Below the pieces are notes generated by a model. That model made no database searches. It saw nothing but the letters and a program-made list of their open reading frames with translations, and had not been told where the DNA came from. The translations under genes were made by a program, and so were the position numbers. From assembly GCA_050944415.1 (NCBI GenBank), contig JBMNRA010000003.1, positions 2,243 through 66,242 of the forward strand: DNA of 64,000 nucleotides. The letters run 5' to 3'. Positions 1 to 64,000 of the stretch are shown in pieces. Source of the DNA: Ruminococcus sp. Its GTDB lineage: Bacteria > Bacillota > Clostridia > Lachnospirales > Lachnospiraceae. Position 1 is the stretch's first letter. Each line of letters begins with the position of its first letter.

Positions 1-575
1 CCTTCCGTTACCTGAGCCGCCAGTGAATCCCTATCTTCCTTCTCTACTGGAACCACTTCCGGCTTTTCCGCAGATACAGTTCTATTTTCAATATAATCAG
101 TCAGGCCATCCAGAATCATATCCTCCTTCTGCCCAAAACACAGAAATGGCCGAAGCAACAGCAAAACAAGGGCCGACAATGCTCCAGCCATTAAATACTG
201 ATACCTGGCTGTCTCACTATAAGCGTATATATATGTCCCGTACAAACCAAGTCCCATCAGTATTATGGAGGCAAGTCCGCAATATCCGCTCCAGCGTCTC
301 AGCCGATAAACAAAAACGCCGAAGCTTTTACCCTTTATCATCTGTGTACGGATAAACGCTTCTGCGTTCTGTATCTTTTCGTTTTTTATAGTTTTCATCT
401 GATATGTCTTTATAAATTCTTTCATCCATTTACTTTTAGGCGTATCCATCCGCCCCATATCACGGATTGTTCTGTCATAAAAAGCATTTACCATCAACAG
501 CCAGACGGCTCCAATGCCAGTGAGCAGTGCTATGGTATAGAACAAGGCGTGACTTTCCAAGATACTGTTCAACAT
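1..575 (-). CDS. Hypothetical membrane protein, runs off the 5' edge (partial); not in ORF track
   Basis: Manual translation from ATG at 575 (SD AAAGGGGG): MLNSILESHALFYTIALLTGIGAVWLLMVNAFY...; open to base 1; about three hydrophobic segments. Confidence 0.6.
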   Translation of the reverse strand, partial: MLNSILESHALFYTIALLTGIGAVWLLMVNAFYDRTIRDMGRMDTPKSKWMKEFIKTYQMKTIKNEKIQNAEAFIRTQMIKGKSFGVFVYRLRRWSGYCGLASIILMGLGLYGTYIYAYSETARYQYLMAGALSALVLLLLRPFLCFGQKEDMILDGLTDYIENRTVSAEKPEVVPVEKEDRDSLAAQVTE

Positions 576-694
576 ATCATTTCCCCCTTTTCTTTCCGGA
601 AATTCTGTCCCGGTATGGTCATTATATAGCACAAGGGGCTTTTTGAAAACAAAAATCGTTCGACAGATTCCCGGAAAAAATGAGGATGAATCCC

Positions 695-1393
695 TTACAA
701 TTGGGATACCATATGGCTTACCAGCCTGACTCCATTTTCAATGGCTTTCTTCTCGAAAGTAGGATAATCCACAGACGCACTGTTATCCGCTTTATCGGAA
801 ATAGAACGAATAACAACAAAAGGAACTTTATTCAGATAAGCGGCCTGGGCAATAGCTGCACCTTCCATTTCCGTACAGTAACCCTGGAATTTTTCTATGA
901 TTCCATCTTTCACTTTCTGATCTGCAATAAACTGATCACCACTGACTACCCGTCCTTTAAATACTCCAACTTCAGGATTAACCTCATGGCTGGATTTTTC
1001 CGCCTGATCAATCATCCTGTCATCAGCTTTAAAAGCCAGTACATCCATTCTCGGAATCTGTCCCGGTTCATATCCGAATTCTCGGGCATCCATATCATGC
1101 TGGAGGGCATCCGTTGAAATCACAATATCTCCGATATTAATTTCATTTTTCAGGGAGCCTGCAATTCCGGTATTGATGATGCCTTCAACCTGAAAGTCAT
1201 CCACAAGTATCTGTGTACAGATACCCGCATTTACTTTACCGATTCCTGAACGTACTACTACTACTTCTTTTCCATTTAATATGCCCACATTAAATTCCAT
1301 GGAAGCTTTTTCCTTGATCTTCACATCCTGCATCATCTCTTTCAGTTTGCTGACTTCCTCTTCCATGGCGCCGATAATTCCGATTCGTTTCAT
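695..1393 (-). CDS. mtnN: 5'-methylthioadenosine/S-adenosylhomocysteine nucleosidase
   Basis: IGIIGAMEEEV, SGIGKVNA, VVSGDQF, EMEGAAIAQ, RSISDKAD motifs. Confidence 0.95.
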   Translation of the reverse strand: MKRIGIIGAMEEEVSKLKEMMQDVKIKEKASMEFNVGILNGKEVVVVRSGIGKVNAGICTQILVDDFQVEGIINTGIAGSLKNEINIGDIVISTDALQHDMDAREFGYEPGQIPRMDVLAFKADDRMIDQAEKSSHEVNPEVGVFKGRVVSGDQFIADQKVKDGIIEKFQGYCTEMEGAAIAQAAYLNKVPFVVIRSISDKADNSASVDYPTFEKKAIENGVRLVSHMVSQL

Positions 1394-1540
1394 GAGGTCA
1401 CTCTCCTTTTTCTGTTTTTCCCGTCTATTATAACAGAGATTCTTTACCCGTGGAATATTTCCTATAGAAACTTTCCTTCAATTTTGCTATAATACGTGGT
1501 GATGAACAGAATCAGAAATTCATTCAGGGAGGTTTTTCAC

Positions 1541-1780
1541 ATGGTATATAAAACAAAGGGCGTCTGTTCTTCTGCAATCCAGTTTGAAATTACAGACGGA
1601 AAAGTACACAATGTAGTATTCCAGGGCGGCTGCAACGGCAATACCAAAGGCATTGCCTCTCTGGTAGAAGGTATGGATGTCAATGATGTAATCCAGCGTT
1701 TGGAAGGCACTCGTTGCGGATTCAAACCAACATCATGTCCAGACCAGCTGGCAAAAGCTCTGAAGGATGCTATCCAGTAA
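1541..1780 (+). CDS. Small TSCPD-domain protein (TIGR03905-like)
   Basis: YKTKGVCS...GGCNGN...CGFKPTSCPDQLA; SD GGAGG before ATG 1541. Confidence 0.8.
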   Translation: MVYKTKGVCSSAIQFEITDGKVHNVVFQGGCNGNTKGIASLVEGMDVNDVIQRLEGTRCGFKPTSCPDQLAKALKDAIQ

Positions 1781-1786
1781 TTATTT

Positions 1787-1821
1787 AAGGACTGCGCGTC
1801 AAAATGACGGCAGTCCCTTTT
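1787..1821. terminator. Bidirectional intrinsic terminator
   Basis: AAGGACTGCGCGTCA / TGACGGCAGTCCCTTT hairpin between convergent genes. Confidence 0.7.
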
Positions 1822-1823
1822 AT

Positions 1824-3428
1824 TTATCTGTCCCATTTGTCACAAAGCGAATTAATCTGTCCGATAAATTTAGCCAGGTCTTTATTGGCTCCTCCTTCAT
1901 TGTGTCGGATAACAGTCATCAATCTTTGTCCCGCAGCCACCAGACGGTCATAAACTGTAGATGCCCTGGACGTAGCTTTAGACACGGCACGTTTTACCGC
2001 AATTCCTTTCGCTTCAACCAGACACCTGTTTTCTTTCAGATCATAAACTGTTCCGCTGAAAGGCGCCATGGTTTCGCAGCCCAGTTCATCCTTAATGCGG
2101 TTGGCAAATATCTGACACACAGAATCTTCTCCATGATTGACAAATACCATCTGAGGCTTTTTATCGTATGCCATCATCCATGCCATCAATCCTTCGCTGT
2201 CTGCATGACCACTGATACCGGGAAGCACCTGAATATCAGCCTGAACTATAATTTCTTCTCCAAAAAGCTTTACCTTATCCACACCATCCACGAGAATTCT
2301 TCCCAGAGTTCCCACTGCCTGATACCCTACAAACAGAATCGTGCACTCTCTTCTCCAGAGGTTATGCTTCAGATGGTGTTTAATCCTCCCTGCATCACAC
2401 ATACCGCTGGCCGATAATATAACCTTGCAGCTTTCTTCCGCATTGATTGCCTTGGAATCGTCACTGGTTACTGACAGCCTCAGGCCGCTGAAACTTATAG
2501 GATTAAACCCTTCATTTACAATTGCCTGGGCTATATCATCGTAGCATTCCTGATGATGCTTCTGAAAAATACTGGTGGCTTCTACCGCCAGAGGACTGTC
2601 TACGTAAACTTTGAAATTTCCATGACCTTTGACCATCTGTTTTTCCTTAATCTCTCTCAGAAAATAAAGCATCTCCTGTGTCCGCCCCACCGCAAAGGAG
2701 GGAATCACCACATTACCGCCCCGGTCAAAGGTTTTCTGAATGACTTCAGCCAGTGCCTGCGTATAATCTACCACTTTTTCATGCTTTCTGTCTCCGTAAG
2801 TGGACTCTATCACCACATAATCGGCTTCATGGATATACTGAGGATCCTTAATAATAGGCTGATCTGTATTCCCCACATCCCCGGAAAATACAATTTTCTT
2901 TTCTTCGCCTTCCTCCTGAAGCCATATCTCAATACTTGAAGAACCCAGCAGATGTCCGGCATCAATAAAACGTACCCGGATTCCCTCTGCAATTTTTACC
3001 GTTTCGCCGTATTCGCAGCCCTCCAGCAGACCAATGACACCCAGCGCGTCTTCCATCGTATAGGCTGGAATATACTCTTCCTTCCCGCTTCTTCGTCCTT
3101 TCCGGTTTCTCCATTCCGCTTCAAACATCTGAATATGCGCACTGTCTTTCAGCATAATATTACACAGATCTTTCGTTGCGTTAGTGGCGTAAACAGGGCC
3201 GCGGAATCCCCTGGCATATAAAAGGGGCAGATTTCCGGAATGATCAATATGCGCATGGGTCAGCAGAACAAAATCAATATCCGCAGGCAATACCGGAATT
3301 TCCTGATTTTCATAAACATCCGGTCCCTGCTGCATTCCGCAGTCTACCAGAAATTTCTTGTCTGCCGCTTCCAGCAGCGTACAGCTTCCTGTCACTTCGT
3401 GAGTAGCACCTAAAAATGTAATCTGCAT
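1824..3428 (-). CDS. MBL-fold beta-CASP ribonuclease (YSH1/CPSF73-like)
   Basis: LTHAHIDHSG, AGHLLGS, ESTYG, PSFAVGRTQE, SGHAD motifs. Confidence 0.9.
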   Translation of the reverse strand: MQITFLGATHEVTGSCTLLEAADKKFLVDCGMQQGPDVYENQEIPVLPADIDFVLLTHAHIDHSGNLPLLYARGFRGPVYATNATKDLCNIMLKDSAHIQMFEAEWRNRKGRRSGKEEYIPAYTMEDALGVIGLLEGCEYGETVKIAEGIRVRFIDAGHLLGSSSIEIWLQEEGEEKKIVFSGDVGNTDQPIIKDPQYIHEADYVVIESTYGDRKHEKVVDYTQALAEVIQKTFDRGGNVVIPSFAVGRTQEMLYFLREIKEKQMVKGHGNFKVYVDSPLAVEATSIFQKHHQECYDDIAQAIVNEGFNPISFSGLRLSVTSDDSKAINAEESCKVILSASGMCDAGRIKHHLKHNLWRRECTILFVGYQAVGTLGRILVDGVDKVKLFGEEIIVQADIQVLPGISGHADSEGLMAWMMAYDKKPQMVFVNHGEDSVCQIFANRIKDELGCETMAPFSGTVYDLKENRCLVEAKGIAVKRAVSKATSRASTVYDRLVAAGQRLMTVIRHNEGGANKDLAKFIGQINSLCDKWDR

Positions 3429-3814
3429 GCACTATCCTCCTATATTCTGCCAGTTTTTCGTTACTTCTATTATACCCGTCAGACTGCAAAAATACAACAA
3501 ATATGAAGAGCCCTCCGCACACGGGGCGTGTGTACGGAGGGCTGCATATGACTATATTTTATATCCTTTTGATATCACACATGAATGTAAAATGGATCCA
3601 AACTGTAGACAGCTCCACATCACTCCTTTCTTTTGTTAACGTACAGATTTTACAGGCAGAAAAACCAGTACGTCAGGTTACCCTTTTTCTTTAGTTTCTT
3701 TTTTCTTTGTTTTTTGTCAACGAGTTACAGATATGCTCTCCTCCAAGAAGATCCGGTAATGCAGGCTTTGATTCAGTCTCCTCTTTGAGAACATGAAGTT
3801 ACATCAGGTTCCGG

Positions 3815-4312
3815 TCAGCTTATATATTTACCACCAGTTACTGTTGATGTACTCTCTTTTACGCTACCTTCCTTGGCAGCATGATAACCACGCAAACGAT
3901 ACCAATAGCCTTTTTGCACTGAATAATCAAATGATTTGTTTAGCTTCGCAGCATTACTAGCAGTATATTCCCAAGATCTATAAGAATAAAAATCTGTACC
4001 ATTTTTAGATTGTTCCAGATAAATATTAAGATATACCTTATCGCAAGTCTGAGTACATGTTGTTCCACCATATATGCCTATGCTACCATTTCCATGATTT
4101 GACAACGTTACTGTACCAACTGAAAGATATGCACCCCTCTGCAGAACTTGAGCAACAGCACTTATTTCTGTCTCCGTCTCAGTAATATAATGATATACGG
4201 GAACCTCAATCTCTGTTACATCAGTTGCCGCATATGTTTTTGATGAAAAGGCACATAACATTACAATTGCTACAATCAACAAACCTCCAAGTTTCTGCCA
4301 TCGCCCTGCCAT
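3815..4312 (-). CDS. Secreted protein (resembles DUF6147)
   Basis: Signal peptide ending TYAA; beta-rich mature part ending YRLRGYHAAK...T...GG..I; family name from recall. Confidence 0.65.
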   Translation of the reverse strand: MAGRWQKLGGLLIVAIVMLCAFSSKTYAATDVTEIEVPVYHYITETETEISAVAQVLQRGAYLSVGTVTLSNHGNGSIGIYGGTTCTQTCDKVYLNIYLEQSKNGTDFYSYRSWEYTASNAAKLNKSFDYSVQKGYWYRLRGYHAAKEGSVKESTSTVTGGKYIS

Positions 4313-4384
4313 ACGTTATTTCCTCCTTTCTCGTATTTTACCCGCATTACAATAAGAATACGAAAAAATAATGAGGAAATTACA

Positions 4385-5149
4385 CTAATATATCATTGAT
4401 ATTAAAATTTTTTTTATTTCTTCTAATGAAATTATTCCCGAAAAAGAATAATAACTATTTTTATATATCCACTGCGCGCTACAGTCTATTATATTATTTA
4501 CATCGTTTTCTTTTTCCCACAATTCAATTTCAAGTCCATTGACTTCGGTTTTAAAAGTCTCTACAATTTTTCCATCAAAACTTCTACTCACTGCAGAATC
4601 ACTGTTATTACCTAAAATGTAAAAGGTAAGTATTTTTTCATTGTAACTATAGTATATTTCAGCTGTATTTACATTTTCATAAATTTCATATCCAGAAAAT
4701 TTCATCCCTTCTGGCACATAATAAAACTCTGGAACCTCTACATTTAAAACCTGTTCAATATCATCCCGCGCCCTTCTCTCATCCAGATTCGCAGATTCTA
4801 TCGTCCCATTCTCAACTGTTACATCTGTTCTCCCCGTAAAAAATTCCTCCACTTTCTGCACCAGAAAAATTCTGTTAGCCTGACTTGTCATAGACACACC
4901 GAACACACCTACAAAAGCCAAAACAATCACTGCTGCCCATTTCTGGACTCTCCTGCGTTTATTTTTTTTCTGCTGTTTTTTCTGTTCTTCCTGCAGAACC
5001 TGCATCAGAATTTTAGCCCGCAGTCTTTCTTTATCCACCGGGTTTTCTTCCAGGGGAACGTTCTTTATTTCTTCTTCGATCTCCGCTGCCTCCCGAAGAA
5101 GTTCTTCATCCAGATTTAAATCTGCTAATTTCCCTTTTTTCGCCTTCAT
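4385..5149 (-). CDS. Anti-sigma-factor-like single-pass membrane protein (resembles DUF4367)
   Basis: ATG 5149 with SD GAGGAG; acidic N-terminus, basic patch, one TM (WAAVIVLAFVGVFGVSM), extracellular PEFYYVPEG...WIYKNSYYSFSG. Confidence 0.75.
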   Translation of the reverse strand: MKAKKGKLADLNLDEELLREAAEIEEEIKNVPLEENPVDKERLRAKILMQVLQEEQKKQQKKNKRRRVQKWAAVIVLAFVGVFGVSMTSQANRIFLVQKVEEFFTGRTDVTVENGTIESANLDERRARDDIEQVLNVEVPEFYYVPEGMKFSGYEIYENVNTAEIYYSYNEKILTFYILGNNSDSAVSRSFDGKIVETFKTEVNGLEIELWEKENDVNNIIDCSAQWIYKNSYYSFSGIISLEEIKKILISMIY

Positions 5150-5269
5150 ACCAAACTCCTCTTCTGCCCTGGCAACTTTTCTTGACTTTTCCCCCTCAGG
5201 GTATAAAATATAAAGATAACAGGCATTGCCAAAAGCACTGCCTCCAATGAAAAGCAGGAGGTCTATCCC

Positions 5270-6349
5270 ATGAAGCACATTGTACTCACCGGTGGGGGCA
5301 CCGCTGGACATGTTACTCCAAATATTGCCATGATTCCCCGCCTTCGGGAATTGAGTTATACCATATCTTACATCGGCTCCTATGACGGTATTGAAAAAAA
5401 GCTGATTGAAGATATGGAGATTCCATATTACGGTATCTCCTCAGGAAAACTGAGAAGATACTTCGATCCCAAGAATTTCACAGACCCATTTAAGGTTCTG
5501 AAAGGTTATCGTGAAGCCAAAAAACTTTTAAAGGAACTGGCTCCCGATGTGATCTTTTCCAAGGGCGGCTTTGTCACCGTACCTGTGGTTACCGCCGCAA
5601 AAAAGCTGAAAATCCCAGCCATCATCCATGAATCGGATATGACGCCAGGACTGGCAAATAAACTGTGCATTCCTTCTGCAACGAAGGTATGCTGCAATTT
5701 CCCGGAAACAGTTAAACTGCTGCCGGAAGGCAAAGCTGTTCTGACCGGAACTCCAATCCGCCAGGAACTGCTCACCGGCAATCCAATCAGCGCTTTGGAA
5801 TTTACCGGACTTTCACCGGATAAACCGGTGATCCTGATTATCGGCGGAAGTCTGGGAGCCGCAGCCATTAACGACGCCGTCCGCAGAATTCTGCCTGAAC
5901 TTCTGAAAGATTTCCAGATTATCCACCTCTGCGGTAAAGATAAACTGGACGAAACATTAACCGATGTTCCCGGTTATGTACAATATGAATACATCAAAAA
6001 AGAACTGGCAGATCTTTTTGCACTGTCAGATCTTGTCATCTCCCGCGCCGGCGCCAATGCAATCTGCGAAATCAGTGCTTTGAAAAAGCCCAATCTTCTG
6101 ATTCCGCTTTCTGCACGGGCAAGCCGGGGAGATCAGATTCTAAATGCCCGTTCTTTTGAACGGCTGGGCTACAGTATGGTTCTGGAAGAAGAACAGATCA
6201 CAGACAATACGCTTTACAACGCAATTACCGAACTGTATCATAACCGCCAGTCCTACATCGATGCCATGGCCGCAAATCAGGAGATGGATTCCATAGAGAA
6301 AATTCTTCAGCTCATTGAAGAATGTCAGAAACCATCTCAGGAAGAATAA
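5270..6349 (+). CDS. murG: Undecaprenyl-PP-MurNAc-pentapeptide GlcNAc transferase
   Basis: TGGGTAGHV, SKGGFV, HESD, GGSLGA, SRAGAN, RGDQILNA motifs. Confidence 0.95.
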   Translation: MKHIVLTGGGTAGHVTPNIAMIPRLRELSYTISYIGSYDGIEKKLIEDMEIPYYGISSGKLRRYFDPKNFTDPFKVLKGYREAKKLLKELAPDVIFSKGGFVTVPVVTAAKKLKIPAIIHESDMTPGLANKLCIPSATKVCCNFPETVKLLPEGKAVLTGTPIRQELLTGNPISALEFTGLSPDKPVILIIGGSLGAAAINDAVRRILPELLKDFQIIHLCGKDKLDETLTDVPGYVQYEYIKKELADLFALSDLVISRAGANAICEISALKKPNLLIPLSARASRGDQILNARSFERLGYSMVLEEEQITDNTLYNAITELYHNRQSYIDAMAANQEMDSIEKILQLIEECQKPSQEE

Positions 6350-6846
6350 TCTTCCGGACTGAACCGTTTCCGAAGCCAGAGCTTCGCACGGTGCTGTTTG
6401 ATTCTCAGATTGGACAGACTGATACCGAGATCATCCGCCACATGCTGCTGGTTTTCTCCAGCGGCTGCCACCCGGACAATTATCTCGTACCATTGTCTGT
6501 CCTTCTTTTTAAGCTCAGCCAGTGCTTCCCGGCGAAACTCTTTCTTGATAAACTCTTTTTCCATATCGTCAAACTCTATGTTTAAGTTCTGACTTAAAAC
6601 ATCACCGCAGACTTCATGCTTATGATATTTCTTCCGCTGAAAATCTATGGCTTTATGCTTAGCTGTCACCAGCAGCCAAGGTTTTATATACATATCCTCT
6701 ACTGTTTCACGTTTTACGAAAAATAAAGTGAAAACTTCCTGACAAATATCCTGTGCATAATGATAATCCTGTAGTATATTAAAAGCCGCTTTCATCACCA
6801 TGAGATAGTATCTGTCATAAAGTTCATCAAACTCTGACAAATTCAT
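6337..6846 (-). CDS. ECF-type sigma-70 factor
   Basis: Region 2 (AQDICQEVF, WLLVTAKHKAID) and region 4 HTH (VADDLGIS...HRAK); SD GGGGG before ATG 6846. Confidence 0.85.
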   Translation of the reverse strand: MNLSEFDELYDRYYLMVMKAAFNILQDYHYAQDICQEVFTLFFVKRETVEDMYIKPWLLVTAKHKAIDFQRKKYHKHEVCGDVLSQNLNIEFDDMEKEFIKKEFRREALAELKKKDRQWYEIIVRVAAAGENQQHVADDLGISLSNLRIKQHRAKLWLRKRFSPEDYSS

Positions 6847-6868
6847 GGTCAATCCCCCTGTCATCTCT

Positions 6869-7279
6869 TTACAGCTGTTTTCTGACTTCAGTTACAATTT
6901 CATCCCGCACTTCATCTGTCAGTTTTCCCGGCTTCCAGCTCAACCCGACATTATCATTGTCATACCTGGGAATCAGATGAATGTGAAAATGAAATACTGT
7001 CTGACCTGCAGATGCACCGTTATTCTGCACCACATTAAAGCCGCTGCAGCCCAGCGCTTTTGTCATGGCTGTGGCCATTTTTTTCGCCAGCACCATAGCG
7101 GAAGCCACCGTTTCGTCCTCTATCTCATAAAGATTCGCATAATGCTTTTTGGGAAGAATCAGCGCATGGCCTTTGCTGGCAGGACCCAGATCCAGGATCA
7201 CCCGAAACTGTTCATCCTCATACAAGGTTGCCGACGGAATCTCTCCGCAGGCAATTTTACAAAAAATACAATCTGACAT
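6869..7279 (-). CDS. HIT family nucleotide hydrolase
   Basis: CIFCKI N-terminus, GHALILPK, HFHIHLIP triad. Confidence 0.92.
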   Translation of the reverse strand: MSDCIFCKIACGEIPSATLYEDEQFRVILDLGPASKGHALILPKKHYANLYEIEDETVASAMVLAKKMATAMTKALGCSGFNVVQNNGASAGQTVFHFHIHLIPRYDNDNVGLSWKPGKLTDEVRDEIVTEVRKQL

Positions 7280-7403
7280 TTTTCTGCCTCCTTCACAAAT
7301 AAATCATCTATTTCTATTTTGTCGCATTCTGTCATAATTTGCAACATAATATTGTTTGCTATTTAAAAATTCTAATGATACACTACCCACAGAGGTGAAA
7401 AAA

Positions 7404-8141
7404 ATGTTATCCAGAGACGAATACGAAAAAATACATCAACTATGTCAGGAATCTCCCCAGGCTTTGGAGGTTCAAAAATTGCTGCGCCGTGAAAATCAGC
7501 TGCAGCTTTCCATGGTATCCCATGAAGTACGCAACCCTGTCACTTTGATCAACAGCTTTCTGCAGCTGATGGCTTCCACTCATCCTGAAGTGAAAGCTTT
7601 CCCATACTGGAATGATGTTATGGAAAACATGGAATTTCTGCGCAGTCTTCTCGCACAGCTTTCAGAATACAATAATGCCCAGAAATTAAACCGCAGTGAA
7701 GTTAATCTTTATCACATACTGCGTTCTTTTACTGAAAGCATGGCTTCTGCCCTTTCCTCACAGAATATTACCATTACCTTTCGGAAGGAAGGGCCCATTC
7801 CTCCATTTCTGCTGGACAGCAGCAAAATACGGCAGGTCTTTTTAAATCTGGTAAGAAATGCAGCGGAGGCAATGGACGGCCGTGGAGGCACTATTATTAT
7901 CACTCTGAGCGCCGATTTTGATACAGCAACCATCCGCATTCGTGATGACGGTCCTGGAATTCCTGCAGAGTACCAGTCTTCCATTTTCGACTTCTTCGTT
8001 ACTCACAAAAAAGATGGTACCGGTCTGGGATTGGCCATCGCCCGCAGTACAGTAGAAGCCCATGGAGGAACCATCGGTGTTTCCTCCATCGAGGGACAGG
8101 GAGCGGAATTCATCATCCGCCTTCCCATCGTCTATGAGTAG
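7404..8141 (+). CDS. Orphan cytoplasmic sensor histidine kinase
   Basis: H box SHEVRNP, N box NLVRNA, G1 DDGPGI, G2 GTGLGL; no TM segment; no adjacent response regulator. Confidence 0.88.
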   Translation: MLSRDEYEKIHQLCQESPQALEVQKLLRRENQLQLSMVSHEVRNPVTLINSFLQLMASTHPEVKAFPYWNDVMENMEFLRSLLAQLSEYNNAQKLNRSEVNLYHILRSFTESMASALSSQNITITFRKEGPIPPFLLDSSKIRQVFLNLVRNAAEAMDGRGGTIIITLSADFDTATIRIRDDGPGIPAEYQSSIFDFFVTHKKDGTGLGLAIARSTVEAHGGTIGVSSIEGQGAEFIIRLPIVYE

Positions 8142-8165
8142 ATACCGTAAGCAAAGGCGCAGCCC

Positions 8166-8801
8166 TTACTGCCCGCTGCGCCTTTTCCTGTAAACTGCCA
8201 TGCATATTAAAAATCCCGAAATCAGTCCGCCGATATGAGCAATATTATCCACGCCGCCTGATGCAAATCCAAAATAGATGGAAAGAGCTGCCATCAGCAG
8301 AAGTCTCTGCAAAGAGATATCCTCCAGTCTTCCTTTATTACGAATGACGATGTAGACCATTGCTCCGATAACCGCAAAAACAGCTCCGGAGGCGCCGGCT
8401 GATGCCACATTTCTTTCCAGATCCAGGTTATAGGAAAAAGACAGAAGACTGCCGCCCAGACCTCCCAGAAGATAAATGACAAGATATTTAATATGACCTG
8501 CTGCCCGTTCCAGATACCCGCCAAGGAAAAACAGCAGCAGCATATTGTTGAAGAGGTGTTCAAACCCAAAATGAAGAAACATACAGGTAAACAACCGATA
8601 ATACTCTCCCGCCAGAATCAGAGGCGGAAATGCAGCTCCACATTCCAGCATATGAGCTGCATCTTCGCTGCTTCCGGTACTTTCCACCCACAGAAATACC
8701 AGGATATTCGCAAGAATCAGCGTAAGATTCACCCAGCTGACAGGTCCCTTCTGCATACGGTCAATTGCGTCTTCATTTCTGTAGCGTTCCTGATCTGTCA
8801 A
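8166..8801 (-). CDS. Rhomboid intramembrane serine protease
   Basis: YYRLFT, HLFNNM, GASG catalytic Ser, AHIGG catalytic His. Confidence 0.9.
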   Translation of the reverse strand: MTDQERYRNEDAIDRMQKGPVSWVNLTLILANILVFLWVESTGSSEDAAHMLECGAAFPPLILAGEYYRLFTCMFLHFGFEHLFNNMLLLFFLGGYLERAAGHIKYLVIYLLGGLGGSLLSFSYNLDLERNVASAGASGAVFAVIGAMVYIVIRNKGRLEDISLQRLLLMAALSIYFGFASGGVDNIAHIGGLISGFLICMAVYRKRRSGQ

Positions 8802-8839
8802 ATTCCTTCCACCTTTAACAATTTTTCATTCATTATAGT

Positions 8840-10171
8840 TCATTCTCGGTGAATGTGCAAGCCGCCGTTCTTCTCCGGTGAATGGTAGCAAAAGACTACA
8901 TCAGCAAAGCTTACCCGGTCTCCGTCTTTCAGTTTCTTTCCTTCATATCCTACTCCTTCCGTCTGATTAACATAAGTTCCATTTCGGGAATTCAGATCAA
9001 AAATTTCGCATTCTTTATCGCAGCATACTTTTGCATGAACGCGGCTGACTGCCGGTGACGGAAGTACAATATCCACCGCTCCTTCCATCTTCCCCAGAAT
9101 TACTGTTCCCTTTTTCAAGACTATATCCGGCATCCGGGGCGGATGGACGGCCTGCAGTACCCCATAATCTTCCTCATCCGTCGGTTGATTTAAAAGTGAA
9201 GTTTTCAGATCCTCCCTGATATCCGGAAGATCTTTTTCATCCATAGGCTCTTCTGCCGCCATGGTATTAACCAGCCGGACTTCTGCTTTTGGATCCTCCC
9301 TCTTTTTCCTGTCAGCTTTTCTTTTTTTCACTTTCCAGGCCACCACAATTCCCAGAATAACCAAAAACAGCACGGTGCCTGCCGCACAGTAAACCTGCCA
9401 GGAAAAAAAATGATTCCAGATCAGATAAAAACACATAATTCCAACCAGCCCGATTCCTGTTATGCAGAGCATAATTTTCCCGGAATTTTCTTTCTTCCCT
9501 TCTCCCTGATCTTGAAGAAGCGTTTCCAGCACCTCCTCCCTCTTTCTGCTTTCTTCCTCCATGAAAGCAGGATCCAACGCCGCCTCTTCCGGAATATTCG
9601 CCTCTTCCGTTTTCTGGGGTTTTATCATTTCCCGGTATATTTCTCCACGGATTTCCTCCGGATCCAAGCGGCCTTCCATTGCTCTGCGGTAAAGCTGATA
9701 GCCTAATATCACCGCTTCCTGATCCTGATGATCAATTTGCGGCAAAAGGTATTCCGTAAAATGAAGAAAAGCCTGATGATCTGTCTCTTGATGGCTTCTT
9801 GGCCAGCAGCAGAAACCGACCTCCCGATCCGCTGTATTAATGTAAATGTATTCCGGCTGCAGCAGAAGGCAGGAGGGATCCAGAAGATATCGTTCCATTT
9901 CTTCCATGGTCTTTATCAAAGCGCTTATGATCAGAATCATACTGTCCCGATCCAGTTTTTTGCTTTCGTACAGAACAGACAGGGGCTGCTTCGATGTAAT
10001 CTCATAATAAAACAGCGCCTGATTATCCACTCTGTGAATCTGACAGGTTAAAAGTCCGGGTACAGCCCCGTTCAGCAGCATCTTCACAGGATAAGTGTCA
10101 CAGTCGGGCAACTTTTCATCCTGAATAATCAGATAGCTGTGGTGAAAATCTCGTTTATAACTGACTTCCAT
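8840..10171 (-). CDS. Tad-locus membrane protein: DUF6382-like N-domain, 2 TM, C-terminal FHA domain
   Basis: ATG 10171; FHA motifs ILGK...VSRVHA...DLNSRNGTYVN; two hydrophobic helices mid-protein. Confidence 0.8.
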   Translation of the reverse strand: MEVSYKRDFHHSYLIIQDEKLPDCDTYPVKMLLNGAVPGLLTCQIHRVDNQALFYYEITSKQPLSVLYESKKLDRDSMILIISALIKTMEEMERYLLDPSCLLLQPEYIYINTADREVGFCCWPRSHQETDHQAFLHFTEYLLPQIDHQDQEAVILGYQLYRRAMEGRLDPEEIRGEIYREMIKPQKTEEANIPEEAALDPAFMEEESRKREEVLETLLQDQGEGKKENSGKIMLCITGIGLVGIMCFYLIWNHFFSWQVYCAAGTVLFLVILGIVVAWKVKKRKADRKKREDPKAEVRLVNTMAAEEPMDEKDLPDIREDLKTSLLNQPTDEEDYGVLQAVHPPRMPDIVLKKGTVILGKMEGAVDIVLPSPAVSRVHAKVCCDKECEIFDLNSRNGTYVNQTEGVGYEGKKLKDGDRVSFADVVFCYHSPEKNGGLHIHRE

Positions 10172-10172
10172 A

Positions 10173-10598
10173 TTACCTCTCCTTCCAGGCCTTAATGGCA
10201 AGCAGATTACGTATAAAAGGCACCGGCCTTACAAATTCGCTTCTCTGGGCTACTTCCGCTTTCCATGAACCGACTCCCATCACGCCTCCGGATCTGATCT
10301 GTGTCTGCGTTCTCACATAATTCTCCCCCGCAGCCGCAATCATAGTAATTTCTCCCGCAGGAAATCCCTGCTCTCCCTTTCTTTCCGCCATCTTTCCTGC
10401 CACTGTCTTTTGAGCCTCTTGTCCGGAACGCACTCCATCCGTGGATGCGGATATTACAGCCTCTGCCGAAACAGCCGTATACCAGGCTCTGTTATGTACG
10501 AACATAGTCAGCAGAATCAACGCGGAAATAACCATTAAAACCAGCGGAACCACAAAAGCCGCCTCCACTGTCATACTGCCCTTCAGATTTTTCTTCAT
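10173..10598 (-). CDS. tadE: TadE-like minor pilin
   Basis: KGSMTVEAAFVVP class III signal peptide then hydrophobic helix. Confidence 0.8.
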   Translation of the reverse strand: MKKNLKGSMTVEAAFVVPLVLMVISALILLTMFVHNRAWYTAVSAEAVISASTDGVRSGQEAQKTVAGKMAERKGEQGFPAGEITMIAAAGENYVRTQTQIRSGGVMGVGSWKAEVAQRSEFVRPVPFIRNLLAIKAWKER

Positions 10599-11026
10599 TT
10601 AATAAACATGCCTCCCAAATATGCCAGAAACAGAAAAGGTATCCAGGGAAATTCCTGTTTCCAGCCCTTTTTCTTTACAATAAGCAGAATTCCTCCCCAT
10701 ACCGCTGAGAGCAGCATCCCTCCCAGGACAATCTCACAGACTTTCCACAGCCCGTGACAGACTCCCAGCATCAGCACAGTCAGCCCATCCCCATAACCTA
10801 CAGCTTCATTTGTCACTTTTCCTGCGAGCAGAAGCAATATTCCGGGAATGAACGCGGCTGCCAGACTCAGCAGGTCTCTTCCGTTTCTCATCCATATTGC
10901 CGCACCGGCAGAAAAGAACACAGGAAATGACCATTTACAGATTCTTCTGCATTTTATGTCATAAATTCCATTGATTCCAAGAAATAAAATTGTCCACACT
11001 GCTCTTTCCATATTAATCTCTCTCAT
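10595..11026 (-). CDS. A24-family prepilin peptidase (second copy)
   Basis: Asp pair YDIK and GYGDG, multi-TM, FPWIPFL C-terminus. Confidence 0.8.
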   Translation of the reverse strand: MREINMERAVWTILFLGINGIYDIKCRRICKWSFPVFFSAGAAIWMRNGRDLLSLAAAFIPGILLLLAGKVTNEAVGYGDGLTVLMLGVCHGLWKVCEIVLGGMLLSAVWGGILLIVKKKGWKQEFPWIPFLFLAYLGGMFIK

Positions 11027-11921
11027 TGCATCTGCTGCATTTTGGCAAACCTGAAACCTCTGACTTTTTTACCAGCTGCCCCGATCGTTTCAGCGCTGAA
11101 CATTCCGCCGAAAAGTGATAGCTGTCTCCCTTTGGTGTTATGTAAACTACACTGTCCTTTCCCTCATCGCTGCAGTGACTGCATTTCTTATATTTTCCGC
11201 CGTATTCATTCCGGCTTCTTTGAGCTTCTTTTCTGGTTACGCAATAGACCGTTACATTCATGTGAGAACAGTCACTGTGTGTATGATAAACCGTCTGCCT
11301 GTCCGTCACATAGACCATCTCTTCAAAATTTCCCGGGATTTTCTCCTCCTGGCCTCCCTGATATCCGGTCCATGGATGAACCACAGCTTTTACCGGAAAA
11401 ACAACTTTCTTGATTCCCCCGAAGGACACCGGAAAACGGTAAGCCACTCTGGCTTCCAGATGCACACTGCAGTCCGTATAAGAGGAACCGAAACAGGATA
11501 CGGAAACCCTCTCCTCTTTCGGCATCTGTGCCTGAGCAAATCCGATACACACGCCGGTTCCCACCGCTCCCACAGGAGAGGAATCCGATGCAGCTTCACT
11601 GACATAGGCGTACATCCCCAGTTTCTTCGCGCTTTCATTTAAGGAGACGGTTACTTCAGCATAAACTCTTACCAGGTCGATCAGACTGATCAGTATAATC
11701 ACCATAAAAAAGAATATGGGAACTACCATCGCCGCCTCCACAGTAAGGCTGGCCCTTTCTCCGGAGATGCATGAAGACACCCTGACGGCAGATGTATCAC
11801 ATTGTGCCGGGGGAAACATGTAATGATTTGCCTGAAGAGAGTTTTCTGTTTGCTTCTTGATTGGTTGACTGTTACGAACTTTCCGCCAGGGCATCTTCAC
11901 ACACCTCCTGTTTTCTGTCAC
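11013..11921 (-). CDS. tadE: TadE-like pilin with C-terminal tandem His/Cys (Zn-finger-like) motifs
   Basis: RASLTVEAAMVVP pilin motif (true start uncertain); YHxxxxC...CxxC twice. Confidence 0.75.
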   Translation of the reverse strand: MTENRRCVKMPWRKVRNSQPIKKQTENSLQANHYMFPPAQCDTSAVRVSSCISGERASLTVEAAMVVPIFFFMVIILISLIDLVRVYAEVTVSLNESAKKLGMYAYVSEAASDSSPVGAVGTGVCIGFAQAQMPKEERVSVSCFGSSYTDCSVHLEARVAYRFPVSFGGIKKVVFPVKAVVHPWTGYQGGQEEKIPGNFEEMVYVTDRQTVYHTHSDCSHMNVTVYCVTRKEAQRSRNEYGGKYKKCSHCSDEGKDSVVYITPKGDSYHFSAECSALKRSGQLVKKSEVSGLPKCSRCNERD

Positions 11922-13375
11922 TGTTTCATATCATAACCATAGTTTCTCACCGCCTGGTACCGGTTACCCCTGTCTGCTTCAAACTGAAACTGTATTTCAG
12001 CTGCATACAGACAGCAGTCCAGACGAAACTGACCCTTTCCCTGCTCTTTTCGCAGAACCATTTCCATCATATCCATACAGCGGACAGCTTTATCTTCCGA
12101 ACCTTTCATCATCAGCAGGACTCGAAGATAATCCCGATAAGTCATTCCATCCTTCTGCTTTTTTCTTAAGGCATCCACCCCCTGCGAAATTCGAGGCAGA
12201 TCGCTCAGAGATATCTGCCATGAACTATTATCTTTCAGCAGAGGCACTTTGCCTCCGTCCAGCAGCTCCCGCAGATCCAGAACGCTCTCGCCGAAGGCCC
12301 AGCTGACCATCAGAACCGTTTCCAGAGCTTCTGCTCCCTGGGGCGCCCCGAAAAGCGCGGCAATAATCAGCGCCATCGTCTGGGCCTGGGCCCGTTTTCC
12401 CTCATTTTGATAAAGATACAGCAAATTAGACGCCTCCCGTATCAAAAGCAGCCTTGTAACCACGCCTTTTAAATTTTCCGTATCGCTTTCTTTTCCCTGA
12501 AAAATATATTCCAGCTGATACTGCAGCCCTCCTTCCGAAAGTTCATCCGTAAAACAGTTAAAATGCTTTAAAAGATATTCATTGAATATAAGATCTGAAG
12601 TCCAGGCATTACAGGAAGAATCGTAAGCGGGAACTCCCATCCCCTTTTCCAGGGAGCGGCCGGATACCATGGATGATTTTCTCTGGACGGCCGCGGATAT
12701 TTCTTTCCCTTCCGGAAGAACCAGTGATAAAATGCCCTTTCCTTTTGCCGTTTTTACGGCTTCTACCGGGTTGATAAAATTTTCCGGTACGATAGTTCCG
12801 CTTTCCGGCGACTGTGCCGGCACTTCCTGGTCCGAAGCCTGGTTCCTCAGCGCTTCATACTGCGCCATGGCCTCAGCTTCATCAATTTCATTCTTTTTTG
12901 CCTCAATCACCTGTACCGTTTCTTCCTGTCCCTGAACTTTTTCTGCCAGAGAACGCACACCCTGTATTCCCATCATCGTTTCCATATAGGCCACGGCCTG
13001 GGATTTCACGGCATTTCCGCCATTGTCTGTAGCCAGCGTATATCCTGTGATACTGCCGTTTATCAAATCTACATTATCTATTATTCTATTCCCGCCATCC
13101 AAATTAGCGGCCGTATCTTTTTCCAGAATACCGTAAAGCTGTCCCATCTGAAGACTCCCCTGTCCGAAGGAGCCATCCAAAAAAAACAGATGGTATTTCT
13201 CCAGCATTGGAATATCATATCGGGCAAACAGGGAATACAACCCCTGATCTACTCCATGCACGGCCTGCACCCTGGCCCCCGCTGACTGCACCGAATGCAG
13301 CGCCGTTCCAATCAGAGACATAATTACAGCCAACGTCAGGCTCAGATAAACGGTTATGCTTCCCCTCTGATACAA
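11918..13375 (-). CDS. Large pilin-like protein (resembles DUF5702; TadG-like)
   Basis: RGSITVYLSL prepilin-like N-terminus; EYLLKHF, YQLEYIF, LLIREASNLLYL, YRDYLRVLL blocks. Confidence 0.7.
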   Translation of the reverse strand: MYQRGSITVYLSLTLAVIMSLIGTALHSVQSAGARVQAVHGVDQGLYSLFARYDIPMLEKYHLFFLDGSFGQGSLQMGQLYGILEKDTAANLDGGNRIIDNVDLINGSITGYTLATDNGGNAVKSQAVAYMETMMGIQGVRSLAEKVQGQEETVQVIEAKKNEIDEAEAMAQYEALRNQASDQEVPAQSPESGTIVPENFINPVEAVKTAKGKGILSLVLPEGKEISAAVQRKSSMVSGRSLEKGMGVPAYDSSCNAWTSDLIFNEYLLKHFNCFTDELSEGGLQYQLEYIFQGKESDTENLKGVVTRLLLIREASNLLYLYQNEGKRAQAQTMALIIAALFGAPQGAEALETVLMVSWAFGESVLDLRELLDGGKVPLLKDNSSWQISLSDLPRISQGVDALRKKQKDGMTYRDYLRVLLMMKGSEDKAVRCMDMMEMVLRKEQGKGQFRLDCCLYAAEIQFQFEADRGNRYQAVRNYGYDMKQ

Positions 13376-13390
13376 GGCGTGTCCTCCTTT

Positions 13391-13561
13391 CTAAATACTG
13401 TTGCTCTGACTTGTGATTTTTGAAAGAATATTCTTAACCAGACTGACCAGCTGATTTTTAAAAATAATTACCAGACCAATCAAAACGACAAGAATCAAGA
13501 TAATTTCCACCACTCCGATGGCGTCTTCTTCTTTCCAGAAATCACCGATCAACGCACCCAT
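13391..13561 (-). CDS. flp: Flp1-family type IVb major pilin, 56 aa (missed by ORF track)
   Basis: MGALIGDFWKEEDA|IGVVEIILILVVLIGLVIIFKNQLVSLVKNILSKITSQSNSI; SD GGAGGTGAGG; Glu at +5. Confidence 0.9.
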   Translation of the reverse strand: MGALIGDFWKEEDAIGVVEIILILVVLIGLVIIFKNQLVSLVKNILSKITSQSNSI

Positions 13562-13592
13562 AAGCCTCACCTCCTTTCCCCGTACCGTTTTT

Positions 13593-14903
13593 CTACAGAA
13601 TGCTGCCTGCCGGAAACAACAGGATTACAAAAACAATCACCAGCATGAGAACCATCGGAACCAGCAATTTCGTGCCCGCCTGCTCTCCCAGAATTTTGGC
13701 TCTGCGTTTTCTGTTTTCAAATGCGTCCACCGCTTCCCTCTCCAGCATGTCAATAATTTCTCCATTGCCTTTTTTCAGATTTTGTATCAGCAATGTGGAG
13801 AAAGTCTTGTAAACGGCCAGCCCACAGCGGTTTCCCAAATGTTCATAGGCCTCCGCCTCAGGAATTCCCTGCTCCATCTCCGAGTATGCAGCGGCTATTT
13901 CTTCATAGGCGGCTCTTGCAGGAAAATTTCCGCCACCTGTCTGCTTCTGTTTCCGGTAATCCAGCGCCACTTTTGTCAGCGCTTTTCTGGTATTCATCCC
14001 CGCGTTAAGCAGCAATACAAATTTATTCAGAATTTCCGGATAGTCTACCATCATCTCGTCTTGTCTCTTCTTCTGTCTGTCCTGCTTTTCCTGTTTTTTC
14101 CCGAAAATCCACACCAGAGCCAGGGCTGCTGAAAGCATCACCACCGTCAGCCCCGTATGTACCGCCGGACGGCTCCATACGACGCTTTCCCCTTCTACCT
14201 CAGCAGGCAGATACCAGATATTTCCCCCTTTTCTGTCGTCATTCAACTGCTGAAAGCTGTCCTGAGCTTCTCTCTCCCATTTTTCCACCATTGGAATTTT
14301 AGGGGGGAATACCCGGACTGTCAGTTCAAAATCTTCCCGTTCATCCTGGCAGGAAAACGCAGCGTATAACGTTATTTCCGCTCCTTCTTCCGGTATGCTT
14401 TCTCCCAGATGTCCATTCCAGTCTAACAGTTCCGGATTGCTGCTTCCCCAACTGATTTCAACGGGTATATCGGGAAATCCGGTAATCAGCTTCAAATCCG
14501 AATCCACATGATCCAGCGATTGATTTTCTCCCAGAATCGCTTCTTTCAATCTATCCTTTCCATCTTGGAACCAGTTTTTTATTTCACTCTTTTCATAACT
14601 CAGGCCCGGAATCGTCAGCTGAATTTTCTGGCTGCTGCCGTCTTCTTTCTCGGCCTCCAGGACTACCGTCTGATCTTCTTCTGCTGTCTTCTGTTCAATC
14701 TCCGTCAGTTCCTGATTCTGCTGTGCCATATTCCAAATGGTTATTGCCGTTCCCAGAATATTCCCGGCCAGAAGAATACAAACGGCTCCTGTAATCACTT
14801 CCATTGGAATCACCTTCTGAAGCCGGTCTCCTATTTTTCCCTTTATTCCAGGCAGAGCTATGCAAAACAGCAGTAAAAATACTATGCCATGAATCCAGAT
14901 CAT
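13593..14903 (-). CDS. tadC: TadC-like (T2SS-F family) platform protein with extra extracytoplasmic Ig-like region
   Basis: C-terminal YPEILNKFVLLLNAGM...GEQAGTKLLVPM; ISWGSSNP...ITLYA Ig-like segment. Confidence 0.8.
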   Translation of the reverse strand: MIWIHGIVFLLLFCIALPGIKGKIGDRLQKVIPMEVITGAVCILLAGNILGTAITIWNMAQQNQELTEIEQKTAEEDQTVVLEAEKEDGSSQKIQLTIPGLSYEKSEIKNWFQDGKDRLKEAILGENQSLDHVDSDLKLITGFPDIPVEISWGSSNPELLDWNGHLGESIPEEGAEITLYAAFSCQDEREDFELTVRVFPPKIPMVEKWEREAQDSFQQLNDDRKGGNIWYLPAEVEGESVVWSRPAVHTGLTVVMLSAALALVWIFGKKQEKQDRQKKRQDEMMVDYPEILNKFVLLLNAGMNTRKALTKVALDYRKQKQTGGGNFPARAAYEEIAAAYSEMEQGIPEAEAYEHLGNRCGLAVYKTFSTLLIQNLKKGNGEIIDMLEREAVDAFENRKRRAKILGEQAGTKLLVPMVLMLVIVFVILLFPAGSIL

Positions 14904-14905
14904 CG

Positions 14906-15649
14906 CTACACCTCAATCCGGACAATTCTGCGTCCCATCCAGAAAGCCAGCGCATATCCGATCAGACAGACTGTCATAACGCAGACGCCTGCCATATTGC
15001 CGTACAGTACAGATAAAAATTCCGGATCAATTACCTGCATGTAAAGGATAATTCCAAAAGGCACTGCCGCCATGATGCTCTGTTCCATACGTTTGGCCGC
15101 TATACAGGCTTCCACTTCTTTTTCCACTTCAATTTTATCGTTAAGCGTCCTGGCTGTATTCTGCAGGATTCTGCTCAGATTTCCTCCGCTGCGCTTGGCA
15201 ATCCCATAGACCCCCGCAAAATTCCGGATATCTTCCACCTGACTTCTCTCTCCCAGATCTCTCAGCAGCGTCTCCACAGGGACGCTGACTTTCAGCTGAT
15301 TCTGGATGTAACAGAATTCCTCAACGATGGGATCGGATGCCGGATAAATGTTTTTCAGATCCCGGATACATTCCGAAATCGCGTTTTCCATGGAATAGCC
15401 TGCCTTCAAAGCCACACTTAAAGAATTCACCGCGTCTTTAAAGGCATAATTCAGCAGCTTCCTTTTCCTCTTCAGCAGCTTCTGTCTTTTTAACTTCAGA
15501 TAAAACCAGGGAACGGGAAGCAGTGCAAGAAACGCCCACCAGGAGCGATAACAGAGATAGTTGATTCCCGCGCACAGAAACAACGATTCACCCAGATATC
15601 TGATCAATTCTTTTTTGCTGAACCTGTAATGGCTGTAATTATGCTTCAT
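14906..15649 (-). CDS. tadB: TadB-like (T2SS-F family) platform protein
   Basis: LKAGYSMENA, RSGGNL, C-terminal TMs; directly after the ATPase. Confidence 0.85.
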   Translation of the reverse strand: MKHNYSHYRFSKKELIRYLGESLFLCAGINYLCYRSWWAFLALLPVPWFYLKLKRQKLLKRKRKLLNYAFKDAVNSLSVALKAGYSMENAISECIRDLKNIYPASDPIVEEFCYIQNQLKVSVPVETLLRDLGERSQVEDIRNFAGVYGIAKRSGGNLSRILQNTARTLNDKIEVEKEVEACIAAKRMEQSIMAAVPFGIILYMQVIDPEFLSVLYGNMAGVCVMTVCLIGYALAFWMGRRIVRIEV

Positions 15650-16829
15650 AACCTTTCATCCTTTCCAATTTCTCTGTATGTGTCAGAGAGTTCCTTTTTC
15701 GCAGCATCCGGTTTCTGTCATCCCAGGCATACAGTGTTTTCAATACAACCTCCTGATTCTCAAAACCAATGACTTCGCTGATTTCCAGAACCCTTCTTTT
15801 TTTATCCTTCAGCCTTCCCAGATGTATCATGATATCCACGCCGGAAGCAATCTGACGCCGGATAGCTTCCAGCGGGAGCTGCATTCCCATCAGTACCATA
15901 GTTTCCATTCTGCTGATCATATCCGCTGTACTGTTCGCATGAAGAGTTCCTATACTGCCTTCATGTCCCGTGTTCCAGGCTTGAAGCAGATCAATGGCTT
16001 CCTCCTGGCGTACCTCGCCCACAATAATTCTGTTGGGCCGCATTCTGAGAGCCGTTTTGATCAATTCCCGTATTGTAATCTGTTTTCCTCCTTCCATATT
16101 GGCGCTTCGCGCTTCCAGACGAACCAGATTTTCAATCCCCTGAATCTGAAGTTCAGCAGTATCCTCAATGGTAATAATCCTCTCATCCTTCGGGATAAAG
16201 TTGGAAAGGGCATTGAGAAAGGTTGTCTTTCCGGCGGATGTACCGCCTCCAATCAATATGGAATATCCGCTTTTCACCAGCTCTTCCAGAAAAAGAGCAG
16301 CTTCTTCCGATATGCTTCCAAGAGCAATCAACCGTTCCATAGTTATAGGAGAATCAGGGAACCGGCGGATCGTCATCACTGGTCCCCCAATGCATGCAGG
16401 CTCCACAACAACATTAACCCTGGCGCCATTTTCAAGTCTTGCATCCACAATAGGACTGCTTTCGTTGATAATTCGATTACATTTCCCCACAATCTGCTGA
16501 ACCACATCTTCCAGCTTCTCTCTGGAGGTGAACTTCTTATCGTATCTGCTGATTCTTCCTCCTTTTTCCACAAAAATCTGATCACTGCTGTTGACCATAA
16601 TCTCTGTCACTTTCGGATCATCGATCAGATCCTGAATCACATCCAGACGGCGTACCGAATCAAACAGTTCTTTCTGTATCTTCCCTTTCATATTCAGCGG
16701 CAACATCCTGCCATACCGGTCATCAAGCATCATATCATCAATAATTTCTCTGATCTGGCGGTCTGACAGATCCGGCGTCTGTTCCAGCCGCTCCATGAGA
16801 TCTTTCTGCAGTTTTCCAAATTCCGTCAA
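15639..16829 (-). CDS. tadA: CpaF/TadA pilus assembly ATPase
   Basis: Walker A GGTSAGKTT, TIEDTAEL, RMRPNRIIVGEVR, GSIGTLHANS; probable TTG start 16829. Confidence 0.93.
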   Translation of the reverse strand: MTEFGKLQKDLMERLEQTPDLSDRQIREIIDDMMLDDRYGRMLPLNMKGKIQKELFDSVRRLDVIQDLIDDPKVTEIMVNSSDQIFVEKGGRISRYDKKFTSREKLEDVVQQIVGKCNRIINESSPIVDARLENGARVNVVVEPACIGGPVMTIRRFPDSPITMERLIALGSISEEAALFLEELVKSGYSILIGGGTSAGKTTFLNALSNFIPKDERIITIEDTAELQIQGIENLVRLEARSANMEGGKQITIRELIKTALRMRPNRIIVGEVRQEEAIDLLQAWNTGHEGSIGTLHANSTADMISRMETMVLMGMQLPLEAIRRQIASGVDIMIHLGRLKDKKRRVLEISEVIGFENQEVVLKTLYAWDDRNRMLRKRNSLTHTEKLERMKGYEA

Positions 16830-17845
16830 TGATTCTTTTCCTTTCTTACCAGTTCCCTGACAAAATCCCCCAACTGGCTCCAAACCAGCTCATCCAGATA
16901 TTCCCTGCCCCGTTTTTCCGTTCTGTGATACGGAAGTTTCACTTTCTCAATCCGCTCCAAAAGGCTGTCATAATTCCACATCTGAAGAAGATGTTCAAAC
17001 TGCTGCAGCTTTGCTGTCGACATTACGTCTCCCCGTACAGGCATATACACTCTGTGACATTGATTCAAAAACGCATACAACTCGCTGACTCCATCGCCGA
17101 AATCCAGAATGATCGTCTCATAAGGCATATTATTTTCGATTTCCTCCAGCAGCTGAATCCACTCTCCCAGCTTCGTGTTTTGAACATCCATAGGAGACAG
17201 AGCCGGCGGCAGATAATCCAGATTGTTTACCGACCGTACCATTCCGCTGATTTTCAGCGGCAGGTTATTATAATCCTGTCGGATAAAATAAATCAGATCT
17301 CCCAGATTTCTTTCATAACTGCAGTCCAGAAGCTGCTCAAATCCGGCATATTCCTCCAAATTCAGATAGAGAACAGGCTTTTCCTTTGCCAGAATCTGTC
17401 CAAGAGTGAGAGCGAAAGAGGTTTTGGCAGTTCTCCCCACAGGTGAGTAAATGCCGATGCGCTCTTTTTTCTGACGGTTTCCCGTTTTCTGAAAGCACAG
17501 TTTTTCTTTTGCGCCATAGCAGTTCATCACTTCACGAATCACCGCATCTGAAGACTGATACTTGTAAACGCTTGGATAGCAGTCCAACATAGGGTGATGA
17601 ACACCTTCCGAGAGAATTACAATCTGACCGATATCCAGCGTTTTTATCTCCTCGCACATAGCCTTATCAGAAATCAGAAGGATCTCTATCTTCTGTTTTT
17701 CAGCAAATTTCTTCAGCGAATCCAGGCCGGTAAATGCCTGAATATCAAAGGGCATACTGTTCTTTCGGTGAACGTATTCTACGAAATTGCAGGCGTAAGC
17801 CGCTTCCAGATCGCAGACGGCCAGAATATTTTTTCCACTGTTCAT
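16826..17845 (-). CDS. CpaE/TadZ-like protein (receiver-like N-domain plus deviant ParA/MinD P-loop)
   Basis: IYSPVGRTAKTSFALTL, YLNLEEY, IILDFGD; position upstream of tadA. Confidence 0.75.
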   Translation of the reverse strand: MNSGKNILAVCDLEAAYACNFVEYVHRKNSMPFDIQAFTGLDSLKKFAEKQKIEILLISDKAMCEEIKTLDIGQIVILSEGVHHPMLDCYPSVYKYQSSDAVIREVMNCYGAKEKLCFQKTGNRQKKERIGIYSPVGRTAKTSFALTLGQILAKEKPVLYLNLEEYAGFEQLLDCSYERNLGDLIYFIRQDYNNLPLKISGMVRSVNNLDYLPPALSPMDVQNTKLGEWIQLLEEIENNMPYETIILDFGDGVSELYAFLNQCHRVYMPVRGDVMSTAKLQQFEHLLQMWNYDSLLERIEKVKLPYHRTEKRGREYLDELVWSQLGDFVRELVRKEKNH

Positions 17846-18355
17846 TTAATAAAAACCTCCCATATGCAGCATAACGGCCATGAAAACCGGTACGCTGAAG
17901 TGTATATTTTCCAGTCGTTTCCCTTTTTTGCAATAGGGAACAACAGATTTTCTGGTGTAAAGATTACGGAAATATTCGGTGAAATACCGAAGACGTATGA
18001 TCAGAGTTTTTGTATCAATAAGAATTGCCGCACTTAAAAGCGCTCCAAAGAAGAAAGACAGTACCATACATTTTAAAACCACCGCTGGCCCCATTACGCT
18101 TCCCAGCGCTGAAAGGAGCTTGATATCCCCCGCTCCGATCATCCGGAAGAAAAACAGTCCGGCCAGCGTCATCAATGGCAGAAAAGCTCCCGCCATACCG
18201 TTTCCCAGACCCTGAAAACCTTCTGTAATTATCTGAAATATCAGCCCGGTCCCCCAAAACAGGCAGATGCCTTCATTTGGTATACGCTCTGATTTCAAAT
18301 CACAGACTACAGCAGAGTATGCCATAGCAAATAGTATTTTATAATAAAGGGGCAA
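17846..18355 (-). CDS. A24-family prepilin peptidase (CpaA/TadV-like)
   Basis: CDLKSERIPN, IGAGDIKL, HFSVPVF. Confidence 0.88.
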   Translation of the reverse strand: MPLYYKILFAMAYSAVVCDLKSERIPNEGICLFWGTGLIFQIITEGFQGLGNGMAGAFLPLMTLAGLFFFRMIGAGDIKLLSALGSVMGPAVVLKCMVLSFFFGALLSAAILIDTKTLIIRLRYFTEYFRNLYTRKSVVPYCKKGKRLENIHFSVPVFMAVMLHMGGFY

Positions 18356-18386
18356 TTATACACCTCCCTCTGATTCAGAATATAAA

Positions 18387-18422
18387 ATTATATCAATTGG
18401 GATTATCCGTCAGAACTGACGG
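18387..18422 (-). promoter_or_regulatory. Tad operon promoter with overlapping palindromic operator
   Basis: Extended -10 TGaTATAAT (18387-18395) and perfect IR CCGTCAG-AA-CTGACGG (18407-18422) over the -35 position. Confidence 0.5.
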
Positions 18423-18554
18423 CTTTTAGAAGCTTGCATTTATTAAACCACAGAATTTTCCTTTTGTCCAGTGTTTTTTTCGTGCGTTTCAAAATGTCAG
18501 CATTGAAGTTTTTCTCTCAGGGTAGTACAATGCTAACGTCAGGAGGTTTGAAAA

Positions 18555-19031
18555 ATGGCAAAAGAAGCAAAAACCAATGTAATGCGGATACTGGACAAAA
18601 ACAAAATTCCCTATCAGGCTATCTATTACCAATGCGATGAATTCATTGACGGACTCCACACCGCCCAGCTGACCGGCGCTCCTGTGGAACAGTCCTTCAA
18701 AACTCTGGTAGCCCGCGGAAAAAGCGGCCAGTATTACGTTTATGTAATCCCTATCGCTCGGGAAGTGGATCTGAAACTGGCTGCAAAGGCTGCCGGTGAA
18801 AAATCCGTGGAAATGATTCACGTAAAAGAAATCAACAGTGTTACCGGTTATATCCGCGGCGGCTGCAGTCCGGTGGGAATGAAAAAACAATTTCCCACTT
18901 TCATTGATGACAGCGCGCAGCATTTTGAAACCATATACATCAGCGGCGGTAAAATAGGCGTTTCCATCTGTCTTTCCCCACTATCATTATGTCAACTTGT
19001 CCATGGAACATTTGTCTCTATTTGTGCCTAG
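18555..19031 (+). CDS. ybaK: Cys-tRNA(Pro) deacylase
   Basis: KTNVMRIL, FKTLV, TGYIRGGCSPVG, ISGGKIG. Confidence 0.9.
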   Translation: MAKEAKTNVMRILDKNKIPYQAIYYQCDEFIDGLHTAQLTGAPVEQSFKTLVARGKSGQYYVYVIPIAREVDLKLAAKAAGEKSVEMIHVKEINSVTGYIRGGCSPVGMKKQFPTFIDDSAQHFETIYISGGKIGVSICLSPLSLCQLVHGTFVSICA

Positions 19032-19125
19032 TATTGAAAATATATATTATTTTCAGTTTTTTTATTTTATATATTTTTTTATTCAGTTTAAATGAATATT
19101 TTTTTATTATTTTTATTTTTTACTA

Positions 19126-19154
19126 TTGACTTTTTCTTTGTTATCAGATATAAT
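19126..19154 (+). promoter_or_regulatory. Consensus sigma-A promoter
   Basis: TTGACT (19126-31), 17-nt spacer, TATAAT (19149-54); AT-rich upstream tract. Confidence 0.8.
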
Positions 19155-19160
19155 AACATT

Positions 19161-19364
19161 ATCAAAAGAAACAAATATTAAGATAAGGAGGACGGACCAC
19201 CGAAAACTTAACGATTTACCCCAAAATTTTATGAAAGGAAGGTACAGACCACCAAAAACTTAAGTTAAAACCCAAGAAAAAAATTTATGATTTGAGGTAC
19301 ATTCCAATGGACAACGAAATTTAAAAGGAACTATCAGAAGTGGTTAATCTGATAGTTCCTTTTT
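19161..19364 (+). ncRNA. Candidate ~200-nt small RNA with internal degenerate direct repeats
   Basis: Bounded by consensus promoter and strong terminator; no ORF over 10 codons; repeat units 19185-19234 and 19235-19290. Confidence 0.5.
19323..19364. terminator. Bidirectional intrinsic terminator
   Basis: Perfect 15-bp IR AAAAGGAACTATCAG / CTGATAGTTCCTTTT. Confidence 0.85.
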
Positions 19365-19370
19365 CGTTGT

Positions 19371-20147
19371 CTAAACATGAAGTTTTTTCAGTTCTTCTTT
19401 CCTTCTGTGTTTTCGGTACAGACTGGCCGTTTTGTTGTACAGATAAAAGGATTGAACCAGAATCTGATGCCACTTTCCCATCTTGTCTTTCGTCGTTTTC
19501 GTATAAGGCGTCCCTCCGCAGGTAACTTCTCCGCCGCTTTGAATATATCGGATCAGATCTGATTCTCTGCGAATCTCTTTAGGCAGCTCTGTATATGCTG
19601 TTCCAATGCAGTCATAGCGATGGGAATCGCTTCCCCCGAAACCAGGTTTCATAAACCGTTCCGCCAGCATTCTTGCAGACTCGTTACTCTGGTCGGATTC
19701 ACAGGCATTAAAGGTTTCGATAAAATCAAATTTTCGGAAGATGGCATCTTTATTTCTTTTCTTCTTTGTATTGGCAATACCCAGGTAACGTTCACCGCAG
19801 GGATGAGCGGGACCAAGAATACCCCCGTTTTTATGAACCACATCAATCAGTATCTTAATGGGCAGTCCTCTCAGCTCCAGTACACGGATTTTTACGCCTT
19901 CCGGCATAATCACCAGAATATGTCCCGCATCAATCGTATCATATTCAATTCCTTTCAATACAATGAAGTCTTTATGGCGCTCCCCTTTTATATGATTTTT
20001 CCATTCCCGGTATCCATTATAAGTGTTGTGATCGGAAACCAGCATCCCCTTAAACCCCAGCTCCTTGAGCCGGATAATATAATCTTCAATGGGGACTTTC
20101 CCATCCATGGAACCTTCCTTTGTATGGCAGTGCATATCAAATTTCAT
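19371..20147 (-). CDS. PHP-domain phosphoesterase
   Basis: DMHCHT, SDHN, GIEY, AHP, GGSDSH. Confidence 0.88.
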   Translation of the reverse strand: MKFDMHCHTKEGSMDGKVPIEDYIIRLKELGFKGMLVSDHNTYNGYREWKNHIKGERHKDFIVLKGIEYDTIDAGHILVIMPEGVKIRVLELRGLPIKILIDVVHKNGGILGPAHPCGERYLGIANTKKKRNKDAIFRKFDFIETFNACESDQSNESARMLAERFMKPGFGGSDSHRYDCIGTAYTELPKEIRRESDLIRYIQSGGEVTCGGTPYTKTTKDKMGKWHQILVQSFYLYNKTASLYRKHRRKEELKKLHV

Positions 20148-20199
20148 TTTTTCTCACCACATTTCTCTTTTCCGTCAGCATAAACCAGTTTTCAGTATT

Positions 20200-20637
20200 C
20201 TATTCACACAGTTTCGCAACAACCTGGTTAATAACCTTACCGTCCGCCTTTCCTTTCAGTTCTCCCATAACTGTTTTCATAATCTGTCCTTTGTTCTTTG
20301 TGGCAAGAAGATCAGCAAATTTCTCTTGAAGAACGGCTTCTATCTCCTCCGCCGTAAGAAGTTTGGGGGCATATTCCTGAATAATGTCATAACGTGCCTG
20401 ATATTCTTCTTTCAGATCCTGTCTCTGGTCAGGGCAGGTATCCACCTGTTCTTTTACTGTTTTCATCTCTTTTAAAATTACCCGGTCTACCAGATCCTCC
20501 GGAATATCATCACGGCATCCTTCGTCAATAGCCGCCTTTTTCACTGCAGATATCAATGATGAAACTGCATCTTTACGTACCTTGTCTCGGGCTTTCATAG
20601 CCGCCACCATATCTTTTCTCAATGTTTCCAGCTGCAT
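20200..20637 (-). CDS. GatB/YqeY domain protein
   Basis: AAMKARDK...YAPKLL...KGKADGK. Confidence 0.88.
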   Translation of the reverse strand: MQLETLRKDMVAAMKARDKVRKDAVSSLISAVKKAAIDEGCRDDIPEDLVDRVILKEMKTVKEQVDTCPDQRQDLKEEYQARYDIIQEYAPKLLTAEEIEAVLQEKFADLLATKNKGQIMKTVMGELKGKADGKVINQVVAKLCE

Positions 20638-20657
20638 CTCTTTCCTCCTGTTGCTTT

Positions 20658-21527
20658 CTATAATCCTCTGACTCTCTCCGGCCGGTATTTTCCCGCCTTT
20701 TCCACTTCATCCAGCTGATGAAGCATATTGTCAATATCCTTGTTCAGATCTCCTTTCAAAATTACGTAATTAGACGCGTGATTTGCCCGGAATACGGTTC
20801 CTTCAGAATCCACGTTAGTCAGAAACAGGCGCATCTCCTCCACCACTTCTTCCGGTGTAAGAAGTTCCATCTCTCCCGCTGTTATCTGCCGGTAAATCTC
20901 TGTAGATTCATCCAGCATTAAAGTAAGAAAGCCCACGTAATCCGGTTTAATATCGCTGATCAGCCTGGCGGATTCCACTGCATGCTCTTTTTTTCTTTCC
21001 CTTCCTCCCAGTCCGGAAATTAAGGTGATCGATGATTTTATCCCACATCTGCGCAGTTTCTGTCCTGCTTCGATAATTTCCTCCCGGGTAACTCCTTTGT
21101 TGATTCTTTCCAGTGTAACGGCATCTCCTGATTCTGCTCCCATATAAACCATGTCCAATCCGGCGGTCGCCAGAGCTCTCAGCTCTTCTTCTGATTTTCT
21201 GAGAATGTCTCCGGGTGTCCCGTAAGAAGTTACACGCTCCGCGGAGGGGAAACGTTCCCGGATAAAATTCAGGATATCCAGAAGATCCGGCGTTTTGACA
21301 ATCAGCGCGTCTCCATCTGCAAGAAAGATCCGGCGGATACGGTCTCCATAAGTATCATAAGCCATCTGGAAATCCTCCAGAACCTCCTCCTTTTTCCGTA
21401 TTCTGAATTTTTTATCTTTGTACATGGTACAGAAGGTGCACTTATTATGGGCGCATCCTATAGTCACCTGCACAATCAGGCTTCTGGCCTCACTGGGCGG
21501 CCTGTATACTAATCCTTCATATCTCAA
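20658..21527 (-). CDS. Radical SAM protein
   Basis: CAHNKCTFC (CxxxCxxC); YRPPSEA N-terminus; GAESG. Confidence 0.88.
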   Translation of the reverse strand: MRYEGLVYRPPSEARSLIVQVTIGCAHNKCTFCTMYKDKKFRIRKKEEVLEDFQMAYDTYGDRIRRIFLADGDALIVKTPDLLDILNFIRERFPSAERVTSYGTPGDILRKSEEELRALATAGLDMVYMGAESGDAVTLERINKGVTREEIIEAGQKLRRCGIKSSITLISGLGGRERKKEHAVESARLISDIKPDYVGFLTLMLDESTEIYRQITAGEMELLTPEEVVEEMRLFLTNVDSEGTVFRANHASNYVILKGDLNKDIDNMLHQLDEVEKAGKYRPERVRGL

Positions 21528-21747
21528 TTTTTTTACCTCTTTTCCCTGTTATGTCTTTATTATAGCACAATCTTCAGCCTCTTCAAACACCATTCCTCCG
21601 ATTCAATATTTAAATATTTTTTTATTCTTCGATTTTTAAAATAATATTGTTCCAAAAAGAATGTTTGCATGCTATAAATTTTAACAAAACAATAATATTA
21701 TAAATATGTTTCACAAGAAAAACATGTTATTGGAGGGTTATAGCAAA

Positions 21748-22776
21748 ATGAATATGTATAAATGGATTGACAGACTCATCTATCAGGAAGACAAGAAGGC
21801 TTTTCCATTACTTTCCTTCCCATCCGTTCAATTATTGTATGTTACCGTGAAAGAACTGGTTACCGACAGCAACTATCAGGCACTCGGCATGAAAATGCTG
21901 GCTGACAAATATCAGATGCCGGGAGTTGCCAGCTTTATGGATCTTTCCGTGGAAGCTGAAGCCTTTGGCGCCCGTGCCGTATATGCCGCCGATGAAGTGC
22001 CCACTATCATCGGAAAAATCGTTGAAACGGAAGAAGACGCTGACGCGCTGGAAATTCCAGAAGTTGGCGAGGGACGAACAGGCATTTATATCGAAGGAGT
22101 AAGAAAGGCTTTAAAACTGATCACTGACCGACCTGTTTTTGCCGGCTGTACCGGTCCTTTTTCTCTTGCCGGCCGTCTGGCGGACATCAATGAAATTATG
22201 CCTCTTTGCTACGAGGAACCGGATATGGTACATAAACTTCTCAGAAAAGCTACTGATTTTCTGATTAATTATATTAACGCGTACAAGGAAGTGGGCGCTC
22301 ATGGAATCATCATGGCAGAACCCCTGGCTGGAATTCTTTCTCCTCAGCTGATTCAGGAGTTCTCCACAGAGTACGTAAAAGAAATCGTCAATGCCACCCA
22401 GGAACAGGGCTTTATCATTATTTACCATAACTGCGGTAATTATGCCCTGCAGCTGATTGACAGCATTATTGATACGGGATGCCGCGTATTCCACTTCGGA
22501 GATGCTGTTCATATGAAAGACATGCTGGAACACATTCCGGCAGACTGCGTGGCCATGGGAAATATCAGTCCTTCTCAGCAGTTCCGCAATGGAACCCCTC
22601 AGTCTGTCCGGATTGAAACCGTTCGCCTTCTGGAAGAATGTAAGGATTACCGCAATTTTGTCATTTCCTCCGGATGTGATATACCGCCGCTGACGGAATT
22701 TGATAATATTGATGCATTTTTTAATACTGTGGAATCCTTCTATTACAAACAAAGGCTTCTGGATATTATTATGTAA
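21748..22776 (+). CDS. Uroporphyrinogen decarboxylase-family protein, MtaA/CmuA-like methylcobalamin:acceptor methyltransferase
   Basis: MDLSVEAEAFG, TGPFSLA, HNCG, GNISP, SSGCDIPP; SD GGAGG before ATG 21748. Confidence 0.8.
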   Translation: MNMYKWIDRLIYQEDKKAFPLLSFPSVQLLYVTVKELVTDSNYQALGMKMLADKYQMPGVASFMDLSVEAEAFGARAVYAADEVPTIIGKIVETEEDADALEIPEVGEGRTGIYIEGVRKALKLITDRPVFAGCTGPFSLAGRLADINEIMPLCYEEPDMVHKLLRKATDFLINYINAYKEVGAHGIIMAEPLAGILSPQLIQEFSTEYVKEIVNATQEQGFIIIYHNCGNYALQLIDSIIDTGCRVFHFGDAVHMKDMLEHIPADCVAMGNISPSQQFRNGTPQSVRIETVRLLEECKDYRNFVISSGCDIPPLTEFDNIDAFFNTVESFYYKQRLLDIIM

Positions 22777-22948
22777 ACTTTTCTTAAGGCCATTGAGGTC
22801 ATAATTCCTCCAGGGCAGCCGCTTAACTGTCGGCTGTCCTCTTTTTATCAAAAAATTTTTATAAAACCTTTGCTCTTTCTCTTATCTTATGATATGTTTA
22901 TACTATATTCTAACATAATTATAAAAACAGAAAGAACGTGCAAAGTAT

Positions 22949-24172
22949 ATGGATTCAATTTTAATTAAACAGGCGCAAAAATATTGCCGGCATTTCGAAA
23001 CGTTGTTTGATATTCACTGTATACCGGTAGACTGCACCAATAACAAACTTTATCTGGAGCAGGATGTGACAACCAAACTCTGTAAAACCTGCGAAAAATA
23101 TCTTTCATCCAAATGTTACGGAATCAATGCCTTCATCCACGGCTGTCAGGAAGCTTACCGCTGGGACGGCATGTATATCTATTTCTGCAATTTGGGTCTG
23201 GTTCTTGTAGCCACATTTATTTCCGATGAAAAAGGAAACCTGGCCGGCGGCATTGTGGCCGGTCCTCTCTGTATGGGAAATATGGATGATTATCTGTCAG
23301 AGATCCCTCATTCGGATCTGAGAAAGGTGGTGGCATCTATGCCCTGTTACCCACCGGAAAAAATCCAGAGTCTGGCAGAGGTAATGTCTGCCATTACCTC
23401 TTATATCTCCGGTATTTCCCATGGAAGAGCCGGCCGTTATTTTTACAGCCAGGAATCTCTGCTGAATAATATTTATGCAGAAAAAATCAAAAGTTTCAGT
23501 GAAAACGATTATTATACGTACCCCATCACCCAGGAACGGCGGCTCCGTTCCGCCATCCGCAACCGCGACAAAGAAGAAGCGGAAAACGTACTGAATCAGA
23601 TTCTGGCCTATATTTACGTGGCGAATAATTCGAACCTGGAAGCCATTAAACCCCGTATTACGGAATTGATGATCGTGATCTCCCGGACTGCCCTGGATGC
23701 CGGAGCCGATATGGAAAAGGTAGATCTAATCACCCAAAATTCCCTGAAACATATTGATACGTTTAAGACCATCGAAGATCTCAGTGCCTGGGTCTCCAAT
23801 GTTATGCACAGTTTTATCTCCACGACTTTCGATTATGACCGCCTGAAACACGCGGAAACCATTCACAAGGTCGACAAATATATCCAGACACATTATCAGA
23901 ACAAGCTGACACTGGACGAAATTGCGTCCAAAACTTACCTGAGCAAAACGTATCTGTGCAGCATTTTCAAAAAAGAAACGGGCGAGACCATCACAAACTA
24001 TATCAATAAGGTCCGGATCGAGAAAAGTAAGCTTCTCTTTTCCGATGAAAAACTCAGCATCGTGCAGATCGCCAATATGTGCGGTTTTGAGGATCAGAGT
24101 TATTTTACAAAAATCTTCAAAAGTTATGTGGGCATGACCCCCAAGAAGTACAGAGAAAGCCGGAAGCGATAG
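22949..24172 (+). CDS. AraC-family regulator with N-terminal PocR-like sensor
   Basis: C-terminal double HTH (LDEIASKTYLSKTY, GFEDQSYFTKIFK); YIYFCNLGL PocR-like segment. Confidence 0.85.
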   Translation: MDSILIKQAQKYCRHFETLFDIHCIPVDCTNNKLYLEQDVTTKLCKTCEKYLSSKCYGINAFIHGCQEAYRWDGMYIYFCNLGLVLVATFISDEKGNLAGGIVAGPLCMGNMDDYLSEIPHSDLRKVVASMPCYPPEKIQSLAEVMSAITSYISGISHGRAGRYFYSQESLLNNIYAEKIKSFSENDYYTYPITQERRLRSAIRNRDKEEAENVLNQILAYIYVANNSNLEAIKPRITELMIVISRTALDAGADMEKVDLITQNSLKHIDTFKTIEDLSAWVSNVMHSFISTTFDYDRLKHAETIHKVDKYIQTHYQNKLTLDEIASKTYLSKTYLCSIFKKETGETITNYINKVRIEKSKLLFSDEKLSIVQIANMCGFEDQSYFTKIFKSYVGMTPKKYRESRKR

Positions 24173-24186
24173 CTTCCGGCCTTTTT
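24156..24186. terminator. Intrinsic terminator between convergent AraC gene and sbcC
   Basis: GCCGGAAGC-GATA-GCTTCCGGC plus T run. Confidence 0.7.
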
Positions 24187-24195
24187 ATGATCCTT

Positions 24196-26679
24196 TCACA
24201 GCTCCCAGTGAACCTGGCTCCCTTTTTCTGTCCGGGTAACCACCAGCTTCCGGTCAATCTGTTCTTTCAGTTCTTCCACATGTGAAATAATCCCCACCAG
24301 ACGGCTGGAGCCGGCCAGTTCATTTAAAATCCGCACTGCTCTTTCCCGGGCGTCCTCATCCAGGGAACCAAATCCTTCATCGATAAACATGGTATCCATC
24401 CTGACGGCGCCTGCCGTACTGCTGATCACATCGGACATACCCAGCGCCATGGATAAAGCAGCCAGAAAAGATTCCCCTCCTGACAAAGTTTTCACATCCC
24501 GCACGCTGTCTGTTACCGGACTGTAAACATCCAGATCCAGTCCGCCCTGCCCCTGGGTGGAAAGTTTTTCTACCTCACGCAGACGCAGCATCAGCTGACC
24601 GGAGGTCATTTTCACAAAACGCTGATTGGCGCATCCTATGACATAGCCGAAGAACCGTCTCTGTATATACGTTTCAAAATCCATCTTTACACTCTGGCTC
24701 AAAGTTCCGTTGGCCGTTCTGGAAAGGGTCAGCAGAACTTCATACTCCCTCTGTTTTATCTTACGCTCTTTTTCCAGCTGTTCCAGCCGCGCCATTACCT
24801 CGATGTTTTTCTTATTCTGCGCAAACAGGCGATGGCTTTCCTGTTCCAGCGTCTGTCTCTCCTTTTTATACCGGCGGATACGTTCTTCCATCTCTCCTGT
24901 GTCCATCCGCTCTTTTCCTTTGATCATTTCGCTGCATCGTCTGTAGTTTTCATCTGCCCTGATACATTCTTCATAGTAACTTTCAAGCTTTTTCTTCCAG
25001 TTCTCTGCCTGATCTCTGGTCTTTTTTATCTTCTCATACTCTTCCCTGGATATGCAGGATTCCAAAAGAGCCTGCCGGAAATTTTCCTCTTCCTTTTTTG
25101 TTTTTTCCATCTCCCCGGCCTCCTGGCCTTTCAACTGCTCCAGCCGTCCTTCCCTTCGGCCGATCTCCTGCATACATTTTTGATACTGAAGAGTACATTT
25201 ATCCTCTGCTTCCCGCAATGAATTCCGTATATTTTCCTCTTTTTTTCTGGCCGTTTCCATGGCCGCTTTCAGACGTTCCACCTGCTGCTGACTGACTGCG
25301 TCCCGGGGCAGCGGCGCCTTATGCGGATGATGTACGGAACCGCAGACCGGGCAGGGATTTCCTTCCTGCAGATCCGCCGCCAGAAGTCCTGCCTGAGCCT
25401 GGAAAAAAGCGTGATAGCCGTTCTCATAATCTTTTTCTTTCTCCCTTACCACATTCTCCTCTTTCAGCTTTTCTTTCTGAAGGCGGGTACGTTCTCTGGA
25501 CAGCTTCATCAGTTCCCGAACCCGTGTTTTCATCATCCCCTCCGGAATATCTCTCATCTCTTCGGCCAGTTCATCCAAAGAACGCCGGTAAGTTTCCAGC
25601 AGCTTTTTTTCAGCGGCAGTCTCTCTCTCTTCCCGGACTCTTGTTTCTTTTATCTGCCGGTAAAGTTCCTTCTGCTTCTCCATATGGCGTTCTTTCTCTT
25701 CTACAGTCAGTGCCTTCTGAAGTGCTTCCAACTGACTTTGCAGGCTTCTTACAGACGGCTCCTGTTTTTTCAGTTCTTCCCGGCATATTTCCGCTTTTTC
25801 AAACTGTCTGAACAGGCTGTTGACAGAATCCGCCGCTTCCAGAAAACGTTGGAGTTCGTCCAGCTGTTTTTGATTCTCCGCAAGCTGCGTTTGCACCTTT
25901 TCTTCTTCTTTCCTGCCCTGTCCGCACATTTTCTTCAGATGCTGCAGTACCTGAGCAGAATCCGGATGTTCCAGGCCAGCTGACTCCTCTTGCCAGCGCT
26001 CTCTGTCATCATAATTTTGCGGGCAGTCTACATGATCAATCTCCCGCAGAAAAGCTTTCTGATAATCTTCCAGTTTTTCCTTTCCCTTTCTGGTTCTTTC
26101 CTTCAGGTTTTCCTGTATCCGGGAATAAATAGATGTATCAAAAATCCGTCCGAAAATCTGCTTGCGCTCCTGGGAAGGAGCATGGAGAAGTTTCAGAAAG
26201 TCACCCTGAGCAATCATTGTAATCTGAGTAAACTGCTGTACATCCAGACCCAGAATTTCTACGATTTTCCGGTTAATTTCCGTTTTATTTCCCGGCCATT
26301 CACTGCCGTCAGGCATAGTCAGAGACACCTGCGCCCGCTCCATTGTAAAATCATCTCCGCCGCTGCTTTTTCTTTTCTTTTTTCTTCTGTATTCAGGATT
26401 TCTGCGCACCGTATATTGTTCCCGTCGGTAGGAAAAGGTAAATTCCACAAAGGTTTTCGTATCTGTATCTGCGTACTGGCTGCGCATCATGGAACCGTCC
26501 CGTTTCATCCCGCTGGTGCGGTCATACAAGGCATAAGTAATGGCATCAAAAATGGTTGTTTTGCCTGCCCCCGTATCCCCCGTGATCAGAAAGATTCCAT
26601 GCTGTACTCCGGAAAAATCCACAGTCACTTCCCCGGCATAAGATCCGAATGCGGAAATCACCAGTTTCAGCGGCTTCAT
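24196..26679 (-). CDS. sbcC: SbcC SMC-like nuclease ATPase subunit
   Basis: Walker A GDTGAGKT, CPVC zinc hook, LSGGE signature, FIDEGFGSLD, ISH. Confidence 0.93.
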   Translation of the reverse strand: MKPLKLVISAFGSYAGEVTVDFSGVQHGIFLITGDTGAGKTTIFDAITYALYDRTSGMKRDGSMMRSQYADTDTKTFVEFTFSYRREQYTVRRNPEYRRKKKRKSSGGDDFTMERAQVSLTMPDGSEWPGNKTEINRKIVEILGLDVQQFTQITMIAQGDFLKLLHAPSQERKQIFGRIFDTSIYSRIQENLKERTRKGKEKLEDYQKAFLREIDHVDCPQNYDDRERWQEESAGLEHPDSAQVLQHLKKMCGQGRKEEEKVQTQLAENQKQLDELQRFLEAADSVNSLFRQFEKAEICREELKKQEPSVRSLQSQLEALQKALTVEEKERHMEKQKELYRQIKETRVREERETAAEKKLLETYRRSLDELAEEMRDIPEGMMKTRVRELMKLSRERTRLQKEKLKEENVVREKEKDYENGYHAFFQAQAGLLAADLQEGNPCPVCGSVHHPHKAPLPRDAVSQQQVERLKAAMETARKKEENIRNSLREAEDKCTLQYQKCMQEIGRREGRLEQLKGQEAGEMEKTKKEEENFRQALLESCISREEYEKIKKTRDQAENWKKKLESYYEECIRADENYRRCSEMIKGKERMDTGEMEERIRRYKKERQTLEQESHRLFAQNKKNIEVMARLEQLEKERKIKQREYEVLLTLSRTANGTLSQSVKMDFETYIQRRFFGYVIGCANQRFVKMTSGQLMLRLREVEKLSTQGQGGLDLDVYSPVTDSVRDVKTLSGGESFLAALSMALGMSDVISSTAGAVRMDTMFIDEGFGSLDEDARERAVRILNELAGSSRLVGIISHVEELKEQIDRKLVVTRTEKGSQVHWEL

Positions 26680-27827
26680 ATTTCTCCCTCCCCGGCTTCT
26701 TTTATCACATCACACATCACTTTTCTCTCTTCCTCTGTCATATCCCGCCCCTGCATTTCCTGAAAAAACTGCCGGAATGCTGTCATGGGATCCTCTTCCC
26801 ACAGAATTTCCTCCCCTTGATGAAGCATCCTTCTGGTTCTGCTGTTTTCTATCTTTACTTCCAGCAGATTGGGAAAATACTCTTCCAGAATATCCCTGGG
26901 CCGATACAATTCCTTTTCATCTGTCAGCGTCACGCTGATAAAATCGTCGCTTTTCCCCGCCGCCAGAACTTCTTCCAGTGTTCCCTGCCTTTTTGTCACA
27001 TCCCGGTCCGGTTTCAGGGGGAGGGTTTCATATTGAATTCCCTCACCCTTTTCCCCCAGGGTCACCAGCAAAATCCCTTTTTTCTGTTTCCATTCACTGA
27101 CGGAATATTTCATGGGTGATCCGCAGTAACGGATATAAGGTTCGCCCACCTGCTGAGCGCCGTGAATATGACCCAGAGCCGCATAATCAAATCTTCGGAT
27201 CACCTCAATATCCACATTATCCAGACCTCCTACCTGAATAGTCTCCGAATCACTGCGCTGCAAAGGCAGGGTTCCCGCCGTGTAAAACTGATGAGAAATC
27301 AGCACATTCCTCTGCTCCCAGTCAGGAGTTTCCCGTTCCAGCAGCAGCCTTACTGTATCATGGTAACTTTCCATCCTCTCTTCTCCCAGCACCTGCCTCA
27401 CCGCCTGAGGACGAATATAGGGAAGCATGTAAAATGTCACATCGCCGTATTCGTCCGAGAGTGTCAGTTTCTGCAGATAATCCTCTGCTGTCCGGGGAGG
27501 CCGGGCAGCCACATAAATCCGGTGCTCTTTCAACAAAGCACTGGCATACTTCAGACGCATAGATGAATCGTGATTTCCGCTTATTATCAGCACTGGAATC
27601 TGCGGCTTCATCCTGGACAATTCCGTTAAAAACCAGTCAAACAGCAGAACAGCCTCACCTGAAGGCGACGGCTTATCATAAATGTCCCCCGCAATGACAA
27701 TGGCATCCGGCTTTTCCCGGTCAGCCCAGCGAATGATCTGATTCAGCACCTGGCGCTGCAGATCAATAAGAGAATAACCGTGAAGATATCTGCCAATATG
27801 CAGATCAGATAAATGAAAAAAACGCAT
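26676..27827 (-). CDS. sbcD: SbcD nuclease subunit
   Basis: HLSDLHIG, AGDIYD, SGNHDS, ALGHIH, YCGSP. Confidence 0.93.
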   Translation of the reverse strand: MRFFHLSDLHIGRYLHGYSLIDLQRQVLNQIIRWADREKPDAIVIAGDIYDKPSPSGEAVLLFDWFLTELSRMKPQIPVLIISGNHDSSMRLKYASALLKEHRIYVAARPPRTAEDYLQKLTLSDEYGDVTFYMLPYIRPQAVRQVLGEERMESYHDTVRLLLERETPDWEQRNVLISHQFYTAGTLPLQRSDSETIQVGGLDNVDIEVIRRFDYAALGHIHGAQQVGEPYIRYCGSPMKYSVSEWKQKKGILLVTLGEKGEGIQYETLPLKPDRDVTKRQGTLEEVLAAGKSDDFISVTLTDEKELYRPRDILEEYFPNLLEVKIENSRTRRMLHQGEEILWEEDPMTAFRQFFQEMQGRDMTEEERKVMCDVIKEAGEGEI

Positions 27828-27846
27828 AAAGTTCCTCCCGTAACAG

Positions 27847-27877
27847 AAAAAGCCGCCCAGCCTACGGCTGCTGCGGC
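27847..27877 (-). terminator. Terminator overlapping the folK stop
   Basis: Minus strand GCCGC-AGCAGCC-GTA-GGCTG-G-GCGGC then TTTTT. Confidence 0.6.
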
Positions 27878-28701
27878 AATGTTTTCTTTAATTCTTCCCA
27901 CAGTTCTCCTATGGTCCGGTTCAGCACCGGATGACGGACATGGGATGCGATCTGATCCAACGGCTTCAATACAAAATCTCTTCTGTGCATATCAATATGT
28001 GGAATATGAAGATCTTCTGTATCCATTATCAGGTCATCATACAGTAAAATATCCAGATCCAACGTTCTGGGCCCCCAGCGGATTACCCGTTCCCGGCCAG
28101 CCTCTTTTTCAATTTCATGAAGACGATCCAGAAGTTCTTCCGGCGTCAACAGTGTCCGGATCTTCAAAACCCCGTTCATAAAATCATCCTGTTCTACTCC
28201 GCCGTAAGGACTGGTAGCAATAAAATCAGACACTTTTTCCACCTGGCAGCCTTCGGTGTTTTTCAGGGATTTCACCGCCTGATCAAGGTATGCGGCTTTA
28301 TCGCCCATATTGGATCCCAGAGCAATGTACGCCTGATGCCACCGCCTTTCGATTTCCACAGAGACCGTTTCCAGCGGCAATCCCACCGGTGCCCAAGGCT
28401 TTTTTATCTCCAGTTTTATCCCGCAAAGACGAGGCACCGTAAGCAGAAGTTCTTCCGCCAAACCTTCTACTATTCTCTCCAGCAACTGGAATGTATGACT
28501 TTCCACGTAATCTTTAATCTGATGACTCACCTCTCCGTAATGGATGGATTTCGTCAAATCATCGCTTTTCCCTGCTTCCCGGATATCTGTATAAAGCACA
28601 GCAGAAACCATAAACTTCTGTCCCAGAACATTCTCCTCCGGAAAGACCCCATGTTTTGCAAATAATTCCAGATTTTTTATATATATTTTATCCATAGCCA
28701 C
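27862..28701 (-). CDS. folK: Bifunctional dihydroneopterin aldolase / HPPK (FolB-FolK fusion)
   Basis: N-terminal HGVFPEE...IKKPWAP (FolB); YIALGSNMG, RWGPRTLDLDILLY (FolK). Confidence 0.93.
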   Translation of the reverse strand: MAMDKIYIKNLELFAKHGVFPEENVLGQKFMVSAVLYTDIREAGKSDDLTKSIHYGEVSHQIKDYVESHTFQLLERIVEGLAEELLLTVPRLCGIKLEIKKPWAPVGLPLETVSVEIERRWHQAYIALGSNMGDKAAYLDQAVKSLKNTEGCQVEKVSDFIATSPYGGVEQDDFMNGVLKIRTLLTPEELLDRLHEIEKEAGRERVIRWGPRTLDLDILLYDDLIMDTEDLHIPHIDMHRRDFVLKPLDQIASHVRHPVLNRTIGELWEELKKTLPQQP

Positions 28702-28704
28702 CTC

Positions 28705-29511
28705 TTATCTTCCCAGTATGGCTTCAGTCATCCGGATCACACGGCTGTTTTCCTTAATATCATGCACCCGGACAAAAGCACAGCCCGCCAGAACACCCAG
28801 AACAGTAGTTGCCAATGTACCTTCCACGCGCTGATCGGCAGGAAGATCCAAAGCCAGCCCAATCACAGATTTTCTGGAAGTACCAAGAAGCACCGGATAG
28901 CCCATGGAGCAGAACTGTTTCAGACAACGAAGAGCTTCCAGATTCATCTCATAGGTTTTGCCGAATCCAATTCCCGGATCCAGAAGAATCCTGTCTTTTC
29001 CAACTCCCGCTGCTTCTGCAATGCGGGCACATTCCAGAGTCTCCTCCATCATATCTTTCATAAAATCACGATAAACCGCCTGGCGCTTATTATGCATGAG
29101 ACAGCAGACAGCTCCTGTCTGCGCCACAATGCCAGCCATTTTCTCATCATATTTAAAACCCCAGATATCGTTGATAAGGTCAGCTCCTTCCGCGAGAGCC
29201 GCCCGGGCCACTGCCGATTTATACGTATCCACCGATACCGGTACATCAAATCTCTTTTTCAATGCAGCAATCACAGGAGCTGTACGCCCGATCTCCTCTT
29301 CATCAGAAATCTGCTGATGGCCAGGTCTTGTGGATTCTCCTCCCACATCAATGATATCCGCTCCTTCCCGGAGCATCTCTTCCGCATGGAATAACGCGCG
29401 ATCCATGCTGTTCCATTTCCCGCCGTCAGAAAAGGAATCCGGGGTTACATTCAGTATTCCCATAATATAAGTCTTATGTGAAAGATCAAACTCTCTGTTT
29501 CCTATTTTCAT
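28705..29511 (-). CDS. folP: Dihydropteroate synthase
   Basis: MGILNVTPDSFSDGG, DVGGESTRPG, DPGIGFGK, SRKS, RVHD. Confidence 0.95.
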   Translation of the reverse strand: MKIGNREFDLSHKTYIMGILNVTPDSFSDGGKWNSMDRALFHAEEMLREGADIIDVGGESTRPGHQQISDEEEIGRTAPVIAALKKRFDVPVSVDTYKSAVARAALAEGADLINDIWGFKYDEKMAGIVAQTGAVCCLMHNKRQAVYRDFMKDMMEETLECARIAEAAGVGKDRILLDPGIGFGKTYEMNLEALRCLKQFCSMGYPVLLGTSRKSVIGLALDLPADQRVEGTLATTVLGVLAGCAFVRVHDIKENSRVIRMTEAILGR

Positions 29512-29523
29512 GGTTCCTCCAAG

Positions 29524-30009
29524 TCAATACTGTATCCTCATATTTTTCTTTTCTTTCGCCCAGTTGCAGCGTGGTTCCGCTGGACATCCGAAACAGAGTC
29601 TGGACATCTTATCCGCTCTGTACATAAGTGTATTGAAATTTTCCCCCGCTTCTTTTCTCCGGTGGTTTAAAATAGCATCTGTAATAACCGAGATTTCCTC
29701 CGGGGAAAACCCACAGTCAGGAAGAATTTTCCCCGCAATCTCTGCGCTGGCTTTTTCATGGGGAATTCCCTGATCATACTGCAGTCTGCGCCCGATATCA
29801 TGAAGCAGCGCGGCTCCGTAGATCACATCTTTCGGTATGGAAAGTCCGGCTTCCAGCACATAAATGTAAGAAAGCCTGGCTACATCCAGAAAATGCTCTA
29901 CCGTATGCCGACAAAATTCTCTCCCCTGTTCCGCCTCCAGCAGATTTTTCAAATGTTCCTGATACAGGGGATGGTTCCAGATCCGGTTCACCCGGCTCAT
30001 ATCCTGCAT
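29524..30009 (-). CDS. HD-domain phosphohydrolase within the fol operon
   Basis: H...LLHDIG...H...D motif. Confidence 0.85.
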   Translation of the reverse strand: MQDMSRVNRIWNHPLYQEHLKNLLEAEQGREFCRHTVEHFLDVARLSYIYVLEAGLSIPKDVIYGAALLHDIGRRLQYDQGIPHEKASAEIAGKILPDCGFSPEEISVITDAILNHRRKEAGENFNTLMYRADKMSRLCFGCPAEPRCNWAKEKKNMRIQY

Positions 30010-30563
30010 CAGTCTTTCACCATATGCATAAACATTTTCTGCAGTTCAAAATCCTCTTTAAATGCCCCTCTGGTCACAGTAGTTACCGTCTTGCTGCCCG
30101 GCTTCCGGATTCCGCGCATGGTCATACAGGTATGCTCGGCCTCCAGCATAACCATCACTCCTTTGGGATTTAAACTCTCTTCCAGCGCATCTGCAATCTG
30201 AGAAGTCATTTTTTCCTGAATCTGAGCCCTTCTGGCAAAAACATCCACTGTTCTGGCCAGCTTGCTCAAACCTACCACCTTCCCGTTGGGTATGTATGCA
30301 ATATGAGCTTTTCCATAAAAGGGGAGAAGATGATGCTCACACATAGAGTAAAAGGTAATGTCTTTCTCAATTACCATTTCATTATTGTCTGCGGTAAACT
30401 GCTTTGCCAGATGTGCGGCGGCGTTTTCATGTAAGCCTCCATATACCTCTTCACACATCCGGGCTATCCGATCCGGTGTTTCCAACAGCCCTTCCCGATC
30501 CGGATCTTCTCCAATTCCTTCCAAAAACATACGAATGGCTGCTTTAATCTTTTCTTTATCCAC
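30009..30563 (-). CDS. folE: GTP cyclohydrolase I
   Basis: [39 protein letters not shown]; GTG start 30563 after AAAGGAG. Confidence 0.95.
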
Positions 30564-30700
30564 GAAACAGACTCCTTTCTTCGAAGCACTTTGTTTTTTC
30601 TGGAGACTGTTTTTCCATGTAAATAAAAAAACATCTCCATAATGTGACAGACATATGACTGAAATATCCCTACACAATATGAGATGCAATCCTATATTGT

Positions 30701-30797
30701 TGCAACGGGTGCAGATTTCATATCGTAAGACGAACTTTTCGTTTCGGCGGCAACTCCCCATCCACTGAACACTTGACGCATAAAATCCTATTTTGCA
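30701..30797 (-). ncRNA. THF riboswitch (class I)
   Basis: Minus strand UGCAAAAUAGGAUUUUAUGCGUCAAGUG...GAUGGGGAGUUGCC...AACGAAA...AUGAAAUCUGCACCCGUUGCA: P1 UGCAA/UUGCA, P2 GGAUUUUAU/AUGAAAUCU, GGG/CCC pseudoknot; upstream of folE, followed by a hairpin and T7. Confidence 0.85.
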
Positions 30798-30806
30798 TAT
30801 TATCCT

Positions 30807-31598
30807 TCATCCACCACAATTATAGCACATAGTAACAAAAGCGCAAGGAGTATCTGAAGATTTCCTAAAGCAGCAGATTTCTGTACATTTTCTCTGCTTT
30901 TGGTAGAAAAATACGTTCCGTAAATTTTTTTCTCCCAGACTGGCCACCGGCATAATTCCCAGAAGTGAATTGGTAACAAAAGCTTCCTGAAAATTCTCTG
31001 TCTCTTCCGGACGGATAACTGTCTCACAAACTGAAAAATTTCTGATGATAAACGCTCTCACCGTTCCCGGAAGCAGTCCGCAGGAAACAGAGGGGGTATA
31101 GAGTCTGCCGTCTTTCACAAAAAAGATATTCGTCACAGCTCCTTCCGTAATCTCACCTCTGGTGTTTAAAAACAGCGGTTCATCCGCTCCTTCCCTTTTT
31201 GCTTTTCTCTTTTCCAGAATATTATCCCCATAGTTGAGAGTTTTCAGATAGGTAAGCGGAGAAGTTTCATTTCTTCTTACCTGGCTGAACGCAAGATGAA
31301 AACCTTTCTCGTAATCCGCCGGTTTATAAGGATTCTCGCGCTCTGAAAACAGAATGTTCTCACCGGTAACAATGATCTTGATCGCTCCCTGATCCATGGA
31401 TCTTTCTTTCATCCAATCATAGATTTTCTCCGGTGTCAGCCATCGGTTCACTTCTTCTCTTTCTATCCCCAGCCGTCGGATTCCATGACGCATTCTGCTG
31501 ATATGTTCCTTCAGAAGTATTGCTTTCCCCTGCTCTATCCTGATGGTCTCAAAGACTCCCAGTCCGAACGCCAGTCCCTCATCCATCTCCACTTTCAT
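30807..31598 (-). CDS. pabC: 4-amino-4-deoxychorismate lyase (class IV PLP enzyme); 3' end probably frameshifted
   Basis: FGLGVFET, KTLNY, EGAVTNIF, LLPGT, FVTNSLLGI; see finding at 30925. Confidence 0.85.
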   Translation of the reverse strand: MKVEMDEGLAFGLGVFETIRIEQGKAILLKEHISRMRHGIRRLGIEREEVNRWLTPEKIYDWMKERSMDQGAIKIIVTGENILFSERENPYKPADYEKGFHLAFSQVRRNETSPLTYLKTLNYGDNILEKRKAKREGADEPLFLNTRGEITEGAVTNIFFVKDGRLYTPSVSCGLLPGTVRAFIIRNFSVCETVIRPEETENFQEAFVTNSLLGIMPVASLGEKNLRNVFFYQKQRKCTEICCFRKSSDTPCAFVTMCYNCGG

Positions 31599-32952
31599 AA
31601 ACAGCCTCCCTTATCGCTTTTGCTTTCTGCAATGTTTCTTCATACTCGAATTCTGTATCTGACTCACAGGTGATTCCGCCGCCCACTCCCAGATGGTAGC
31701 ACCCGTTTTGATATACCGCCGTCCGTATCACAATATTCAAATCACAGGATCCATCCAGAGACAGATAGCCGATGGAGCCTGTATACAGTCCCCTCCGGCT
31801 GTGCTCCAGCTCATCAATGATTTCCATAGCTCTGATTTTAGGGGCACCTGTGATGGATCCCCCGGGAAACGTCGCTTTTATCAGATCCATCAGGGACACG
31901 TCCTTTCTCAGCCTTCCTCTGACGGTACTGACCAGATGAAAAACGGTGGCGTAGGTCTCCACTGCAAAATGTTCCGTCACTTCTACCGTACCCGGTTCAC
32001 AGACATGATTCAGATCGTTGCGTTCCAAATCCACAATCATCAGCAGTTCGCTTCTGTCTTTTTCGGACTCTGCCAGTTCCTGCCGCAGTCTCTCATCTTC
32101 CTGACGGTTTTCCCCCCGTTTTCTGGTTCCTTTCACCGGTCTGGTCTCCGCCCGCCCTTCTCTGACTTGGAGAAATCGCTCCGGTGAAGCACAGACAATC
32201 TGAAAATCGCCGTAATTCAGATAGGCGCCAAAAGGCGAGGGGTTATGCGTTCTCAGATAGCGAAAAACTTCATAGGGATCCTTCCTGCTGTCCATAAAAA
32301 GCCTCTGGGTCATGTTGGCTATATAAATATCTCCCGCACGGATATATTCCATCATATCCTCAATAGTTCTCTCATACTCATCTTTCTCAAAATCCGCCTG
32401 AAAAGCAGCAAGTTTTTCGTGTCGCACTGGAATGTAATCATCCGGTTTTCTGCTGCATCTTCTCGCCCATTCACTCAATTCCCTGCAGGAATTCTCAGGT
32501 GCGGTCTTTATTCCCCTTGCCGTTATATAAATTTCCTTTTTCAGACAGTCTTCTATTATCAGGTTATCATAAAAAGTAAACCAGGCCTCGGGCATCTCTA
32601 TTTTTTTCTGATGTCTGCCCGCAATATCTTCAAATTTTCTCCCGTAATCATAGGAAAAATATCCCAGGCCTCCCGCTGCCAGAGGAAGCGCTGTATCATT
32701 TTCCTCCCGGTTGTCTTTCAGATAACTATCCAGAACCTCCTCCATAGATTCTCTCACCGGCTTTCCGTTTTTAAAGCACTGCCCGTCCTGCTCCCAGATG
32801 GTCAGACAGGGATTCTTTCCCAGAATGGAATATCGTCCCTGATCCCCTCTTAAAGAAGAATCCAGAAATACAAAAAACTGCTCTTTTCGGCTGCTTTTCG
32901 CCAGTTTTTCCAGAGGCACATAAAAATCCAGTTTTCTAACCATAGTTTTCAT
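31579..32952 (-). CDS. pabB: Aminodeoxychorismate synthase component I
   Basis: SPERFL, PVKGT, MIVDLERNDL, TFPGGSITGAPK, LNIVIRT, GGGIT. Confidence 0.93.
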   Translation of the reverse strand: MKTMVRKLDFYVPLEKLAKSSRKEQFFVFLDSSLRGDQGRYSILGKNPCLTIWEQDGQCFKNGKPVRESMEEVLDSYLKDNREENDTALPLAAGGLGYFSYDYGRKFEDIAGRHQKKIEMPEAWFTFYDNLIIEDCLKKEIYITARGIKTAPENSCRELSEWARRCSRKPDDYIPVRHEKLAAFQADFEKDEYERTIEDMMEYIRAGDIYIANMTQRLFMDSRKDPYEVFRYLRTHNPSPFGAYLNYGDFQIVCASPERFLQVREGRAETRPVKGTRKRGENRQEDERLRQELAESEKDRSELLMIVDLERNDLNHVCEPGTVEVTEHFAVETYATVFHLVSTVRGRLRKDVSLMDLIKATFPGGSITGAPKIRAMEIIDELEHSRRGLYTGSIGYLSLDGSCDLNIVIRTAVYQNGCYHLGVGGGITCESDTEFEYEETLQKAKAIREAVYESGDG

Positions 32953-33547
32953 AGCTTTCCCACCATTTCTCACAGAGTCTGATATAATTTTCCAGCAGTT
33001 CATGACCGTATTGAGTCAGTACGGCTTCCGGATGAAACTGTACGCCGTAAACCGGCCAGAACCTATGGCTTAACGCCTGTATGCTGCCGTCTTTCGCCCA
33101 GGCATCCACCTGAAGGCTCTCCGGAAAATGTTTACTTTGCACAGTCAACGAATGGTACCTGGTCACTTGAAAAGAAAGGGGCAGACCTGCAAACAGTCCT
33201 TTCCCATTATGTGATATGGCAGTTACTTTGCCGTGCATGGGCCGTTCGCCCCGGGAAACTTCAGCCCCAAAAGCATGACCAATAATCTGATGCCCCAGAC
33301 ATACGCCCAAAATCGGAACTCTCCCCGCCAGACTCTGTACCAGTTTCCTGGATTTTCTGCAGTCTGCAGGGTTTCCCGGTCCCGGAGAGATGATAACTCC
33401 CTCCAGCCGTCCCTTCCGGCTGTCTTTCAAAAGTTCTTCCACAGACACCTGGTCGCTGCGGATCACTTCTGTCCTCTTTCCGATTTCTCTTATGTAAACT
33501 ACGAGGTTATACACAAAAGAATCGAAATGATCAATCACTACATACAT
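32936..33547 (-). CDS. pabA: Glutamine amidotransferase, ADC synthase component II
   Basis: IDHFDSFV, SPGPG, GVCLGHQ, RYHSL, QFHPE; SD GGAG before ATG 33547. Confidence 0.92.
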   Translation of the reverse strand: MYVVIDHFDSFVYNLVVYIREIGKRTEVIRSDQVSVEELLKDSRKGRLEGVIISPGPGNPADCRKSRKLVQSLAGRVPILGVCLGHQIIGHAFGAEVSRGERPMHGKVTAISHNGKGLFAGLPLSFQVTRYHSLTVQSKHFPESLQVDAWAKDGSIQALSHRFWPVYGVQFHPEAVLTQYGHELLENYIRLCEKWWESYENYG

Positions 33548-33565
33548 GATTTCTCCTTTCTCCCG

Positions 33566-33610
33566 AAAAAACAAAAACCGGAGACAGACACGAATCATGT
33601 CTGTCTCCGG
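33566..33610 (-). terminator. Strong terminator in the pabA 5' leader
   Basis: 13-bp perfect stem CCGGAGACAGACA/TGTCTGTCTCCGG plus TTTTTGTTTTTT, about 10 nt before the SD. Confidence 0.8.
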
Positions 33611-33662
33611 CAGTCTTCCGAAATTTTCCGGGCACACCGTACAGGTTTTCAATATTTGTTAG

Positions 33663-33691
33663 AGCATACCATAAACTTTTTCTGCTGTCCA
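33663..33691 (-). promoter_or_regulatory. Candidate pabA promoter
   Basis: TGGACA-17-TATGCT. Confidence 0.5.
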
Positions 33692-33698
33692 GTCTTTG

Positions 33699-34196
33699 TC
33701 ACAGATATTTTAAAACAACTTTGTAATCATTTACCAGTTTCTCAAAGGAAACCCTGCAATTGGCAGGACTGGTGGAAGGCAGTCGGAATGCTTCCATCTT
33801 CGTTTTTTCCTGGCAATATTTTTTATAAAGAGCAAAGGCTTTGGTTCCTGTTGCAAATACAGCCTGAATATCCGCCTGCTCCAATATGACGTTTATATCA
33901 TTAGGAACAGGATTCTGTATACTTCCATCATCCGCTCCGCAGATATCACAGCTTGCCAGCACATCCCAGACAGCAATTTTATGTTTCAGAGCAAAAGAAA
34001 TTTTCTCTTCTCTGGTCTGTGGACAGGGACTATTGAACACCCGGGCCAGAACCGGCCAGAACCGGTTTCTGGGATGACCGTAGTAAAAGCCGTTTTCCCT
34101 GGACTTGGGCGAAGGCATGGTACCCAGCATCAGTACTCGGGATTTTTCATCAAATACCGGTGAAAATTCATGATTCACTCTCTGAAGTTTCTGCAT
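33699..34196 (-). CDS. UDG-superfamily DNA-deoxyinosine (hypoxanthine) glycosylase
   Basis: LGTMPSPKS, YYGHPRNRFW, WDVL, LPSTSPAN; ATG 34196 overlaps the res 3' end. Confidence 0.85.
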   Translation of the reverse strand: MQKLQRVNHEFSPVFDEKSRVLMLGTMPSPKSRENGFYYGHPRNRFWPVLARVFNSPCPQTREEKISFALKHKIAVWDVLASCDICGADDGSIQNPVPNDINVILEQADIQAVFATGTKAFALYKKYCQEKTKMEAFRLPSTSPANCRVSFEKLVNDYKVVLKYL

Positions 34197-36411
34197 AAGC
34201 TTCTTCCACCACCTCTTCCAGCAAACGCCAGTGACTGCTTTCAATATCGTCACTGTACTTGTCCATACAGATACAGAGCTGCCTGCTTTTTTCATCCAGC
34301 CGGACAAAGCCTCCCTGAAGTCCGTGATCCTGCAGATATTTCTTCAGGACACCGAATTTTTTTCCGGAAAATATATCAATATCTTCGCTTTTTCCGTTTC
34401 GTTTAAATCCGCCTTTCGTCTCCAGAATCCAGATTTTTCCTCCGATGCCCACCAGATAATCCGGGTAAAAAGAATGCTGGTTCCGGCCATTGTCTTCATA
34501 CACAATAGCAAAATACTCTGCTCCCTGATCGCCGTTTTTATAGAACCACTGAATCTCATTTTTGTCTTCGCAGAACTTTTCCAGTTCTTTTTCCGAAGAA
34601 GACCGTATCTCCGCAGAAGCCAGATAGCCCCGGTAAACATTCTTTTTCATTTCCTTCTGCTTCTTGGCTTTGCTGTCATAGGTAAAAATGCAGGTTTCGG
34701 GAATAGTAAAATCCACCAGAGTCTTGGCATTAACTTTCATGATCTCCTGATCCAGCATGTCCGCCATAGCATGACGAATAGCATTTTTCAGCCGTCTTTC
34801 ATTATTCAGCACAAATCCGTATACTTCACGGGTGGTTAACATAAGAATCTTTTTCCTTCCGCGTACACTTCCGTCAAAAAGACTTCTGAGAATAGTATTC
34901 ATCTGCCGGTAAGACAGGCTGACCCGGCGGCCCAGTTCCGCCACCGTATGATGATAGGCCCGCCCGTGTTTGTGGGTATCCAGAGGCTCATCAATAGTAA
35001 TTATATTCAGCCCTTTTTTTCCGGCCTCCAGCACCTCATCCAGAGTTGCTACACGGCCGGAAATCGTATAATTCCGGATACTGTCTGTAAAAATATATCC
35101 GAAAGCCTCCAGACGTTTCTGATTTTCCATAGTGCGCGAATCAATGCCATATTCCTTTTCAAACCAGGCGTAAATGGACTGAAGAGCAGTTACATCATCT
35201 CTGGTTACCGGCACTGCCGTTTTCTGCTCACTTTTCAAAGTGATCCATTTATGTTCCGGTTTCAGATGCAGCGTCAGAGCATCCAGCGCATTTTTTCCCA
35301 GATGATTCCGGACACCTTCCGTAAACTTCTCGTCCAGAGTATACAGATAACAGCTGTCCAGCAGATCATTTTCGTAGTGGACCGCCTCCGGCATCCGCCG
35401 GATCCGCCCAATGGTCTGTATTTCAAAGGTTTCATTCATATTGTCCCGCAGTTTCACCAGAATATATGCCCTGGGGCAGTCCCAGCCCGTTGCCACCGCC
35501 TGCTTGATAATCACCGCATCCTGGCGTCCGTCCGCTTCCTCGATACCTTCCAGATTTTCCTTCCGGTCAGAAAGCCAGACCGCAAGGCGGCCATTCTCAT
35601 ATGTCAGTCCACGTGTCTCCAAAAAACCTTCCACTTCTCCCTGAAGATTTACCGATTTATTGGGTATCTGAATAATAATCAGGGGATTGATATCCTTTCC
35701 TTTCTTTAAAAAGGCCGCTCTTAAGCTCTGCTGCTTGCTTACCGCCTTTTCCAGCAAATAGGAAACCTGGCTGTCCACACTGATATTCTGGGCAAAATCT
35801 TCATTAATGATCAGAACCTTTTTAATCAGCCCTTCCGCAATCACCTCCGCTTCCGGAATCTCAATCAGCAGAGCGTTCTTTACATTCCTCGGGGTGGCGG
35901 AACATCGGATAATTTTGTCCGCGTGAAAATAACTGATGATATCCTCTGCCTTAATGGTATCATTCTGGTGACTTTCGTCTACGATTATTCGGAAAGTCAG
36001 CCCTTCGTCCAATGCATGCTGAATATGTTCCAGAAAATTGGTATGTTCCCCTTCCTTCAGCGCATTATTCCCCTTCTTCGTCAGTTTCTCCCAGTTGATA
36101 AAGCAGGCGTCATTTTCCTCAAAGCCTTCCGCCAGAACATCTGTCAGAAGTTTCGTCCGGCTGCCGTGCACGTACCGGTCCATTTTGGCTTTGCTTTGTT
36201 CTTCCAGATTTCCCCGGCCCGGCGTCAGCCAGACGAAAACCGTTCTCTCATATTCCCTGCAGTACTCATCCATGAACCTGGTCAGGATAATCGTCTTCCC
36301 GCTGCCGGTGCAGCTTTTTAACACAATGTCACGTTTTGCCGATCTCATGGCATCCATCAGCCTTCGAACGGCTTCCTTCTGAAATTCAGCCAGTCTGATC
36401 TGCATTCTCAT
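34168..36411 (-). CDS. res: Type III restriction endonuclease (Res): SF2 helicase plus PD-(D/E)xK nuclease
   Basis: TGSGKT, VDESH, TGWDCP, QTIGRIRR; C-terminal FYPDY...ILETKG. Confidence 0.85.
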   Translation of the reverse strand: MRMQIRLAEFQKEAVRRLMDAMRSAKRDIVLKSCTGSGKTIILTRFMDEYCREYERTVFVWLTPGRGNLEEQSKAKMDRYVHGSRTKLLTDVLAEGFEENDACFINWEKLTKKGNNALKEGEHTNFLEHIQHALDEGLTFRIIVDESHQNDTIKAEDIISYFHADKIIRCSATPRNVKNALLIEIPEAEVIAEGLIKKVLIINEDFAQNISVDSQVSYLLEKAVSKQQSLRAAFLKKGKDINPLIIIQIPNKSVNLQGEVEGFLETRGLTYENGRLAVWLSDRKENLEGIEEADGRQDAVIIKQAVATGWDCPRAYILVKLRDNMNETFEIQTIGRIRRMPEAVHYENDLLDSCYLYTLDEKFTEGVRNHLGKNALDALTLHLKPEHKWITLKSEQKTAVPVTRDDVTALQSIYAWFEKEYGIDSRTMENQKRLEAFGYIFTDSIRNYTISGRVATLDEVLEAGKKGLNIITIDEPLDTHKHGRAYHHTVAELGRRVSLSYRQMNTILRSLFDGSVRGRKKILMLTTREVYGFVLNNERRLKNAIRHAMADMLDQEIMKVNAKTLVDFTIPETCIFTYDSKAKKQKEMKKNVYRGYLASAEIRSSSEKELEKFCEDKNEIQWFYKNGDQGAEYFAIVYEDNGRNQHSFYPDYLVGIGGKIWILETKGGFKRNGKSEDIDIFSGKKFGVLKKYLQDHGLQGGFVRLDEKSRQLCICMDKYSDDIESSHWRLLEEVVEEAYAETSESES

Positions 36412-38072
36412 CCCTCCAGTTCACTGTAGTAATACTCCGGCACTGTGCGTATCTCCAGTCCCTTCTCCTCAATTAAAGCCTCCTGGGCGGCCGACAGCAG
36501 AATATCACATCCCAGATAGACCACCCGGCAGGTGCTGGGGCATTGCTCCCATGTCAGTTTATGATCCGCTTCCTCCTGATCCGTAAGAAGCAGTACCTGC
36601 TTATTTCTTTCCAGATACTGTCCCCATTCCAGCTGAATCAGTTCCTGTATGTGCTCACACAGCTCATCGGCATATTCGTAATACATTCTGCCCTCTGTCT
36701 GCAGATAATTCACTTTAAGATAGGACAATGAACCCCGGTACTCCTCCCGCTCCATCACCCGTTTCAGCCGCTCATAGGCAATTTCCCTGCAGACGCCTCC
36801 CTGATTGTCAGTACAGAGGATAAACTTCCTGTTTCCGCCGTCAGCTTTATTCTGTTTCATTACCGCATGACCGGTGGTTCCTGAACCCGCAAAAAAGTCC
36901 AGAACGGTAATATCTTTATCCCGGTTAATCATATTGATCAGAAAAATATAAAGAGATGTGGGCTTGGGATAATCAAAGGGCGGAAGATCAAGAGCTCTTA
37001 ATTCCTTTTCCGCCTCCTCATTGGTTCCCGCACCCAGCTCCCCGTTCAGCAGGTTCTGAGGCGTTTTATGAACCATTTTCCCCGTTCTCTGATAACGGAT
37101 GGAGAATTGTTTGGATTTGATCAGAAAGTACGTTCCCTCCTCAATCTCTCTGTCCAGTGTTTCCTGTATCCATTTGTATTCCCCTGTTGCCACCAGTGGA
37201 GTTATGTTAACACCATCTTTTACCTTCACCGGCTGCTCCAGCTGAATTTTCCTGCTGTCATCCGGCCTGTAAATGCCGTCCTTAATCCGAAACCGTACGC
37301 TCCCCGGCGGAAAAGTCAGAGTTTTTCTTCCATTTCCCTTATTCAGAAGGGGCGCATCGTCACCATCTATACTTCCCTGCGAAAACTGATGGGAGGAATC
37401 CAGAACTTTCCCATAACAGAGAATATACTCCAGTTTCTTCCTTACTTTTTTGGAAAGCGCCGGCGCTGTGGATGTTTTCTCCCACATATACATGCCCACA
37501 AAATTCTGCTCACGGAATACTTCGTCACAGATCATTTTCAATGTGGTCAGCTCATTGTCATCAATATTGATGAAAATATAACCTTCCGGCTTCAGCAGCT
37601 TTCTGGCCAGCCGCAGACGGGAATACATGAAGGAAGCCCATTTGCTGTGATGAAAGGTATCATTGGCATCCACATAATCATCGTCATAGATAAAATCATT
37701 CTTTCCCCGGTTATAAGGAGGATCGATGATGCACAGATCAATTTTTTCCCTGTGAGTCTTCAAAAGCAGCTGCAGAGAAGCCAGATTATCCCCTTCAATC
37801 AGATAGTTGCAGGGTCCTTCTCCTTCAATGCGCAGTTCTTTTTCTTCCTCAAGCCAGGGCAGATGAGTATCCAGAAGATCCTGTATTTTTTCCCTGTGTT
37901 TTTCAAAAACCAGGCCGAATTTTTTCCCCTTCAGCGTTTTTTCAATATCGTTTAAAAAGGACAGGAGCTCTCCGGTTTTCTCTCCCTCATCCTCCGACGC
38001 AATATGTTTTCTCAGATATTCCAGCATTCTCAACTGCTGTTCTCTTTTCTCTCTGGAAATATTGACGGACAT
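36408..38072 (-). CDS. mod: Type III DNA adenine methyltransferase (Mod, beta class)
   Basis: IEGDNL, DPPY catalytic motif, YPKP, LDFFAGSGTT; 4-nt overlap with res. Confidence 0.88.
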   Translation of the reverse strand: MSVNISREKREQQLRMLEYLRKHIASEDEGEKTGELLSFLNDIEKTLKGKKFGLVFEKHREKIQDLLDTHLPWLEEEKELRIEGEGPCNYLIEGDNLASLQLLLKTHREKIDLCIIDPPYNRGKNDFIYDDDYVDANDTFHHSKWASFMYSRLRLARKLLKPEGYIFINIDDNELTTLKMICDEVFREQNFVGMYMWEKTSTAPALSKKVRKKLEYILCYGKVLDSSHQFSQGSIDGDDAPLLNKGNGRKTLTFPPGSVRFRIKDGIYRPDDSRKIQLEQPVKVKDGVNITPLVATGEYKWIQETLDREIEEGTYFLIKSKQFSIRYQRTGKMVHKTPQNLLNGELGAGTNEEAEKELRALDLPPFDYPKPTSLYIFLINMINRDKDITVLDFFAGSGTTGHAVMKQNKADGGNRKFILCTDNQGGVCREIAYERLKRVMEREEYRGSLSYLKVNYLQTEGRMYYEYADELCEHIQELIQLEWGQYLERNKQVLLLTDQEEADHKLTWEQCPSTCRVVYLGCDILLSAAQEALIEEKGLEIRTVPEYYYSELEG

Positions 38073-38073
38073 A

Positions 38074-38676
38074 TCAGTCCCCCTTTATCTGTTCATATTC
38101 TGCCACTGCTTCATTTACTTCCTGCTCGCAGGAACGCATGGCCATAATGGTTTTTTCAAAAAGCTCATTTAATTCCCAGCCCAGCATCTGAGCACCTTTT
38201 TCAATGACTTCGCGGGAACATCCGGCAGCAAACCGCTTATCCTTGAACTTTTTCTTCAGACTTTTCACTTCCATGTCCATCACGCTTCTGGAAGGCCGCA
38301 TAAGTGCCGCCGCACCGATAAGTCCCGTCAGTTCATCCGCTGCAAAAAGAACCTTTTCCATCAGATGTTCCGGTTCCACATCCGAACACAGCCCAAACCC
38401 ATGGGAGCAAACGGAACGAATCATGTCCTCGCCCACACCGCCTTCTCTTAACAATTCCGGCGCCTTCTGGCAATGCTGATTGGGATACAACTCAAAATCT
38501 ATGTCATGGAGCAGGCCGGTAATTCCCCAGTAGTCCTCCTCCTGTTCAAACCCCAGTTCTTTTGCGTACCAGCGCATCACGCCTTCCACTGTCAGTCCGT
38601 GCCGGATATGAAAGCTGTCCTTATTATATTTTTTCAAAAGTTCCAGTGCCTGATCTCTTGTAATCTTCGATTTCAC
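38074..38676 (-). CDS. HD(IG)-family hydrolase
   Basis: H...GLLHDIDF...H...SH...DELTG. Confidence 0.8.
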   Translation of the reverse strand: MKSKITRDQALELLKKYNKDSFHIRHGLTVEGVMRWYAKELGFEQEEDYWGITGLLHDIDFELYPNQHCQKAPELLREGGVGEDMIRSVCSHGFGLCSDVEPEHLMEKVLFAADELTGLIGAAALMRPSRSVMDMEVKSLKKKFKDKRFAAGCSREVIEKGAQMLGWELNELFEKTIMAMRSCEQEVNEAVAEYEQIKGD

Positions 38677-38690
38677 TTTATTTTTTCCTC

Positions 38691-39794
38691 CTATATAACC
38701 CGCAGCAGATTTAAATCCTGATCCACAAGAAGCAGATCGGCTCTTTTCCCTGGCGAAACAGAACCCACCTTCTCAAAAATACCGATGCTTTTTGCCGGGT
38801 TTGCCGTAGCTGCCAGTATGGCATCTTCTTCCGGGACTCCAAACGCTATGGTACGTTTCATACATTCAAACAAATTGACAGCGGAACCGGCGATGGTTCC
38901 GTCCGAAAGAACCGCTTTTCCCTCCTGTACCGTAACCTTCTGACCACCCAGACGATAAGTCCCATCCTTCATGCCTGCCGCCATCATGGAATCACTGATC
39001 AGAACCACACGTTCTCTTCCGAACATAGCAAAAGTGCTGCGCACCACAGAAGGATGCACATGAATGCCGTCTCCGATCAGCTCAACCCGCACATGCGTAC
39101 TGTCAAAAGCCGCTCCAACAAGTCCCGGTTTTCTATGCCCGAAGGGAGCCATGGCATTATAGAGATGAGTAACATGGGAAACCCCATGTTCAAAAGCCAT
39201 TTTCGCCCGGTCATAATCCGCATTTGTATGGCCCAGGGAAATTACCACCTCGTCTTTTAACTCCTTCAGAAATCTTTCCGCACTTTTCCGCTCAGGAGCC
39301 ACCGTCACCAGACGGATTTTTCCTCCGCTGGCCTCATTACATGCCCGAAAAAAATCAACATCCGGCAAAATGATATCTTCTTCCCGGTGAGCTCCCCTTC
39401 TGAACGGAGACAGAAAGGGGCCTTCCATATTGATTCCCACAACAGAGGCCTGATCCTCTGATTCTTCCAGTTCTCTCACAGAAGCCATAATCTCCAGCAG
39501 CTTCTTCCGCGAAAACGTCATGGATGTGGGACAGTAGGAAGTGACGCCGTAACGCTTCTGGTAGCGGAGTATTTTTTTTAATCCCTCCGGATCTCCGTCT
39601 GAAAAATCAGCGCCCAGGGCGCCATGACTGTGTATGTCGATCAGACCCGGAATTACTTTCAGCCCTGTCCCGTCAATTTCCTGAAGATCTGTCACATCTC
39701 TTCGTGAACGGACGATTCTGTGATTTTCAATATAAATGTCCTGTCTCCGATATTTTCCTTCTTCCTGAAATACCAGACCGTTTCTGATAATCAC
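38691..39794 (-). CDS. nagA: N-acetylglucosamine-6-phosphate deacetylase
   Basis: PGLIDIHSHG, EGPF, LGHT, THLYNAM, DGIHVHP, TIAGS. Confidence 0.93.
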   Translation of the reverse strand: MIIRNGLVFQEEGKYRRQDIYIENHRIVRSRRDVTDLQEIDGTGLKVIPGLIDIHSHGALGADFSDGDPEGLKKILRYQKRYGVTSYCPTSMTFSRKKLLEIMASVRELEESEDQASVVGINMEGPFLSPFRRGAHREEDIILPDVDFFRACNEASGGKIRLVTVAPERKSAERFLKELKDEVVISLGHTNADYDRAKMAFEHGVSHVTHLYNAMAPFGHRKPGLVGAAFDSTHVRVELIGDGIHVHPSVVRSTFAMFGRERVVLISDSMMAAGMKDGTYRLGGQKVTVQEGKAVLSDGTIAGSAVNLFECMKRTIAFGVPEEDAILAATANPAKSIGIFEKVGSVSPGKRADLLLVDQDLNLLRVI

Positions 39795-40008
39795 CGGTTT
39801 TCTCCTGTAAATCTCAAATAATTTTTACCGCATCCTTATTATACGGACTGAACCGAATCTTTTCAATACTGCCCGGCAGAAAACCTGAAAACACATATGG
39901 GGATATGATTTCATATCCCCATGTTCCAGACTGTACTGCAGCCGCTTTGCAGACAACTTCGTACTCTTATTCTGTTTCATACAGCCGTAAAGAGAACAGG
40001 CCTTCACT

Positions 40009-41181
40009 TCAGAATCCCATAACAGGCATAGGTTCCGGACGCGTAAAATCTGTTTCCATTTTTACAAATGTCTGATCCTTCGCTGAACGCAGAATGCCTT
40101 CCATAACCTCCAACGTATGAAGCGCCATCTCACCACTGGCTCTGTTTTTTCTTCTTTCCTGAATCGCCATAGCCATATCCACCAGACCGATTCCCCGGCT
40201 GTTAACGGCATGACTTATAGAATTGTGATCATGTTTTACTTCCACCTTTTTCCAGTCAGTATTGACCATCTCTTCCTGACGGGGCATGGAAAGCCACCGG
40301 CAATTTTCCTGTGTACGCATCAGCACATCGCCGCCAAAAAGATTGGGACCGCTGCAAGGATCCGGCTCCAGCATACAGAGGGTGCCTTTCGTTCCGTAAA
40401 GCTCCATCCTTGGCATTTCAGAATCCCACACATCGAAACTGACACACAGGCTGACAATTGCTCCCTGTTTAAATTTCAGATTTGCAATAATATGTGTATA
40501 CACATCAGGATGCACCTGTATTTCCTGACCTTTTCGCGGTTCACTGTGAATCATCCGCACTTTTTCCGCCTGAGTTCCCATGGCTGAAACAGATTCCACC
40601 GGACCCAGCAGCGACAGAAGCGCAGTAATATAGTATGGCCCCATATCCAGCAGCGGGCCGGCTCCCGGCTGATAATAAAATCCCGGATTGGGATGGAACC
40701 ATTCCCAGCCTTTGCATACCATAGATGCGGACGCACCTACGATATCACCCATCTGTCCTTCATCCAGCAGACGCCGGTAAGTCTGAAGTCTTCCCCCCAT
40801 AAAAGTATCGGGAGCGCATCCTACGTAAAGTCCTTTCTCTTTTGCCAGTGCAATGATCTCTTTCCCCTGTTCCAGAGTGGCTGCCAGAGCTTTTTCTGAA
40901 TATACGTGTTTTCCCGCCCGCAAAGCTGCCATATTGTAATAATAATGGGTTTCCGGATTGGTCAGATTTAATACGATATCTACTGCCGGATCAGCAATCA
41001 GCTCGTCACCGGATCCAAACGCTTTCTTAAATCCATGTTCCTTGGCCTTCCTCTGTGCTTTTTCCAGACTCCTGCATGCGCAGCCATACAATTCCACTAT
41101 ATCTGAATAATTCTTCAGGTTGTTCAGATACACAGTACTGATGTCGCCAACTCCAATTACCCCCACTTTAAATGTCTTCAT
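40009..41181 (-). CDS. Gfo/Idh/MocA oxidoreductase
   Basis: GVIGVGDIS Rossmann motif, KHVYSEK, GPLLDMGPY. Confidence 0.9.
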   Translation of the reverse strand: MKTFKVGVIGVGDISTVYLNNLKNYSDIVELYGCACRSLEKAQRKAKEHGFKKAFGSGDELIADPAVDIVLNLTNPETHYYYNMAALRAGKHVYSEKALAATLEQGKEIIALAKEKGLYVGCAPDTFMGGRLQTYRRLLDEGQMGDIVGASASMVCKGWEWFHPNPGFYYQPGAGPLLDMGPYYITALLSLLGPVESVSAMGTQAEKVRMIHSEPRKGQEIQVHPDVYTHIIANLKFKQGAIVSLCVSFDVWDSEMPRMELYGTKGTLCMLEPDPCSGPNLFGGDVLMRTQENCRWLSMPRQEEMVNTDWKKVEVKHDHNSISHAVNSRGIGLVDMAMAIQERRKNRASGEMALHTLEVMEGILRSAKDQTFVKMETDFTRPEPMPVMGF

Positions 41182-41289
41182 CTTACACCTCCTGGATATT
41201 TATCTGATTGTTAATTATAACACAGACTTTTTTTTAATACTTTCGCAAAATCGCTCATTATGATAAAATGATACAAGCATCAAAAAGTC

Positions 41290-41898
41290 ATGTATGATAT
41301 GCTGGGGAGGGGAGCTCTTTTTATGATCATTCCGGCTGTTATTATTCTGTTGCTGTGTCTGGCTGCATCATTTGTTAATCTCTATATTATTGTATCCGCC
41401 AAAAAAAGAATCCTGACTTGCGACAGTTTTGCCGCAAGTCAGGATTGCGATTATATTCTTATATTGGGAGCCGCCGTCTGGCCTGGCAATATTCCCTGCC
41501 CCATACTGGAGGACCGGCTTCTTACAGGAATATCTCTGTATAATCAAAATCCGGCTTCTCTCCTTCTTATGAGCGGAGACAGCCATTCCTCCGGATATAA
41601 CGAGGTTTCCGTAATGAAAGAATTTGCAGTCCGTCACGGTGTGCCCGAAAAAAATATACGGACGGATCCCGCAGGGTTTACCACTTTTGACAGCGCCCGG
41701 CGCGCCAGAGATATATTTCACGCCAAAAAAATGATCATTGTCACACAGAAATATCATATGTACCGGGCACTGTATATTTCCAGGAAACTGGGAATAGAAT
41801 CCTGGGGAGTCGTCTCTGACAGACGTCCCTATCGCAGAAGGTGCTACCGGGAATTCCGGGAAATTTTAGCCAGAATCAAATACTTTTTTCTGACCTGA
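41290..41898 (+). CDS. SanA/YdcF (DUF218) family protein
   Basis: N-terminal TM, ILGA, DRL, SGD, GFTTFDS, TQKYHMYRA, REILA; start may be 41323. Confidence 0.85.
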   Translation: MYDMLGRGALFMIIPAVIILLLCLAASFVNLYIIVSAKKRILTCDSFAASQDCDYILILGAAVWPGNIPCPILEDRLLTGISLYNQNPASLLLMSGDSHSSGYNEVSVMKEFAVRHGVPEKNIRTDPAGFTTFDSARRARDIFHAKKMIIVTQKYHMYRALYISRKLGIESWGVVSDRRPYRRRCYREFREILARIKYFFLT

Positions 41899-41907
41899 AC
41901 ATGTATC

Positions 41908-42393
41908 TTACTGGGCTTCCAGCTCCTTACGCATTACTTTTTCCAGCTCTACCATCTCTTTTACCAGATTAACTGCTCTTTCTTTTCCAAAGTCCTTCAG
42001 CACATTTTGATAGAATTCCTTCAAAATTTTCTCCTGATTCTCCAGACGCTTCTTTCCGCTCTCTGTAAGAATGATATAAGTACCAAATTCAGAATCCGGA
42101 TCATGTTTCCACTCAATAAGCGCCTGCTCTTCCAGTTTCCCAACCGTATGGGACAGTTTAGTAACAGGCACATTTAATGCTTCCGCCACTTCTTTCATAT
42201 AAATCCGGTTTCCATCTCCTTTTTCCAGAATCAGTGCGCTGATCTGCTCCATCGTCAGGTATTCGAAATTTGACATCTGCGTATAAAGTTTATCTGTCTC
42301 CAGATTAGACATGCCAAATCTTCCAAAAACCAGCATTTTCGCAATGGCTGTCACATCATTCGCTTCCAGAATCTTATTTAACGGCATAAGCAT
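41908..42393 (-). CDS. MarR-family regulator
   Basis: wHTH MKEVAEALNV...LEEQALIEW...ILTESG. Confidence 0.75.
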   Translation of the reverse strand: MLMPLNKILEANDVTAIAKMLVFGRFGMSNLETDKLYTQMSNFEYLTMEQISALILEKGDGNRIYMKEVAEALNVPVTKLSHTVGKLEEQALIEWKHDPDSEFGTYIILTESGKKRLENQEKILKEFYQNVLKDFGKERAVNLVKEMVELEKVMRKELEAQ

Positions 42394-42488
42394 TCCTCAC
42401 TTTCCCTGATATTTATGATAACTTAAAACTTGTGAATTAATTTACCACATTTTCAGGAAATCGTCAAGAAATAGACAATCTGTCCTTC

Positions 42489-42530
42489 TGTGACTGAGTC
42501 ACAGAAACGATTCTCCCGTTCTGCTATAAT
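42489..42530 (+). promoter_or_regulatory. trxA promoter with Crp/Fnr-type palindrome
   Basis: TGTGAC-TGA-GTCACA (42489-503) lies 21 nt upstream of TGcTATAAT. Confidence 0.55.
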
Positions 42531-42576
42531 ACAGTCATAAATTAAAAAAATCTAAGATATAGCAGGAGGAATCATT

Positions 42577-42888
42577 ATGGCAAAGAAAATAACAAACCAG
42601 AATTTTAATCAGGAAGTGTTACAGAGCAGTCAGCCCGTGTTGGTAGATTTTTATGCATCCTGGTGCGGACCCTGCAAGATGCTTTCTCCCGTCATCGACG
42701 AGCTGGCATCTGAAGCAGATGGCTACTCCGTCGGAAAAATAAACGTAGACGAGGAACCGGCACTTGCAGCTGAATTCAAAATCATGTCCGTACCCACCTT
42801 AATGGTATTTTCTAATGGAAAAGTATCTTCCGTTTCTTCCGGATATCGTCCGAAAGAACAGATTCTGGAAATGATCAAAAAAGCTTAA
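42577..42888 (+). CDS. trxA: Thioredoxin
   Basis: DFYASWCGPCK, SVPTL. Confidence 0.95.
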   Translation: MAKKITNQNFNQEVLQSSQPVLVDFYASWCGPCKMLSPVIDELASEADGYSVGKINVDEEPALAAEFKIMSVPTLMVFSNGKVSSVSSGYRPKEQILEMIKKA

Positions 42889-42891
42889 TCC

Positions 42892-44460
42892 TCAGGAAAG
42901 TATCTTTTTCATATCTTCTTCCGGTGTGGTAATAGGTGAGATGCCGTAATTTTCCACCAGATAATTCAGTACATTGGGAGAAATAAATGCCGGCAGTGTG
43001 GGGCCGAGGAAAATATTCTTAATTCCCAGATGCAGCAGCGTCAGCAGGATACAGACCGCTTTCTGTTCATACCATGACAGCACCATAGATAAGGGCAGCT
43101 CATTGATATCGCAGGAAAAGGCCTCCGCCAGCGCTGCTGCAATCCTTATGGCTCCATAAGCATCATTGCACTGCCCGATATCCATAATTCTTGGAAACGG
43201 TCCGATATTGCCCAGATTCAGATCATTAAACCGATATTTTCCACAGGCCAGGGTCAGCACAATGGAATCGTCCGGCGTCTGTTTCACAAACTCTGTATAG
43301 TAATTTCTCCCGGCTCTGGCGCCGTCACATCCTGCCACCAGGAAGAAATGTTTGACCGCCCCCGCTTTAACCGCTTCCACTACCTGATCTGCTGCAGACA
43401 GTACAGCCTGATGGCCAAATCCCGTCGTCACCTGACTGCCACCGTTCATCCCTTTAAAGTGCATATCCTGGTCATATCCTCCCAGTTCCAGGGCCTTTTC
43501 AATAACCGGTGTGAAATCTTTTTTCTCGTCAATATGTTCCATACCCGGCCATGCCACAACAGAGGTGGTATAAACCCGGTCAGCATAGGAATGTTTCACC
43601 GGCATCAGACAGTTAGTAGTAAAAAGTACGGGGGCAGGCAGATCTGCAAATTCTTTCTGCTGATTCTGCCATGCTGTTCCAAAATTTCCTTTCAAATGTG
43701 CATACTTTTTCAGTTCAGGATATGCATGCGCCGGCAGCATTTCTCCGTGAGTATAAATATTGATTCCTTTCCCTTCCGTCTGTTCCAGAAGAAGTTTCAA
43801 ATCTTCCAGATCATGTCCCGTAATTACAATAAAAGGACCCTTTTCCACTGTCAATGTCACTTCTGTGGGCTGAGGATTCCCAAAACTTTCTCTGTTGGCC
43901 CGATCCAGCAGCTCCATACATTTTAAATTCACCTTACCCGTTTCCAGAACCAGCGGAAGCAGCCCTTCCATACTGTTTTCATTTTTCAAAGCACTCAGCG
44001 CTTTATAAAAGAATCTGTTCACCTCTGTATCAGAATATCCCAGTACGCGAGCATGGTATCCATAAGCCGCCATTCCTTTTATTCCGAAAAGAAGCAGTGA
44101 TTTCAGCGAACGGATATCTTCATTATCATTCCAGATTTTCTGCATATCATAGTCATTTGCTTCTTTTTTTCCTGTAATCTGTTCTCCGGCCTTTCGAACT
44201 CTTCTGATTGTTTCACGGATTCTGCCGTCGTCAAAATTCACGTTGGTAAGTGTGGTAAAAAGTCCTTCCAGAACCAGCTCATCCGGTCTTGACTCTTCCG
44301 GCAGATTTTCCGCTGCCTCTCCCAGACTGATCAACGCGCCTGCAAGTTCATCCTGCAAATTCGCTGTCTCAGCCGTTTTTCCACATACCCCTGCCTTCCC
44401 CGTGCATCCGGTACATCCTGCTGTCTGTTCACATTGAAAACAAAACATATTCTGTCCCAT
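42892..44460 (-). CDS. hcp: Hybrid cluster protein (hydroxylamine/NO reductase)
   Basis: MFCFQCEQT..C...CGK, YTHGEMLPAH, TTNC, GCDG, GQCND, SWYEQKA. Confidence 0.95.
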   Translation of the reverse strand: MGQNMFCFQCEQTAGCTGCTGKAGVCGKTAETANLQDELAGALISLGEAAENLPEESRPDELVLEGLFTTLTNVNFDDGRIRETIRRVRKAGEQITGKKEANDYDMQKIWNDNEDIRSLKSLLLFGIKGMAAYGYHARVLGYSDTEVNRFFYKALSALKNENSMEGLLPLVLETGKVNLKCMELLDRANRESFGNPQPTEVTLTVEKGPFIVITGHDLEDLKLLLEQTEGKGINIYTHGEMLPAHAYPELKKYAHLKGNFGTAWQNQQKEFADLPAPVLFTTNCLMPVKHSYADRVYTTSVVAWPGMEHIDEKKDFTPVIEKALELGGYDQDMHFKGMNGGSQVTTGFGHQAVLSAADQVVEAVKAGAVKHFFLVAGCDGARAGRNYYTEFVKQTPDDSIVLTLACGKYRFNDLNLGNIGPFPRIMDIGQCNDAYGAIRIAAALAEAFSCDINELPLSMVLSWYEQKAVCILLTLLHLGIKNIFLGPTLPAFISPNVLNYLVENYGISPITTPEEDMKKILS

Positions 44461-44500
44461 TTTTTCACTCTCCTTTTTCGTTCATCTTCTTGATGCTTCT

Positions 44501-44543
44501 ACTATGGCATAAAAAAAAGAGCTTATCTGTTGCGCACGCAACA
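44501..44543 (-). promoter_or_regulatory. hcp promoter with Crp/Fnr (HcpR-type) box
   Basis: Palindrome TGTTGC-GCAC-GCAACA (44528-43) lies 21 nt upstream of TGcCATAGT. Confidence 0.6.
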
Positions 44544-44565
44544 TCGCAGCTCTTTTTTTACAAGA

Positions 44566-45240
44566 TTACAAAAGACGAAAAGTATTTCTGTCGTAATCCA
44601 ACACGCCATCCGCTTTCATACTGGAAAGTTCTCGTGACAAAGCGCTTCTGTCCGCACAGAGAAATTCTGCAAACTCCTGCCGTCCCATGGGAATTTCAAA
44701 ATAGTTGCTTCCATGGATCTGCGCCTGAAGAGACAGATAAGTTAATATCTTTTCTCTCAAGGTCTTTTTGGATATAACCTCTACCTTCGCCATCAGTTGA
44801 GCATTCTTATCCGCTATAAGCGTCACCATATTTTCAATCAGCCGGTGATGAAATACACAGGAGCTGCTGCAGGAACGCATGACGCGGTAAAAAGGAAGGA
44901 ACAACACTTTAAGTTTTGTCCCTGCCAGAAAAGTAACTGCCGAAGCCATGGAACTGCCGCATACAAAAGTTTCTCCAAAGGCCTCCCCTTTTCCCATACA
45001 GGCCAGGATGGTTTTGCCTCCCCACAAATCCTCCTGTACCATATGAACAGTCCCGTCCAGCACCATCCCCAGACATCTGACTTTCTCCCCCTGCAGTGAC
45101 AGAACTTCCCCTTTCTCATATGTGCGCACAAAACTCCCCAGGCAGTTCAGCATAGTCATAAAGTCTCTGTCGTCAATGCCCGCAAAAAGCGCCGACTTTC
45201 TGATTGCGTCTCTTTCCTTTTCCTTCATTCCCTCATTCAT
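44566..45240 (-). CDS. Crp/Fnr-family regulator (HcpR-like)
   Basis: cNMP-like domain (GEAFGE), C-terminal HTH (RQEFAEFLCADRSALSRELS); adjacent to hcp. Confidence 0.88.
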   Translation of the reverse strand: MNEGMKEKERDAIRKSALFAGIDDRDFMTMLNCLGSFVRTYEKGEVLSLQGEKVRCLGMVLDGTVHMVQEDLWGGKTILACMGKGEAFGETFVCGSSMASAVTFLAGTKLKVLFLPFYRVMRSCSSSCVFHHRLIENMVTLIADKNAQLMAKVEVISKKTLREKILTYLSLQAQIHGSNYFEIPMGRQEFAEFLCADRSALSRELSSMKADGVLDYDRNTFRLL

Positions 45241-45667
45241 CTTTTATCACCGCACTTTGCTTCTGCCAGTTCATAAGATCCTCTAAGGTTACCTCATCCA
45301 CGACACTGCTGACGGCAGCACCGATCTTTGCCCAGAGCAGGCGGGCAGCACACCCTTCCGCTCTGCTGCATTTCATCCCGGGATCTCCCACACATTCAAC
45401 CGGCGCCAGACTGCCCTCTGTCAACCGCAGAATCATACCGACTGTATATTCCGCCGGAGAACGCTGCAGCATGTAGCCCCCCATGGGACCGCGGATACTT
45501 CTCACAAAACCTGCCTTATTCAGTATCGAGACAATCTGCTCCAGATATTTTTCTGAAATCTCCTGTCTTTTGGCTATATCCTTCACCCGCACCGGCTCTC
45601 CTGTGTAATTAACGGCGATATCCAGCATAAGCCGTATCGCATATCTACCTTTTGTGGATATTTTCAT
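45233..45667 (-). CDS. Rrf2-family regulator (CymR/IscR-like)
   Basis: MKISTKGRYA, ISEKYLEQI, SIRGPMGGY; three Cys (C..C..C). Confidence 0.9.
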   Translation of the reverse strand: MKISTKGRYAIRLMLDIAVNYTGEPVRVKDIAKRQEISEKYLEQIVSILNKAGFVRSIRGPMGGYMLQRSPAEYTVGMILRLTEGSLAPVECVGDPGMKCSRAEGCAARLLWAKIGAAVSSVVDEVTLEDLMNWQKQSAVIKDE

Positions 45668-46980
45668 ACTGCCCTCTCTGCTTTCCGAAAAGCCTCTGAC
45701 AAATCTTCAATAATATCGTCAATATGTTCCGTTCCTATGGACAGCCGAATCGTATTGGGTCTGATTCCCTGCTCTTTAAGTTCCTCTTGGGTGCACTGGC
45801 TGTGGGTAGTCGTTGCCGGATGTATCACAAGGGACTTTACATCAGCCACATTAGCCAGCAGTGAAAACAATTCCAGACTGTCAATAAAGGTTTTTGCCGT
45901 TTTCTCATCTCCCTTTATCTCGAAGGTGAATATGGAACCGCCTCCATTGGGGAAATATTTCTCATACAGCTCTCTCTGCTTTGGATCCCGCGAAACCGAA
46001 GGATGATTTACCTTTTCCACCTGGGGATGACTGTTCAGGAAGTCCACCACTTTCTGCGCATTTTCCACGTGACGCTCCACCCTGAGAGAGAGGGTTTCCA
46101 GTCCCTGCAGCAAAAGAAAGCTGTGAAAAGGAGAAAGCGCCGCTCCAAGATCCCGCAATAAAGTTGCCCGTACTTTTACCGCGAAAGCCACAGACCCTGC
46201 CGCTTTCGTGAAACTGATTCCGTGATAACTGGAAACAGGTTCTGTCAGATCAGGAAATTTACCGGATTTCTCCCAGTCAAATCTGCCTCCGTCTACAATT
46301 ACTCCTCCCAGTGTGGTTCCATGACCGCCGATAAATTTTGTAGCCGAATGCACCACAATATCCGCCCCATATTCTATGGGCCGAACCAGATACGGTGTGG
46401 CAAAGGTATTGTCCACAATCAGAGGAATCCCATGTTCATGCGCCAGCTCTGCCATTTTTTCAATATCCGCTACTTCTGAATTAGGATTTCCAAGAGTCTC
46501 GATAAAAATCGCCTTTGTATTTTCCTGTATTGCCCTGCTTACATTCTCCTCATCGAAAATATTCACAAAAGATGTATGTATCCCGTGCTGAGGCAATGTG
46601 TGCTGCAGAAGATTGAACGTTCCTCCGTACAGATTATTGGCGGCCACAATATGATCTCCTGCATGAGCCACACCCCAAATAGCGTAAGCCACAGCGGCGG
46701 CTCCGGAAGATACCGCCACCGCTGCCTGTCCTCCTTCCAAAGTCCCGATCCTTTCCTCAAATGCTTCTGTGGTAGGATTCGTCAGCCTGCTGTAAATATT
46801 GCCTGAATCTTCCAGACTGAAACGAGCCTGAGCATGATCTGAATTCTCAAATACATAAGATGCCGTCTGATAGATTGGCACTGCTCTTGCTCCGGTTGCA
46901 GGATCCGGCCGCTCCTGACCCGCATGAAGCTGCAGCGTCTCAAATCTGAAGTTTCTTTCTGACCTCTCTGTTTTTTTCAT
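45664..46980 (-). CDS. metY: O-acetylhomoserine/O-acetylserine sulfhydrylase
   Basis: FETLQLHAGQ, YSRLTNPT, HSATKFIGGHG, LANVAD, RLSIG. Confidence 0.9.
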   Translation of the reverse strand: MKKTERSERNFRFETLQLHAGQERPDPATGARAVPIYQTASYVFENSDHAQARFSLEDSGNIYSRLTNPTTEAFEERIGTLEGGQAAVAVSSGAAAVAYAIWGVAHAGDHIVAANNLYGGTFNLLQHTLPQHGIHTSFVNIFDEENVSRAIQENTKAIFIETLGNPNSEVADIEKMAELAHEHGIPLIVDNTFATPYLVRPIEYGADIVVHSATKFIGGHGTTLGGVIVDGGRFDWEKSGKFPDLTEPVSSYHGISFTKAAGSVAFAVKVRATLLRDLGAALSPFHSFLLLQGLETLSLRVERHVENAQKVVDFLNSHPQVEKVNHPSVSRDPKQRELYEKYFPNGGGSIFTFEIKGDEKTAKTFIDSLELFSLLANVADVKSLVIHPATTTHSQCTQEELKEQGIRPNTIRLSIGTEHIDDIIEDLSEAFRKAERAV

Positions 46981-47001
46981 AATAATTCTCCTCTTGTCCG
47001 C

Positions 47002-47934
47002 CTATTCAGTGAATAAAGGTGTGGAATAATACCGGTCACCGCTGTCCGGAAGCACTGCCACGATATTCTTTCCCCTGTTTTCCGGTTTCTTTGCCATCAA
47101 AATAGCGGCGTGAAGCGCTGCACCTGAAGAGATTCCTGTCATAAATCCCTCCTTTTTCATTAACAATCTGGCTGCTGCATACGCTTCGTCACTTTCCACT
47201 TTAATAATCTCATCATATATTTCTGTATTCAGAGTAGACGGCACAAAACCTGCCCCGATCCCCTGAATTTTATGAGGACCGCTTTTTCCCTCAGACAAAA
47301 CGGGGGAATCTGCAGGCTCTACTGCAATCACCTGAAGATCGGGATTTTTCCCTTTCAGATATTCACCGGTTCCGGTAATTGTTCCGCCGGTTCCGACTCC
47401 CGCCACCAAAATGTCCACCTCTCCTTTTGTATCTTCCCAGATCTCAGGTCCTGTGGTTTTCCTGTGAGCGTTGGGATTGGCAGGATTCTCAAACTGTCCT
47501 GGAATATAGCTGCCTTCCGTCTCCTCTGCCAGCATAGCTGCTTTGTCAATGGCACCCTGCATTCCTTTGGATCCATCTGTCAATATTACCTCTGCTCCGT
47601 AGGCCTTTAAAATATTTCTCCGCTCCACACTCATGGTTTCCGGCATAGTAAAGATTACCCGATATCCCTTTGCCGCACCCAGAGCAGCAAGTCCGATACC
47701 CGTATTTCCGGAAGTAGGTTCTATGATCGTATATCCTTTTTTTAACAGTCCCCTGCTTTCAGCATCTGCAATCATCTCCGCGGCGATCCTGTCTTTGATA
47801 CTCCCCGCCGGATTAAAATACTCAAGTTTTGCCAGTATTGTAGCTTCCAGTTTTTCACTTTTTTCCAGATTCTGTAATTCTACCAGCGGTGTATGTCCAA
47901 TCAACTCTTCAATACTTCTGTAAATTTTAGCCAT
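47002..47934 (-). CDS. cysK: Cysteine synthase A
   Basis: NPAGSIKDR, EPTSGNTG, GVGTGGT, HKIQGIG, GISSGA. Confidence 0.95.
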   Translation of the reverse strand: MAKIYRSIEELIGHTPLVELQNLEKSEKLEATILAKLEYFNPAGSIKDRIAAEMIADAESRGLLKKGYTIIEPTSGNTGIGLAALGAAKGYRVIFTMPETMSVERRNILKAYGAEVILTDGSKGMQGAIDKAAMLAEETEGSYIPGQFENPANPNAHRKTTGPEIWEDTKGEVDILVAGVGTGGTITGTGEYLKGKNPDLQVIAVEPADSPVLSEGKSGPHKIQGIGAGFVPSTLNTEIYDEIIKVESDEAYAAARLLMKKEGFMTGISSGAALHAAILMAKKPENRGKNIVAVLPDSGDRYYSTPLFTE

Positions 47935-47952
47935 GGTAATCCTCACTTTCAT

Positions 47953-48018
47953 ATTCATAGTATTTCAATAGGAATTATATGTTTTATGAAATTATACCAT
48001 CCCGAAACGCTTTGTCAA
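47953..48018 (-). promoter_or_regulatory. cysK promoter with downstream candidate Rrf2 operator
   Basis: TTGACA-16-TATAAT (48018..47991); imperfect palindrome ATTCCTATTGAAATACTATGAAT (47953-75). Confidence 0.55.
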
Positions 48019-48020
48019 GA

Positions 48021-48596
48021 CTATAATGATATTAAATGCAAATACTCCTGGCAGTGCTTCATGACAGTTTCCATGTTTTTCAGATCCTTTATCACATTTC
48101 CCGTCTCCAGGGAATGGTTGGCTCCTTCTGTTTCAAAAAGCGGTATATCCATATCATGGCAGCGGTTTCTTACCATTTCCGTTTCCGCCCAGGGATCACT
48201 GGTTCCGTGAAACATAATCTCTCTGCCCTTTCGGGCAAAACGAAAGGTATCTTCCAGCGGCGTAAAATAAATCTGATACGCGTCAATCTCATGATGTCCG
48301 GCATAATCCGCCGCTACAATTGTTCCGATACTTTTTGAAATAAAAAGGATTTTTTCATAAATTTTGAAATCAATCTTCTGCAGAATGTCTTCCGTCTGTG
48401 CCCTTGCACTGAAAAATGCCTCTTCCATCTTTGTTCTGGATCCTTTGATATTCCCTGGAAATCCTCCGTAAGAAACATCCATTATCTGGAAACCTTCTGT
48501 CTTCGCCAGTTTTTTCCCGTAATAAAGCAGCGGTTTATCCGTATGGTATCCCACCCCCGGAAATATTACCGCCAGCCTGCCAAATTCTTTCTCCAT
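48021..48596 (-). CDS. Alpha/beta hydrolase
   Basis: FPGVGY, SKSIG nucleophile elbow, GTSDP, GANHSL. Confidence 0.8.
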   Translation of the reverse strand: MEKEFGRLAVIFPGVGYHTDKPLLYYGKKLAKTEGFQIMDVSYGGFPGNIKGSRTKMEEAFFSARAQTEDILQKIDFKIYEKILFISKSIGTIVAADYAGHHEIDAYQIYFTPLEDTFRFARKGREIMFHGTSDPWAETEMVRNRCHDMDIPLFETEGANHSLETGNVIKDLKNMETVMKHCQEYLHLISL

Positions 48597-48600
48597 ATAC

Positions 48601-49386
48601 TCACTCCCAATGCAGCAGTTCTCTTCTGATTCTTTTGTCAATAATGCCGTTTCCCGCGAAAATGTCTCCCGCTCTGGTTACGTCTACAGGCCTGCCGCTG
48701 TAGTCTGTCACACTGCCCCCCGCTTCCTGCACCAGCAGAACGCCGGCTGCAAAATCCCAGGGATTCAGTCTTTTTTCCAGGTAAGCTTCCAGCCTTCCCG
48801 CGGCCACATACGCCAGATCCAGAGCAGCCGACCCCAAACGGCGAATATCCTCACAGTTCTGAAAAATTACTTTAAATGCTTCAAAATTGTCCTCCGCCAG
48901 TTCCTTAACGTAAGGACTGGTTCCGATGGAAACCAGACTTCGTGAGAAATCATCCGTCTTGCTTACATGAACAGGCTTTCCATTCAGAAAGGCTCCCTTT
49001 CCTTTCTCCGCATAGAAAATCTCATCCGCAAACAGATGGCAGACCACTCCCATTACCAGCTCTTTGCCGGAATAAAGAGCCAGAGAAATGACACTGTTTC
49101 GAAGATCATGAATCAGATTGGAGGTTCCATCCACCGGATCCAGAATCCATACCGGTTTCGTAAAATCAATGTCATCATTATTTTTTTCTTCTCCCATAAA
49201 CTGAATGGAAGGCGCCAGCTCTTTTAACCTTTTTTCTATAAATTTCTGGACATTCATATCTACTTCCGTCACATAATTGGCAAAACCCTTTTCTGCAATT
49301 TTCAATGAATCTTCCCTGTCAATGCAGTTTTTTTTCGCCAACGTGGCTATATCCAGCAAATCTGATATTTTCACTTCCGTTTCCAT
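48601..49386 (-). CDS. Inositol monophosphatase-family protein
   Basis: GEE, WILDPVDGT, RRLGSAAL, WDFAAG. Confidence 0.9.
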   Translation of the reverse strand: METEVKISDLLDIATLAKKNCIDREDSLKIAEKGFANYVTEVDMNVQKFIEKRLKELAPSIQFMGEEKNNDDIDFTKPVWILDPVDGTSNLIHDLRNSVISLALYSGKELVMGVVCHLFADEIFYAEKGKGAFLNGKPVHVSKTDDFSRSLVSIGTSPYVKELAEDNFEAFKVIFQNCEDIRRLGSAALDLAYVAAGRLEAYLEKRLNPWDFAAGVLLVQEAGGSVTDYSGRPVDVTRAGDIFAGNGIIDKRIRRELLHWE

Positions 49387-50501
49387 TGTGTTCCCCTTTC
49401 GTCTTTCCACTCATCTTTTAAAAACTTCAGAATATCCACAGCTTTCGGCGGACAGCCAGGCAGATTTTTTTCAAAACATCCGGTGCATCTGCCCACACCG
49501 ATTTCCCCTTTTTGGCCCTGGTATCCCTGACCTACGGCAATTTTCCCCTTTCGCCCTGTCAGACCTTTCTCCCGGTCCAGACGGTCCAGCGCATAAATCA
49601 AGGAACCGTAACAGGCAGAACAGGCATCTTTTGGCGCCGCATATCCAGCCAACTGTCCAACCCTTCCTTTGCTTTTTCTGTCCGCCTGTCCTTTTTTCTT
49701 ATATCCTTCACGAAGCTGATGAATATTGGCCTTTGAAAGGTCAGTACTGCCCACGCCCATTTGTTCGGCAAGCCGTATATATGCAATGTCTTCCGGGTGA
49801 TATCCCAGCGTTTCCGCTGCAAAACTGTCACACAGCACCGGATCCTTAAAAGCCAGAATCCGATCCATGACTACTGGATTGCCTCCCTCTTCAAAATCCA
49901 GATCTCCGCAGATATTATCTGCCAGGATGAAGTTCTGGCGGATAATGGTATTCAGTCTGGCGATAGGTTCATGGAGTCCCATTGTATGAAATCTTCTTTT
50001 TTCCGTCCCTGGAATCAAACCCTTGCTGTTTTTCAGAGCACAGGTCACCAAAGTCTGACAATGTCCCTTTACCACGGGCATATTAATCAGATATTCAATT
50101 TCCAGAGCTTTCCGGCAAACTGCAATATCCATATTCTCCGCAGTGCAGGCAATAGATGAATCTTTTTGAAGATCCAGGAATTCTACCTGATGGCGATGAC
50201 AAACTTCCAGAATCCCGCTTGCCTTCACCGCCTGGGAAGTACGGTCTCCCACCCAGGAGCTTTCCAGTACAACAATATTATAAAATCCGGCCCCTTTAAG
50301 ATAGGTGAGCACACCGTCTACCAGCTCCGAATGCGTAACAGCACCGCTGGAAGCAGGTTTCGCCAGCACCAGATTGGGTTTCAGTCCAATTCTTCTGCCC
50401 CTGTCACCGATATCTTCCGCCAACCGGCATTTTTCCAGAAGTTCCAGCGTCATCTGCTTATAATCTGTCCCCTGAATCATATAAATATCATTCTTGTTCA
50501 T
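49371..50501 (-). CDS. DUF362-family Fe-S protein
   Basis: LKPNLV, INMPVVKGH, CALKN, C-terminal CSAC...GRC...GCPP; ATG 50501. Confidence 0.8.
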   Translation of the reverse strand: MNKNDIYMIQGTDYKQMTLELLEKCRLAEDIGDRGRRIGLKPNLVLAKPASSGAVTHSELVDGVLTYLKGAGFYNIVVLESSWVGDRTSQAVKASGILEVCHRHQVEFLDLQKDSSIACTAENMDIAVCRKALEIEYLINMPVVKGHCQTLVTCALKNSKGLIPGTEKRRFHTMGLHEPIARLNTIIRQNFILADNICGDLDFEEGGNPVVMDRILAFKDPVLCDSFAAETLGYHPEDIAYIRLAEQMGVGSTDLSKANIHQLREGYKKKGQADRKSKGRVGQLAGYAAPKDACSACYGSLIYALDRLDREKGLTGRKGKIAVGQGYQGQKGEIGVGRCTGCFEKNLPGCPPKAVDILKFLKDEWKDERGTQWKRK

Positions 50502-50521
50502 ATCACTTTTCCTGTTTTTCT

Positions 50522-52285
50522 TTACATAAACCAGAAACCGGTAAAATCGTACTTGATTGTACGGTAGTTCTGCATGGTACACTCGTATGCATACTCCCGG
50601 ATCAGAATGCCCTGTGCATCATATTCTCCGAATACCATTGCAACGCCGCTGTTGACCACCCAATGTCCTTCTTCACCATAAAGCGATCCATTAGATACGA
50701 TGCTGGAATAGGGAACATCAAAAGATGTCTCCAGACTGAATGTTCCTGCATTTTCATCGATTTTGTATACGTAAACCTGACTGGAACTTCCTCCGCCATC
50801 GTACAGATCAGTTCCTACACTGTCCTCCACATCCATTTCAAAATCACGACTGCTAAGCGCCCAGTAATTATTGTTGTACATGGCCAGATAATAGACGCCC
50901 TCTTCTTCGCCCGCTCTGACATATTCCACACAGTGCTGACCATACTGAGGTACGAAATCACCGTCCTGCTCCAGACTTTTTTCAGCGTAAGGAGTCTCTT
51001 CCCAGAATCTCTTATCACCGGCCAGCCAATCGATTTCCAAATTTCCGTGAATATTTTTCAGTTTAATAATAGTTGAAGTTTCTCTTGACGAAACAATCAG
51101 ACTGTCATCCTCAGCCATATATTGCAGGCTGTTCAGGTGGATCCAGTCCCACTCTCCCGCCTGCCAGAACAGAGGATCTGTCGCAGTGATCGGCCGGGTC
51201 ATATCAAAATATCCGGAAAATGGTTCTGTAAAATCAATCAGTTCTGTCACCTCACCACTTTCAATATCCACTGACAGCACCAGATCTTCCACCGTCTCTC
51301 CACCATTTTCTTCAGCCAGCACCAACAGTTCTCCATCCTGTCCAAAACCAATGTCATGATGCATAGTATATCCATTCAGTTCATACACCTGTACTACCTG
51401 ACCCAGGCTGTTTATTCTCGCCAGCTTTCCCGCCGACACACAGGTTATAATATCATCGTCATAAAAAAGCAGACGGTCCATGCCATAGCCTTCCAGTACC
51501 ATCTCGTAACGCATAATTCCACTGTTATCGAAAAAGAATCCATATCCCAGATAACCATTAACTCTCATCATGGCATACAAACCTTCCGATAATTCAGCAT
51601 CCGATTCTCCTTCTGTAGTCTCCAGTCTGACTTCATATTCTGACTGAGGCTGGGGCATATCCACCGTAAAGCTTACCGTCTGACGCACATTTCCCCAGGA
51701 TCCGGTAAGCTCCATGGTTACCTCATTCGTCATACCAGGTACCAGACCGATAATCTGAAACTCATGGATTTTCGTATAATCTGCACCGCTTTCATCCATG
51801 GCAGTCGCAGTATAGTCCGGAATATCCTCATCTTCCACATGAATCGTATAGGTAACCTGCGTCCTTCTGCCCGTCTCAAAATACATATACAACCCATTGC
51901 TTCCCGTCCCGTAAGGATTTAAAATCGCCAGGGGAGTCGTAGGCGTCCAGTCCATTTCATCTTCTTTCAGACTTTCCAGCGCCCCTTCCAGCCTCTCCTG
52001 CACTTCCACATCATAGTAAGTGAACCCTTCTTCTTCGATATCCATAGGTACCAGCTGAAGCGCACGCAATCCATCTCCAAGCTCAGCCTGGGCATATTCC
52101 ACTTGCCACTCATCATTCTGATCTACCGTCTCCCCCGCTTCCATTGCCCAGTCAGTACGCACTGCGGTTTCCTGCGCGGTAAACATTTTCGCCACGCCTA
52201 TTATCACGGCAGGGACGGCAACCGCCAAAACCAGAATAATGATAGCCGCAGCAATCAGCTTTTTCTTATGTTTTTTCAGTTTCAT
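50522..52285 (-). CDS. Aryl-sulfate sulfotransferase (ASST), membrane-anchored
   Basis: N-terminal basic+TM anchor; NPYGT...IIGLVPGMTN Ig-like domain; His motifs MHHD, WIHLNS, GQH; SSRE. Confidence 0.8.
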   Translation of the reverse strand: MKLKKHKKKLIAAAIIILVLAVAVPAVIIGVAKMFTAQETAVRTDWAMEAGETVDQNDEWQVEYAQAELGDGLRALQLVPMDIEEEGFTYYDVEVQERLEGALESLKEDEMDWTPTTPLAILNPYGTGSNGLYMYFETGRRTQVTYTIHVEDEDIPDYTATAMDESGADYTKIHEFQIIGLVPGMTNEVTMELTGSWGNVRQTVSFTVDMPQPQSEYEVRLETTEGESDAELSEGLYAMMRVNGYLGYGFFFDNSGIMRYEMVLEGYGMDRLLFYDDDIITCVSAGKLARINSLGQVVQVYELNGYTMHHDIGFGQDGELLVLAEENGGETVEDLVLSVDIESGEVTELIDFTEPFSGYFDMTRPITATDPLFWQAGEWDWIHLNSLQYMAEDDSLIVSSRETSTIIKLKNIHGNLEIDWLAGDKRFWEETPYAEKSLEQDGDFVPQYGQHCVEYVRAGEEEGVYYLAMYNNNYWALSSRDFEMDVEDSVGTDLYDGGGSSSQVYVYKIDENAGTFSLETSFDVPYSSIVSNGSLYGEEGHWVVNSGVAMVFGEYDAQGILIREYAYECTMQNYRTIKYDFTGFWFM

Positions 52286-52310
52286 CTTTCGTTTCCCCCA
52301 TTTTGAGTTT

Positions 52311-53087
52311 TTATGCATAGGTAATAACTACCAGTATAACGCCAAGCACTGTCAGAATCACACCCACAATACGATTTAATGTTTTGACGGAAGCTTTCGC
52401 AGCAATCTTAGCCGCAATCTGTGCCCAGATTAAAGTAAAGATAACGCACCAGATCAGCAGATCCATCTGGGGCGGCTCACTCAAAAGGAAATGGCTGACC
52501 GCGCCTGTAAGTGCGGAAAAAGTCATAATGAACACACTGGTTCCCACTGCCGTTTTCAGCTCATATCCCAGAACCATCGTCAAAATCAAAAGCATCATCA
52601 TGCCGCCGCCGGCTCCGAAAAATCCGCAGATAGAACCGATCACCCCTCCGCAGACCAGGCTTTTAACCGTCTGTATCCAACGTTTATCACCGGCTATGGT
52701 ATGACGGGTAGAATTCACAGGAAAAATCAGAAACTTAAGTCCCAGCAGCAGCGTCATGACAACTGAAAATCCGCCCAGAGTACTGTTTTCCACAAAAGTA
52801 GAAACCCAGCTTCCTGCCATAGTCATAACCAGCACCCCGATCATCATAACCAATCCGTTTTTGATATCTATACTCTTATTTTTTGCATAAGTGCGGGCAC
52901 TGACGGCACTGGCCAGAACATCACTGGCAAGCGCAATTCCAATAGCGTCATAAGCCGGTACTCCCAGAAAGGTAATCAGCATGGGACTGATAACCGCCGC
53001 CGCACTCATACCGGCAAATCCCGTCCCCAGTCCGGCGCCAACGCCAGCCAGAAAGCAGATCAATATGCGGTACAATATTTCCTCCAT
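52311..53087 (-). CDS. Sulfite exporter TauE/SafE family protein
   Basis: Multi-TM; GLGTGFAG, GFFGAGGG, AVGTS. Confidence 0.85.
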   Translation of the reverse strand: MEEILYRILICFLAGVGAGLGTGFAGMSAAAVISPMLITFLGVPAYDAIGIALASDVLASAVSARTYAKNKSIDIKNGLVMMIGVLVMTMAGSWVSTFVENSTLGGFSVVMTLLLGLKFLIFPVNSTRHTIAGDKRWIQTVKSLVCGGVIGSICGFFGAGGGMMMLLILTMVLGYELKTAVGTSVFIMTFSALTGAVSHFLLSEPPQMDLLIWCVIFTLIWAQIAAKIAAKASVKTLNRIVGVILTVLGVILVVITYA

Positions 53088-53123
53088 TTTTTCTCCCCTT
53101 TTCTTCTGTCTGCTTTTTCAAAT

Positions 53124-53200
53124 AAAAAAGCCGACTGATGGAAGGCTATCTGTATGTCTCTTTACATTCAGATAGTTCATTTCCAACAATCGACTTTTTT
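53124..53200 (-). terminator. Long terminator-like hairpin in the tauE leader
   Basis: AAAAAAGTCGATTG..TTGGAA..CTATCTG..ATGT / ACAT..CAGATAG..TTCCA..CAGTCGGCTTTTTT. Confidence 0.7.
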
Positions 53201-53265
53201 CCCTGTCCCATTTGTCTTCATCAGTGAACTGCATCCTTTGTCATATTTAATATTTTCCATTTTTA

Positions 53266-53294
53266 ATGGTAGCATATGACCTAAAAAGATACAA
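53266..53294 (-). promoter_or_regulatory. Candidate tauE operon promoter
   Basis: TTGTAT-17-TACCAT with extended TG. Confidence 0.55.
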
Positions 53295-53306
53295 GTAAGA
53301 TTTACG

Positions 53307-54017
53307 TCAGCTTCTGATAAATTTTTTAATTTTTTCCACACCATTATTTAATACCAGATCCTCATCAAATCCCACCTGCTCCAGAAGCTGGCAAGCCAAT
53401 GTAAACTCACCTACCCAGGAAGGATCATGAGCATCCGAGCTTACGATCACTGCAGTCCGGTATTTCTGACATAGAGAAAGCATTGTCCGGTAATTTTCAT
53501 AACAGTTCAGGCGTCTGTTTTTCTTTACCAGTGAACTGTTATTTACCTCCAAAGCCACTTTGTACTGTTTTGCAGCCTTCACCAGCATCTCATAATCCAG
53601 CGGATGATGATCATCATCCGGATGGGAAACAAAGTGAACTTTTTCGTTTTTCATACATTCTATGATATTTCGTGTGTTTTTTTCTTTTCCTTCATCCTCA
53701 TAGCATTCTTTGTGAATCCCTACGATGGCATAGTCCAGATGGTCAATATACTTCTGATCCAAAGACAGTCTTCCTCCGTTCAGTACATTAATTTCGCATC
53801 CGTGAATAACTTCAACACCATCAATCTGACGGGGAATCACCTGCAGATTCACAAAGTAAAAGGGGTCTGTTGTTCCGGGTGTTCCCGGCCCGTGTTCACT
53901 GATCCCTATCATCTTTAAATTCTTCTCCCTCGCTGCCTGTACCATTTCTCGTATTGTTCCGTATGCATGTCCGCTGACCAGGGTATGCATATGGATATCT
54001 GCAACCAGTGATTTCAT
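53307..54017 (-). CDS. PHP-family phosphatase (YcdX-like)
   Basis: DIHMHT..SGHAY, SEHGP, GCEIN, SHPD, SSDAH. Confidence 0.9.
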   Translation of the reverse strand: MKSLVADIHMHTLVSGHAYGTIREMVQAAREKNLKMIGISEHGPGTPGTTDPFYFVNLQVIPRQIDGVEVIHGCEINVLNGGRLSLDQKYIDHLDYAIVGIHKECYEDEGKEKNTRNIIECMKNEKVHFVSHPDDDHHPLDYEMLVKAAKQYKVALEVNNSSLVKKNRRLNCYENYRTMLSLCQKYRTAVIVSSDAHDPSWVGEFTLACQLLEQVGFDEDLVLNNGVEKIKKFIRS

Positions 54018-54135
54018 ATGAATTTCCCCTTTCCGCTTCCTTTATCTTCTCTGATTTTATCATATCGTCTCATAACTGAACAGCTGCCAAGATTTAAAAA
54101 AAGAAAAATTTTTCTTTTTTTTAAAGGAAAAAATG

Positions 54136-54210
54136 TGCTATAATAATTCCGCAATGAGTAGCTTTATTTGCGTAAATCCAATTGCGGATTGCAAAGAAGC
54201 TGCTTTTTTT
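54136..54210 (+). promoter_or_regulatory. Extended -10 promoter with terminator/antiterminator leader
   Basis: TGcTATAAT 54136-44; terminator 54157-54210; competing helix 54148-55 with 54181-88. Confidence 0.55.
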
Positions 54211-54246
54211 ATTGCACAAATTATAAAATCTGAGGAGGAAAATTGT

Positions 54247-55428
54247 ATGCAGGATCAACACATTAAGCTGTGGAACAGGAACTTCATCTTAATTATTGTG
54301 ATTAATTTTCTGGTTTTTATCAATCATCTGATGATTCTCTCCACATTTCCATTTTATATTGAATATCTGGGCGGTTCTGAAGCAGTGGCCGGAATTGCCG
54401 CCGCTTTGTTCTCCATTATTGCCGTCGTGTTCCGGCCATTTATCGGCTGGATGCTGGATAACGGCAAGAGAAAGGTAATCCTGATTATCGGATTGTGCGG
54501 CATGGCGCTGATGCCCATAGGTTATCTGGTATTTGCAACCATCTATCTGGCATTCGTATGCCGTATGATACACGGCGCATCCCTGGCATTTTCCAACACT
54601 TCCACATCAACCATCGCTACCGATATCATTCCGAAACCCCGGTTTGCCGAAGGTATGGGAATGTTCGGACTGGCAACGGCTCTGGCAACAGCCGTAGCTC
54701 CGGCGCTTGGTCTGGCGCTTATGGATCACATGGGGTTCACAACTTTATTTGTATTTGCGACAATTTCCATCGTAATCGCATTGATCCTCTTTTTCATGTT
54801 AAAGGCGCCCAAAGTCGAAGTTCAGAAAAAACCGCTGAATCTGAAAGGCCTGATTGATAAGGACGCTCTTCCCGCATCCGTAACCGCACTGGTATTCATG
54901 CTGACCTACGGCGCATTGGAAAACTTTACGGCTAAATTCGCGGCTGAACAGAACCTTCCAAGCGGAGGTATCTTTTTCGCGATTATGGCTGTTGCTCTTT
55001 TGCTGACCAGACTTTTAGCCGGAAAAATAACGGACCGTCATGGCGAAAGCATTTTCGCCTATACCTGCAATGCCGCGATGATGCTCGCTTTTCTCCTGAT
55101 GGGATTATTCCCCAATATAGCCACTTATCTGTTCTCTGCGGTACTGGCCGGATTTGGATTTGGCGGACTGGAACCGGCGCTTCAGTCCATGGCGGTTGCC
55201 ATTGCTCCGCCTGAAAGAAGAGGAAGCGCCAACTCCACCTTTCTCTGTGCATACGACATTGGTATCGGTATCGGCGGCGGAATTGCCGGTGTGCTGATTT
55301 CTTCTTTCGGCTATCATCAGATGTTTGTAATAATGGCCGTATTCAATATATTGTCTATCGTGATCTATGTATTATTCGGAAGGAATCATCCGTCATCCTT
55401 TACTTACCGCAAAAAACACAATATATAA
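54247..55428 (+). CDS. MFS transporter
   Basis: About 12 TM; motif-A-like GWMLDNGKRK and GKITDRHGE; SD GAGGAGG before ATG 54247. Confidence 0.9.
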   Translation: MQDQHIKLWNRNFILIIVINFLVFINHLMILSTFPFYIEYLGGSEAVAGIAAALFSIIAVVFRPFIGWMLDNGKRKVILIIGLCGMALMPIGYLVFATIYLAFVCRMIHGASLAFSNTSTSTIATDIIPKPRFAEGMGMFGLATALATAVAPALGLALMDHMGFTTLFVFATISIVIALILFFMLKAPKVEVQKKPLNLKGLIDKDALPASVTALVFMLTYGALENFTAKFAAEQNLPSGGIFFAIMAVALLLTRLLAGKITDRHGESIFAYTCNAAMMLAFLLMGLFPNIATYLFSAVLAGFGFGGLEPALQSMAVAIAPPERRGSANSTFLCAYDIGIGIGGGIAGVLISSFGYHQMFVIMAVFNILSIVIYVLFGRNHPSSFTYRKKHNI

Positions 55429-55436
55429 ACCGGTTT

Positions 55437-57314
55437 TTAACTCGTTTCTATCAATTTCCGGTCATACAGAAGGGCTGCCATCAGTACAACAAGGCAGGAA
55501 CCGGCATTATGTACCAGCGCGCCTGTGGTGGGATTTAAAAATCCCGCCACAGAAAGAATAATCGCCACAAGATTTATACACATGGAAAGAGCAATACTGC
55601 CTTTAATAGTCTGTACAGTGACATCGGACAGCCGTTTCAGATAGGGGATTCTGGATAAGTCATCACTCATCAGCGCAATATCTGCTGCTTCCACGGCAAT
55701 ATCGCTGCCCATGCTGCCCATTGCGACTCCCACATCTGCCGCTTTCAGAGCAGGCGCATCGTTTATCCCGTCCCCTATCATGCAGACCCTTCGTCCGGAT
55801 TTTCTAAGCTTTTCAATTTTCTGTACCTTTTCTTCCGGCAAAAGACGGGCATATACTTCTCCAATTCCTGCTTTTCGAGCAAAATACTCCGCCGTTTTTT
55901 CGTTATCACCGGTAAGCAGAACAGCCTGGGCACCCATACCGGAAAGATGCTCTGTCATTTCTTTCGCTTCCGGACGAAGTATATCGGAAAGGCCGATCAT
56001 TCCGATACAGATATTCTGTTCCGCCACAAGAATGAAGGCTTTGCCCTGGGAACGCAGCTCTTCCAGAAGGGAATGAGCAGGCTTTTCCAACGGCACATTC
56101 ATATCTTCCAGGAATTTTTCACTGCCGCACAACAGCTTTCTTCCTTCTACTTCGGCACAGATACCTTTCCCTGCCTTCATCTTAAAATTCTCCGCTTCTT
56201 TCAGCTCAATCTTTTTTTCTGCGGCATCAGCGACAATAGCTTTTCCCAGCGGATGTTCGCTTTTTCTCTCGGCTGACGCGGCCAGAAAAAGCAGCTCCCT
56301 TTCCGTAAGGGATCCCTTTAACGGAATAATATCACAGACCTCCAGCTGTCCGCGGGTAAGAGTCCCCGTCTTATCAAAAGCTATGGTATCCACACTGCCC
56401 ATTTTTTCCAGTGCTTCTCCTGACTTCACGATAACCCCGTATCTGGCAGCCTGACCCACAGCTGCCATTATGGCAGTCGGGGTAGCCAGCACAAGGGCAC
56501 AGGGACAGAATACCACCAATACCGTTACCGCAGTGATGACATTTCCCGTAAAAACATATGCTCCCACCGCAATCAGAAGCGCCGCCGGCACCAGCCAGCT
56601 GGCACACGTATCCGCAATCCGCTGCATGGGCGCCCGCCTGTCCTCTGCTTCTTCCATCAAACGGATCAGTTTTTGCAGAGAACTGTCCGCTCCCACCCCC
56701 GTGGCGATAATATCTATGGCTCCGAAACAATTGAGCGTTCCACAGAAAACCTCGTCTCCTGCGCTTTTGTCCACCGGAAGGGATTCGCCGGTCATGACAG
56801 ACTGATCCACTGCCGTTTCACCTGTCCGGATAGTTCCGTCTACTGGAATCGTCTCACCCGGCAGAATTCTCAGCACATCTCCTCTGCCTATTTCTTCAGC
56901 CGAAATCATCTCCTCATGTCCTTCCCTGATACGCCGCCCCTGTACAGGAACCAGATCGATCAGCTTTTTTAATCCTCTTTTTGCCCGGTTGGTGGTCATT
57001 TCCTCCAGAATAGCTCCCACCGCCATAATAAATACCACCTCACCCGCCGCGAACAGATCGTCTATCGCGATGGCAGCAAACATGGCAATACAAATTAAGA
57101 GGGCAGAGGATATTTTTCTAATGCCGGAATTGTAAATAAGTCTCCAGACCGCCAGATACAAAAGCGGAATGCCGCTGATGAGCACTGTCACCCACGCAGG
57201 ATCAAAAGGAAAAAATTCCCCTGCAAGATGAGGAACCAGATCCATCAGCAGGAAAATTCCCGCCACAATTGTCATCGGCAGCCCCGCCAGAAAATCATTG
57301 ATTCTTTTGATCAT
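55437..57314 (-). CDS. P1B heavy-metal-translocating P-type ATPase
   Basis: TGES, CPC, DKTGT, SEHP, TGDN, GDGINDAP; no N-terminal CxxC domain; ATG 57314. Confidence 0.92.
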   Translation of the reverse strand: MIKRINDFLAGLPMTIVAGIFLLMDLVPHLAGEFFPFDPAWVTVLISGIPLLYLAVWRLIYNSGIRKISSALLICIAMFAAIAIDDLFAAGEVVFIMAVGAILEEMTTNRAKRGLKKLIDLVPVQGRRIREGHEEMISAEEIGRGDVLRILPGETIPVDGTIRTGETAVDQSVMTGESLPVDKSAGDEVFCGTLNCFGAIDIIATGVGADSSLQKLIRLMEEAEDRRAPMQRIADTCASWLVPAALLIAVGAYVFTGNVITAVTVLVVFCPCALVLATPTAIMAAVGQAARYGVIVKSGEALEKMGSVDTIAFDKTGTLTRGQLEVCDIIPLKGSLTERELLFLAASAERKSEHPLGKAIVADAAEKKIELKEAENFKMKAGKGICAEVEGRKLLCGSEKFLEDMNVPLEKPAHSLLEELRSQGKAFILVAEQNICIGMIGLSDILRPEAKEMTEHLSGMGAQAVLLTGDNEKTAEYFARKAGIGEVYARLLPEEKVQKIEKLRKSGRRVCMIGDGINDAPALKAADVGVAMGSMGSDIAVEAADIALMSDDLSRIPYLKRLSDVTVQTIKGSIALSMCINLVAIILSVAGFLNPTTGALVHNAGSCLVVLMAALLYDRKLIETS

Positions 57315-57446
57315 AAAAATCCCTTCTTTCCGCACATAAAATACATTAACAAACACTTTGTTTTCTTATATTTTATGGAAAAAGAAGGGCAATAACAATG
57401 GATAATTTATACCGCCTGTATGTTACCGAACATTTTTTTCAATCTG

Positions 57447-58885
57447 TCAGTTTTTCAGATACACGCTCCATATATTTTCCTGATATCCCGCTGTTTTTTC
57501 TGTTTTGACAGCTTCCGCCGTTTCCGTCAGCTGTTCATCCCATATTTTATCCAACATCTTCAGCCGTCTCGGGGAAATCATTTCCCGTGATCTGCTTTTT
57601 TCATAATCTGCCGCCGTCATATGCCAGTAATGAAATTCCCCCTGGTAGTACTGTTTCAGTTTCTGGGCAATCAAAAGCCCTTCTGGATCAAAGTCTCCGG
57701 CATACCAGACTTTGGTTCCTCCTTTTGTCAGAAGATCCAGAATCAAAAGGGAACTCAGCCGCGGCTGCCCGTTCATGCACAAAAGCCTTCCATTGTCCAC
57801 AAAGCATGGCATATACCGATGGATTTTCCACAATAAATATCCTGTTTTCCAGGCATTCCAGAGATTCCCAGCCGGCAATTACTGACAGTGGAATCTGAAC
57901 CGGCTGTCCCTCGGCGAAAAAGCCATCCATACCCTCATGGAAACGGCCGTCTTTCTTCCGTGCCCGGATTCCGGCAGCCAGCGCATAATTGGAAACATCG
58001 TCTTTCAATATTCCTGCTTTCCAGAAAAGTCTCTGTTTTTCCAACAGCGGAAACACTTTGACAGAGGATTCGTTTTCAATTTCCTCATTCCCCCCTGCTT
58101 CTTCAGATACCATCTGATCATCTGTTCAAGATATCTGCCGCCCCTGGTTCCGTCGTCAAAAGCATGGGGATTGCCGGTAACCTGAGCGGCAAATACAGCC
58201 AGATACTGTGCCTTAGCCGGCAGTTCCTGCAAAATCCGGACACCCATAAGAAGCATCTCCCAGATTTCCTCCGGTTCCTTTCCTCCCTCCGGTCTCTGGA
58301 TTTCCTCCAGCCACTGCATAGCCAACGTTCCTGGCAAAACTTCTTTCTGAGCCTTGCGGATCATCTCCTGCCATTGCTTCTGATTCAGGCGGATAAAATC
58401 ATTGTTCAGATCGTTCCACCAAGTATAAACCGTACCCGCATCCTGTCCGTCCATCCCGGAAAACTTCTCCACGTTTGTGCGTATCCGCTCCAGCAATGTG
58501 GGTTCCAGAGAAGCTCCCTCCACAAACAGATTCTCCAGGCGAAGCACAAGACGTTCAATCTCCACGCTGTATTCCGACCTCTGATACCGGAATTTCTTAT
58601 TCTTAAATTCTTCAATGGACGCGACCTTGCGCGTATCCTGGATGGTATTCAGATTCTTCCACTCTGTCAGCATGGCAAGATCCTGCTGACACTGCTCCAG
58701 CCGATAATCAGCAAAATAAGGATCCGCCGTCATTTCAGCATATACCTCTTCCTGATACATCCAGTACCGCAGTTTCTCGTAATTTTCAAAAAAATGCGCA
58801 TAATGCTCCGATATCGGTCAACATTATCCGCATTCAAATACTTCACTTCTGTCAATGGTCTTGTAAGCTTATCTGTCACGCGCAT
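57447..58885 (-). pseudogene. Collapsed type III Wadjet relic: jetA (TIGR02677-like) N-terminus fused to jetD (TIGR02679/DUF2399 TOPRIM), three frameshifts
   Basis: MRVTDKLTRPLTEVKYLNADNVDRYRSIMRIF/ ..YQEEV..WWNDLNNDFIRLNQ joined to ..TGNPHAFD../ ..IVENPSV../ ..NGQPRLS..YAGDFDPEG; jetB and jetC absent. Confidence 0.8.
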
Positions 58886-59696
58886 CATTTGTTCCTCCAT
58901 GATCCGTAATTTCCCGCCTCTTCAGCTGTGCAATTGCCCCATAATGCAGAATATCAAATTGCTCCGGCGCAATTTTGGAAAGAAGTTTTCTGTGTTCGCT
59001 CTCCCAACGATGGATTTCCTCTTCGCTCAAAGAGGCGCCGGTTCCCCGGCATGCCTTCATTCTCCCGTGCCAGCTTTCCCGATCAAAAGACACTTTTAAC
59101 GGGTATTCTTCGTGATAGACACAGTCAAATTTTTCTTTATAGCAATCCGGTATCTCTATCGGATGAATTTTTTCTCCCGCGCCGCTCCATTTCGGATTAT
59201 ATTTCAATACAAGTGCTTCGCTGGCCCCCGCAATTTTATCCTCATATGGCAGCCATGCCATATATAAAACCAGAAGACTGCCGCCCGGCCTTAACATCCG
59301 ATAAACCTTCGGCATCAGCTGCTGATGATTAAAATACCAGAAACACTGGCAGGCGGTAATGACATCAAATGACTGATCCGGAAAGTTCATATCTTCCGAG
59401 GAAGTCACATAATAATCAATATCCATCCCTTCCGACAATATCCTGGCCTGTTCAATCTGGTTTTCCGAGATATCCGTTCCCGTCCATTTCGCTCCAAACC
59501 GGTGCATATTCCTGGGAAGAACCCCTGTACCGGTTCCCAAATCCAGCACCTTCTGGCCATCCGTACATAAACCCCGGTCAATAATTTTCCGGTAAAATTC
59601 CTGCGGATAGATATCTCTGAATTTCGCATAATCCAGAGATATCCTTCCCCAGTCAAAGGGCCTGCCGCCGTCGATTTTCCCGTCGGTTATGCGCAT
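58869..59696 (-). CDS. Class I SAM-dependent methyltransferase
   Basis: VLDLGTGTG, FDVITACQCFWYF, LRPGG. Confidence 0.9.
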   Translation of the reverse strand: MRITDGKIDGGRPFDWGRISLDYAKFRDIYPQEFYRKIIDRGLCTDGQKVLDLGTGTGVLPRNMHRFGAKWTGTDISENQIEQARILSEGMDIDYYVTSSEDMNFPDQSFDVITACQCFWYFNHQQLMPKVYRMLRPGGSLLVLYMAWLPYEDKIAGASEALVLKYNPKWSGAGEKIHPIEIPDCYKEKFDCVYHEEYPLKVSFDRESWHGRMKACRGTGASLSEEEIHRWESEHRKLLSKIAPEQFDILHYGAIAQLKRREITDHGGTNDARDR

Positions 59697-59711
59697 ATTG
59701 CCCTTCCTCCT

Positions 59712-60131
59712 CTAAAATTCGAACAAATTCAATCCGATCTTTTCACTGAATTTTCTGTTTACATTCCCCGGAAGCACCTGAAGAATAATTTCCGCTGTGG
59801 CGCTGACAACCGCACGGTTCAGATGACCGCCAAATACATTTCCCTCCGCATCCCCCGCGCTTAAATGAGCATGCAGATACACCTCTCCGTCCTTCTGTGT
59901 GATCGTTCCGGTCAGGGAAACAATCTCAAATGCCCCCTGAAACTGATTGGCGTGGTATTCCTTCGTCACCGTATCAAATACTCCTGTGGTAAGCTCTTTT
60001 ACTGCCCCCAGTCCGCTTACAGATGCCAGTCTGATTTTTTCCCGGGCGGCAACTTCCATCAGTTTTTCGCATATCTCCTCATCCGGATCCAGTCTCAGGA
60101 CGACCGTGTTGTCAAAACGTCTGTATTCCAT
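59712..60131 (-). CDS. PPC/DUF296 domain protein
   Basis: RLDPDEEI, SGLGAV, EIVSLTG, HAHLS, FGGHL. Confidence 0.9.
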   Translation of the reverse strand: MEYRRFDNTVVLRLDPDEEICEKLMEVAAREKIRLASVSGLGAVKELTTGVFDTVTKEYHANQFQGAFEIVSLTGTITQKDGEVYLHAHLSAGDAEGNVFGGHLNRAVVSATAEIILQVLPGNVNRKFSEKIGLNLFEF

Positions 60132-60152
60132 ATCTTTCTCATCCTCCCTGCT

Positions 60153-60794
60153 TCATATTTCTCTTATAATACGGTATATCCGCCTTCCATTTTCTCTTCC
60201 AAAAGATTTCAGGCAGGATATATACTGCTCTTTCTTGCTTTTTTTCATCTCCAGTATTTTCATCACGGCCACCACATCTTTCTCACTGACAGAATCCGTA
60301 ATTTTATCTCTGATCCGGCGGCAGAGCGCATTTCTTTTTCCAGCCTCCTCCACCATCTGCTCCAGGGTTACTGTTTTGATATCTTCCTGAATCTTCCTGG
60401 TCCTCTCATTATTCTCATTTGCCGAAGCAATACATTGTTCTATCGTTGTGTTTAAAACAATATTCTGTCTGCATCTGTCCGACTGTTTCCAGTAATCCTG
60501 GACAGCCTTAAATCCCTTATCCTTACTGACAATCGCAATTCTGCCCTCATACCCCGTGCCAAACACTTCTCCCACCCTGGATGCAATGTAAAAGTCCAGC
60601 GCATTTTTTCCGTTTCTGGCAAGTTTTACACCGTCTACTTCACACCGGGATTCGATAATCTGCCGGAGAAGTCCCCGCTCTATTTTTCCGCAGCACTGGC
60701 TGAAAAAAACACATATTCTGTCCTCTTCAGTAAGATATTCCGCCCCTTTTAATCCGCTGCTGCCTGTATTCTCAAAATCAATAAAAAAATACAT
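60153..60794 (-). CDS. PIN-domain protein
   Basis: IDFEN, KNALDF, VSKDKGF acidic PIN residues. Confidence 0.8.
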   Translation of the reverse strand: MYFFIDFENTGSSGLKGAEYLTEEDRICVFFSQCCGKIERGLLRQIIESRCEVDGVKLARNGKNALDFYIASRVGEVFGTGYEGRIAIVSKDKGFKAVQDYWKQSDRCRQNIVLNTTIEQCIASANENNERTRKIQEDIKTVTLEQMVEEAGKRNALCRRIRDKITDSVSEKDVVAVMKILEMKKSKKEQYISCLKSFGRENGRRIYRIIREI

Positions 60795-60800
60795 CCACTT

Positions 60801-61133
60801 TTACGCAGCCTTGGAAATCAGGTATTTCCAATAATGTGTCAGTCTTTCTTCTATTTTCCCGCCGGACGGAAGGGGCCGGATATCGGCGGAAGCCGGTTCT
60901 TTTTCCGACACCAGCAGCGATTCCATGGGTTTCTGCAGGAGCTGGCTGAGTGCATACATATTGTCCAGGGAAGGAAGGGTCTGACCACTGAACCAGCGGT
61001 ATACAGCCTGAAATGATCCCAGTCCGAGCGATTCCTGAATCTCCCGGACAGACAGATTTTTCTGTCTGCACGCTTCCTTTATTTTTCTTCCGGTCCGCTT
61101 CGCGTCCAGCACCGGATACTTGAAATTTCTCAT
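60801..61133 (-). CDS. XRE-family HTH regulator
   Basis: TGRKIKE..LSVREIQESLG..QAVYRWFSGQTLPSLDN; start could be 61202. Confidence 0.8.
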   Translation of the reverse strand: MRNFKYPVLDAKRTGRKIKEACRQKNLSVREIQESLGLGSFQAVYRWFSGQTLPSLDNMYALSQLLQKPMESLLVSEKEPASADIRPLPSGGKIEERLTHYWKYLISKAA

Positions 61134-61275
61134 ACCAATCCCTTCCCTTGCAAATCCAGTTTTCCACGATGCTTCATCACTTACAGAGCATTTACTTTTC
61201 ATAAACTATGGTAACACAGAATCATATTCATGTCATTCAATTACTGGTTGAATGTTTTAAAATTTTCAGGATATC

Positions 61276-62313
61276 CTATGATCTGGTTACCAGCTCCTGC
61301 CACCGTTTATTATCCTTTAAGAATCCGCAGCTTTCTTCGTCCCGAAAACATTTCAGCAGATTCTCTCTCAACTCTGCCAGAAATTCCTTTTTCACCTCTT
61401 TAAAGTCCATATGTTCATAAAGGGAGGCGTTTCTGAAATTTCCAATATCCTCCACAGATGAGAGCATCCTTTCCATAATGTCAACGGCTTCATCCGCGTT
61501 TTTTTCCAGCACTGCGATTTCCAGTCCGCTGGAAACCTCATAATACTTCCCCATCTCAAAACATTTGGCCAGTTCCGCCTGTTTTTCCGCCATCCGGCGG
61601 GCTTTTTTCCTGTTCTCTTCCCGAAGGGCCAGAAGATAAATACCGTGGAATTCCGCGTTTACTCTTTGAAAGTCCGCGAATAAAAGTTCTTCATAGGCCT
61701 TATATGCTTCCTGTATCCGCCCGGTCTCAGCATAAATCTGAGCCTGCTTTCTTTTTCTTTCCGGATTTTGTATTGAGAAATACTCCAGATACTTTTCTGC
61801 TTCCTCATATTGTTTCTTTCGTATGTAAAATCCAACCAACGCATCTGCCGCTCTGGTTCGAACTGCCTCATCCCGGCTGTCCAACAGCCGCATATACAAA
61901 GAGCTTAAATAATCATCATATTCCGCTTTATCCGTATCATCCTGCACAATACGCAGGGCATCAAGGCAGACTGCAATATTTAAAATCAACGGCTCACAGT
62001 TCGGATACTGCTCCAGCTTTTTTCTGGCCCAGGAAAAAGCCTCGTCATATGGTCTTTCTTTCAGCCGCTGACTGACTTCACGTACAATCTCATTAATCTC
62101 TTCCGCTGTCAAATCTTCCCGAAAGGACAACAGGGTATCCAATGAAATATTAAGCAGTCTGGCAATAGGCGCCAGAAGCATAATATCCGGGAACGAATTT
62201 TCATTTTCCCATTTATTGACCGCCGGAGCTGTAACTCCAAGCCGCTTCGCCATTTCTTCCTGTGTCAGATTTCTGATTTTTCTATATTTTCTAATCACTT
62301 GCCCTAATGACAT
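61276..62313 (-). CDS. XRE HTH regulator with C-terminal TPR-like helical domain
   Basis: LTQEEMAKRLGVTAPAVNKWENENSFPD; TPR-like YEEAEKYL, IQEAYKAY. Confidence 0.8.
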   Translation of the reverse strand: MSLGQVIRKYRKIRNLTQEEMAKRLGVTAPAVNKWENENSFPDIMLLAPIARLLNISLDTLLSFREDLTAEEINEIVREVSQRLKERPYDEAFSWARKKLEQYPNCEPLILNIAVCLDALRIVQDDTDKAEYDDYLSSLYMRLLDSRDEAVRTRAADALVGFYIRKKQYEEAEKYLEYFSIQNPERKRKQAQIYAETGRIQEAYKAYEELLFADFQRVNAEFHGIYLLALREENRKKARRMAEKQAELAKCFEMGKYYEVSSGLEIAVLEKNADEAVDIMERMLSSVEDIGNFRNASLYEHMDFKEVKKEFLAELRENLLKCFRDEESCGFLKDNKRWQELVTRS

Positions 62314-62389
62314 GAAATCATCTCCTTGTATAATTTTGCATTGGCCTCTGCTAATACAAGGATAACAGACGGATGCAAAAGCAACAACT

Positions 62390-62432
62390 GAATCTCTGTT
62401 AAGTATTTTTCAAAAAAATTAACGGAGATTCA
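62390..62432. repeat. Inverted repeat upstream of the XRE-TPR gene (operator or terminator)
   Basis: GAATCTCTGTTAA ... TTAACGGAGATTC. Confidence 0.6.
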
Positions 62433-62435
62433 TGT

Positions 62436-62655
62436 TTAAAGAGAACGTATGTCATAACCGGCTTTTTCCAATATCCGCAATGCTTCCATCTCTTTTTCTT
62501 TTTTCACAAAAATGTAGTCTGTGTTAAAAGTAGAAACCGCAAATATCCCTATTTTCTCCCCGGCCAGCAGACTGGAAATCCCGGAAAGTATTCCGGTCAA
62601 GGAAAAATCCAGCACTCCCTCGATACGAAATGCCCGCCAGCCATCTTCACGTTGC
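62436..62655 (-). pseudogene. 5'-truncated ACT-domain protein remnant
   Basis: REDGWRAFRIEGVLDFSLTGILSGISSLLAGEKIGIFAVSTFNTDYIFVKKEKEMEALRILEKAGYDIRSL*; no start codon. Confidence 0.75.
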
Positions 62656-62659
62656 TGTC

Positions 62660-62820
62660 TTAACAGCCTGTTCCAACAACAACATTGTCCTCTGCTAATA
62701 CTCCCATATTTCCAGCTGCGCTCCCCTCCAAAATGTGTTCTTTCCCATGATAGCGGCAGAAGAACTTCACCACTTCCGCCGGGTAATTCTTTGGATAAAT
62801 TGTTTTAATAGTTGTCTGCA
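62660..62820 (-). pseudogene. GNAT acetyltransferase internal fragment
   Basis: QTTIKTIYPKNYPAEVVKFFCRYHGKEHILEG...EDNVVVGTGC*; no start, truncated after motif. Confidence 0.6.
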
Positions 62821-62829
62821 AAAAAATGC

Positions 62830-63072
62830 TTATTCCAGCGGTACACAGGTATAATACAGCCCATCATCTGAAAACTGCGCAGATATGTGCTTCTGCTTAT
62901 AATATTCTCGGATGCATTTCAGCGTCCGCCCTTTCCGTTCCTCTGTAATGCAGCACTCCCCCGGCGCTTCAATACAGGCCGTATTATCATCTTTGTATTT
63001 CACATGATAACGGGTATTTTCTTTATTCAATTCGGCATTAATCAATACAATATCTGAGTATTCAATTTTCAT
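62830..63072 (-). CDS. Hypothetical 80-aa protein
   Basis: ATG with SD AGGAG; protein-like composition; AT-rich. Confidence 0.55.
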   Translation of the reverse strand: MKIEYSDIVLINAELNKENTRYHVKYKDDNTACIEAPGECCITEERKGRTLKCIREYYKQKHISAQFSDDGLYYTCVPLE

Positions 63073-63231
63073 ATTGATATCTATACTCCTTTTCCCAAGT
63101 GATCATCTTTCGAAACGAGTTTGAACCGGAAATCCAGCTTCATGCCGGAATTCCGAAATCGCCAGAAATACTTATTTGATAATCATTTAATTTTGCAATA
63201 TCAGAAAAGCCATATACTTGCATTTTATACC

Positions 63232-64000
63232 GTAAGCGCTCAATAAAATAATGGCTATCTTTTCACAGGGTATTCAGTTATAGTTGAAGTAAAATACTCC
63301 AACTTCAACTTTTTGATTTAATCCGGCATCTCTGCTGTATCATGTCAGACCATGGCATCAGCTCTTCTATACCTTCGGGCTCGTTTTTGTAGTCCGGCAT
63401 ATAGAGCAGTACGGTCTCCAGATATGCGTAGATGTTCAGATTGTTGAGTTTTGCAGTTCCCACCAAACTGTAAATGATGGAACTGGCCCGGGCGCCCTTT
63501 ACAGTATCATGGAACAGGAAGTTTTTCCGCCCTACCGCATAGGGGCGGGCGATATTTTCTGCGATATTGTTCGATATGGAGCACCGCCCATCCAACAGGT
63601 AGTTCTCCATATGTGGCTTCTGGTTTTTCGCATAGGTCACCGCTTTGGCCAGACGGCTTCCACCAGCTGGGTTCACTGTTTCAAGCCATGACCAGTAAGC
63701 CTCCCATATGGCAGGCTCCGTCTCAAGACGCTTGTCTTTCCGGGTATCGGCATCCAGATCCGCATACTCCTTTTCCAGTTCGAATAACTGGCTGCAGTAA
63801 TCAAAACCGATCTCTGCCGGAGTCTTATCCGGGGATTTCTTCGATTTCCCGGGAAGTGCCTCATGCCAGTACCGCCTCATGTGGGCAAGGCAGCCGCAGC
63901 GGATGACATCCTTCAGCTTATTATAACCGCCAAAACCATCGCAGGTAAGGTATCCTGAAAACCCTTTCAGGAATTCTTCCGCATGATATCCGCCCCGGCC
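63232..64000 (-). mobile_element. IS66-family element, right end (partial)
   Basis: Terminal sequence GTAAGCGCTC... at 63232 (IS66 ends begin GTAA); tnpC stop 73 nt inside. Confidence 0.85.
63305..64000 (-). CDS. tnpC: IS66 transposase TnpC, C-terminal part (5' end beyond window)
   Basis: YLTCDGFGGY, CLAHMRR, SNNIAENIARP, SLVGTAKLN, LMPWS. Confidence 0.92.
   Translation of the reverse strand, partial: GRGGYHAEEFLKGFSGYLTCDGFGGYNKLKDVIRCGCLAHMRRYWHEALPGKSKKSPDKTPAEIGFDYCSQLFELEKEYADLDADTRKDKRLETEPAIWEAYWSWLETVNPAGGSRLAKAVTYAKNQKPHMENYLLDGRCSISNNIAENIARPYAVGRKNFLFHDTVKGARASSIIYSLVGTAKLNNLNIYAYLETVLLYMPDYKNEPEGIEELMPWSDMIQQRCRIKSKS

Follow-up and report, generated by a model that had tools for sequence, protein, structure and literature searches.

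The pilin gene and its Tad locus

A minor pilin gene in the window (the whole stretch of 64,000 nucleotides of Ruminococcus sp. analysed here) raises the question of what a Tad pilus could hold with two putative zinc modules at the C-terminus of one of its subunits. The first-pass annotation had placed this gene on the minus-strand open reading frame 11013..11921. The frame is present in the open reading frame list, but its GTG start lay 27 nt upstream of the real ATG at 11894. Homologue alignments begin at Met10 of the longer frame and an AGGAGG motif precedes the ATG by 8 nt; we thus place the gene at 11013..11894 (minus strand), encoding 293 aa. The protein homologue search found 59 pilin homologues at E<=1e-3, labelled by NCBI as 'TadE/TadG family type IV pilus assembly protein'.

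The predicted protein starts with a long basic leader peptide (aa 1-48; 11751..11894, minus strand), delimited with AF2 and the homologue alignment; ...GERA are its last residues, directly ahead of the site where cleavage is predicted. Residues 1-45 are disordered in the AF2 model (pLDDT <50), and in the alignment the leader differs in length between homologues while a SLQA patch is kept. The leader is followed by a prepilin-type motif, (G/A)|SLTVEAA with Glu at +5, and an alpha-1 helix (aa 49-101; 11592..11750, minus strand), assigned from conservation, AF2 and a weak match to Pfam TadE (PF07811) that stays below threshold (14.5 bits, E 0.039, cut-off 22.9). Across 45 aligned sequences S49 and E53 are invariant and position -1 is either G or A; L50, T51, A55 and P59 are conserved at >=90% in the homologue alignment. 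The N-terminal helix predicted by AF2 comprises 52 residues (50-101) and is hydrophobic. The product thus has the features of a prepilin N-terminus: at A48|S49-L-T-V-E53 the residue at -1 is small and that at +5 is Glu, and a hydrophobic stretch of roughly 20 residues then opens the long alpha-1 helix. The pilin head (aa 102-177; 11364..11591, minus strand) combines one short helix with a beta sheet of four strands and ends in W175-x-G177; its pLDDT is about 90, and both W175 and G177 are conserved. It is joined to the C-terminal part by a flexible acidic/Gly linker of ~15 residues (aa 178-192; 11319..11363, minus strand), which has a pLDDT <50 at aa 178-187 and differs in length between homologues.

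The gene is part of a complete monoderm Tad/Flp operon on the minus strand. Directly upstream, as always in homologous loci, is the gene of a DUF5702 protein (11918..13375, 485 aa; Pfam DUF5702 E 1.5e-91) with the pilin-like N-terminus RG|SITVY, a probable TadG-like tip partner. Next come a Flp1-like major pilin (13391..13570, 59 aa; Pfam Flp1_like E 2.6e-24) and the Tad machinery (13593..18355): TadC-like and TadB-like platform proteins, the CpaF/TadA ATPase, a TadZ-like protein and the first of two putative A24-like peptidases. Within this stretch T2SSF (twice) and T2SSE exceed their Pfam cut-offs and TadZ-like_ARD remains below its own (17.3 bits against 27.4, E 0.0064). The 169-aa frame at 17846-18355 had no match in NCBIfam, the one library against which it was scanned; we call it a putative A24-like peptidase by its GAGDIKL motif and the Peptidase_A24 gene found there in Lacrimispora. 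On the other side, the gene of a short A24-type prepilin peptidase (10595..11026, 143 aa) shares 14 nt with the 3' end of the pilin gene. This assignment is based on position and a sub-threshold Peptidase_A24 match (20.4 bits, cut-off 26.5, E 7e-4), and the homologous loci of Lacrimispora and a second Lachnospiraceae genome have a short A24 peptidase there too. A second TadE-like minor pilin (10173..10598, 141 aa, KG|SMTVEAA; it exceeds the Pfam TadE cut-off with 26.6 bits) and a DUF6382-FHA protein (8840..10201; Pfam DUF6382 and FHA), whose position is likewise kept in these two genomes, close the operon. The window and both genomes share the order A24/TadZ-like/T2SSE/T2SSF x2/Flp1_like/DUF5702/pilin/A24/TadE-like/FHA. 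In Lacrimispora znuABC lies beside the locus; these genes are absent from the window, and a role in zinc uptake was rejected.

With a Flp pilin, peptidase, TadA ATPase and TadB/C platform proteins adjoining the pilin gene, this is a tad locus. Together with the invariant S49 and E53 and the predicted helix and beta head, it agrees with the earlier reading of the product as a TadE-type minor pilin. We conclude that, judged from its sequence, the product of 11013-11894 is a modular TadE/TadF-type minor pilin of a core Tad/Flp (type IVc) pilus of Lachnospiraceae.

Two Cys/His modules at the C-terminus

The first-pass annotation had described two tandem Cys/His repeats after the pilin helix, and both are present. 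Module 1 (aa 193-241; 11172..11318, minus strand) reads MVYVTDRQTVYHTHSDCSH...KKCSHC, with H204, C209, C238 and C241 as putative ligands, and contains a family-specific insert, RNxYGxKY. Module 2 (aa 249-289; 11028..11150, minus strand) reads VVYITPKGDSYHFSAECSALKR...KCSRC, with putative ligands H260, C265, C286 and C289 and a conserved basic stretch, CSxLKRxxxLVKKSE. We class both as ADA_N-like zinc modules, module 1 from its invariant ligands, profile homology and AF2 and module 2 from its invariant ligands and hhalign. Since all eight putative ligands are invariant in 30 divergent homologues (32-75% identity to the C-terminal region of the window's protein), the repeats are not due to chance. 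In a broader homologue alignment, one subclade has lost several of the ligands; metal binding thus seems to be dispensable there.

In the AF2 model, module 1 has a pLDDT of 75-91. Two ligands are placed in the loop after strand 2, and the last helix begins with the CxxC, which matches the description of ADA_N in PMC12353581; the first ligand is His, not Cys. We infer that the modules bind zinc through His-Cys-Cys-Cys ligands.

The modules are widespread in the family. The C-terminal 102 aa match 1051 clusters at E<=1e-10, and a homologue search with module 2 alone returned only three near-identical proteins. Among 151 Lachnospiraceae genera, 144 have the double module, nearly always as a single copy, and a motif scan of the whole genome that contains the window found no second module-bearing protein.

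The basic tail that had been described after the repeats is not found, as the residues after the last Cys are NERD; the basic residues sit within the modules. Each module of the window's protein has a net charge of +4, and module 2 has a median net charge of +3 and is positive in 78% of 158 family members. The net positive modules thereby contrast with the pilin head, which has a negative net charge across the family (median -3).

Relationship to the zinc domain of Ada

A resemblance of the modules to the metal-binding domain of Ada had been proposed. Direct searches returned no such match: neither the C-terminal 103 aa nor a single module matched PF02805 or an NCBIfam profile, even at E<=10, and in Pfam and NCBIfam scans of the protein, the C-terminal 103 aa and each module, the modules matched only DnaJ_CXXCXGXG, by chance. 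Foldseek searches of the PDB with the full model and the double-module model gave nothing at E<=0.001, for a domain of only about 45 aa. An hmmsearch of the PDB with a profile of the pilin modules (A3) yielded only designed Pizza propellers, which were rejected as spurious matches via the 'VYVTD.GN' strand.

The link to Ada was instead found via intermediate profiles. Besides A3, we used profiles of sister modules that occur singly at the C-terminal end of secreted nucleases of the SNase and ComEC-type MBL kinds (A5), of modules that pass the PF02805 cut-off (A6) and of true Ada (A7). With hhalign, A3 aligns to A5 (98.5%, E 2e-15), and A5 aligns to A7 with the ligand columns matched (96.5%, E 7e-10) and to A6 (98.3%); the direct comparison of A3 and A7 is weak (27.6%). 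The top four PDB matches of A5 are Ada entries, and A6-type modules exceed the PF02805 cut-off at 25-44 bits. As this chain joins the pilin modules to Ada, it lends support to the proposed resemblance, and by it we place the modules, as divergent members, in the superfamily of the Ada N-terminal (ADA_N-like) zinc domain.

The N-terminal zinc domain of E. coli Ada (PF02805; PDB 1ADN, 1EYF, 1U8B, 1ZGW, 1WPK), the best PDB match of A5, has the same ligand spacing and order and shares the conserved G-[YF]-x-P-C-x-x-C end. Unlike Ada, the pilin modules have His in place of Cys38, no following HTH and an extracellular rather than cytoplasmic location. ADA_N-like domains of secreted Gram-positive proteins, whose function was left to be determined, have been described on C. 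difficile Cwp27 and a secreted ComEC/Rec2-family protein, in an ECOD X-group, and in fusions to CW_binding_2 and LGFP (PMC12353581). Compared to these, the pilin copies are a divergent subtype (VYxTxxGxxYH...CSxLKR...CSRC) that is missed by PF02805, and their tandem arrangement and fusion to a pilin are not among the architectures listed there.

Proteins that carry related modules

Relatives of the modules had been expected on secreted nucleases and ComEC-type proteins, and fusions to SNase and ComEC-type MBL domains were indeed found. All 15 resolvable second-tier PF02805 matches are fused to an SNase, ComEC-type MBL or P1-like nuclease, and of about 20 modules of the VYxT type, 8 belong to proteins with an SNase or MBL domain. 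A DNase is thus the partner with which the domain is most strongly associated. Modules of this type also occur next to wall-binding domains, Cu_amine_oxidN1 and SH3_3 among them, and on bare membrane anchors, so the association with nucleases is not exclusive. Furthermore, there are stand-alone secreted modules, and one protein of 1129 aa is an array of at least 13 modules.

Possible ligands of the pilin

It is established that Tad tips can consist of TadE/F/G-like pilins with exposed, variable domains (PMC12075869). We consider it plausible, with close to an even chance, that the Lachnospiraceae protein is a modular Tad pilin whose two zinc modules form the ligand end of the pilus and that the ligand is extracellular DNA. 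The fusions to nucleases, the kinship with Ada and the positive net charge suggest DNA as the best-supported ligand. The charge is not specific for DNA, since it would fit any polyanion, including teichoic acids and mucins.

Under this reading, the pilin would enter the membrane with its leader on the cytoplasmic side and would be cleaved at A48|S49 by either of the A24 peptidases encoded in the locus. Its alpha-1 helix would then join the helices of the TadG-like DUF5702 protein and of the other TadE-like pilin, and the resulting complex would prime and cap the Flp filament. The linker would keep the zinc modules off the pilin head, so that they might hold the phosphate backbone of DNA with no sequence specificity. 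A pilus with such a tip could capture DNA for uptake or grip matrix DNA.

The modules might instead form the head of an adhesin for a ligand other than DNA, such as host mucin or glycans, dietary particles or polymers from the envelopes of other bacteria; the pilus would then help to colonise the gut, as in Bifidobacterium. By default Tad pili act in adhesion, and their exposed and variable tip domains recognise targets (PMC12075869). The surface proteins that carry modules with no nuclease (those with Cu_amine_oxidN1, SH3_3 or membrane anchors, and the 1129-aa array) fit this possibility, as does C. difficile Cwp27, which bears one module (PMC12353581). However, an adhesin specific for host or diet should vary, whereas the pilin is single-copy and syntenic with invariant ligands in 144 genera from very different niches; the partnership with DNases also speaks against a ligand other than DNA. 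We therefore regard an adhesin as unlikely.

A more specific use of DNA binding, and the one proposed in the first-pass annotation, is that the pilin is a competence receptor: the Tad pilus would retract with bound DNA and deliver it to ComEA and ComEC, and Lachnospiraceae would be naturally transformable via a type IVc pilus. The arguments for DNA binding given above apply here as well. Transformation by Tad pili in Actinobacteria, to which the proposal appealed, is known from Micrococcus luteus (PMC4322843). In the genome, which is 93% complete, no ATPase other than the Tad CpaF has a strong match to T2SSE. The com genes had been suggested as a check. Both comEA (C46) and dprA (C56) are present, but comEC is split between C46 and C50 by an inserted mobile element, which interrupts it at the AISG|THL codons. 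Since comEC occurs in 147 of the 151 family genomes (intact in most) and the pilin module in 144, and comEC, comEA and dprA have matches in most control genomes, competent or not, their co-occurrence is uninformative. Serine-recombinase elements recur in comEC across Lachnospiraceae, and competence genes in active use are known targets of mobile elements (PMC12378983), which speaks for the competence reading. The comEC gene of family genome G405 was considered as a further split copy and rejected, as it is full length.

About half of the family genomes (75 of 151) also encode a PilB-type ATPase that could serve uptake; the Tad pilus is thus not the only candidate uptake pilus of the family. 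Our literature search on natural competence in Lachnospiraceae found no report. Taken together, we think a competence receptor quite unlikely. A more far-reaching version, in which the core Tad pilus is the DNA-uptake pilus of Lachnospiraceae, the zinc-module pilin is a sequence-independent receptor unlike known competence pilins and the insertions in comEC switch the pathway off, seems to us more doubtful still.

It is improbable that the modules are a structural part with no external ligand, stabilising the tip complex or docking it, for instance onto DUF5702 or the Flp filament, or anchoring a short pseudopilus in the wall, with a purely structural role for zinc. The near-universal single-copy conservation resembles that of a machine component, the ligand-poor subclade tolerates its losses, and wall-binding domains often partner the module, both in our matches and in PMC12353581. 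Yet the low-confidence, length-variable linker speaks for a tethered head over a packed interface, and the stand-alone secreted modules and multi-module arrays suggest an autonomous binding unit.

In the A5-A7 alignment, the His of the YH motif, invariant in all modules, falls on the column of Ada Cys38. This Cys is reportedly the methyl acceptor of Ada. Sensing or repair of alkylated DNA as in Ada, suggested for ADA_N-like domains generally by PMC12353581, is barely conceivable for these modules, because His cannot take the methyl group in the same way and the domain is extracellular, on a pilin.

Comparison with known pili

The closest parallels of the modular pilin are the Tad minor pilins and Tips of Aggregatibacter (tad) and Myxococcus (Kil) (PMC12075869). 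They likewise have a prepilin-type N-terminus with Glu at +5, followed by an alpha-1 helix and a head of beta strands, and their loci contain a TadG-like partner, a second TadE-like gene and a short A24 peptidase. Tad Tips also have an extra domain beyond the pilin fold; there, however, it is on the large TadG/KilN-like subunit, whereas in Lachnospiraceae it is on the TadE/F-like subunit. The latter differs further in its tandem zinc module, of a kind reported on no pilin, in its unusually long leader of 48 aa and in belonging to a monoderm system without secretin. A C-terminal module on a pilin at a monoderm type IV tip, as predicted for Lachnospiraceae, is also found in Streptococcus sanguinis PilB (vWA) and PilC (lectin) (PMC12075869). 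These are adhesin modules with known ligands on type IVa pili, in contrast to the putative zinc modules of the type IVc (Tad) pilin. Among competence pili, Neisseria ComP, Legionella FimT and the tip minor pilins of Vibrio cholerae are likewise electropositive and proposed to hold DNA, and the transformation machine of M. luteus is likewise a Tad system (PMC4322843, PMC6370729). ComP, FimT and the V. cholerae pilins have no sequence kinship to the Lachnospiraceae pilin and no zinc module.

Implications for Lachnospiraceae

Lachnospiraceae are a dominant and major butyrate-producing family of the human gut and are genetically recalcitrant. Tad pili are now seen to owe their function to tip complexes with exposed, variable domains. 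To our knowledge, very few Tad tip domains have a known ligand, and none of these is from gut Firmicutes. The modular pilin appears to belong to a known kind, the Tad tip pilins with a grafted domain, and to differ in the putative zinc domain that it bears. Our literature search on Ada-like domains on nucleases, on DUF5702, DUF6382 and Flp1_like, and on Tad pili and competence in Lachnospiraceae found no description of such a pilin. If DNA binding is true, it would give the extracellular ADA_N-like domain, described in 2025 (PMC12353581), its first function. It would also offer a handle on how Lachnospiraceae meet extracellular DNA, be it in uptake, biofilm matrix or nutrient scavenging, and would bear on the natural transformability, and hence the genetic tractability, of the family.

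The minor pilin gene and its product

The ORF called in the window spans 11013..11921 on the minus strand. As its homologues align only from the tenth codon, the ATG at 11894, and an AGGAGG lies 8 nt upstream of this ATG, we place the gene at 11013-11894, encoding a protein of 293 aa; the stop of the preceding gene lies 24 nt before the start. The 59 homologues are mostly unnamed proteins of Clostridia metagenomes, with names including 'pilus assembly protein' and 'TadE/TadG family type IV pilus assembly protein [Lacrimispora brassicae]'. The first-pass annotation had described a minor pilin with two zinc-finger-like repeats and a basic tail. The ORF and both repeats, at aa 193-241 and aa 249-289, are confirmed; the tail is not, as the protein ends in NERD and it is the modules that hold the basic residues.

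The protein starts with a basic leader of 48 residues, followed by A|SLTVEAAMVVPIFFF. This is the prepilin-peptidase motif: Ser+1 and Glu+5 do not vary among the 45 homologues aligned, and either Gly or Ala stands at position -1. Neighbouring proteins have similar motifs (KG|SMTVEAA in the 141-aa TadE-like protein and RG|SITVY in the DUF5702 protein). The pilin is below the threshold of Pfam TadE (14.5 bits vs 22.9), which its 141-aa neighbour passes. An AlphaFold2 model based on the 45-sequence alignment (mean pLDDT 77) contains a disordered leader, a helix at 50-101, a short helix with four strands (pLDDT ~90) and a low-confidence linker at 178-187 before the two modules.

Conservation of the Tad locus

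All genes of the Tad operon are on the minus strand, and they mostly overlap or lie a few bases apart. The operon is headed by an A24-like peptidase (17846-18355), recognized by its GAGDIKL motif and by a Peptidase_A24 gene at the equivalent place in Lacrimispora brassicae; the sole scan made of this ORF, against NCBIfam, gave no match. It is followed by a TadZ-like protein (Pfam TadZ-like_ARD below cut-off, 17.3 bits vs 27.4) and, assigned by Pfam, a CpaF/TadA ATPase, two T2SSF platform proteins, a Flp1_like pilin and a DUF5702 protein. Then come the minor pilin, a second short A24 peptidase (10595-11026; Pfam Peptidase_A24 below cut-off, 20.4 bits vs 26.5) and, again assigned by Pfam, the TadE-like and a DUF6382-FHA protein. 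In Lacrimispora, which is also a member of the Lachnospiraceae, the operon order is identical, including the flanks (HIT, murG, rhomboid, sigma factor). A second Lachnospiraceae locus keeps the distal half (Flp1_like, DUF5702, minor pilin, A24, TadE-like, FHA) and the HIT and murG flank, with motor genes absent within the 9-kb flanks.

One of the two short A24-type peptidases heads the operon and the other is wedged among the minor-pilin genes. This arrangement is kept in Lacrimispora, and the distal-half locus has just the wedged copy. The two peptidases may serve separate processing of Flp and minor pilins. Directly after the FHA gene, the Lacrimispora locus (L040, 12205-16263) contains znuABC-type zinc uptake genes and a Fur-family regulator; since these genes are missing at the equivalent place in the window, this adjacency is probably a coincidence.

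Distribution of the double module

A search with the C-terminal 102 aa yielded 2027 clusters (50% identity) at E<=1e-3, of which 1051 reach E<=1e-10, and in the top 150 clusters nearly all proteins have 200-350 aa and a C-terminal double module. When one genome per genus of the window's GTDB family was searched, the double module was present in 144/151 genomes (122/125 of the high-quality ones), nearly always as a single copy. In a phylum-wide set of 301 genomes, it occurred only in the three that belong to this family. We thus conclude that the pilin is a core, vertically inherited, family-specific gene and not a peculiarity of this genome, in which a motif scan found no second protein with the module motif.

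Relatives of the modules

Direct searches of the modules in Pfam and NCBIfam, along the lines of the HMM search suggested in the first reading, gave no match. A PDB sequence search with the modules gave nothing meaningful, and Foldseek with models of the pilin gave no match. A phylum-wide scan with a profile of the pilin modules (A3) recovered single related modules (VYxTxTGxKYHxxGCRYL...GYxPCxxCxPP) at the C-terminus of other secreted or membrane-anchored proteins. They are joined to SNase nucleases (n=4), ComEC-type MBL hydrolases (n=4, two also with Cu_amine_oxidN1), Cu_amine_oxidN1 proteins (n=3) and an SH3_3 protein (n=1), or, in several proteins, to a signal peptide or membrane anchor alone.

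In profile-profile comparisons, A3 matched these VYxT-type modules (A5) with 98.5% probability (E 2e-15), and A5 matched nine true Ada/AdaA N-terminal domains drawn from genomes (A7) with 96.5% (E 7e-10), with the four ligand columns all in register. The best PDB matches of A5 are four Ada entries (1U8B, 1WPK, 1ZGW, 1ADN; E 0.005-0.03). Another subtype, YIGNxNSxKFHxxxC...GYxPCKxCxP (A6), is above the Pfam Ada_Zn_binding cut-off (25-44 bits) and matched A5 with 98.3%. Because direct comparisons of the pilin modules to A7 (27.6%) and A6 (53.9%) are weak, their membership in the Ada superfamily rests on a transitive chain of profiles, which supports their placement among the Ada-like zinc domains. 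The structural part of the proposed reading, a minor pilin with an Ada-like zinc module that is found elsewhere on nucleases and ComEC-type proteins, is thus supported. In the alignment of A5-A7, the column of Ada Cys38 contains His as first ligand in all extracellular subtypes; as Cys38 is reportedly the methyl acceptor, Ada chemistry would not be expected in these modules.

'ADA_N-like' domains were independently described in secreted Gram-positive proteins, with C. difficile Cwp27, a secreted ComEC/Rec2-family protein, M. tuberculosis ArfC and an LGFP protein among the carriers (Pei et al. 2025, PMC12353581). The pilin architecture is absent among the proteins of that study, according to which the function of the domain is undetermined. 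Two neighbouring SNase genes in one genome (G052:C1:1514603-1517731; L024, L069) have ADA_N-like tails of different subtype, one VYVTxTGHKYH-type and the other YVGNKNSRKFH-type. In a subclade of the pilins (P0039, P0041, P0043, P0044, P0058), module 1 has lost its last Cys (…KPCPGFPAGY…) and module 2 its His and first Cys (…YYYPSTDYGSL…), with the rest of both modules conserved.

A putative DNA ligand

Domain partnerships are the best clue to the probable function of the modules. Among 17 extracted second-tier PF02805 loci, 15 were resolvable, and in each of these the domain is fused to a nuclease (SNase in eight, MBL in six, Zn_dep_PLPC/S1-P1-like in one); 8 of ~20 VYxT-type modules are carried by SNase or MBL proteins. 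The N-terminal domain of Ada binds the DNA backbone. Module 2 carries a net positive charge in 78% of 158 proteins (median +3), and the net charge of each module in the window is +4; the pilin head is negative (median -3). The representatives search also found a membrane-anchored protein of 1129 aa (P0139) with at least 13 tandem single ADA_N-like HCCC modules, an array such as would be expected of a polymer binder. This protein consists of almost nothing but modules (VYxTxxGxYYHxxxxCSGM...GKxACPxC) with Ser/Gly/Thr linkers between them. The nuclease fusions, the backbone binding by Ada, the positive modules and the P0139 array point to DNA as the putative ligand of the pilin modules. However, other polyanions are also compatible with the positive charge, the ADA_N-like domain is also joined to wall-binding domains, and several ligands are lost in one pilin subclade.

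Competence and the interrupted comEC

That the pilin is a DNA receptor for transformation is possible but unsupported, and we consider it unlikely. Apart from the CpaF of the Tad locus, the genome has no strong T2SSE-family ATPase, and therefore any DNA uptake by a type IV filament must here use Tad, the system through which Micrococcus luteus takes up DNA (PMC4322843). However, a PilB-type ATPase is also present in 75/151 family genomes, and comEC is broken in the genome studied here. The suggested co-occurrence with comEC, comEA and dprA does exist, as all three are present, but it is uninformative: they were also detected in 10-11 of 14 control genomes, and with comEC in 147/151 and the pilin module in 144/151 family genomes, their co-occurrence says nothing.

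The comEC gene, which lies outside the window, is cut after about 222 codons on one contig (C46:83-2780), at …YHILAISG, and the foreign AT-rich DNA beyond includes a small SymE/AbrB-like ORF and a type I R-M hsdM gene. On a second contig (C50:1-1652), it resumes at …GTHLTMIG, 90 nt into the contig, and is followed by holA; these first 90 nt are foreign DNA with a 14-bp perfect hairpin. Further genera of the family have comEC broken at the same point (Pfam Competence position 28-30). In G308:C45 (L072 1690-8254), a large serine recombinase, a Cro/CI-type HTH protein and a DUF5677 protein precede the 3' part of comEC, and on G423:C12, G398:C24 and G369:C2 the gene begins at that position, 35-322 nt from the contig start. 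In the Lachnospiraceae, serine-recombinase elements thus seem to have a recurrent attachment site in comEC.

A probable Tad tip pilin carrying a grafted domain

Genetic work on Tad pili has shown that TadE/F/G-like 'Tip' complexes, which expose variable domains, prime the pilus and give it its function (Herrou et al. 2025, PMC12075869). The trio of DUF5702 protein, minor pilin and TadE-like protein fits this scheme; unlike in the scheme, the variable domain is carried by the TadE/F-like subunit. We infer that the minor pilin is located at the pilus tip. We regard it as a probable tip pilin of the Tad type onto which a domain has been grafted, and a putative role as DNA receptor in competence is a reasonable proposal for it. 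Tad Tips and ADA_N-like domains have both been described recently, and this family-specific pilin combines the two, a link that was not found in the searched literature.

Follow-up and report, generated by a model that had tools for sequence, protein, structure and literature searches.

The window analysed here, a 64,000-nucleotide stretch of a Ruminococcus sp. genome (contig JBMNRA010000003.1, positions 2,243 to 66,242 of the forward strand), contains a compact predicted transcription unit that begins with a promoter, continues for ~160 nt in which inspection of the sequence revealed no real ORF, and ends in an intrinsic terminator. A first-pass annotation of this DNA had described the promoter, the ORF-free stretch and three repeat units, all of which we confirmed in the sequence. 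The features of the unit are as follows, with positions counted from the first nucleotide of the window and SD denoting Shine-Dalgarno sequences:

19032..19125, plus strand: AT-rich spacer with T runs, abutting the -35 box; the T-rich tract is retained in the genus alignment
19126..19154, plus strand: sigma-70-type promoter, TTGACT-17 nt-TATAAT; TTGAC and TATAAT are invariant in 9/9 aligned genomes
19161..19365, plus strand: predicted RNA of ~205 nt; covariance model R1 matches end-to-end in other genera
19185..19211, plus strand: module P1, without a start codon; SD AAGGAGG (19185-19191), 8-nt spacer ACGGACCA (19192-19199), then CCG AAA ACT TAA (19200-19211)
19212..19223, plus strand: box CGATTTACCCCA, 3' of the P1 stop; moderately conserved, weakly so family-wide
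19235..19263, plus strand: module P2, without a start codon; SD AAGGAAGGT (19235-19243), 8-nt spacer ACAGACCA (19244-19251), then CCA AAA ACT TAA (19252-19263)
19294..19324, plus strand: module B, a terminal mini-cistron; SD GAGGT (19294-19298), spacer ACATTCCA (19299-19306), ORF (19307-19324)
19323..19368, plus strand: intrinsic terminator; compensatory changes at 6 stem pairs among the aligned genomes, energy z -4.35

The promoter consists of a -35 box (TTGACT, 19126-19131) and a -10 box (TATAAT, 19149-19154) separated by a 17-nt spacer, and it matches the consensus at 11/12 positions. Scanning the 2-kb region returned 5 promoter-like sites compared with 4.7 in shuffled sequences, and because the scan was no richer than the shuffles, support for the promoter comes from its invariance in nine genomes. 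The AT-rich spacer directly upstream may function as an UP-like element. We placed the 5' end of the RNA 7 nt past the -10 box, at the conserved ATCAAAAGAAA (AUCAAAAGAAA), and the 3' end within the T run that follows the terminator hairpin. This hairpin is composed of a perfect 16-bp stem (19323-19338 paired with 19348-19363), which is one base pair longer than first reported, and a 9-nt loop, which explains why it was missed by a terminator scan with a loop limit of 8 nt. The terminator adjoins the 3' end of a convergent PHP-domain gene (19371-20147, minus strand), which was identified in a Pfam scan of the window neighbours, and its position directly beyond that 3' end suggests that it probably terminates both the RNA and the PHP-domain gene. 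The downstream neighbour is convergent in the window and across the whole genus. Conservation of this gene and of the ybaK-like gene upstream is limited to the genus, and the flanking genes of other loci of the RNA family vary from clade to clade, which indicates that the RNA is not the leader of one gene family.

The whole unit, comprising the promoter, the three repeat units and the terminator, can be aligned in 7/7 genomes of the same genus and in one genome of another genus, which bears out the earlier proposal of a stand-alone, conserved small-RNA gene. Using covariance model R1, which was built from the same-genus genomes, we obtained matches in 119/401 sampled genera of the family, with the named records belonging to Lachnospiraceae. 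The core of the P modules was present in at least 120 named loci, nearly all of them from Lachnospiraceae; the sequences behind these family counts are phylogenetically related and do not represent independent events. Cultivable carriers include Blautia hansenii and Anaerobutyricum hallii DSM 3353, with a longer predicted RNA in A. hallii. Plasmid collections contained no look-alike, and phage collections contained one, which lies in an UNVERIFIED faecal 'Bacteriophage sp.' contig. No Rfam 15 model matched at the element, either at gathering scores across the whole window or at E values up to 10 on positions 18950-19450, where hairpin-driven noise was all that appeared, and gathering scores likewise gave no match at the element in 10 diverse family members, consistent with the earlier suggestion that the RNA is novel. 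Furthermore, no prior description of the RNA was found in the literature searched. Taken together, we conclude from these comparisons of sequence that the element is a stand-alone, conserved small-RNA gene, predicted to be transcribed separately, that is uncatalogued in Rfam.

The RNA contains a direct repeat with a period of 52 nt, in which a 20-nt core (19192-19211 and 19244-19263) shows 90% identity, followed by a third, diverged unit from 19294 on. The five ANGGA pentamers counted in the first-pass annotation are present, at 19185, 19192, 19235, 19307 and 19325, and the fifth falls in the terminator stem. The view of the repeat units as SD-like is also supported, and they form modules in the order P-P-B. 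The series of SD, start codon, one to six codons and stop that typifies minigenes is present in module B, and P1 and P2 carry CCG and CCA, respectively, at the start position. The SD/anti-SD duplex energies of P1 (-15.6 kcal/mol) and P2 (-15.0 kcal/mol) compare with a genome median of -10.4 kcal/mol, which places both near the genome's 5th percentile and within its range, and the SD of module B is of average strength. The SD of P1 begins 25 nt past the predicted +1, and the C-rich portion of the box CGATTTACCCCA resembles an anti-SD. Module B encodes MDNEI (ATG GAC AAC GAA ATT TAA), and the terminator stem begins inside its stop codon, such that the stop overlaps the first base pairs of the stem. 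None of the codons GAC, AAC, GAA and ATT is rare in the genome that carries the element. The CCA triplet is rare in that genome (3.0 per 1000) and sits at or before the start position, outside the decoded ORF. Besides the element itself, no gene in its own genome shares this module-type design of the ribosome-binding site. A dedicated initiator-like tRNA for CCR was considered and rejected, as the 37 tRNAs detected in the assembly include three tRNAPro genes, as is usual, a single initiator and no odd tRNA. The first-pass annotation had also pointed to a 10-codon ORF, ATGAAAGGAAGGTACAGACCACCAAAAACTTAA (19231-19263), as a possible micro-peptide gene. This ORF is present and encodes MKGRYRPPKT, but it has no SD and its ATG is replaced by AAC, AAA, GAA or AAG in 4/8 aligned relatives, which leaves the micro-peptide reading unsupported.

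Across the family, the modules share a common grammar. Every module contains an extended SD and a fixed 8-nt spacer with a CCN end, which is nearly always CCA. The P modules, on the 5' side, feature CCA or CCG at the start position, two codons (usually AAA, GAA or AGA, followed by ACN with a free third position) and an in-frame stop, which lies exactly three codons past CCR in 170/198 P units; frame-preserving variants were also seen. ATG occupies the CCR position in ~30 units, and some genera encode M modules, which consist of ATG, two codons and a stop. The B module is last and comprises ATG or TTG, GAY, three to five further codons, and a stop at which base pairing of the terminator begins. 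Arrays run from P through M to B, with P and M units co-occurring, and each RNA carries 1 to 6 or more copies of the P core. A P module is the first unit in 83/100 arrays, a set collected by a P-type pattern, which inflates P-type frequencies. The conserved core reads AGGT...CCACC, of which CCACC is missing from the ATG-type modules of some genera, and a 13-mer, GGTACRGACCACC, is near-invariant among P units. The triplet that would occupy the E site is CCA in 257 units, CCC in 13, CCG in 11 and never CCT, and would thus be a proline codon in nearly every unit.

Among 79 unique five-codon versions of the B module, the start codon is ATG in 40 and TTG in 39, codon 2 is GAT in 37 and GAC in 36, and the stop is TAA in 38, TAG in 31 and TGA in 10. 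The ORF is five codons long in 86/141 candidate B units. In 102/186 anchors, the earliest stop in the ORF's frame lies against the terminator stem, versus 9 and 8 for the other two frames. Residue 3 is free, positions 4 and 5 of the peptide favour I/E and V/F/I, respectively, and the peptides of the family also include MIEPVS and MHSSNL. Isoleucine is encoded by ATA in 33/33 cases, and most versions have A as the last base of codon 4. Based on these comparisons, we conclude that the B ORF varies like coding sequence across the family and that several of its positions look constrained at the nucleotide level. A palindrome, TCCAWTGGA, was considered as the basis of the ATG/TTG swap and was rejected, since, among the sequences listed, position -4 is T in 59, A in 20 and G in 16, while the base that should pair with it is fixed as A; symmetry is limited to CCA/TGG.

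The body of the RNA shows no conserved fold, with RNAalifold returning only 2-4-bp helices of invariant bases and a folding energy (z +0.14) that is nothing beyond chance, which suggests that the RNA is single-stranded where its conserved sequence is recognised. We propose, at odds of roughly one in two, that the element is a ~205-nt RNA gene of a Lachnospiraceae-wide family, built as a chain of miniature translation-initiation modules, and that the RNA works by ribosome occupancy. According to this model, 30S subunits would dock on the P modules without initiating, which would shield the RNA or hold ribosomes in a manner resembling STAB-SD 5' stabilisers, and module B would be translated. The start codon of B and the stem are ~16 nt apart, which would bring a ribosome that initiates there up against the terminator hairpin, and the entire hairpin would have to melt before the stop codon is reached. 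Ribosome loading would then be tied to whether the 3' hairpin stays intact, with consequences for the lifetime of the RNA or read-through of the terminator, and downstream the RNA could sense or buffer the capacity for translation or the early-elongation factors. Because the P modules lack a start codon, what looks like a 'reading frame' in them may be a motif at the level of the RNA (AAAACNTAA) that is not decoded. The 13-mer of the P units is conserved beyond what ribosome binding alone would need, and a specific protein or RNA partner is thus conceivable.

A further reading, which we regard as a long shot, holds that the modules are built to present the substrate of elongation factor P (EF-P), such that the RNA would be a decoy or sensor for EF-P or for broader early-elongation quality control, which involves Pth and the drop-off of peptidyl-tRNAs that are still very short. 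Provided that the SD places the ribosome in the normal way, the P-site codon would be AUG/UUG or CCA/CCG, corresponding to tRNAfMet and tRNAPro. These are the sole two tRNA species with a D-arm recognised by EF-P (PMC4890201), and, according to one study, E-site CCG, CCA and CCC stabilise EF-P slightly better than CCU (PMC11514478). The P units, which have no start, would imitate a ribosome that has stalled at Pro-Pro.

We also considered rival explanations. One that we view as doubtful, although it has several observations in its favour, is that the RNA is a sponge for an RNA-binding protein other than CsrA, i.e., some Lachnospiraceae protein that reads the P core AGGTACRGACCACC; the features of the mini-ORF would then be incidental. 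The near-invariance of the P core over many genera, which goes beyond the needs of an SD and spacer, is consistent with this idea, as are the presence of 1 to 6 or more copies of the core per RNA and the unstructured, sponge-RNA-like body. However, no known protein is a candidate, the geometry of the modules is exactly that of a ribosome-binding site, and some genera carry ATG instead of CCR in the same modules, with CCACC gone. The variation of the B ORF in its start, stop and synonymous positions also argues against a sponge.

It is unlikely that the purpose of the RNA is the pentapeptide M-D-x-I/E-V/F/I (MDNEI in this copy), whether the peptide works as a product or, while still nascent, on the ribosome that makes it. 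The retention of Asp at codon 2 through equal use of GAT and GAC points in this direction, as do the biased residues 4 and 5 and the predominance of five-codon ORFs. Nonetheless, residue 3 is free, versions such as MIEPVS and MHSSNL exist, and the exclusive use of ATA for Ile suggests a constraint at the nucleotide level; furthermore, the P modules would be left unexplained. Similarly low in probability is a base-pairing sRNA that targets the SD regions of mRNAs through its C-rich, single-stranded boxes (CCACC and ACCCC). C-rich boxes of RoxS/RsaE in Firmicutes target mRNAs in this way, and the boxes described here lie in an unstructured, A-rich body of an RNA whose gene stands alone with its own terminator. 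In contrast, the strong SD-like sequences of the RNA itself would pair with the C-rich boxes, CCACC is lost in ATG-type modules, and the ACCCC box is weakly conserved family-wide. In addition, a search of the RNA's own genome at a threshold of at least 15/18 nt found no extended complement, including no antisense partner of the P core.

Quite improbable is a cis-acting leader or attenuator, in which translation of the mini-ORF masks the terminator and transcription enters the downstream gene. The stop codon within the terminator stem would suit such a mechanism, the next gene is on the same strand in 75/109 loci, and two recurring downstream clusters were noted, which we assigned by reading sequences as GH3/NagZ-like and polysaccharide-deacetylase-like. 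However, the next gene is convergent in the window and genus, and downstream families differ by clade and begin anywhere from 1 to ~500 nt from the terminator.

Two further explanations are very improbable. Type III antitoxin RNAs consist of tandem repeats of 31-62 nt in 1.9-5.6 copies, with the toxin gene directly past the terminator on the same strand, and cptIN and toxIN systems are present in Lachnospiraceae (PMC3401426). An orphan ToxI/CptI-like antitoxin would account for the tandem arrangement of repeats flanked by promoter and terminator, here with a period of 52 nt, but just the 20-nt core reaches 90% identity, the repeats are diverged with each unit individually conserved across genera, the gene past the terminator is the convergent PHP-domain gene and not a toxin gene, and no ToxN-like protein was recognised by eye among sampled downstream proteins of other family members (the Pfam scan covered the window neighbours).

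The other is the first-pass proposal of a CsrB/RsmZ-like RNA that titrates CsrA, which drew on the five ANGGA pentamers, the SD-like repeats and the stand-alone nature of the RNA. CsrA (Pfam PF02599) was not found in the 93%-complete assembly that carries the element, whereas it was detected in control genomes, and tblastn with approximate B. subtilis queries returned no match for CsrA, FliW or Hfq. Among 401 genomes of the family, the association between the RNA and CsrA is negative (odds ratio 0.37), with CsrA missing in 77/119 RNA-carrying genomes. GGA is not the conserved core, as GGA is missing from the purine runs at the head of units 2 and 3 in three relatives (G002, G003 and G006), and CsrB/Rsm models of Rfam gave no match even at E values up to 10. 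These results speak against CsrA titration and remove a tempting wrong annotation, that of a 'CsrB-like sponge in Clostridia', while the broader suggestion of another SD-binding factor can stand if the ribosome is the factor in question. Taken together, the RNA probably acts by engaging ribosomes, whether bound or translating, rather than through uptake of CsrA.

Lachnospiraceae, with genera such as Blautia, Mediterraneibacter, Roseburia, Dorea and Anaerobutyricum, count among the dominant bacteria of the human gut, and to our knowledge little of their regulatory-RNA biology has been described. The RNA is significant in this setting as an element with a near-consensus promoter, occurrence in ~30% of sampled genera, no Rfam 15 match and no counterpart in the literature searched. 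Its design, with start-less docking modules and a five-codon ORF wedged in a terminator, suggests an RNA for which the translating ribosome is the 'ligand'. If the ribosome-occupancy model is confirmed, then the few RNAs that work through their own translation, such as minigenes and CreT, would be joined by a widespread chromosomal family, which would offer a tractable Firmicutes system for non-productive ribosome binding, very short ORFs and the interplay between ribosomes and terminators.

Several known systems share parts of this design. Like CsrB, RsmY and RsmZ, the RNA stands alone and carries repeated SD-like motifs; however, the motifs are not in hairpin loops, GGA is not the conserved element, and the RNA has neither a CsrA partner in its genome nor an Rfam match. 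Leader-peptide attenuators with tiny upstream ORFs, such as the erm and cat leaders and those of the Listeria lmo0919 type, also set a very short ORF against a terminator, with the position of the ribosome deciding whether the hairpin forms. In contrast to these leaders, the RNA described here has a convergent neighbour and no regulated downstream gene, and its ORF runs into the terminator itself and not into an anti-terminator. STAB-SD 5' stabilisers, which occur in B. thuringiensis cry3A and in the aprE and hbs leaders of B. subtilis, are single elements of mRNA leaders that are thought to bind 30S subunits and shield the RNA. The P modules resemble them in being 5'-proximal and SD-like with no usable start codon, but they differ in being repeated, in their additional invariant core and conserved in-frame stop, and in being followed by only a five-codon ORF.

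The Start-Stop sites of E. coli are ribosome-binding sites that are demonstrably used even though no useful product is possible (bioRxiv 10.1101/520783); they are single sites nested in genes, whereas the modules described here form a dedicated RNA gene. The CreT RNA toxins of CreTA are natural small RNAs whose activity needs a translated minimal ORF behind an efficient ribosome-binding site, with consecutive rare codons (AUA or AGA) that trap one rare tRNA and an adjoining CRISPR-like creA that represses CreT (PMC8501985). Our RNA shares the short ORF behind a ribosome-binding site in a small RNA, but the codons of module B are not rare and CCA is outside the decoded ORF, and no creA or cas context was seen among the genes examined around the RNA. 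Minigenes, which include phage lambda bar, laboratory minigenes of 3-8 codons (PMC2490762) and the axe-txe minigene (PMC8708949), act through translation itself, by peptidyl-tRNA drop-off and tRNA sequestration, and not through a protein product (PMC2490762, PMC8708949). Unlike minigenes, the modules follow one another in a single conserved chromosomal RNA that stands alone, and the two 5' modules have CCG or CCA at the start-codon position. In form, module B and the M modules of relatives match minigenes: a start codon follows a strong SD, and a stop comes after very few codons.

The predicted RNA (approximately 205 nt; 19161-19365, plus strand) is bounded by a promoter (19126-19154) and a terminator hairpin, between which lie two start-less modules (P units, with CCA or CCG in the place of a start codon) and a terminal mini-cistron (B unit).

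Features of the RNA element, with modules given as Shine-Dalgarno (SD) sequence / spacer / frame
19126-19131, plus strand: -35 box TTGACT
19149-19154, plus strand: -10 box TATAAT, 17 nt from the -35 box; 11 of 12 consensus matches for the two boxes jointly
19185-19211, plus strand: P1, AAGGAGG / ACGGACCA / CCG AAA ACT TAA
19235-19263, plus strand: P2, AAGGAAGGT / ACAGACCA / CCA AAA ACT TAA
19294-19324, plus strand: B, GAGGT / ACATTCCA / ATG GAC AAC GAA ATT TAA, encoding MDNEI
19323-19338 / 19348-19363, plus strand: terminator hairpin, 16 bp and perfect, with a 9-nt loop and then a T run

The promoter described in the first-pass annotation, TTGACT-17-TATAAT, is present, and the approximately 160 nt that follow contain no ORF of any size. 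Its direct repeats were recovered with a period of 52 nt and 90% identity over a 20-nt core, all five of its ANGGA pentamers occur, and its perfect terminator is indeed a perfect hairpin with a T run, with a stem of 16 bp rather than 15. Because a promoter scan returned sites no more numerous than in shuffled sequence, the case for the promoter rests on conservation. The terminator scan overlooked the hairpin, since its loop limit was 8 nt. Directly beyond the hairpin lies the stop of a convergent PHP gene (19371-20147, minus strand), so that the hairpin looks like a shared bidirectional terminator. The 3' part of the RNA folds far better than shuffled sequence (z -4.35). The body (19161-19309) has no folding advantage over shuffled sequence (z +0.14) and yielded no covarying helix by RNAalifold, which suggests that its conserved letters are read single-stranded. 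In a further 10-nt perfect inverted repeat (19310-19319 / 19362-19371; GACAACGAAA / TTTCGTTGTC), codons 2-4 of the mini-ORF are paired with bases just beyond the T run; conservation of these outer arms within the genus is only partial.

A BLAST search of 60 relatives with the 256-nt unit gave matches of 71-93% identity in all seven genomes from the same genus, as well as matches in several other genera. With nine genomes aligned in a common orientation, there is little or no variation in the -35 TTGAC, the -10 TATAAT, the 5' leader ATCAAAAGAAA or any of the three unit cores, and compensatory changes preserve pairing at 6 pairs of the terminator stem. Searched with a covariance model built on the entire RNA (R1), 119 of 401 Lachnospiraceae genomes, approximately one per genus, matched at E <= 0.001 (the E-values are rough), and some of them carry two tandem copies. 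The unit-core pattern occurs at no fewer than 120 loci in a scan of 185,579 species genomes. Nearly all of the matches listed are labelled Lachnospiraceae, and the carriers among them include Blautia, Mediterraneibacter, Roseburia, Dorea, Schaedlerella, Sporofaciens, Anaerobutyricum hallii, Hungatella and Lacrimispora; of the relatives that have names, 'Candidatus Ruminococcus avistercoris' is the nearest. Neither the element in the window nor ten diverse family members matched Rfam 15, and the sole Rfam match in the window is a THF (tetrahydrofolate) riboswitch aptamer (RF01831, 30701-30797, minus strand, 79.8 bits). Complete elements also occur on short contigs of bins labelled Eggerthellaceae (locus L083), Dysosmobacter segnis (L105) and Acetivibrio (a MAG, L087), which are likely mis-binned Lachnospiraceae rather than true spread. 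A mobile element was rejected, as the plasmid collection lacks the element and the single look-alike is on a faecal contig deposited, unverified, as 'phage'. That record (L166, 2440-2720; MT835613.1, UNVERIFIED 'Bacteriophage sp.', human faeces) holds a complete P-P-B element with promoter, terminator and terminal ORF MHSSNL; it has no annotation and may be bacterial DNA in a virome.

Comparison of approximately 150 loci indicates that each repeat unit is, by its design, a miniature translation-initiation region, in which an extended purine SD has AGGT as its last bases and the 8-nt spacer after it closes with CCN. Directly before the 'start', nearly all units have CCA, CCC or CCG, and none has CCT. 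In P units, whose frequencies are inflated because the loci were gathered with a P-type pattern, the start place holds CCA (approximately 105) or CCG (approximately 61), followed by RRA (AAA 94, GAA 35, AGA 19, GGA 10), ACN (ACG 57, ACT 43, ACA 40) and a stop. Units of a second type (M units) have ATG in place of CCR (approximately 30, plus ATC 8 and ACA 10), then two codons and a stop, as in MKT, MRT, MKH and MGR. The B unit comes last and consists of ATG or TTG, GAY and three to five more codons. Within a single RNA the order is P, M, B; the commonest layouts in this P-biased set are P-B (47) and P-P-B (12), the latter being that of the window, and the longest in Blautia is P-P-M-M-M-M-M-B. 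Anaerobutyricum hallii DSM 3353 (L081, 1150-1960) carries eight P-like units with a period of approximately 60 nt, then a spacer of approximately 300 nt, a terminal ORF (TTG GAC ATA ATT GAA AAT CAT TAG; MDIIENH) and a terminator. The sequences thus show a conserved, stand-alone gene whose modules each join an SD, a spacer, a start or CCR, a short frame and a stop; in the final module the frame closes inside the terminator.

The B unit bears fairly strong sequence signs of being read by ribosomes. Among 79 unique five-codon versions, the start is ATG in 40 and TTG in 39, the stop is TAA (38), TAG (31) or TGA (10), and codon 2 is GAT (37) or GAC (36), which indicates that Asp is kept through synonymous change; the family sequences are phylogenetically related, such that unit counts are not independent events. 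When B units were defined without reference to stop codons, the first stop in the B frame ended -1 to +4 nt from the base of the terminator stem at 102 of 186 anchors, as compared with 9 and 8 in the other frames. The distance from the B ATG to the stem is most often 16 nt, approximately the reach of an initiating ribosome as seen in ribosome footprints. Some constraint on B also appears to act at the nucleotide level, as Ile is encoded by ATA in 33 of 33 cases and most of the 79 versions have A as the third base of codon 4. P units have no start codon and carry an in-frame stop exactly three codons past CCR in 170 of 198 cases; 17 of the other 28 still have one within six codons, as in CCA GAG TAA, CCA GAA GCA GAA TGA and CCA AAG ACT GAA TGA. 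Using the canonical Firmicutes 16S tail from general knowledge, as the assembly lacks the rRNA operon, we calculated SD/anti-SD duplex energies of -15.6 (P1) and -15.0 kcal/mol (P2), near the 5th percentile of the genome, and -10.8 kcal/mol for B, which is average.

Based on these features, we propose, with a probability of roughly 0.5, that the RNA has the ribosome as its partner. At the P modules near the 5' end, 30S subunits would bind but not initiate, in a manner reminiscent of the STAB-SD stabilisers of Bacillus mRNAs, and the B module would be translated. Because the ATG of B lies approximately one initiating-ribosome reach from the stem, a ribosome would initiate beside the intact hairpin and attain the stop only by melting its entire 5' arm, and the 3' hairpin would be opened by every such passage. 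This would tie ribosome availability to RNA lifetime or to read-through, which in the window would run antisense into the PHP gene. The main rival, which we consider unlikely, is that a specific protein recognizes the near-invariant 13-mer of the P core, GGTACRGACCACC, which is conserved beyond what ribosome binding needs.

Mimicry of EF-P substrates is a far less probable reading. The only tRNAs with a D-arm recognized by EF-P are tRNAfMet and tRNAPro (PMC4890201), which decode the AUG/UUG and CCA/CCG found at the module start place, and the would-be E-site triplet that precedes it is a Pro codon. In one study, EF-P was reported to be retained slightly better by CCG, CCA and CCC than by CCU, with a small overall codon effect (PMC11514478). 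CCA is the rarest Pro codon of the genome (8% of Pro codons, 3.0 per 1000), and despite this rarity it is the near-invariant triplet before each module's start position. These features could together reflect such mimicry.

The CsrA sponge proposed in the first-pass annotation did not survive. Pfam CsrA was not found in the genome (an assembly that is 93% complete), in a search that detected the E. coli, B. subtilis and T. maritima controls, and tblastn with approximate CsrA, FliW and Hfq sequences had no match there. Of the 401 Lachnospiraceae genera sampled, 210 have CsrA, as against only 42 of the 119 RNA carriers, a negative association (odds ratio 0.37, kinship ignored) that may simply reflect flagellated versus non-flagellated clades. 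In addition, the relatives in the nine-genome alignment have no GGA in the purine runs with which units 2 and 3 begin. The alternative micro-peptide, MKGRYRPPKT, does have its 10-codon ORF in the window (19231-19263), but AAC, AAA, GAA or AAG replaces the ATG in 4 of 8 aligned relatives, and we rejected it.

Type III antitoxin families are defined by a toxin gene directly after the terminator (PMC3401426), and this identity was rejected because the next gene in the window is the convergent PHP-domain gene and downstream genes elsewhere are diverse. Judged by reading sequences alone, the latter include GH3/NagZ-like, polysaccharide-deacetylase-like and convergent radical-SAM-like clusters, among others. 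This diversity, with upstream neighbours conserved only within the genus, also argues against a leader of a single gene family. Mimicry of a real gene's ribosome-binding site was dismissed because the design occurs at no other site in the genome, where no special initiator tRNA for CCR was found either. A base-pairing partner was rejected too, as no genomic sequence matches the complement of the P core at 15 or more of 18 nt. Immediately upstream, a gene (18555-19031, plus strand) encodes a YbaK/EbsC-type aminoacyl-tRNA editing-domain protein (PF04073), of a family that includes Cys-tRNAPro deacylases, and the RNA beside it has proline codons (CCA-CCR) in its start-less modules; as this adjacency is restricted to the genus, it is probably a coincidence. 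The minus-strand stretch 16826-18355 contains a gene for a type IV prepilin peptidase (PF01478; 17846-18355) and, beside it, a 339-aa ORF that has no Pfam match, in keeping with the 'tad' neighbourhood mentioned in the first-pass annotation.

Start-less SDs, as in the P modules, are also found in STAB-SD, the stabilisers of Bacillus mRNAs. Among other systems, laboratory and phage minigenes work through peptidyl-tRNA drop-off (PMC2490762), CreT RNA toxins are translated and trap a rare tRNA (PMC8501985), and the axe-txe minigene (PMC8708949) and Start-Stop sites (bioRxiv 10.1101/520783) are published single elements of comparable design. All of these are single elements, whereas the Lachnospiraceae RNA is a chain of modules, and none is a chromosomal, family-wide RNA of chained modules. 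The CCA-CCR start-less form and the ORF built into the terminator further set the Lachnospiraceae RNA apart from every one of the named systems.

Follow-up and report, generated by a model that had tools for sequence, protein, structure and literature searches.

The window (the whole 64-kb stretch of Ruminococcus sp. DNA analysed here) carries the two branches of dihydropteroate synthesis in one cluster, and that cluster holds two different RNA elements, a THF-I riboswitch and the pabA leader described in this report. The features, listed in order of coordinate, are as follows.

29524-30009, minus strand: HD-domain gene, between folE and folP
30701-30797, minus strand: THF-I riboswitch (RF01831, 79.8 bits), between pabC and folE-HD-folP-folB/K
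30807-33547, minus strand: regulated operon pabA-pabB-pabC (Pfam scan), its order kept in almost all motif loci
30807-31598, minus strand: pabC, Pfam Aminotran_4 (class IV aminotransferase fold)
31579-33003, minus strand: pabB, Pfam Chorismate_bind
32936-33547, minus strand: pabA, Pfam GATase
33545-33558, minus strand: Shine-Dalgarno (SD) sequence AAGGAG (33558-33553) and pabA ATG (33547-33545)
33566-33577, minus strand: U tract UUUUUGUUUUUU, directly after the terminator
33577-33611, minus strand: intrinsic terminator hairpin, GCCGGAGACAGACAUG paired with CGUGUCUGUCUCCGGU
33609-33617, minus strand: 3' conserved block AAGACUGCC (A61-C69), its R63 covarying with Y16; its UGCC would form the 3' strand of P1, and GCC (33611-33609) doubles as the terminator base
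33618-33631, minus strand: P2 hairpin CCGGA-AAAU-UUCGG, its closing pair C17-G60 invariant and the remainder varying in sequence and length
33632-33638, minus strand: 5' conserved block GGUGUG plus Y16 (C in the window), the proposed 5' strand of P1; GGUGUG is invariant in 46 of 46 aligned leaders
33639-33656, minus strand: short A-rich 5' leader, from the putative transcription start (placed by the promoter) to the core
33663-33691, minus strand: promoter, with -35 TGGACA (33691-33686), a 17-nt spacer, and TG-extended -10 TATGCT (33668-33663), a 9/12 match
33699-34307, minus strand: UDG-superfamily gene
34168-36411 and 36408-38072, minus strand: type III restriction-modification pair, Res (Pfam ResIII) and Mod (Pfam N6_N4_Mtase), upstream of the UDG-superfamily gene and in the same direction

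Downstream of the THF-I copy lie, in order, folE, the HD-domain gene, folP, and a folB-folK fusion, so the pterin branch is under a known switch of its own. The HD-domain gene, which has the same place in loci L076 and L113, is a candidate that may supply the dihydroneopterin-triphosphate pyrophosphatase step. Across the loci described below, the operon linked to the leader motif consists of pabA-pabB-pabC and nothing else; the window's genus is the only one in which the pterin-branch genes adjoin it, and there they are under a separate THF-I switch. On the upstream side, the UDG-superfamily gene stops 8 nt short of the pab promoter and has no terminator of its own, so that any read-through from upstream would also meet the leader terminator.

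A preliminary description of this DNA had proposed a promoter, a small hairpin, and a terminator with a U tract just before the SD sequence in the pabA leader, and all of these are present. The promoter, TGGACA-17-TGgTATGCT, is the top promoter-like site near pabA in promoter scoring (9/12, TG present). GGUGUG begins about 18 nt 3' of the transcription start that it predicts; the A/U-rich 5' leader in between is weakly conserved, with A preferred at positions -1, -2, -4, and -6 relative to the core. The hairpin is the CCGGA/UUCGG stem of P2. The terminator has 16 pairs, including a closing G.U pair and two GC pairs, where 13 had been counted earlier. The U tract ends about 5 nt before the purine-rich SD region, which leaves no room for a promoter, as had also been pointed out. 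The 5' pairing partner had been given as CGGU; a conserved 5' partner does exist, but it is GGUGUG (33638-33633), and the preceding C is variable. The window's leader folds at -43.6 kcal/mol (z = -4.9; 0 of 200 shuffles equally good), and the core pattern GGTGTGYC-N(6-36)-GAARACTGCC matches once in the 64-kb window, where 100 shuffles give an expectation of 0.

Does the leader belong to a known RNA family? The earlier impression that it is not a THF-I, ZTP, or preQ1 riboswitch agrees with Rfam 15, which gives nothing credible for the pabA leader in the window or in 11 other loci. The window and 6 loci were searched with the gathering score as cutoff, and the leader and 5 further loci by E value; the E-value searches returned only noise (RgsA, a snoRNA, an miRNA, and preQ1-II). 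The preQ1-II match on the leader is spurious, scoring 15.5 bits where the gathering score is 47 (E = 7.3). THF-I (gathering score, 36 bits) has no match on 33450-33800 even at E values up to 10, the true copy at 30701-30797 serving as the positive control with its 79.8 bits. THF-II likewise has no cmscan match at E values up to 10 on the leader and up to 1 on five other loci, and ZTP, preQ1-I, preQ1-II, and preQ1-III yield none at the gathering score in the window and 6 other loci. Full-text literature searches and three Breaker-lab motif catalogues turned up no RNA associated with pabA or pabB.

The leader is far from private to this genome. At least 48 instances were collected, from Lachnospiraceae, another family of its order, Hornefia, and a few Coriobacteriaceae, and they share a core made of an invariant GGUGUG-Y-C, a variable, covarying hairpin (P2), and an invariant G-AARACUGCC. 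Within the genus, the core is present at the PabA orthologues in each of six other species (proteins 54 to 76% identical). A covariance model built from the genus leaders (R1) was run on 400 genera of the family, one genome each (401 with the window's), and picked up true copies in eight more genera (L033-L038, L040, and L041), each followed by pabA-pabB where the sequence extends; L033 stops at a contig edge. A second model (R2) added two copies from another family of the order (L061 and L062). Finally, an exact-pattern scan of about 185,000 species genomes matched at least 80 loci which, after rejections, gave at least 33 further instances before pab genes or their remnants; two of these, L093 and L142, are loci already found by covariance model. 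Named records with the element among the matches listed are Blautia celeris, B. producta, B. hominis, Anaerostipes, Cuneatibacter, Muricoprocola, Oliverpabstia, Choladocola, "Ca. Ruminococcus avistercoris," Hornefia butyriciproducens (Anaerovoracaceae), Collinsella, and other Coriobacteriaceae. The closest named leader among them, from a "Ca. Ruminococcus avistercoris" metagenome-assembled genome (MAG) (L076), is nearly identical to the window's. The element is nonetheless rare, occurring in about 2 to 3% of the family's genera and in 2 of 201 Coriobacteriaceae genomes, with one copy per genome; model R2, in a search that had no positive control, did not find it in 201 genomes of Desulfobacterota. 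E values of these home-built models are rough.

Several kinds of match had to be set aside. Covariance-model matches below about 40 bits (L039, L042-L060, and L063-L067) are ordinary terminators that have neither the core nor pab genes, and about 32 of the 80 pattern matches listed are not the motif but chance or coding matches, including chance ones in high-GC genomes. At least 10 of these false matches, in many phyla, come from the coding sequence of a DNA polymerase I 5'-nuclease motif, DNIPGVPGIGEKTA (DN-IPGVPG-GEKTA), which is thus a trap for pattern searches; the loci are L068, L074, L088, L094, L101, L102, L118, L119, L127, L141, and L143. The match in Desulfosporosinus (L087) has no downstream gene. 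The "pabA-like" matches L010-L029 are trpG preceded by trpE rather than pabA.

The association with the operon is tight, in that 46 of the 48 instances precede pabA-pabB-pabC or a remnant of it. L076 lacks pabA and the 5' portion of pabB (3455-4200); by tblastn, similarity to pabB resumes about 30 nt after the core, and pabC, folE, HD, folP, and folBK are intact. The gap looks like a deletion or an assembly artefact. Orphan copies consisting of promoter, core, and terminator, with no pab genes downstream, occur in Blautia producta DSM 2950 (L106, 2688-2763) and B. hominis (L070). They sit just after a DUF5692 gene, and about 150 nt beyond them, past another promoter-like site, are genes for a GDSL lipase, a YhcH/DUF386 protein, and an AraC regulator; the copies could be relics or stand-alone small transcripts. 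Conversely, two relatives (L008 and L009) have pabA-pabB with no leader, pabA there lying directly after another gene.

Could the hairpin simply end the transcript of the upstream restriction-modification genes, with no conservation of the leader, as the preliminary description had allowed? The core occurs in six other species of the genus, at least eight other genera, and a second family. Most leaders have their own promoter, T(A/G)GACA-17/18-TGnTAnAAT, whose -10 element ends 15 to 26 nt before GGUGUG. By a crude estimate from stop-to-stop open reading frames, the nearest upstream gene is divergent in about one-third of the loci; L113, with folE-HD-folP upstream on the opposite strand, is a firm case. 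Conservation beyond the genus, promoters of their own, and divergent upstream genes together argue that the leader is not merely the terminator of an upstream transcript. On the comparative evidence, the element is genuine and conserved, a cis-regulatory RNA that is apparently new to the literature and is predicted to control pabABC through its terminator.

What does conservation say about the structure of the core? The PabA proteins of the motif loci are merely 47 to 76% identical, yet all 46 aligned leaders agree at about 15 core nucleotides. The invariant positions are G10, G11, U12, G13, U14, G15, C17, G60, A61, A62, A64, C65, U66, G67, C68, and C69; this invariance is partly by construction for 29 of the 46 aligned instances (31 of 48 overall), which were found by a pattern with these nucleotides fixed, while the 17 found by covariance models, which need no exact matches, provide an independent basis for it. 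Between the two blocks, P2 runs from C17-G60 for 3 to more than 8 pairs, with inserted subhairpins in some leaders (L034 and L041). Covariation among pabA leaders, a check that had been suggested at the outset, was scored in the 46-instance alignment against 500 shuffles and slid-partner controls. It is seen in 4 of the 5 modelled P2 pairs (pair 18-59, for example, is CG in 33 sequences and UA in 13) and in all 13 modelled terminator pairs; 0 of the 500 shuffles reached the observed score, and the slid-partner controls collapse.

Two positions within the conserved blocks vary, and they vary together. Y16 is C in 38 and U in 8 of the 46 aligned leaders, R63 is G in 37 and A in 9, and the combinations are CG in 35, UA in 6, UG in 2, and CA in 3 (Fisher P = 2e-4). 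The UA state needs five changes on the PabA tree, of which well-supported branches force at least two, so the covariation does not reflect one inherited event. The alignment thus indicates that Y16 and R63 pair and that this pair fixes the register of a continuous rod. Below it we infer the P1 pairing of GGUG with UGCC, with 4 to 5 pairs that include G.U wobbles (G10-C69, G11-C68, U12.G67, and G13.U66). RNAfold offers an alternative register in which GGUGU pairs with ACUGCC through G13-C65 and U14-A64 and U66 is bulged. Since all P1 positions are invariant, covariation neither supports nor refutes this helix.

The conserved 3' block has a second use. The 5' arm of the terminator starts within it in almost all of the 48 leaders, which fall largely into two groups. 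In about 26, the whole of GAAGACUGCC is paired with GGCAGUCUU, which is followed by Us; in about 17, including the window's, the terminator shares just the (U)GCC of the block. The 3' arm of the terminator has wobble variants (GGCGGUCUU, GGUGGUCUU, and GGUAGUCUU), but the 5' block never varies, and AAGAC in the (U)GCC group is invariant although the terminator fold leaves it unpaired. Both observations indicate that the block is constrained by more than pairing within the stem. The sensor alone is weak, with a mean of -6.3 kcal/mol and P1 present in the minimum-free-energy fold of 12 of the 48 leaders; the terminators range from -13 to -45 kcal/mol, most being -20 or stronger. This difference in stability makes termination the likely default state. 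Nothing conserved other than the 5' block competes for the 5' arm of the terminator, and no separate antiterminator is present. Where the entire 3' block lies within the terminator stem (the group of about 26), a folded sensor and the terminator cannot coexist. In the window's group the overlap with P1 is just 3 to 4 nt, so the case for ON polarity rests largely on the other group.

One leader departs from this plan. L099, from a Coriobacteriaceae MAG, is the sole leader of the 48 with a poor U tract. There GGCACACC, located some 48 to 56 nt after the core and a few nucleotides before the SD sequence, is a perfect 8-nt complement of GGUGUGCC, and L099 may have a variant expression platform. 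A translational platform of this kind is not general, however, since L099 is the only one of the 48 leaders with a CACACC (the complement of GGUGUG) near the ribosome binding site.

How might so small an RNA control the operon? The sensor, 26 to 54 nt across leaders and 30 nt in the window (33638-33609), would consist, in order, of P1; the invariant nucleotides U14 and G15 opposite A64 and C65, unpaired or in non-canonical contact; the Y16-R63 pair; the A61-A62 bulge; and the variable P2. Its 3' strand would double as the 5' arm of the terminator. The far more stable terminator would form by default, and transcription would halt after about 90 nt. A ligand, most likely a small metabolite, would lock the sensor fold; with GGUG held on UGCC, the base of the terminator beside the U tract could not form, and RNA polymerase would read into pabABC, turning the operon on. 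We put the probability at roughly 0.6 that the leader is such a compact, ligand-stabilised antiterminator, that is, a transcriptional ON riboswitch whose aptamer is partly embedded in its terminator. Ligand sensing, ON polarity, and the identity of the ligand are all matters that we infer. What the leaders offer toward this reading is a structured core with covariation in P2 and Y16-R63 (P1 being invariant), association with the genes of one pathway, and a putative aptamer and expression platform made mutually exclusive by the shared 3' block in almost all leaders.

What else could account for an RNA of this design? A protein-binding site could also have fifteen invariant nucleotides around a hairpin whose sequence is free. 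A protein or other trans-acting factor might bind the invariant single-stranded blocks flanking P2 and keep the 3' block off the terminator, as in antiterminators of the RAT/BglG, PyrR, and TRAP types, and the weakness of P1 on its own, together with the lack of a known ligand, speaks for such a partner. To our knowledge, the core is unlike RAT, PyrR, TRAP, or ANTAR sites. Moreover, no regulator gene is conserved beside the operon, the upstream genes varying from locus to locus, and the distribution of the element poses a further difficulty. The PabA proteins of Coriobacteriaceae and Hornefia nest inside those of Lachnospiraceae on the PabA tree; with the sporadic occurrence of the element, this nesting suggests that leader and operon move together between phyla. 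A self-contained RNA sensor fits such transfer better than a protein-dependent one, which would demand a universal or co-transferred partner in distant phyla. We therefore regard a factor-dependent antiterminator as unlikely, if worth keeping in mind. A leader peptide with ribosome-mediated attenuation can be set aside, since 25 of the 48 leaders have no ATG-initiated open reading frame of at least 8 codons and the frames in the others lie in three different registers relative to the core.

Might the RNA instead be an OFF switch, in which an end product (pABA, dihydropteroate, or folate) favours the terminator? End-product repression is the commonest logic of biosynthetic operons, and a short GGU/ACU pairing can coexist with the full terminator in the window's group. 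Such a switch would nevertheless have to work with no separate antiterminator, the 5' block being the sole conserved competitor for the terminator 5' arm, and in the roughly 26 leaders that hold the entire 3' block in the terminator stem the coexistence of sensor and terminator is impossible. In the window's genus, furthermore, the pterin genes are already under the THF-I OFF switch and the pab genes are not. An OFF riboswitch for an end product thus seems improbable. The leader might also sense nothing at all, being a constitutively leaky attenuator that sets low pab expression or the source of a terminated transcript of about 90 nt that acts in trans as a small RNA. The orphan copies of B. 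producta and B. hominis, which retain promoter, core, and terminator but no pab genes, could be explained by a stand-alone small transcript. A plain terminator, though, needs no invariant 5' block 20 to 45 nt upstream, nor an invariant, unpaired AAGAC, nor covariation between Y16 and R63, and the element lies directly before pabA in 46 of 48 instances, all of which makes an absence of sensing quite improbable. The pabA leader is, then, most likely a new and very compact class of ON riboswitch.

Which ligand would suit such an ON riboswitch? Control of genes of the pABA branch only, combined with ON logic, favours a signal of pABA demand. Our speculative favourite, chosen by analogy, is 6-hydroxymethyl-7,8-dihydropterin or its pyrophosphate, the co-substrate of dihydropteroate synthase; chorismate is a second candidate. 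The earlier proposal of a compact, undescribed switch holds up, in that the element is conserved and has no Rfam family, but the pABA and folate ligands that it named become less likely with an ON architecture: the same logic and the control of the pABA branch make the end products improbable ligands. Taken as a whole, the following proposition is doubtful: that this is the first riboswitch class of the pABA branch, with a sensor some 30 nt long that lies in part within its terminator and switches pabABC on by binding the pterin co-substrate. If it were true, the two converging branches of folate synthesis would be kept in balance, and in this genus the leader and the THF-I switch on folE-folP-folBK would act as a cascade.

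The element has interest beyond the choice of ligand. The pABA branch feeds the target of sulfonamide drugs, and we know of no RNA switch for this branch of folate synthesis. A ligand-sensing core of such small size is unusual, and the pabA leader, in which about 15 invariant nucleotides flank a free hairpin, is among the smallest riboswitch candidates. Its hosts are abundant commensals of the human gut (Blautia, Anaerostipes, and relatives of Collinsella), a setting in which cross-feeding of B vitamins matters, and the element is probably a new metabolite-sensing gene switch of gut bacteria.

How does the pabA leader compare with known switches? The ZTP, fluoride, and adenine (pbuE) riboswitches are small transcriptional ON riboswitches with an overlap of a few nucleotides between aptamer and terminator. 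The kinetic scheme proposed for the pabA leader is the same, a ligand-stabilised helix taking the 5' nucleotides of the terminator stem, although neither fold nor consensus sequence is related and Rfam gives no match. THF-I shares with the pabA leader both the pathway and the gene cluster, its copy lying 2.8 kb downstream, but is unlike it in being an OFF switch of about 100 nt with a three-way junction and a pseudoknot. The THF-II riboswitch (folE motif, RF02977) is confined to Rhizobiales, where it lies upstream of folE and acts as a translational OFF switch that has the ribosome binding site in P1 and recognises the pterin moiety (Chen et al. 2019, PMC6800512). It resembles the pabA leader in its pathway and in being a simple P1-bulge-P2 rod of about 50 nt with conserved junction nucleotides; the pabA leader differs in sequence, in its place upstream of pabA, in its terminator platform, and in its hosts, Lachnospiraceae and Coriobacteriaceae.

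The closest parallel in architecture and regulatory logic is the HMP-PP riboswitch (thiS motif), a tiny sensor whose nucleotides are largely embedded in an intrinsic terminator (Atilho et al. 2019, PMC6478431). Transcription terminates by default; in the ON state, upstream nucleotides take part in a P1 helix that breaks up the stem close to the U run. The switch turns on one arm of a convergent vitamin pathway when the product of the other arm builds up (PMC6478431). The pabA leader is not a member of this class. It has no sequence or covariance-model similarity to it and no Rfam match, its variable P2 precedes the terminator and does not form its tip, its terminator loop is unconserved where the thiS motif has conserved loop and pseudoknot nucleotides, and the genes that it precedes are pabABC instead of thiS/HET-P. 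What the two have in common is very small size, a terminator-embedded sensor, default termination, and, as proposed for the pabA leader, an ON state driven by P1. Should the pterin co-substrate prove to be the ligand, the pabA leader would be the folate counterpart of the HMP-PP/thiS switch.
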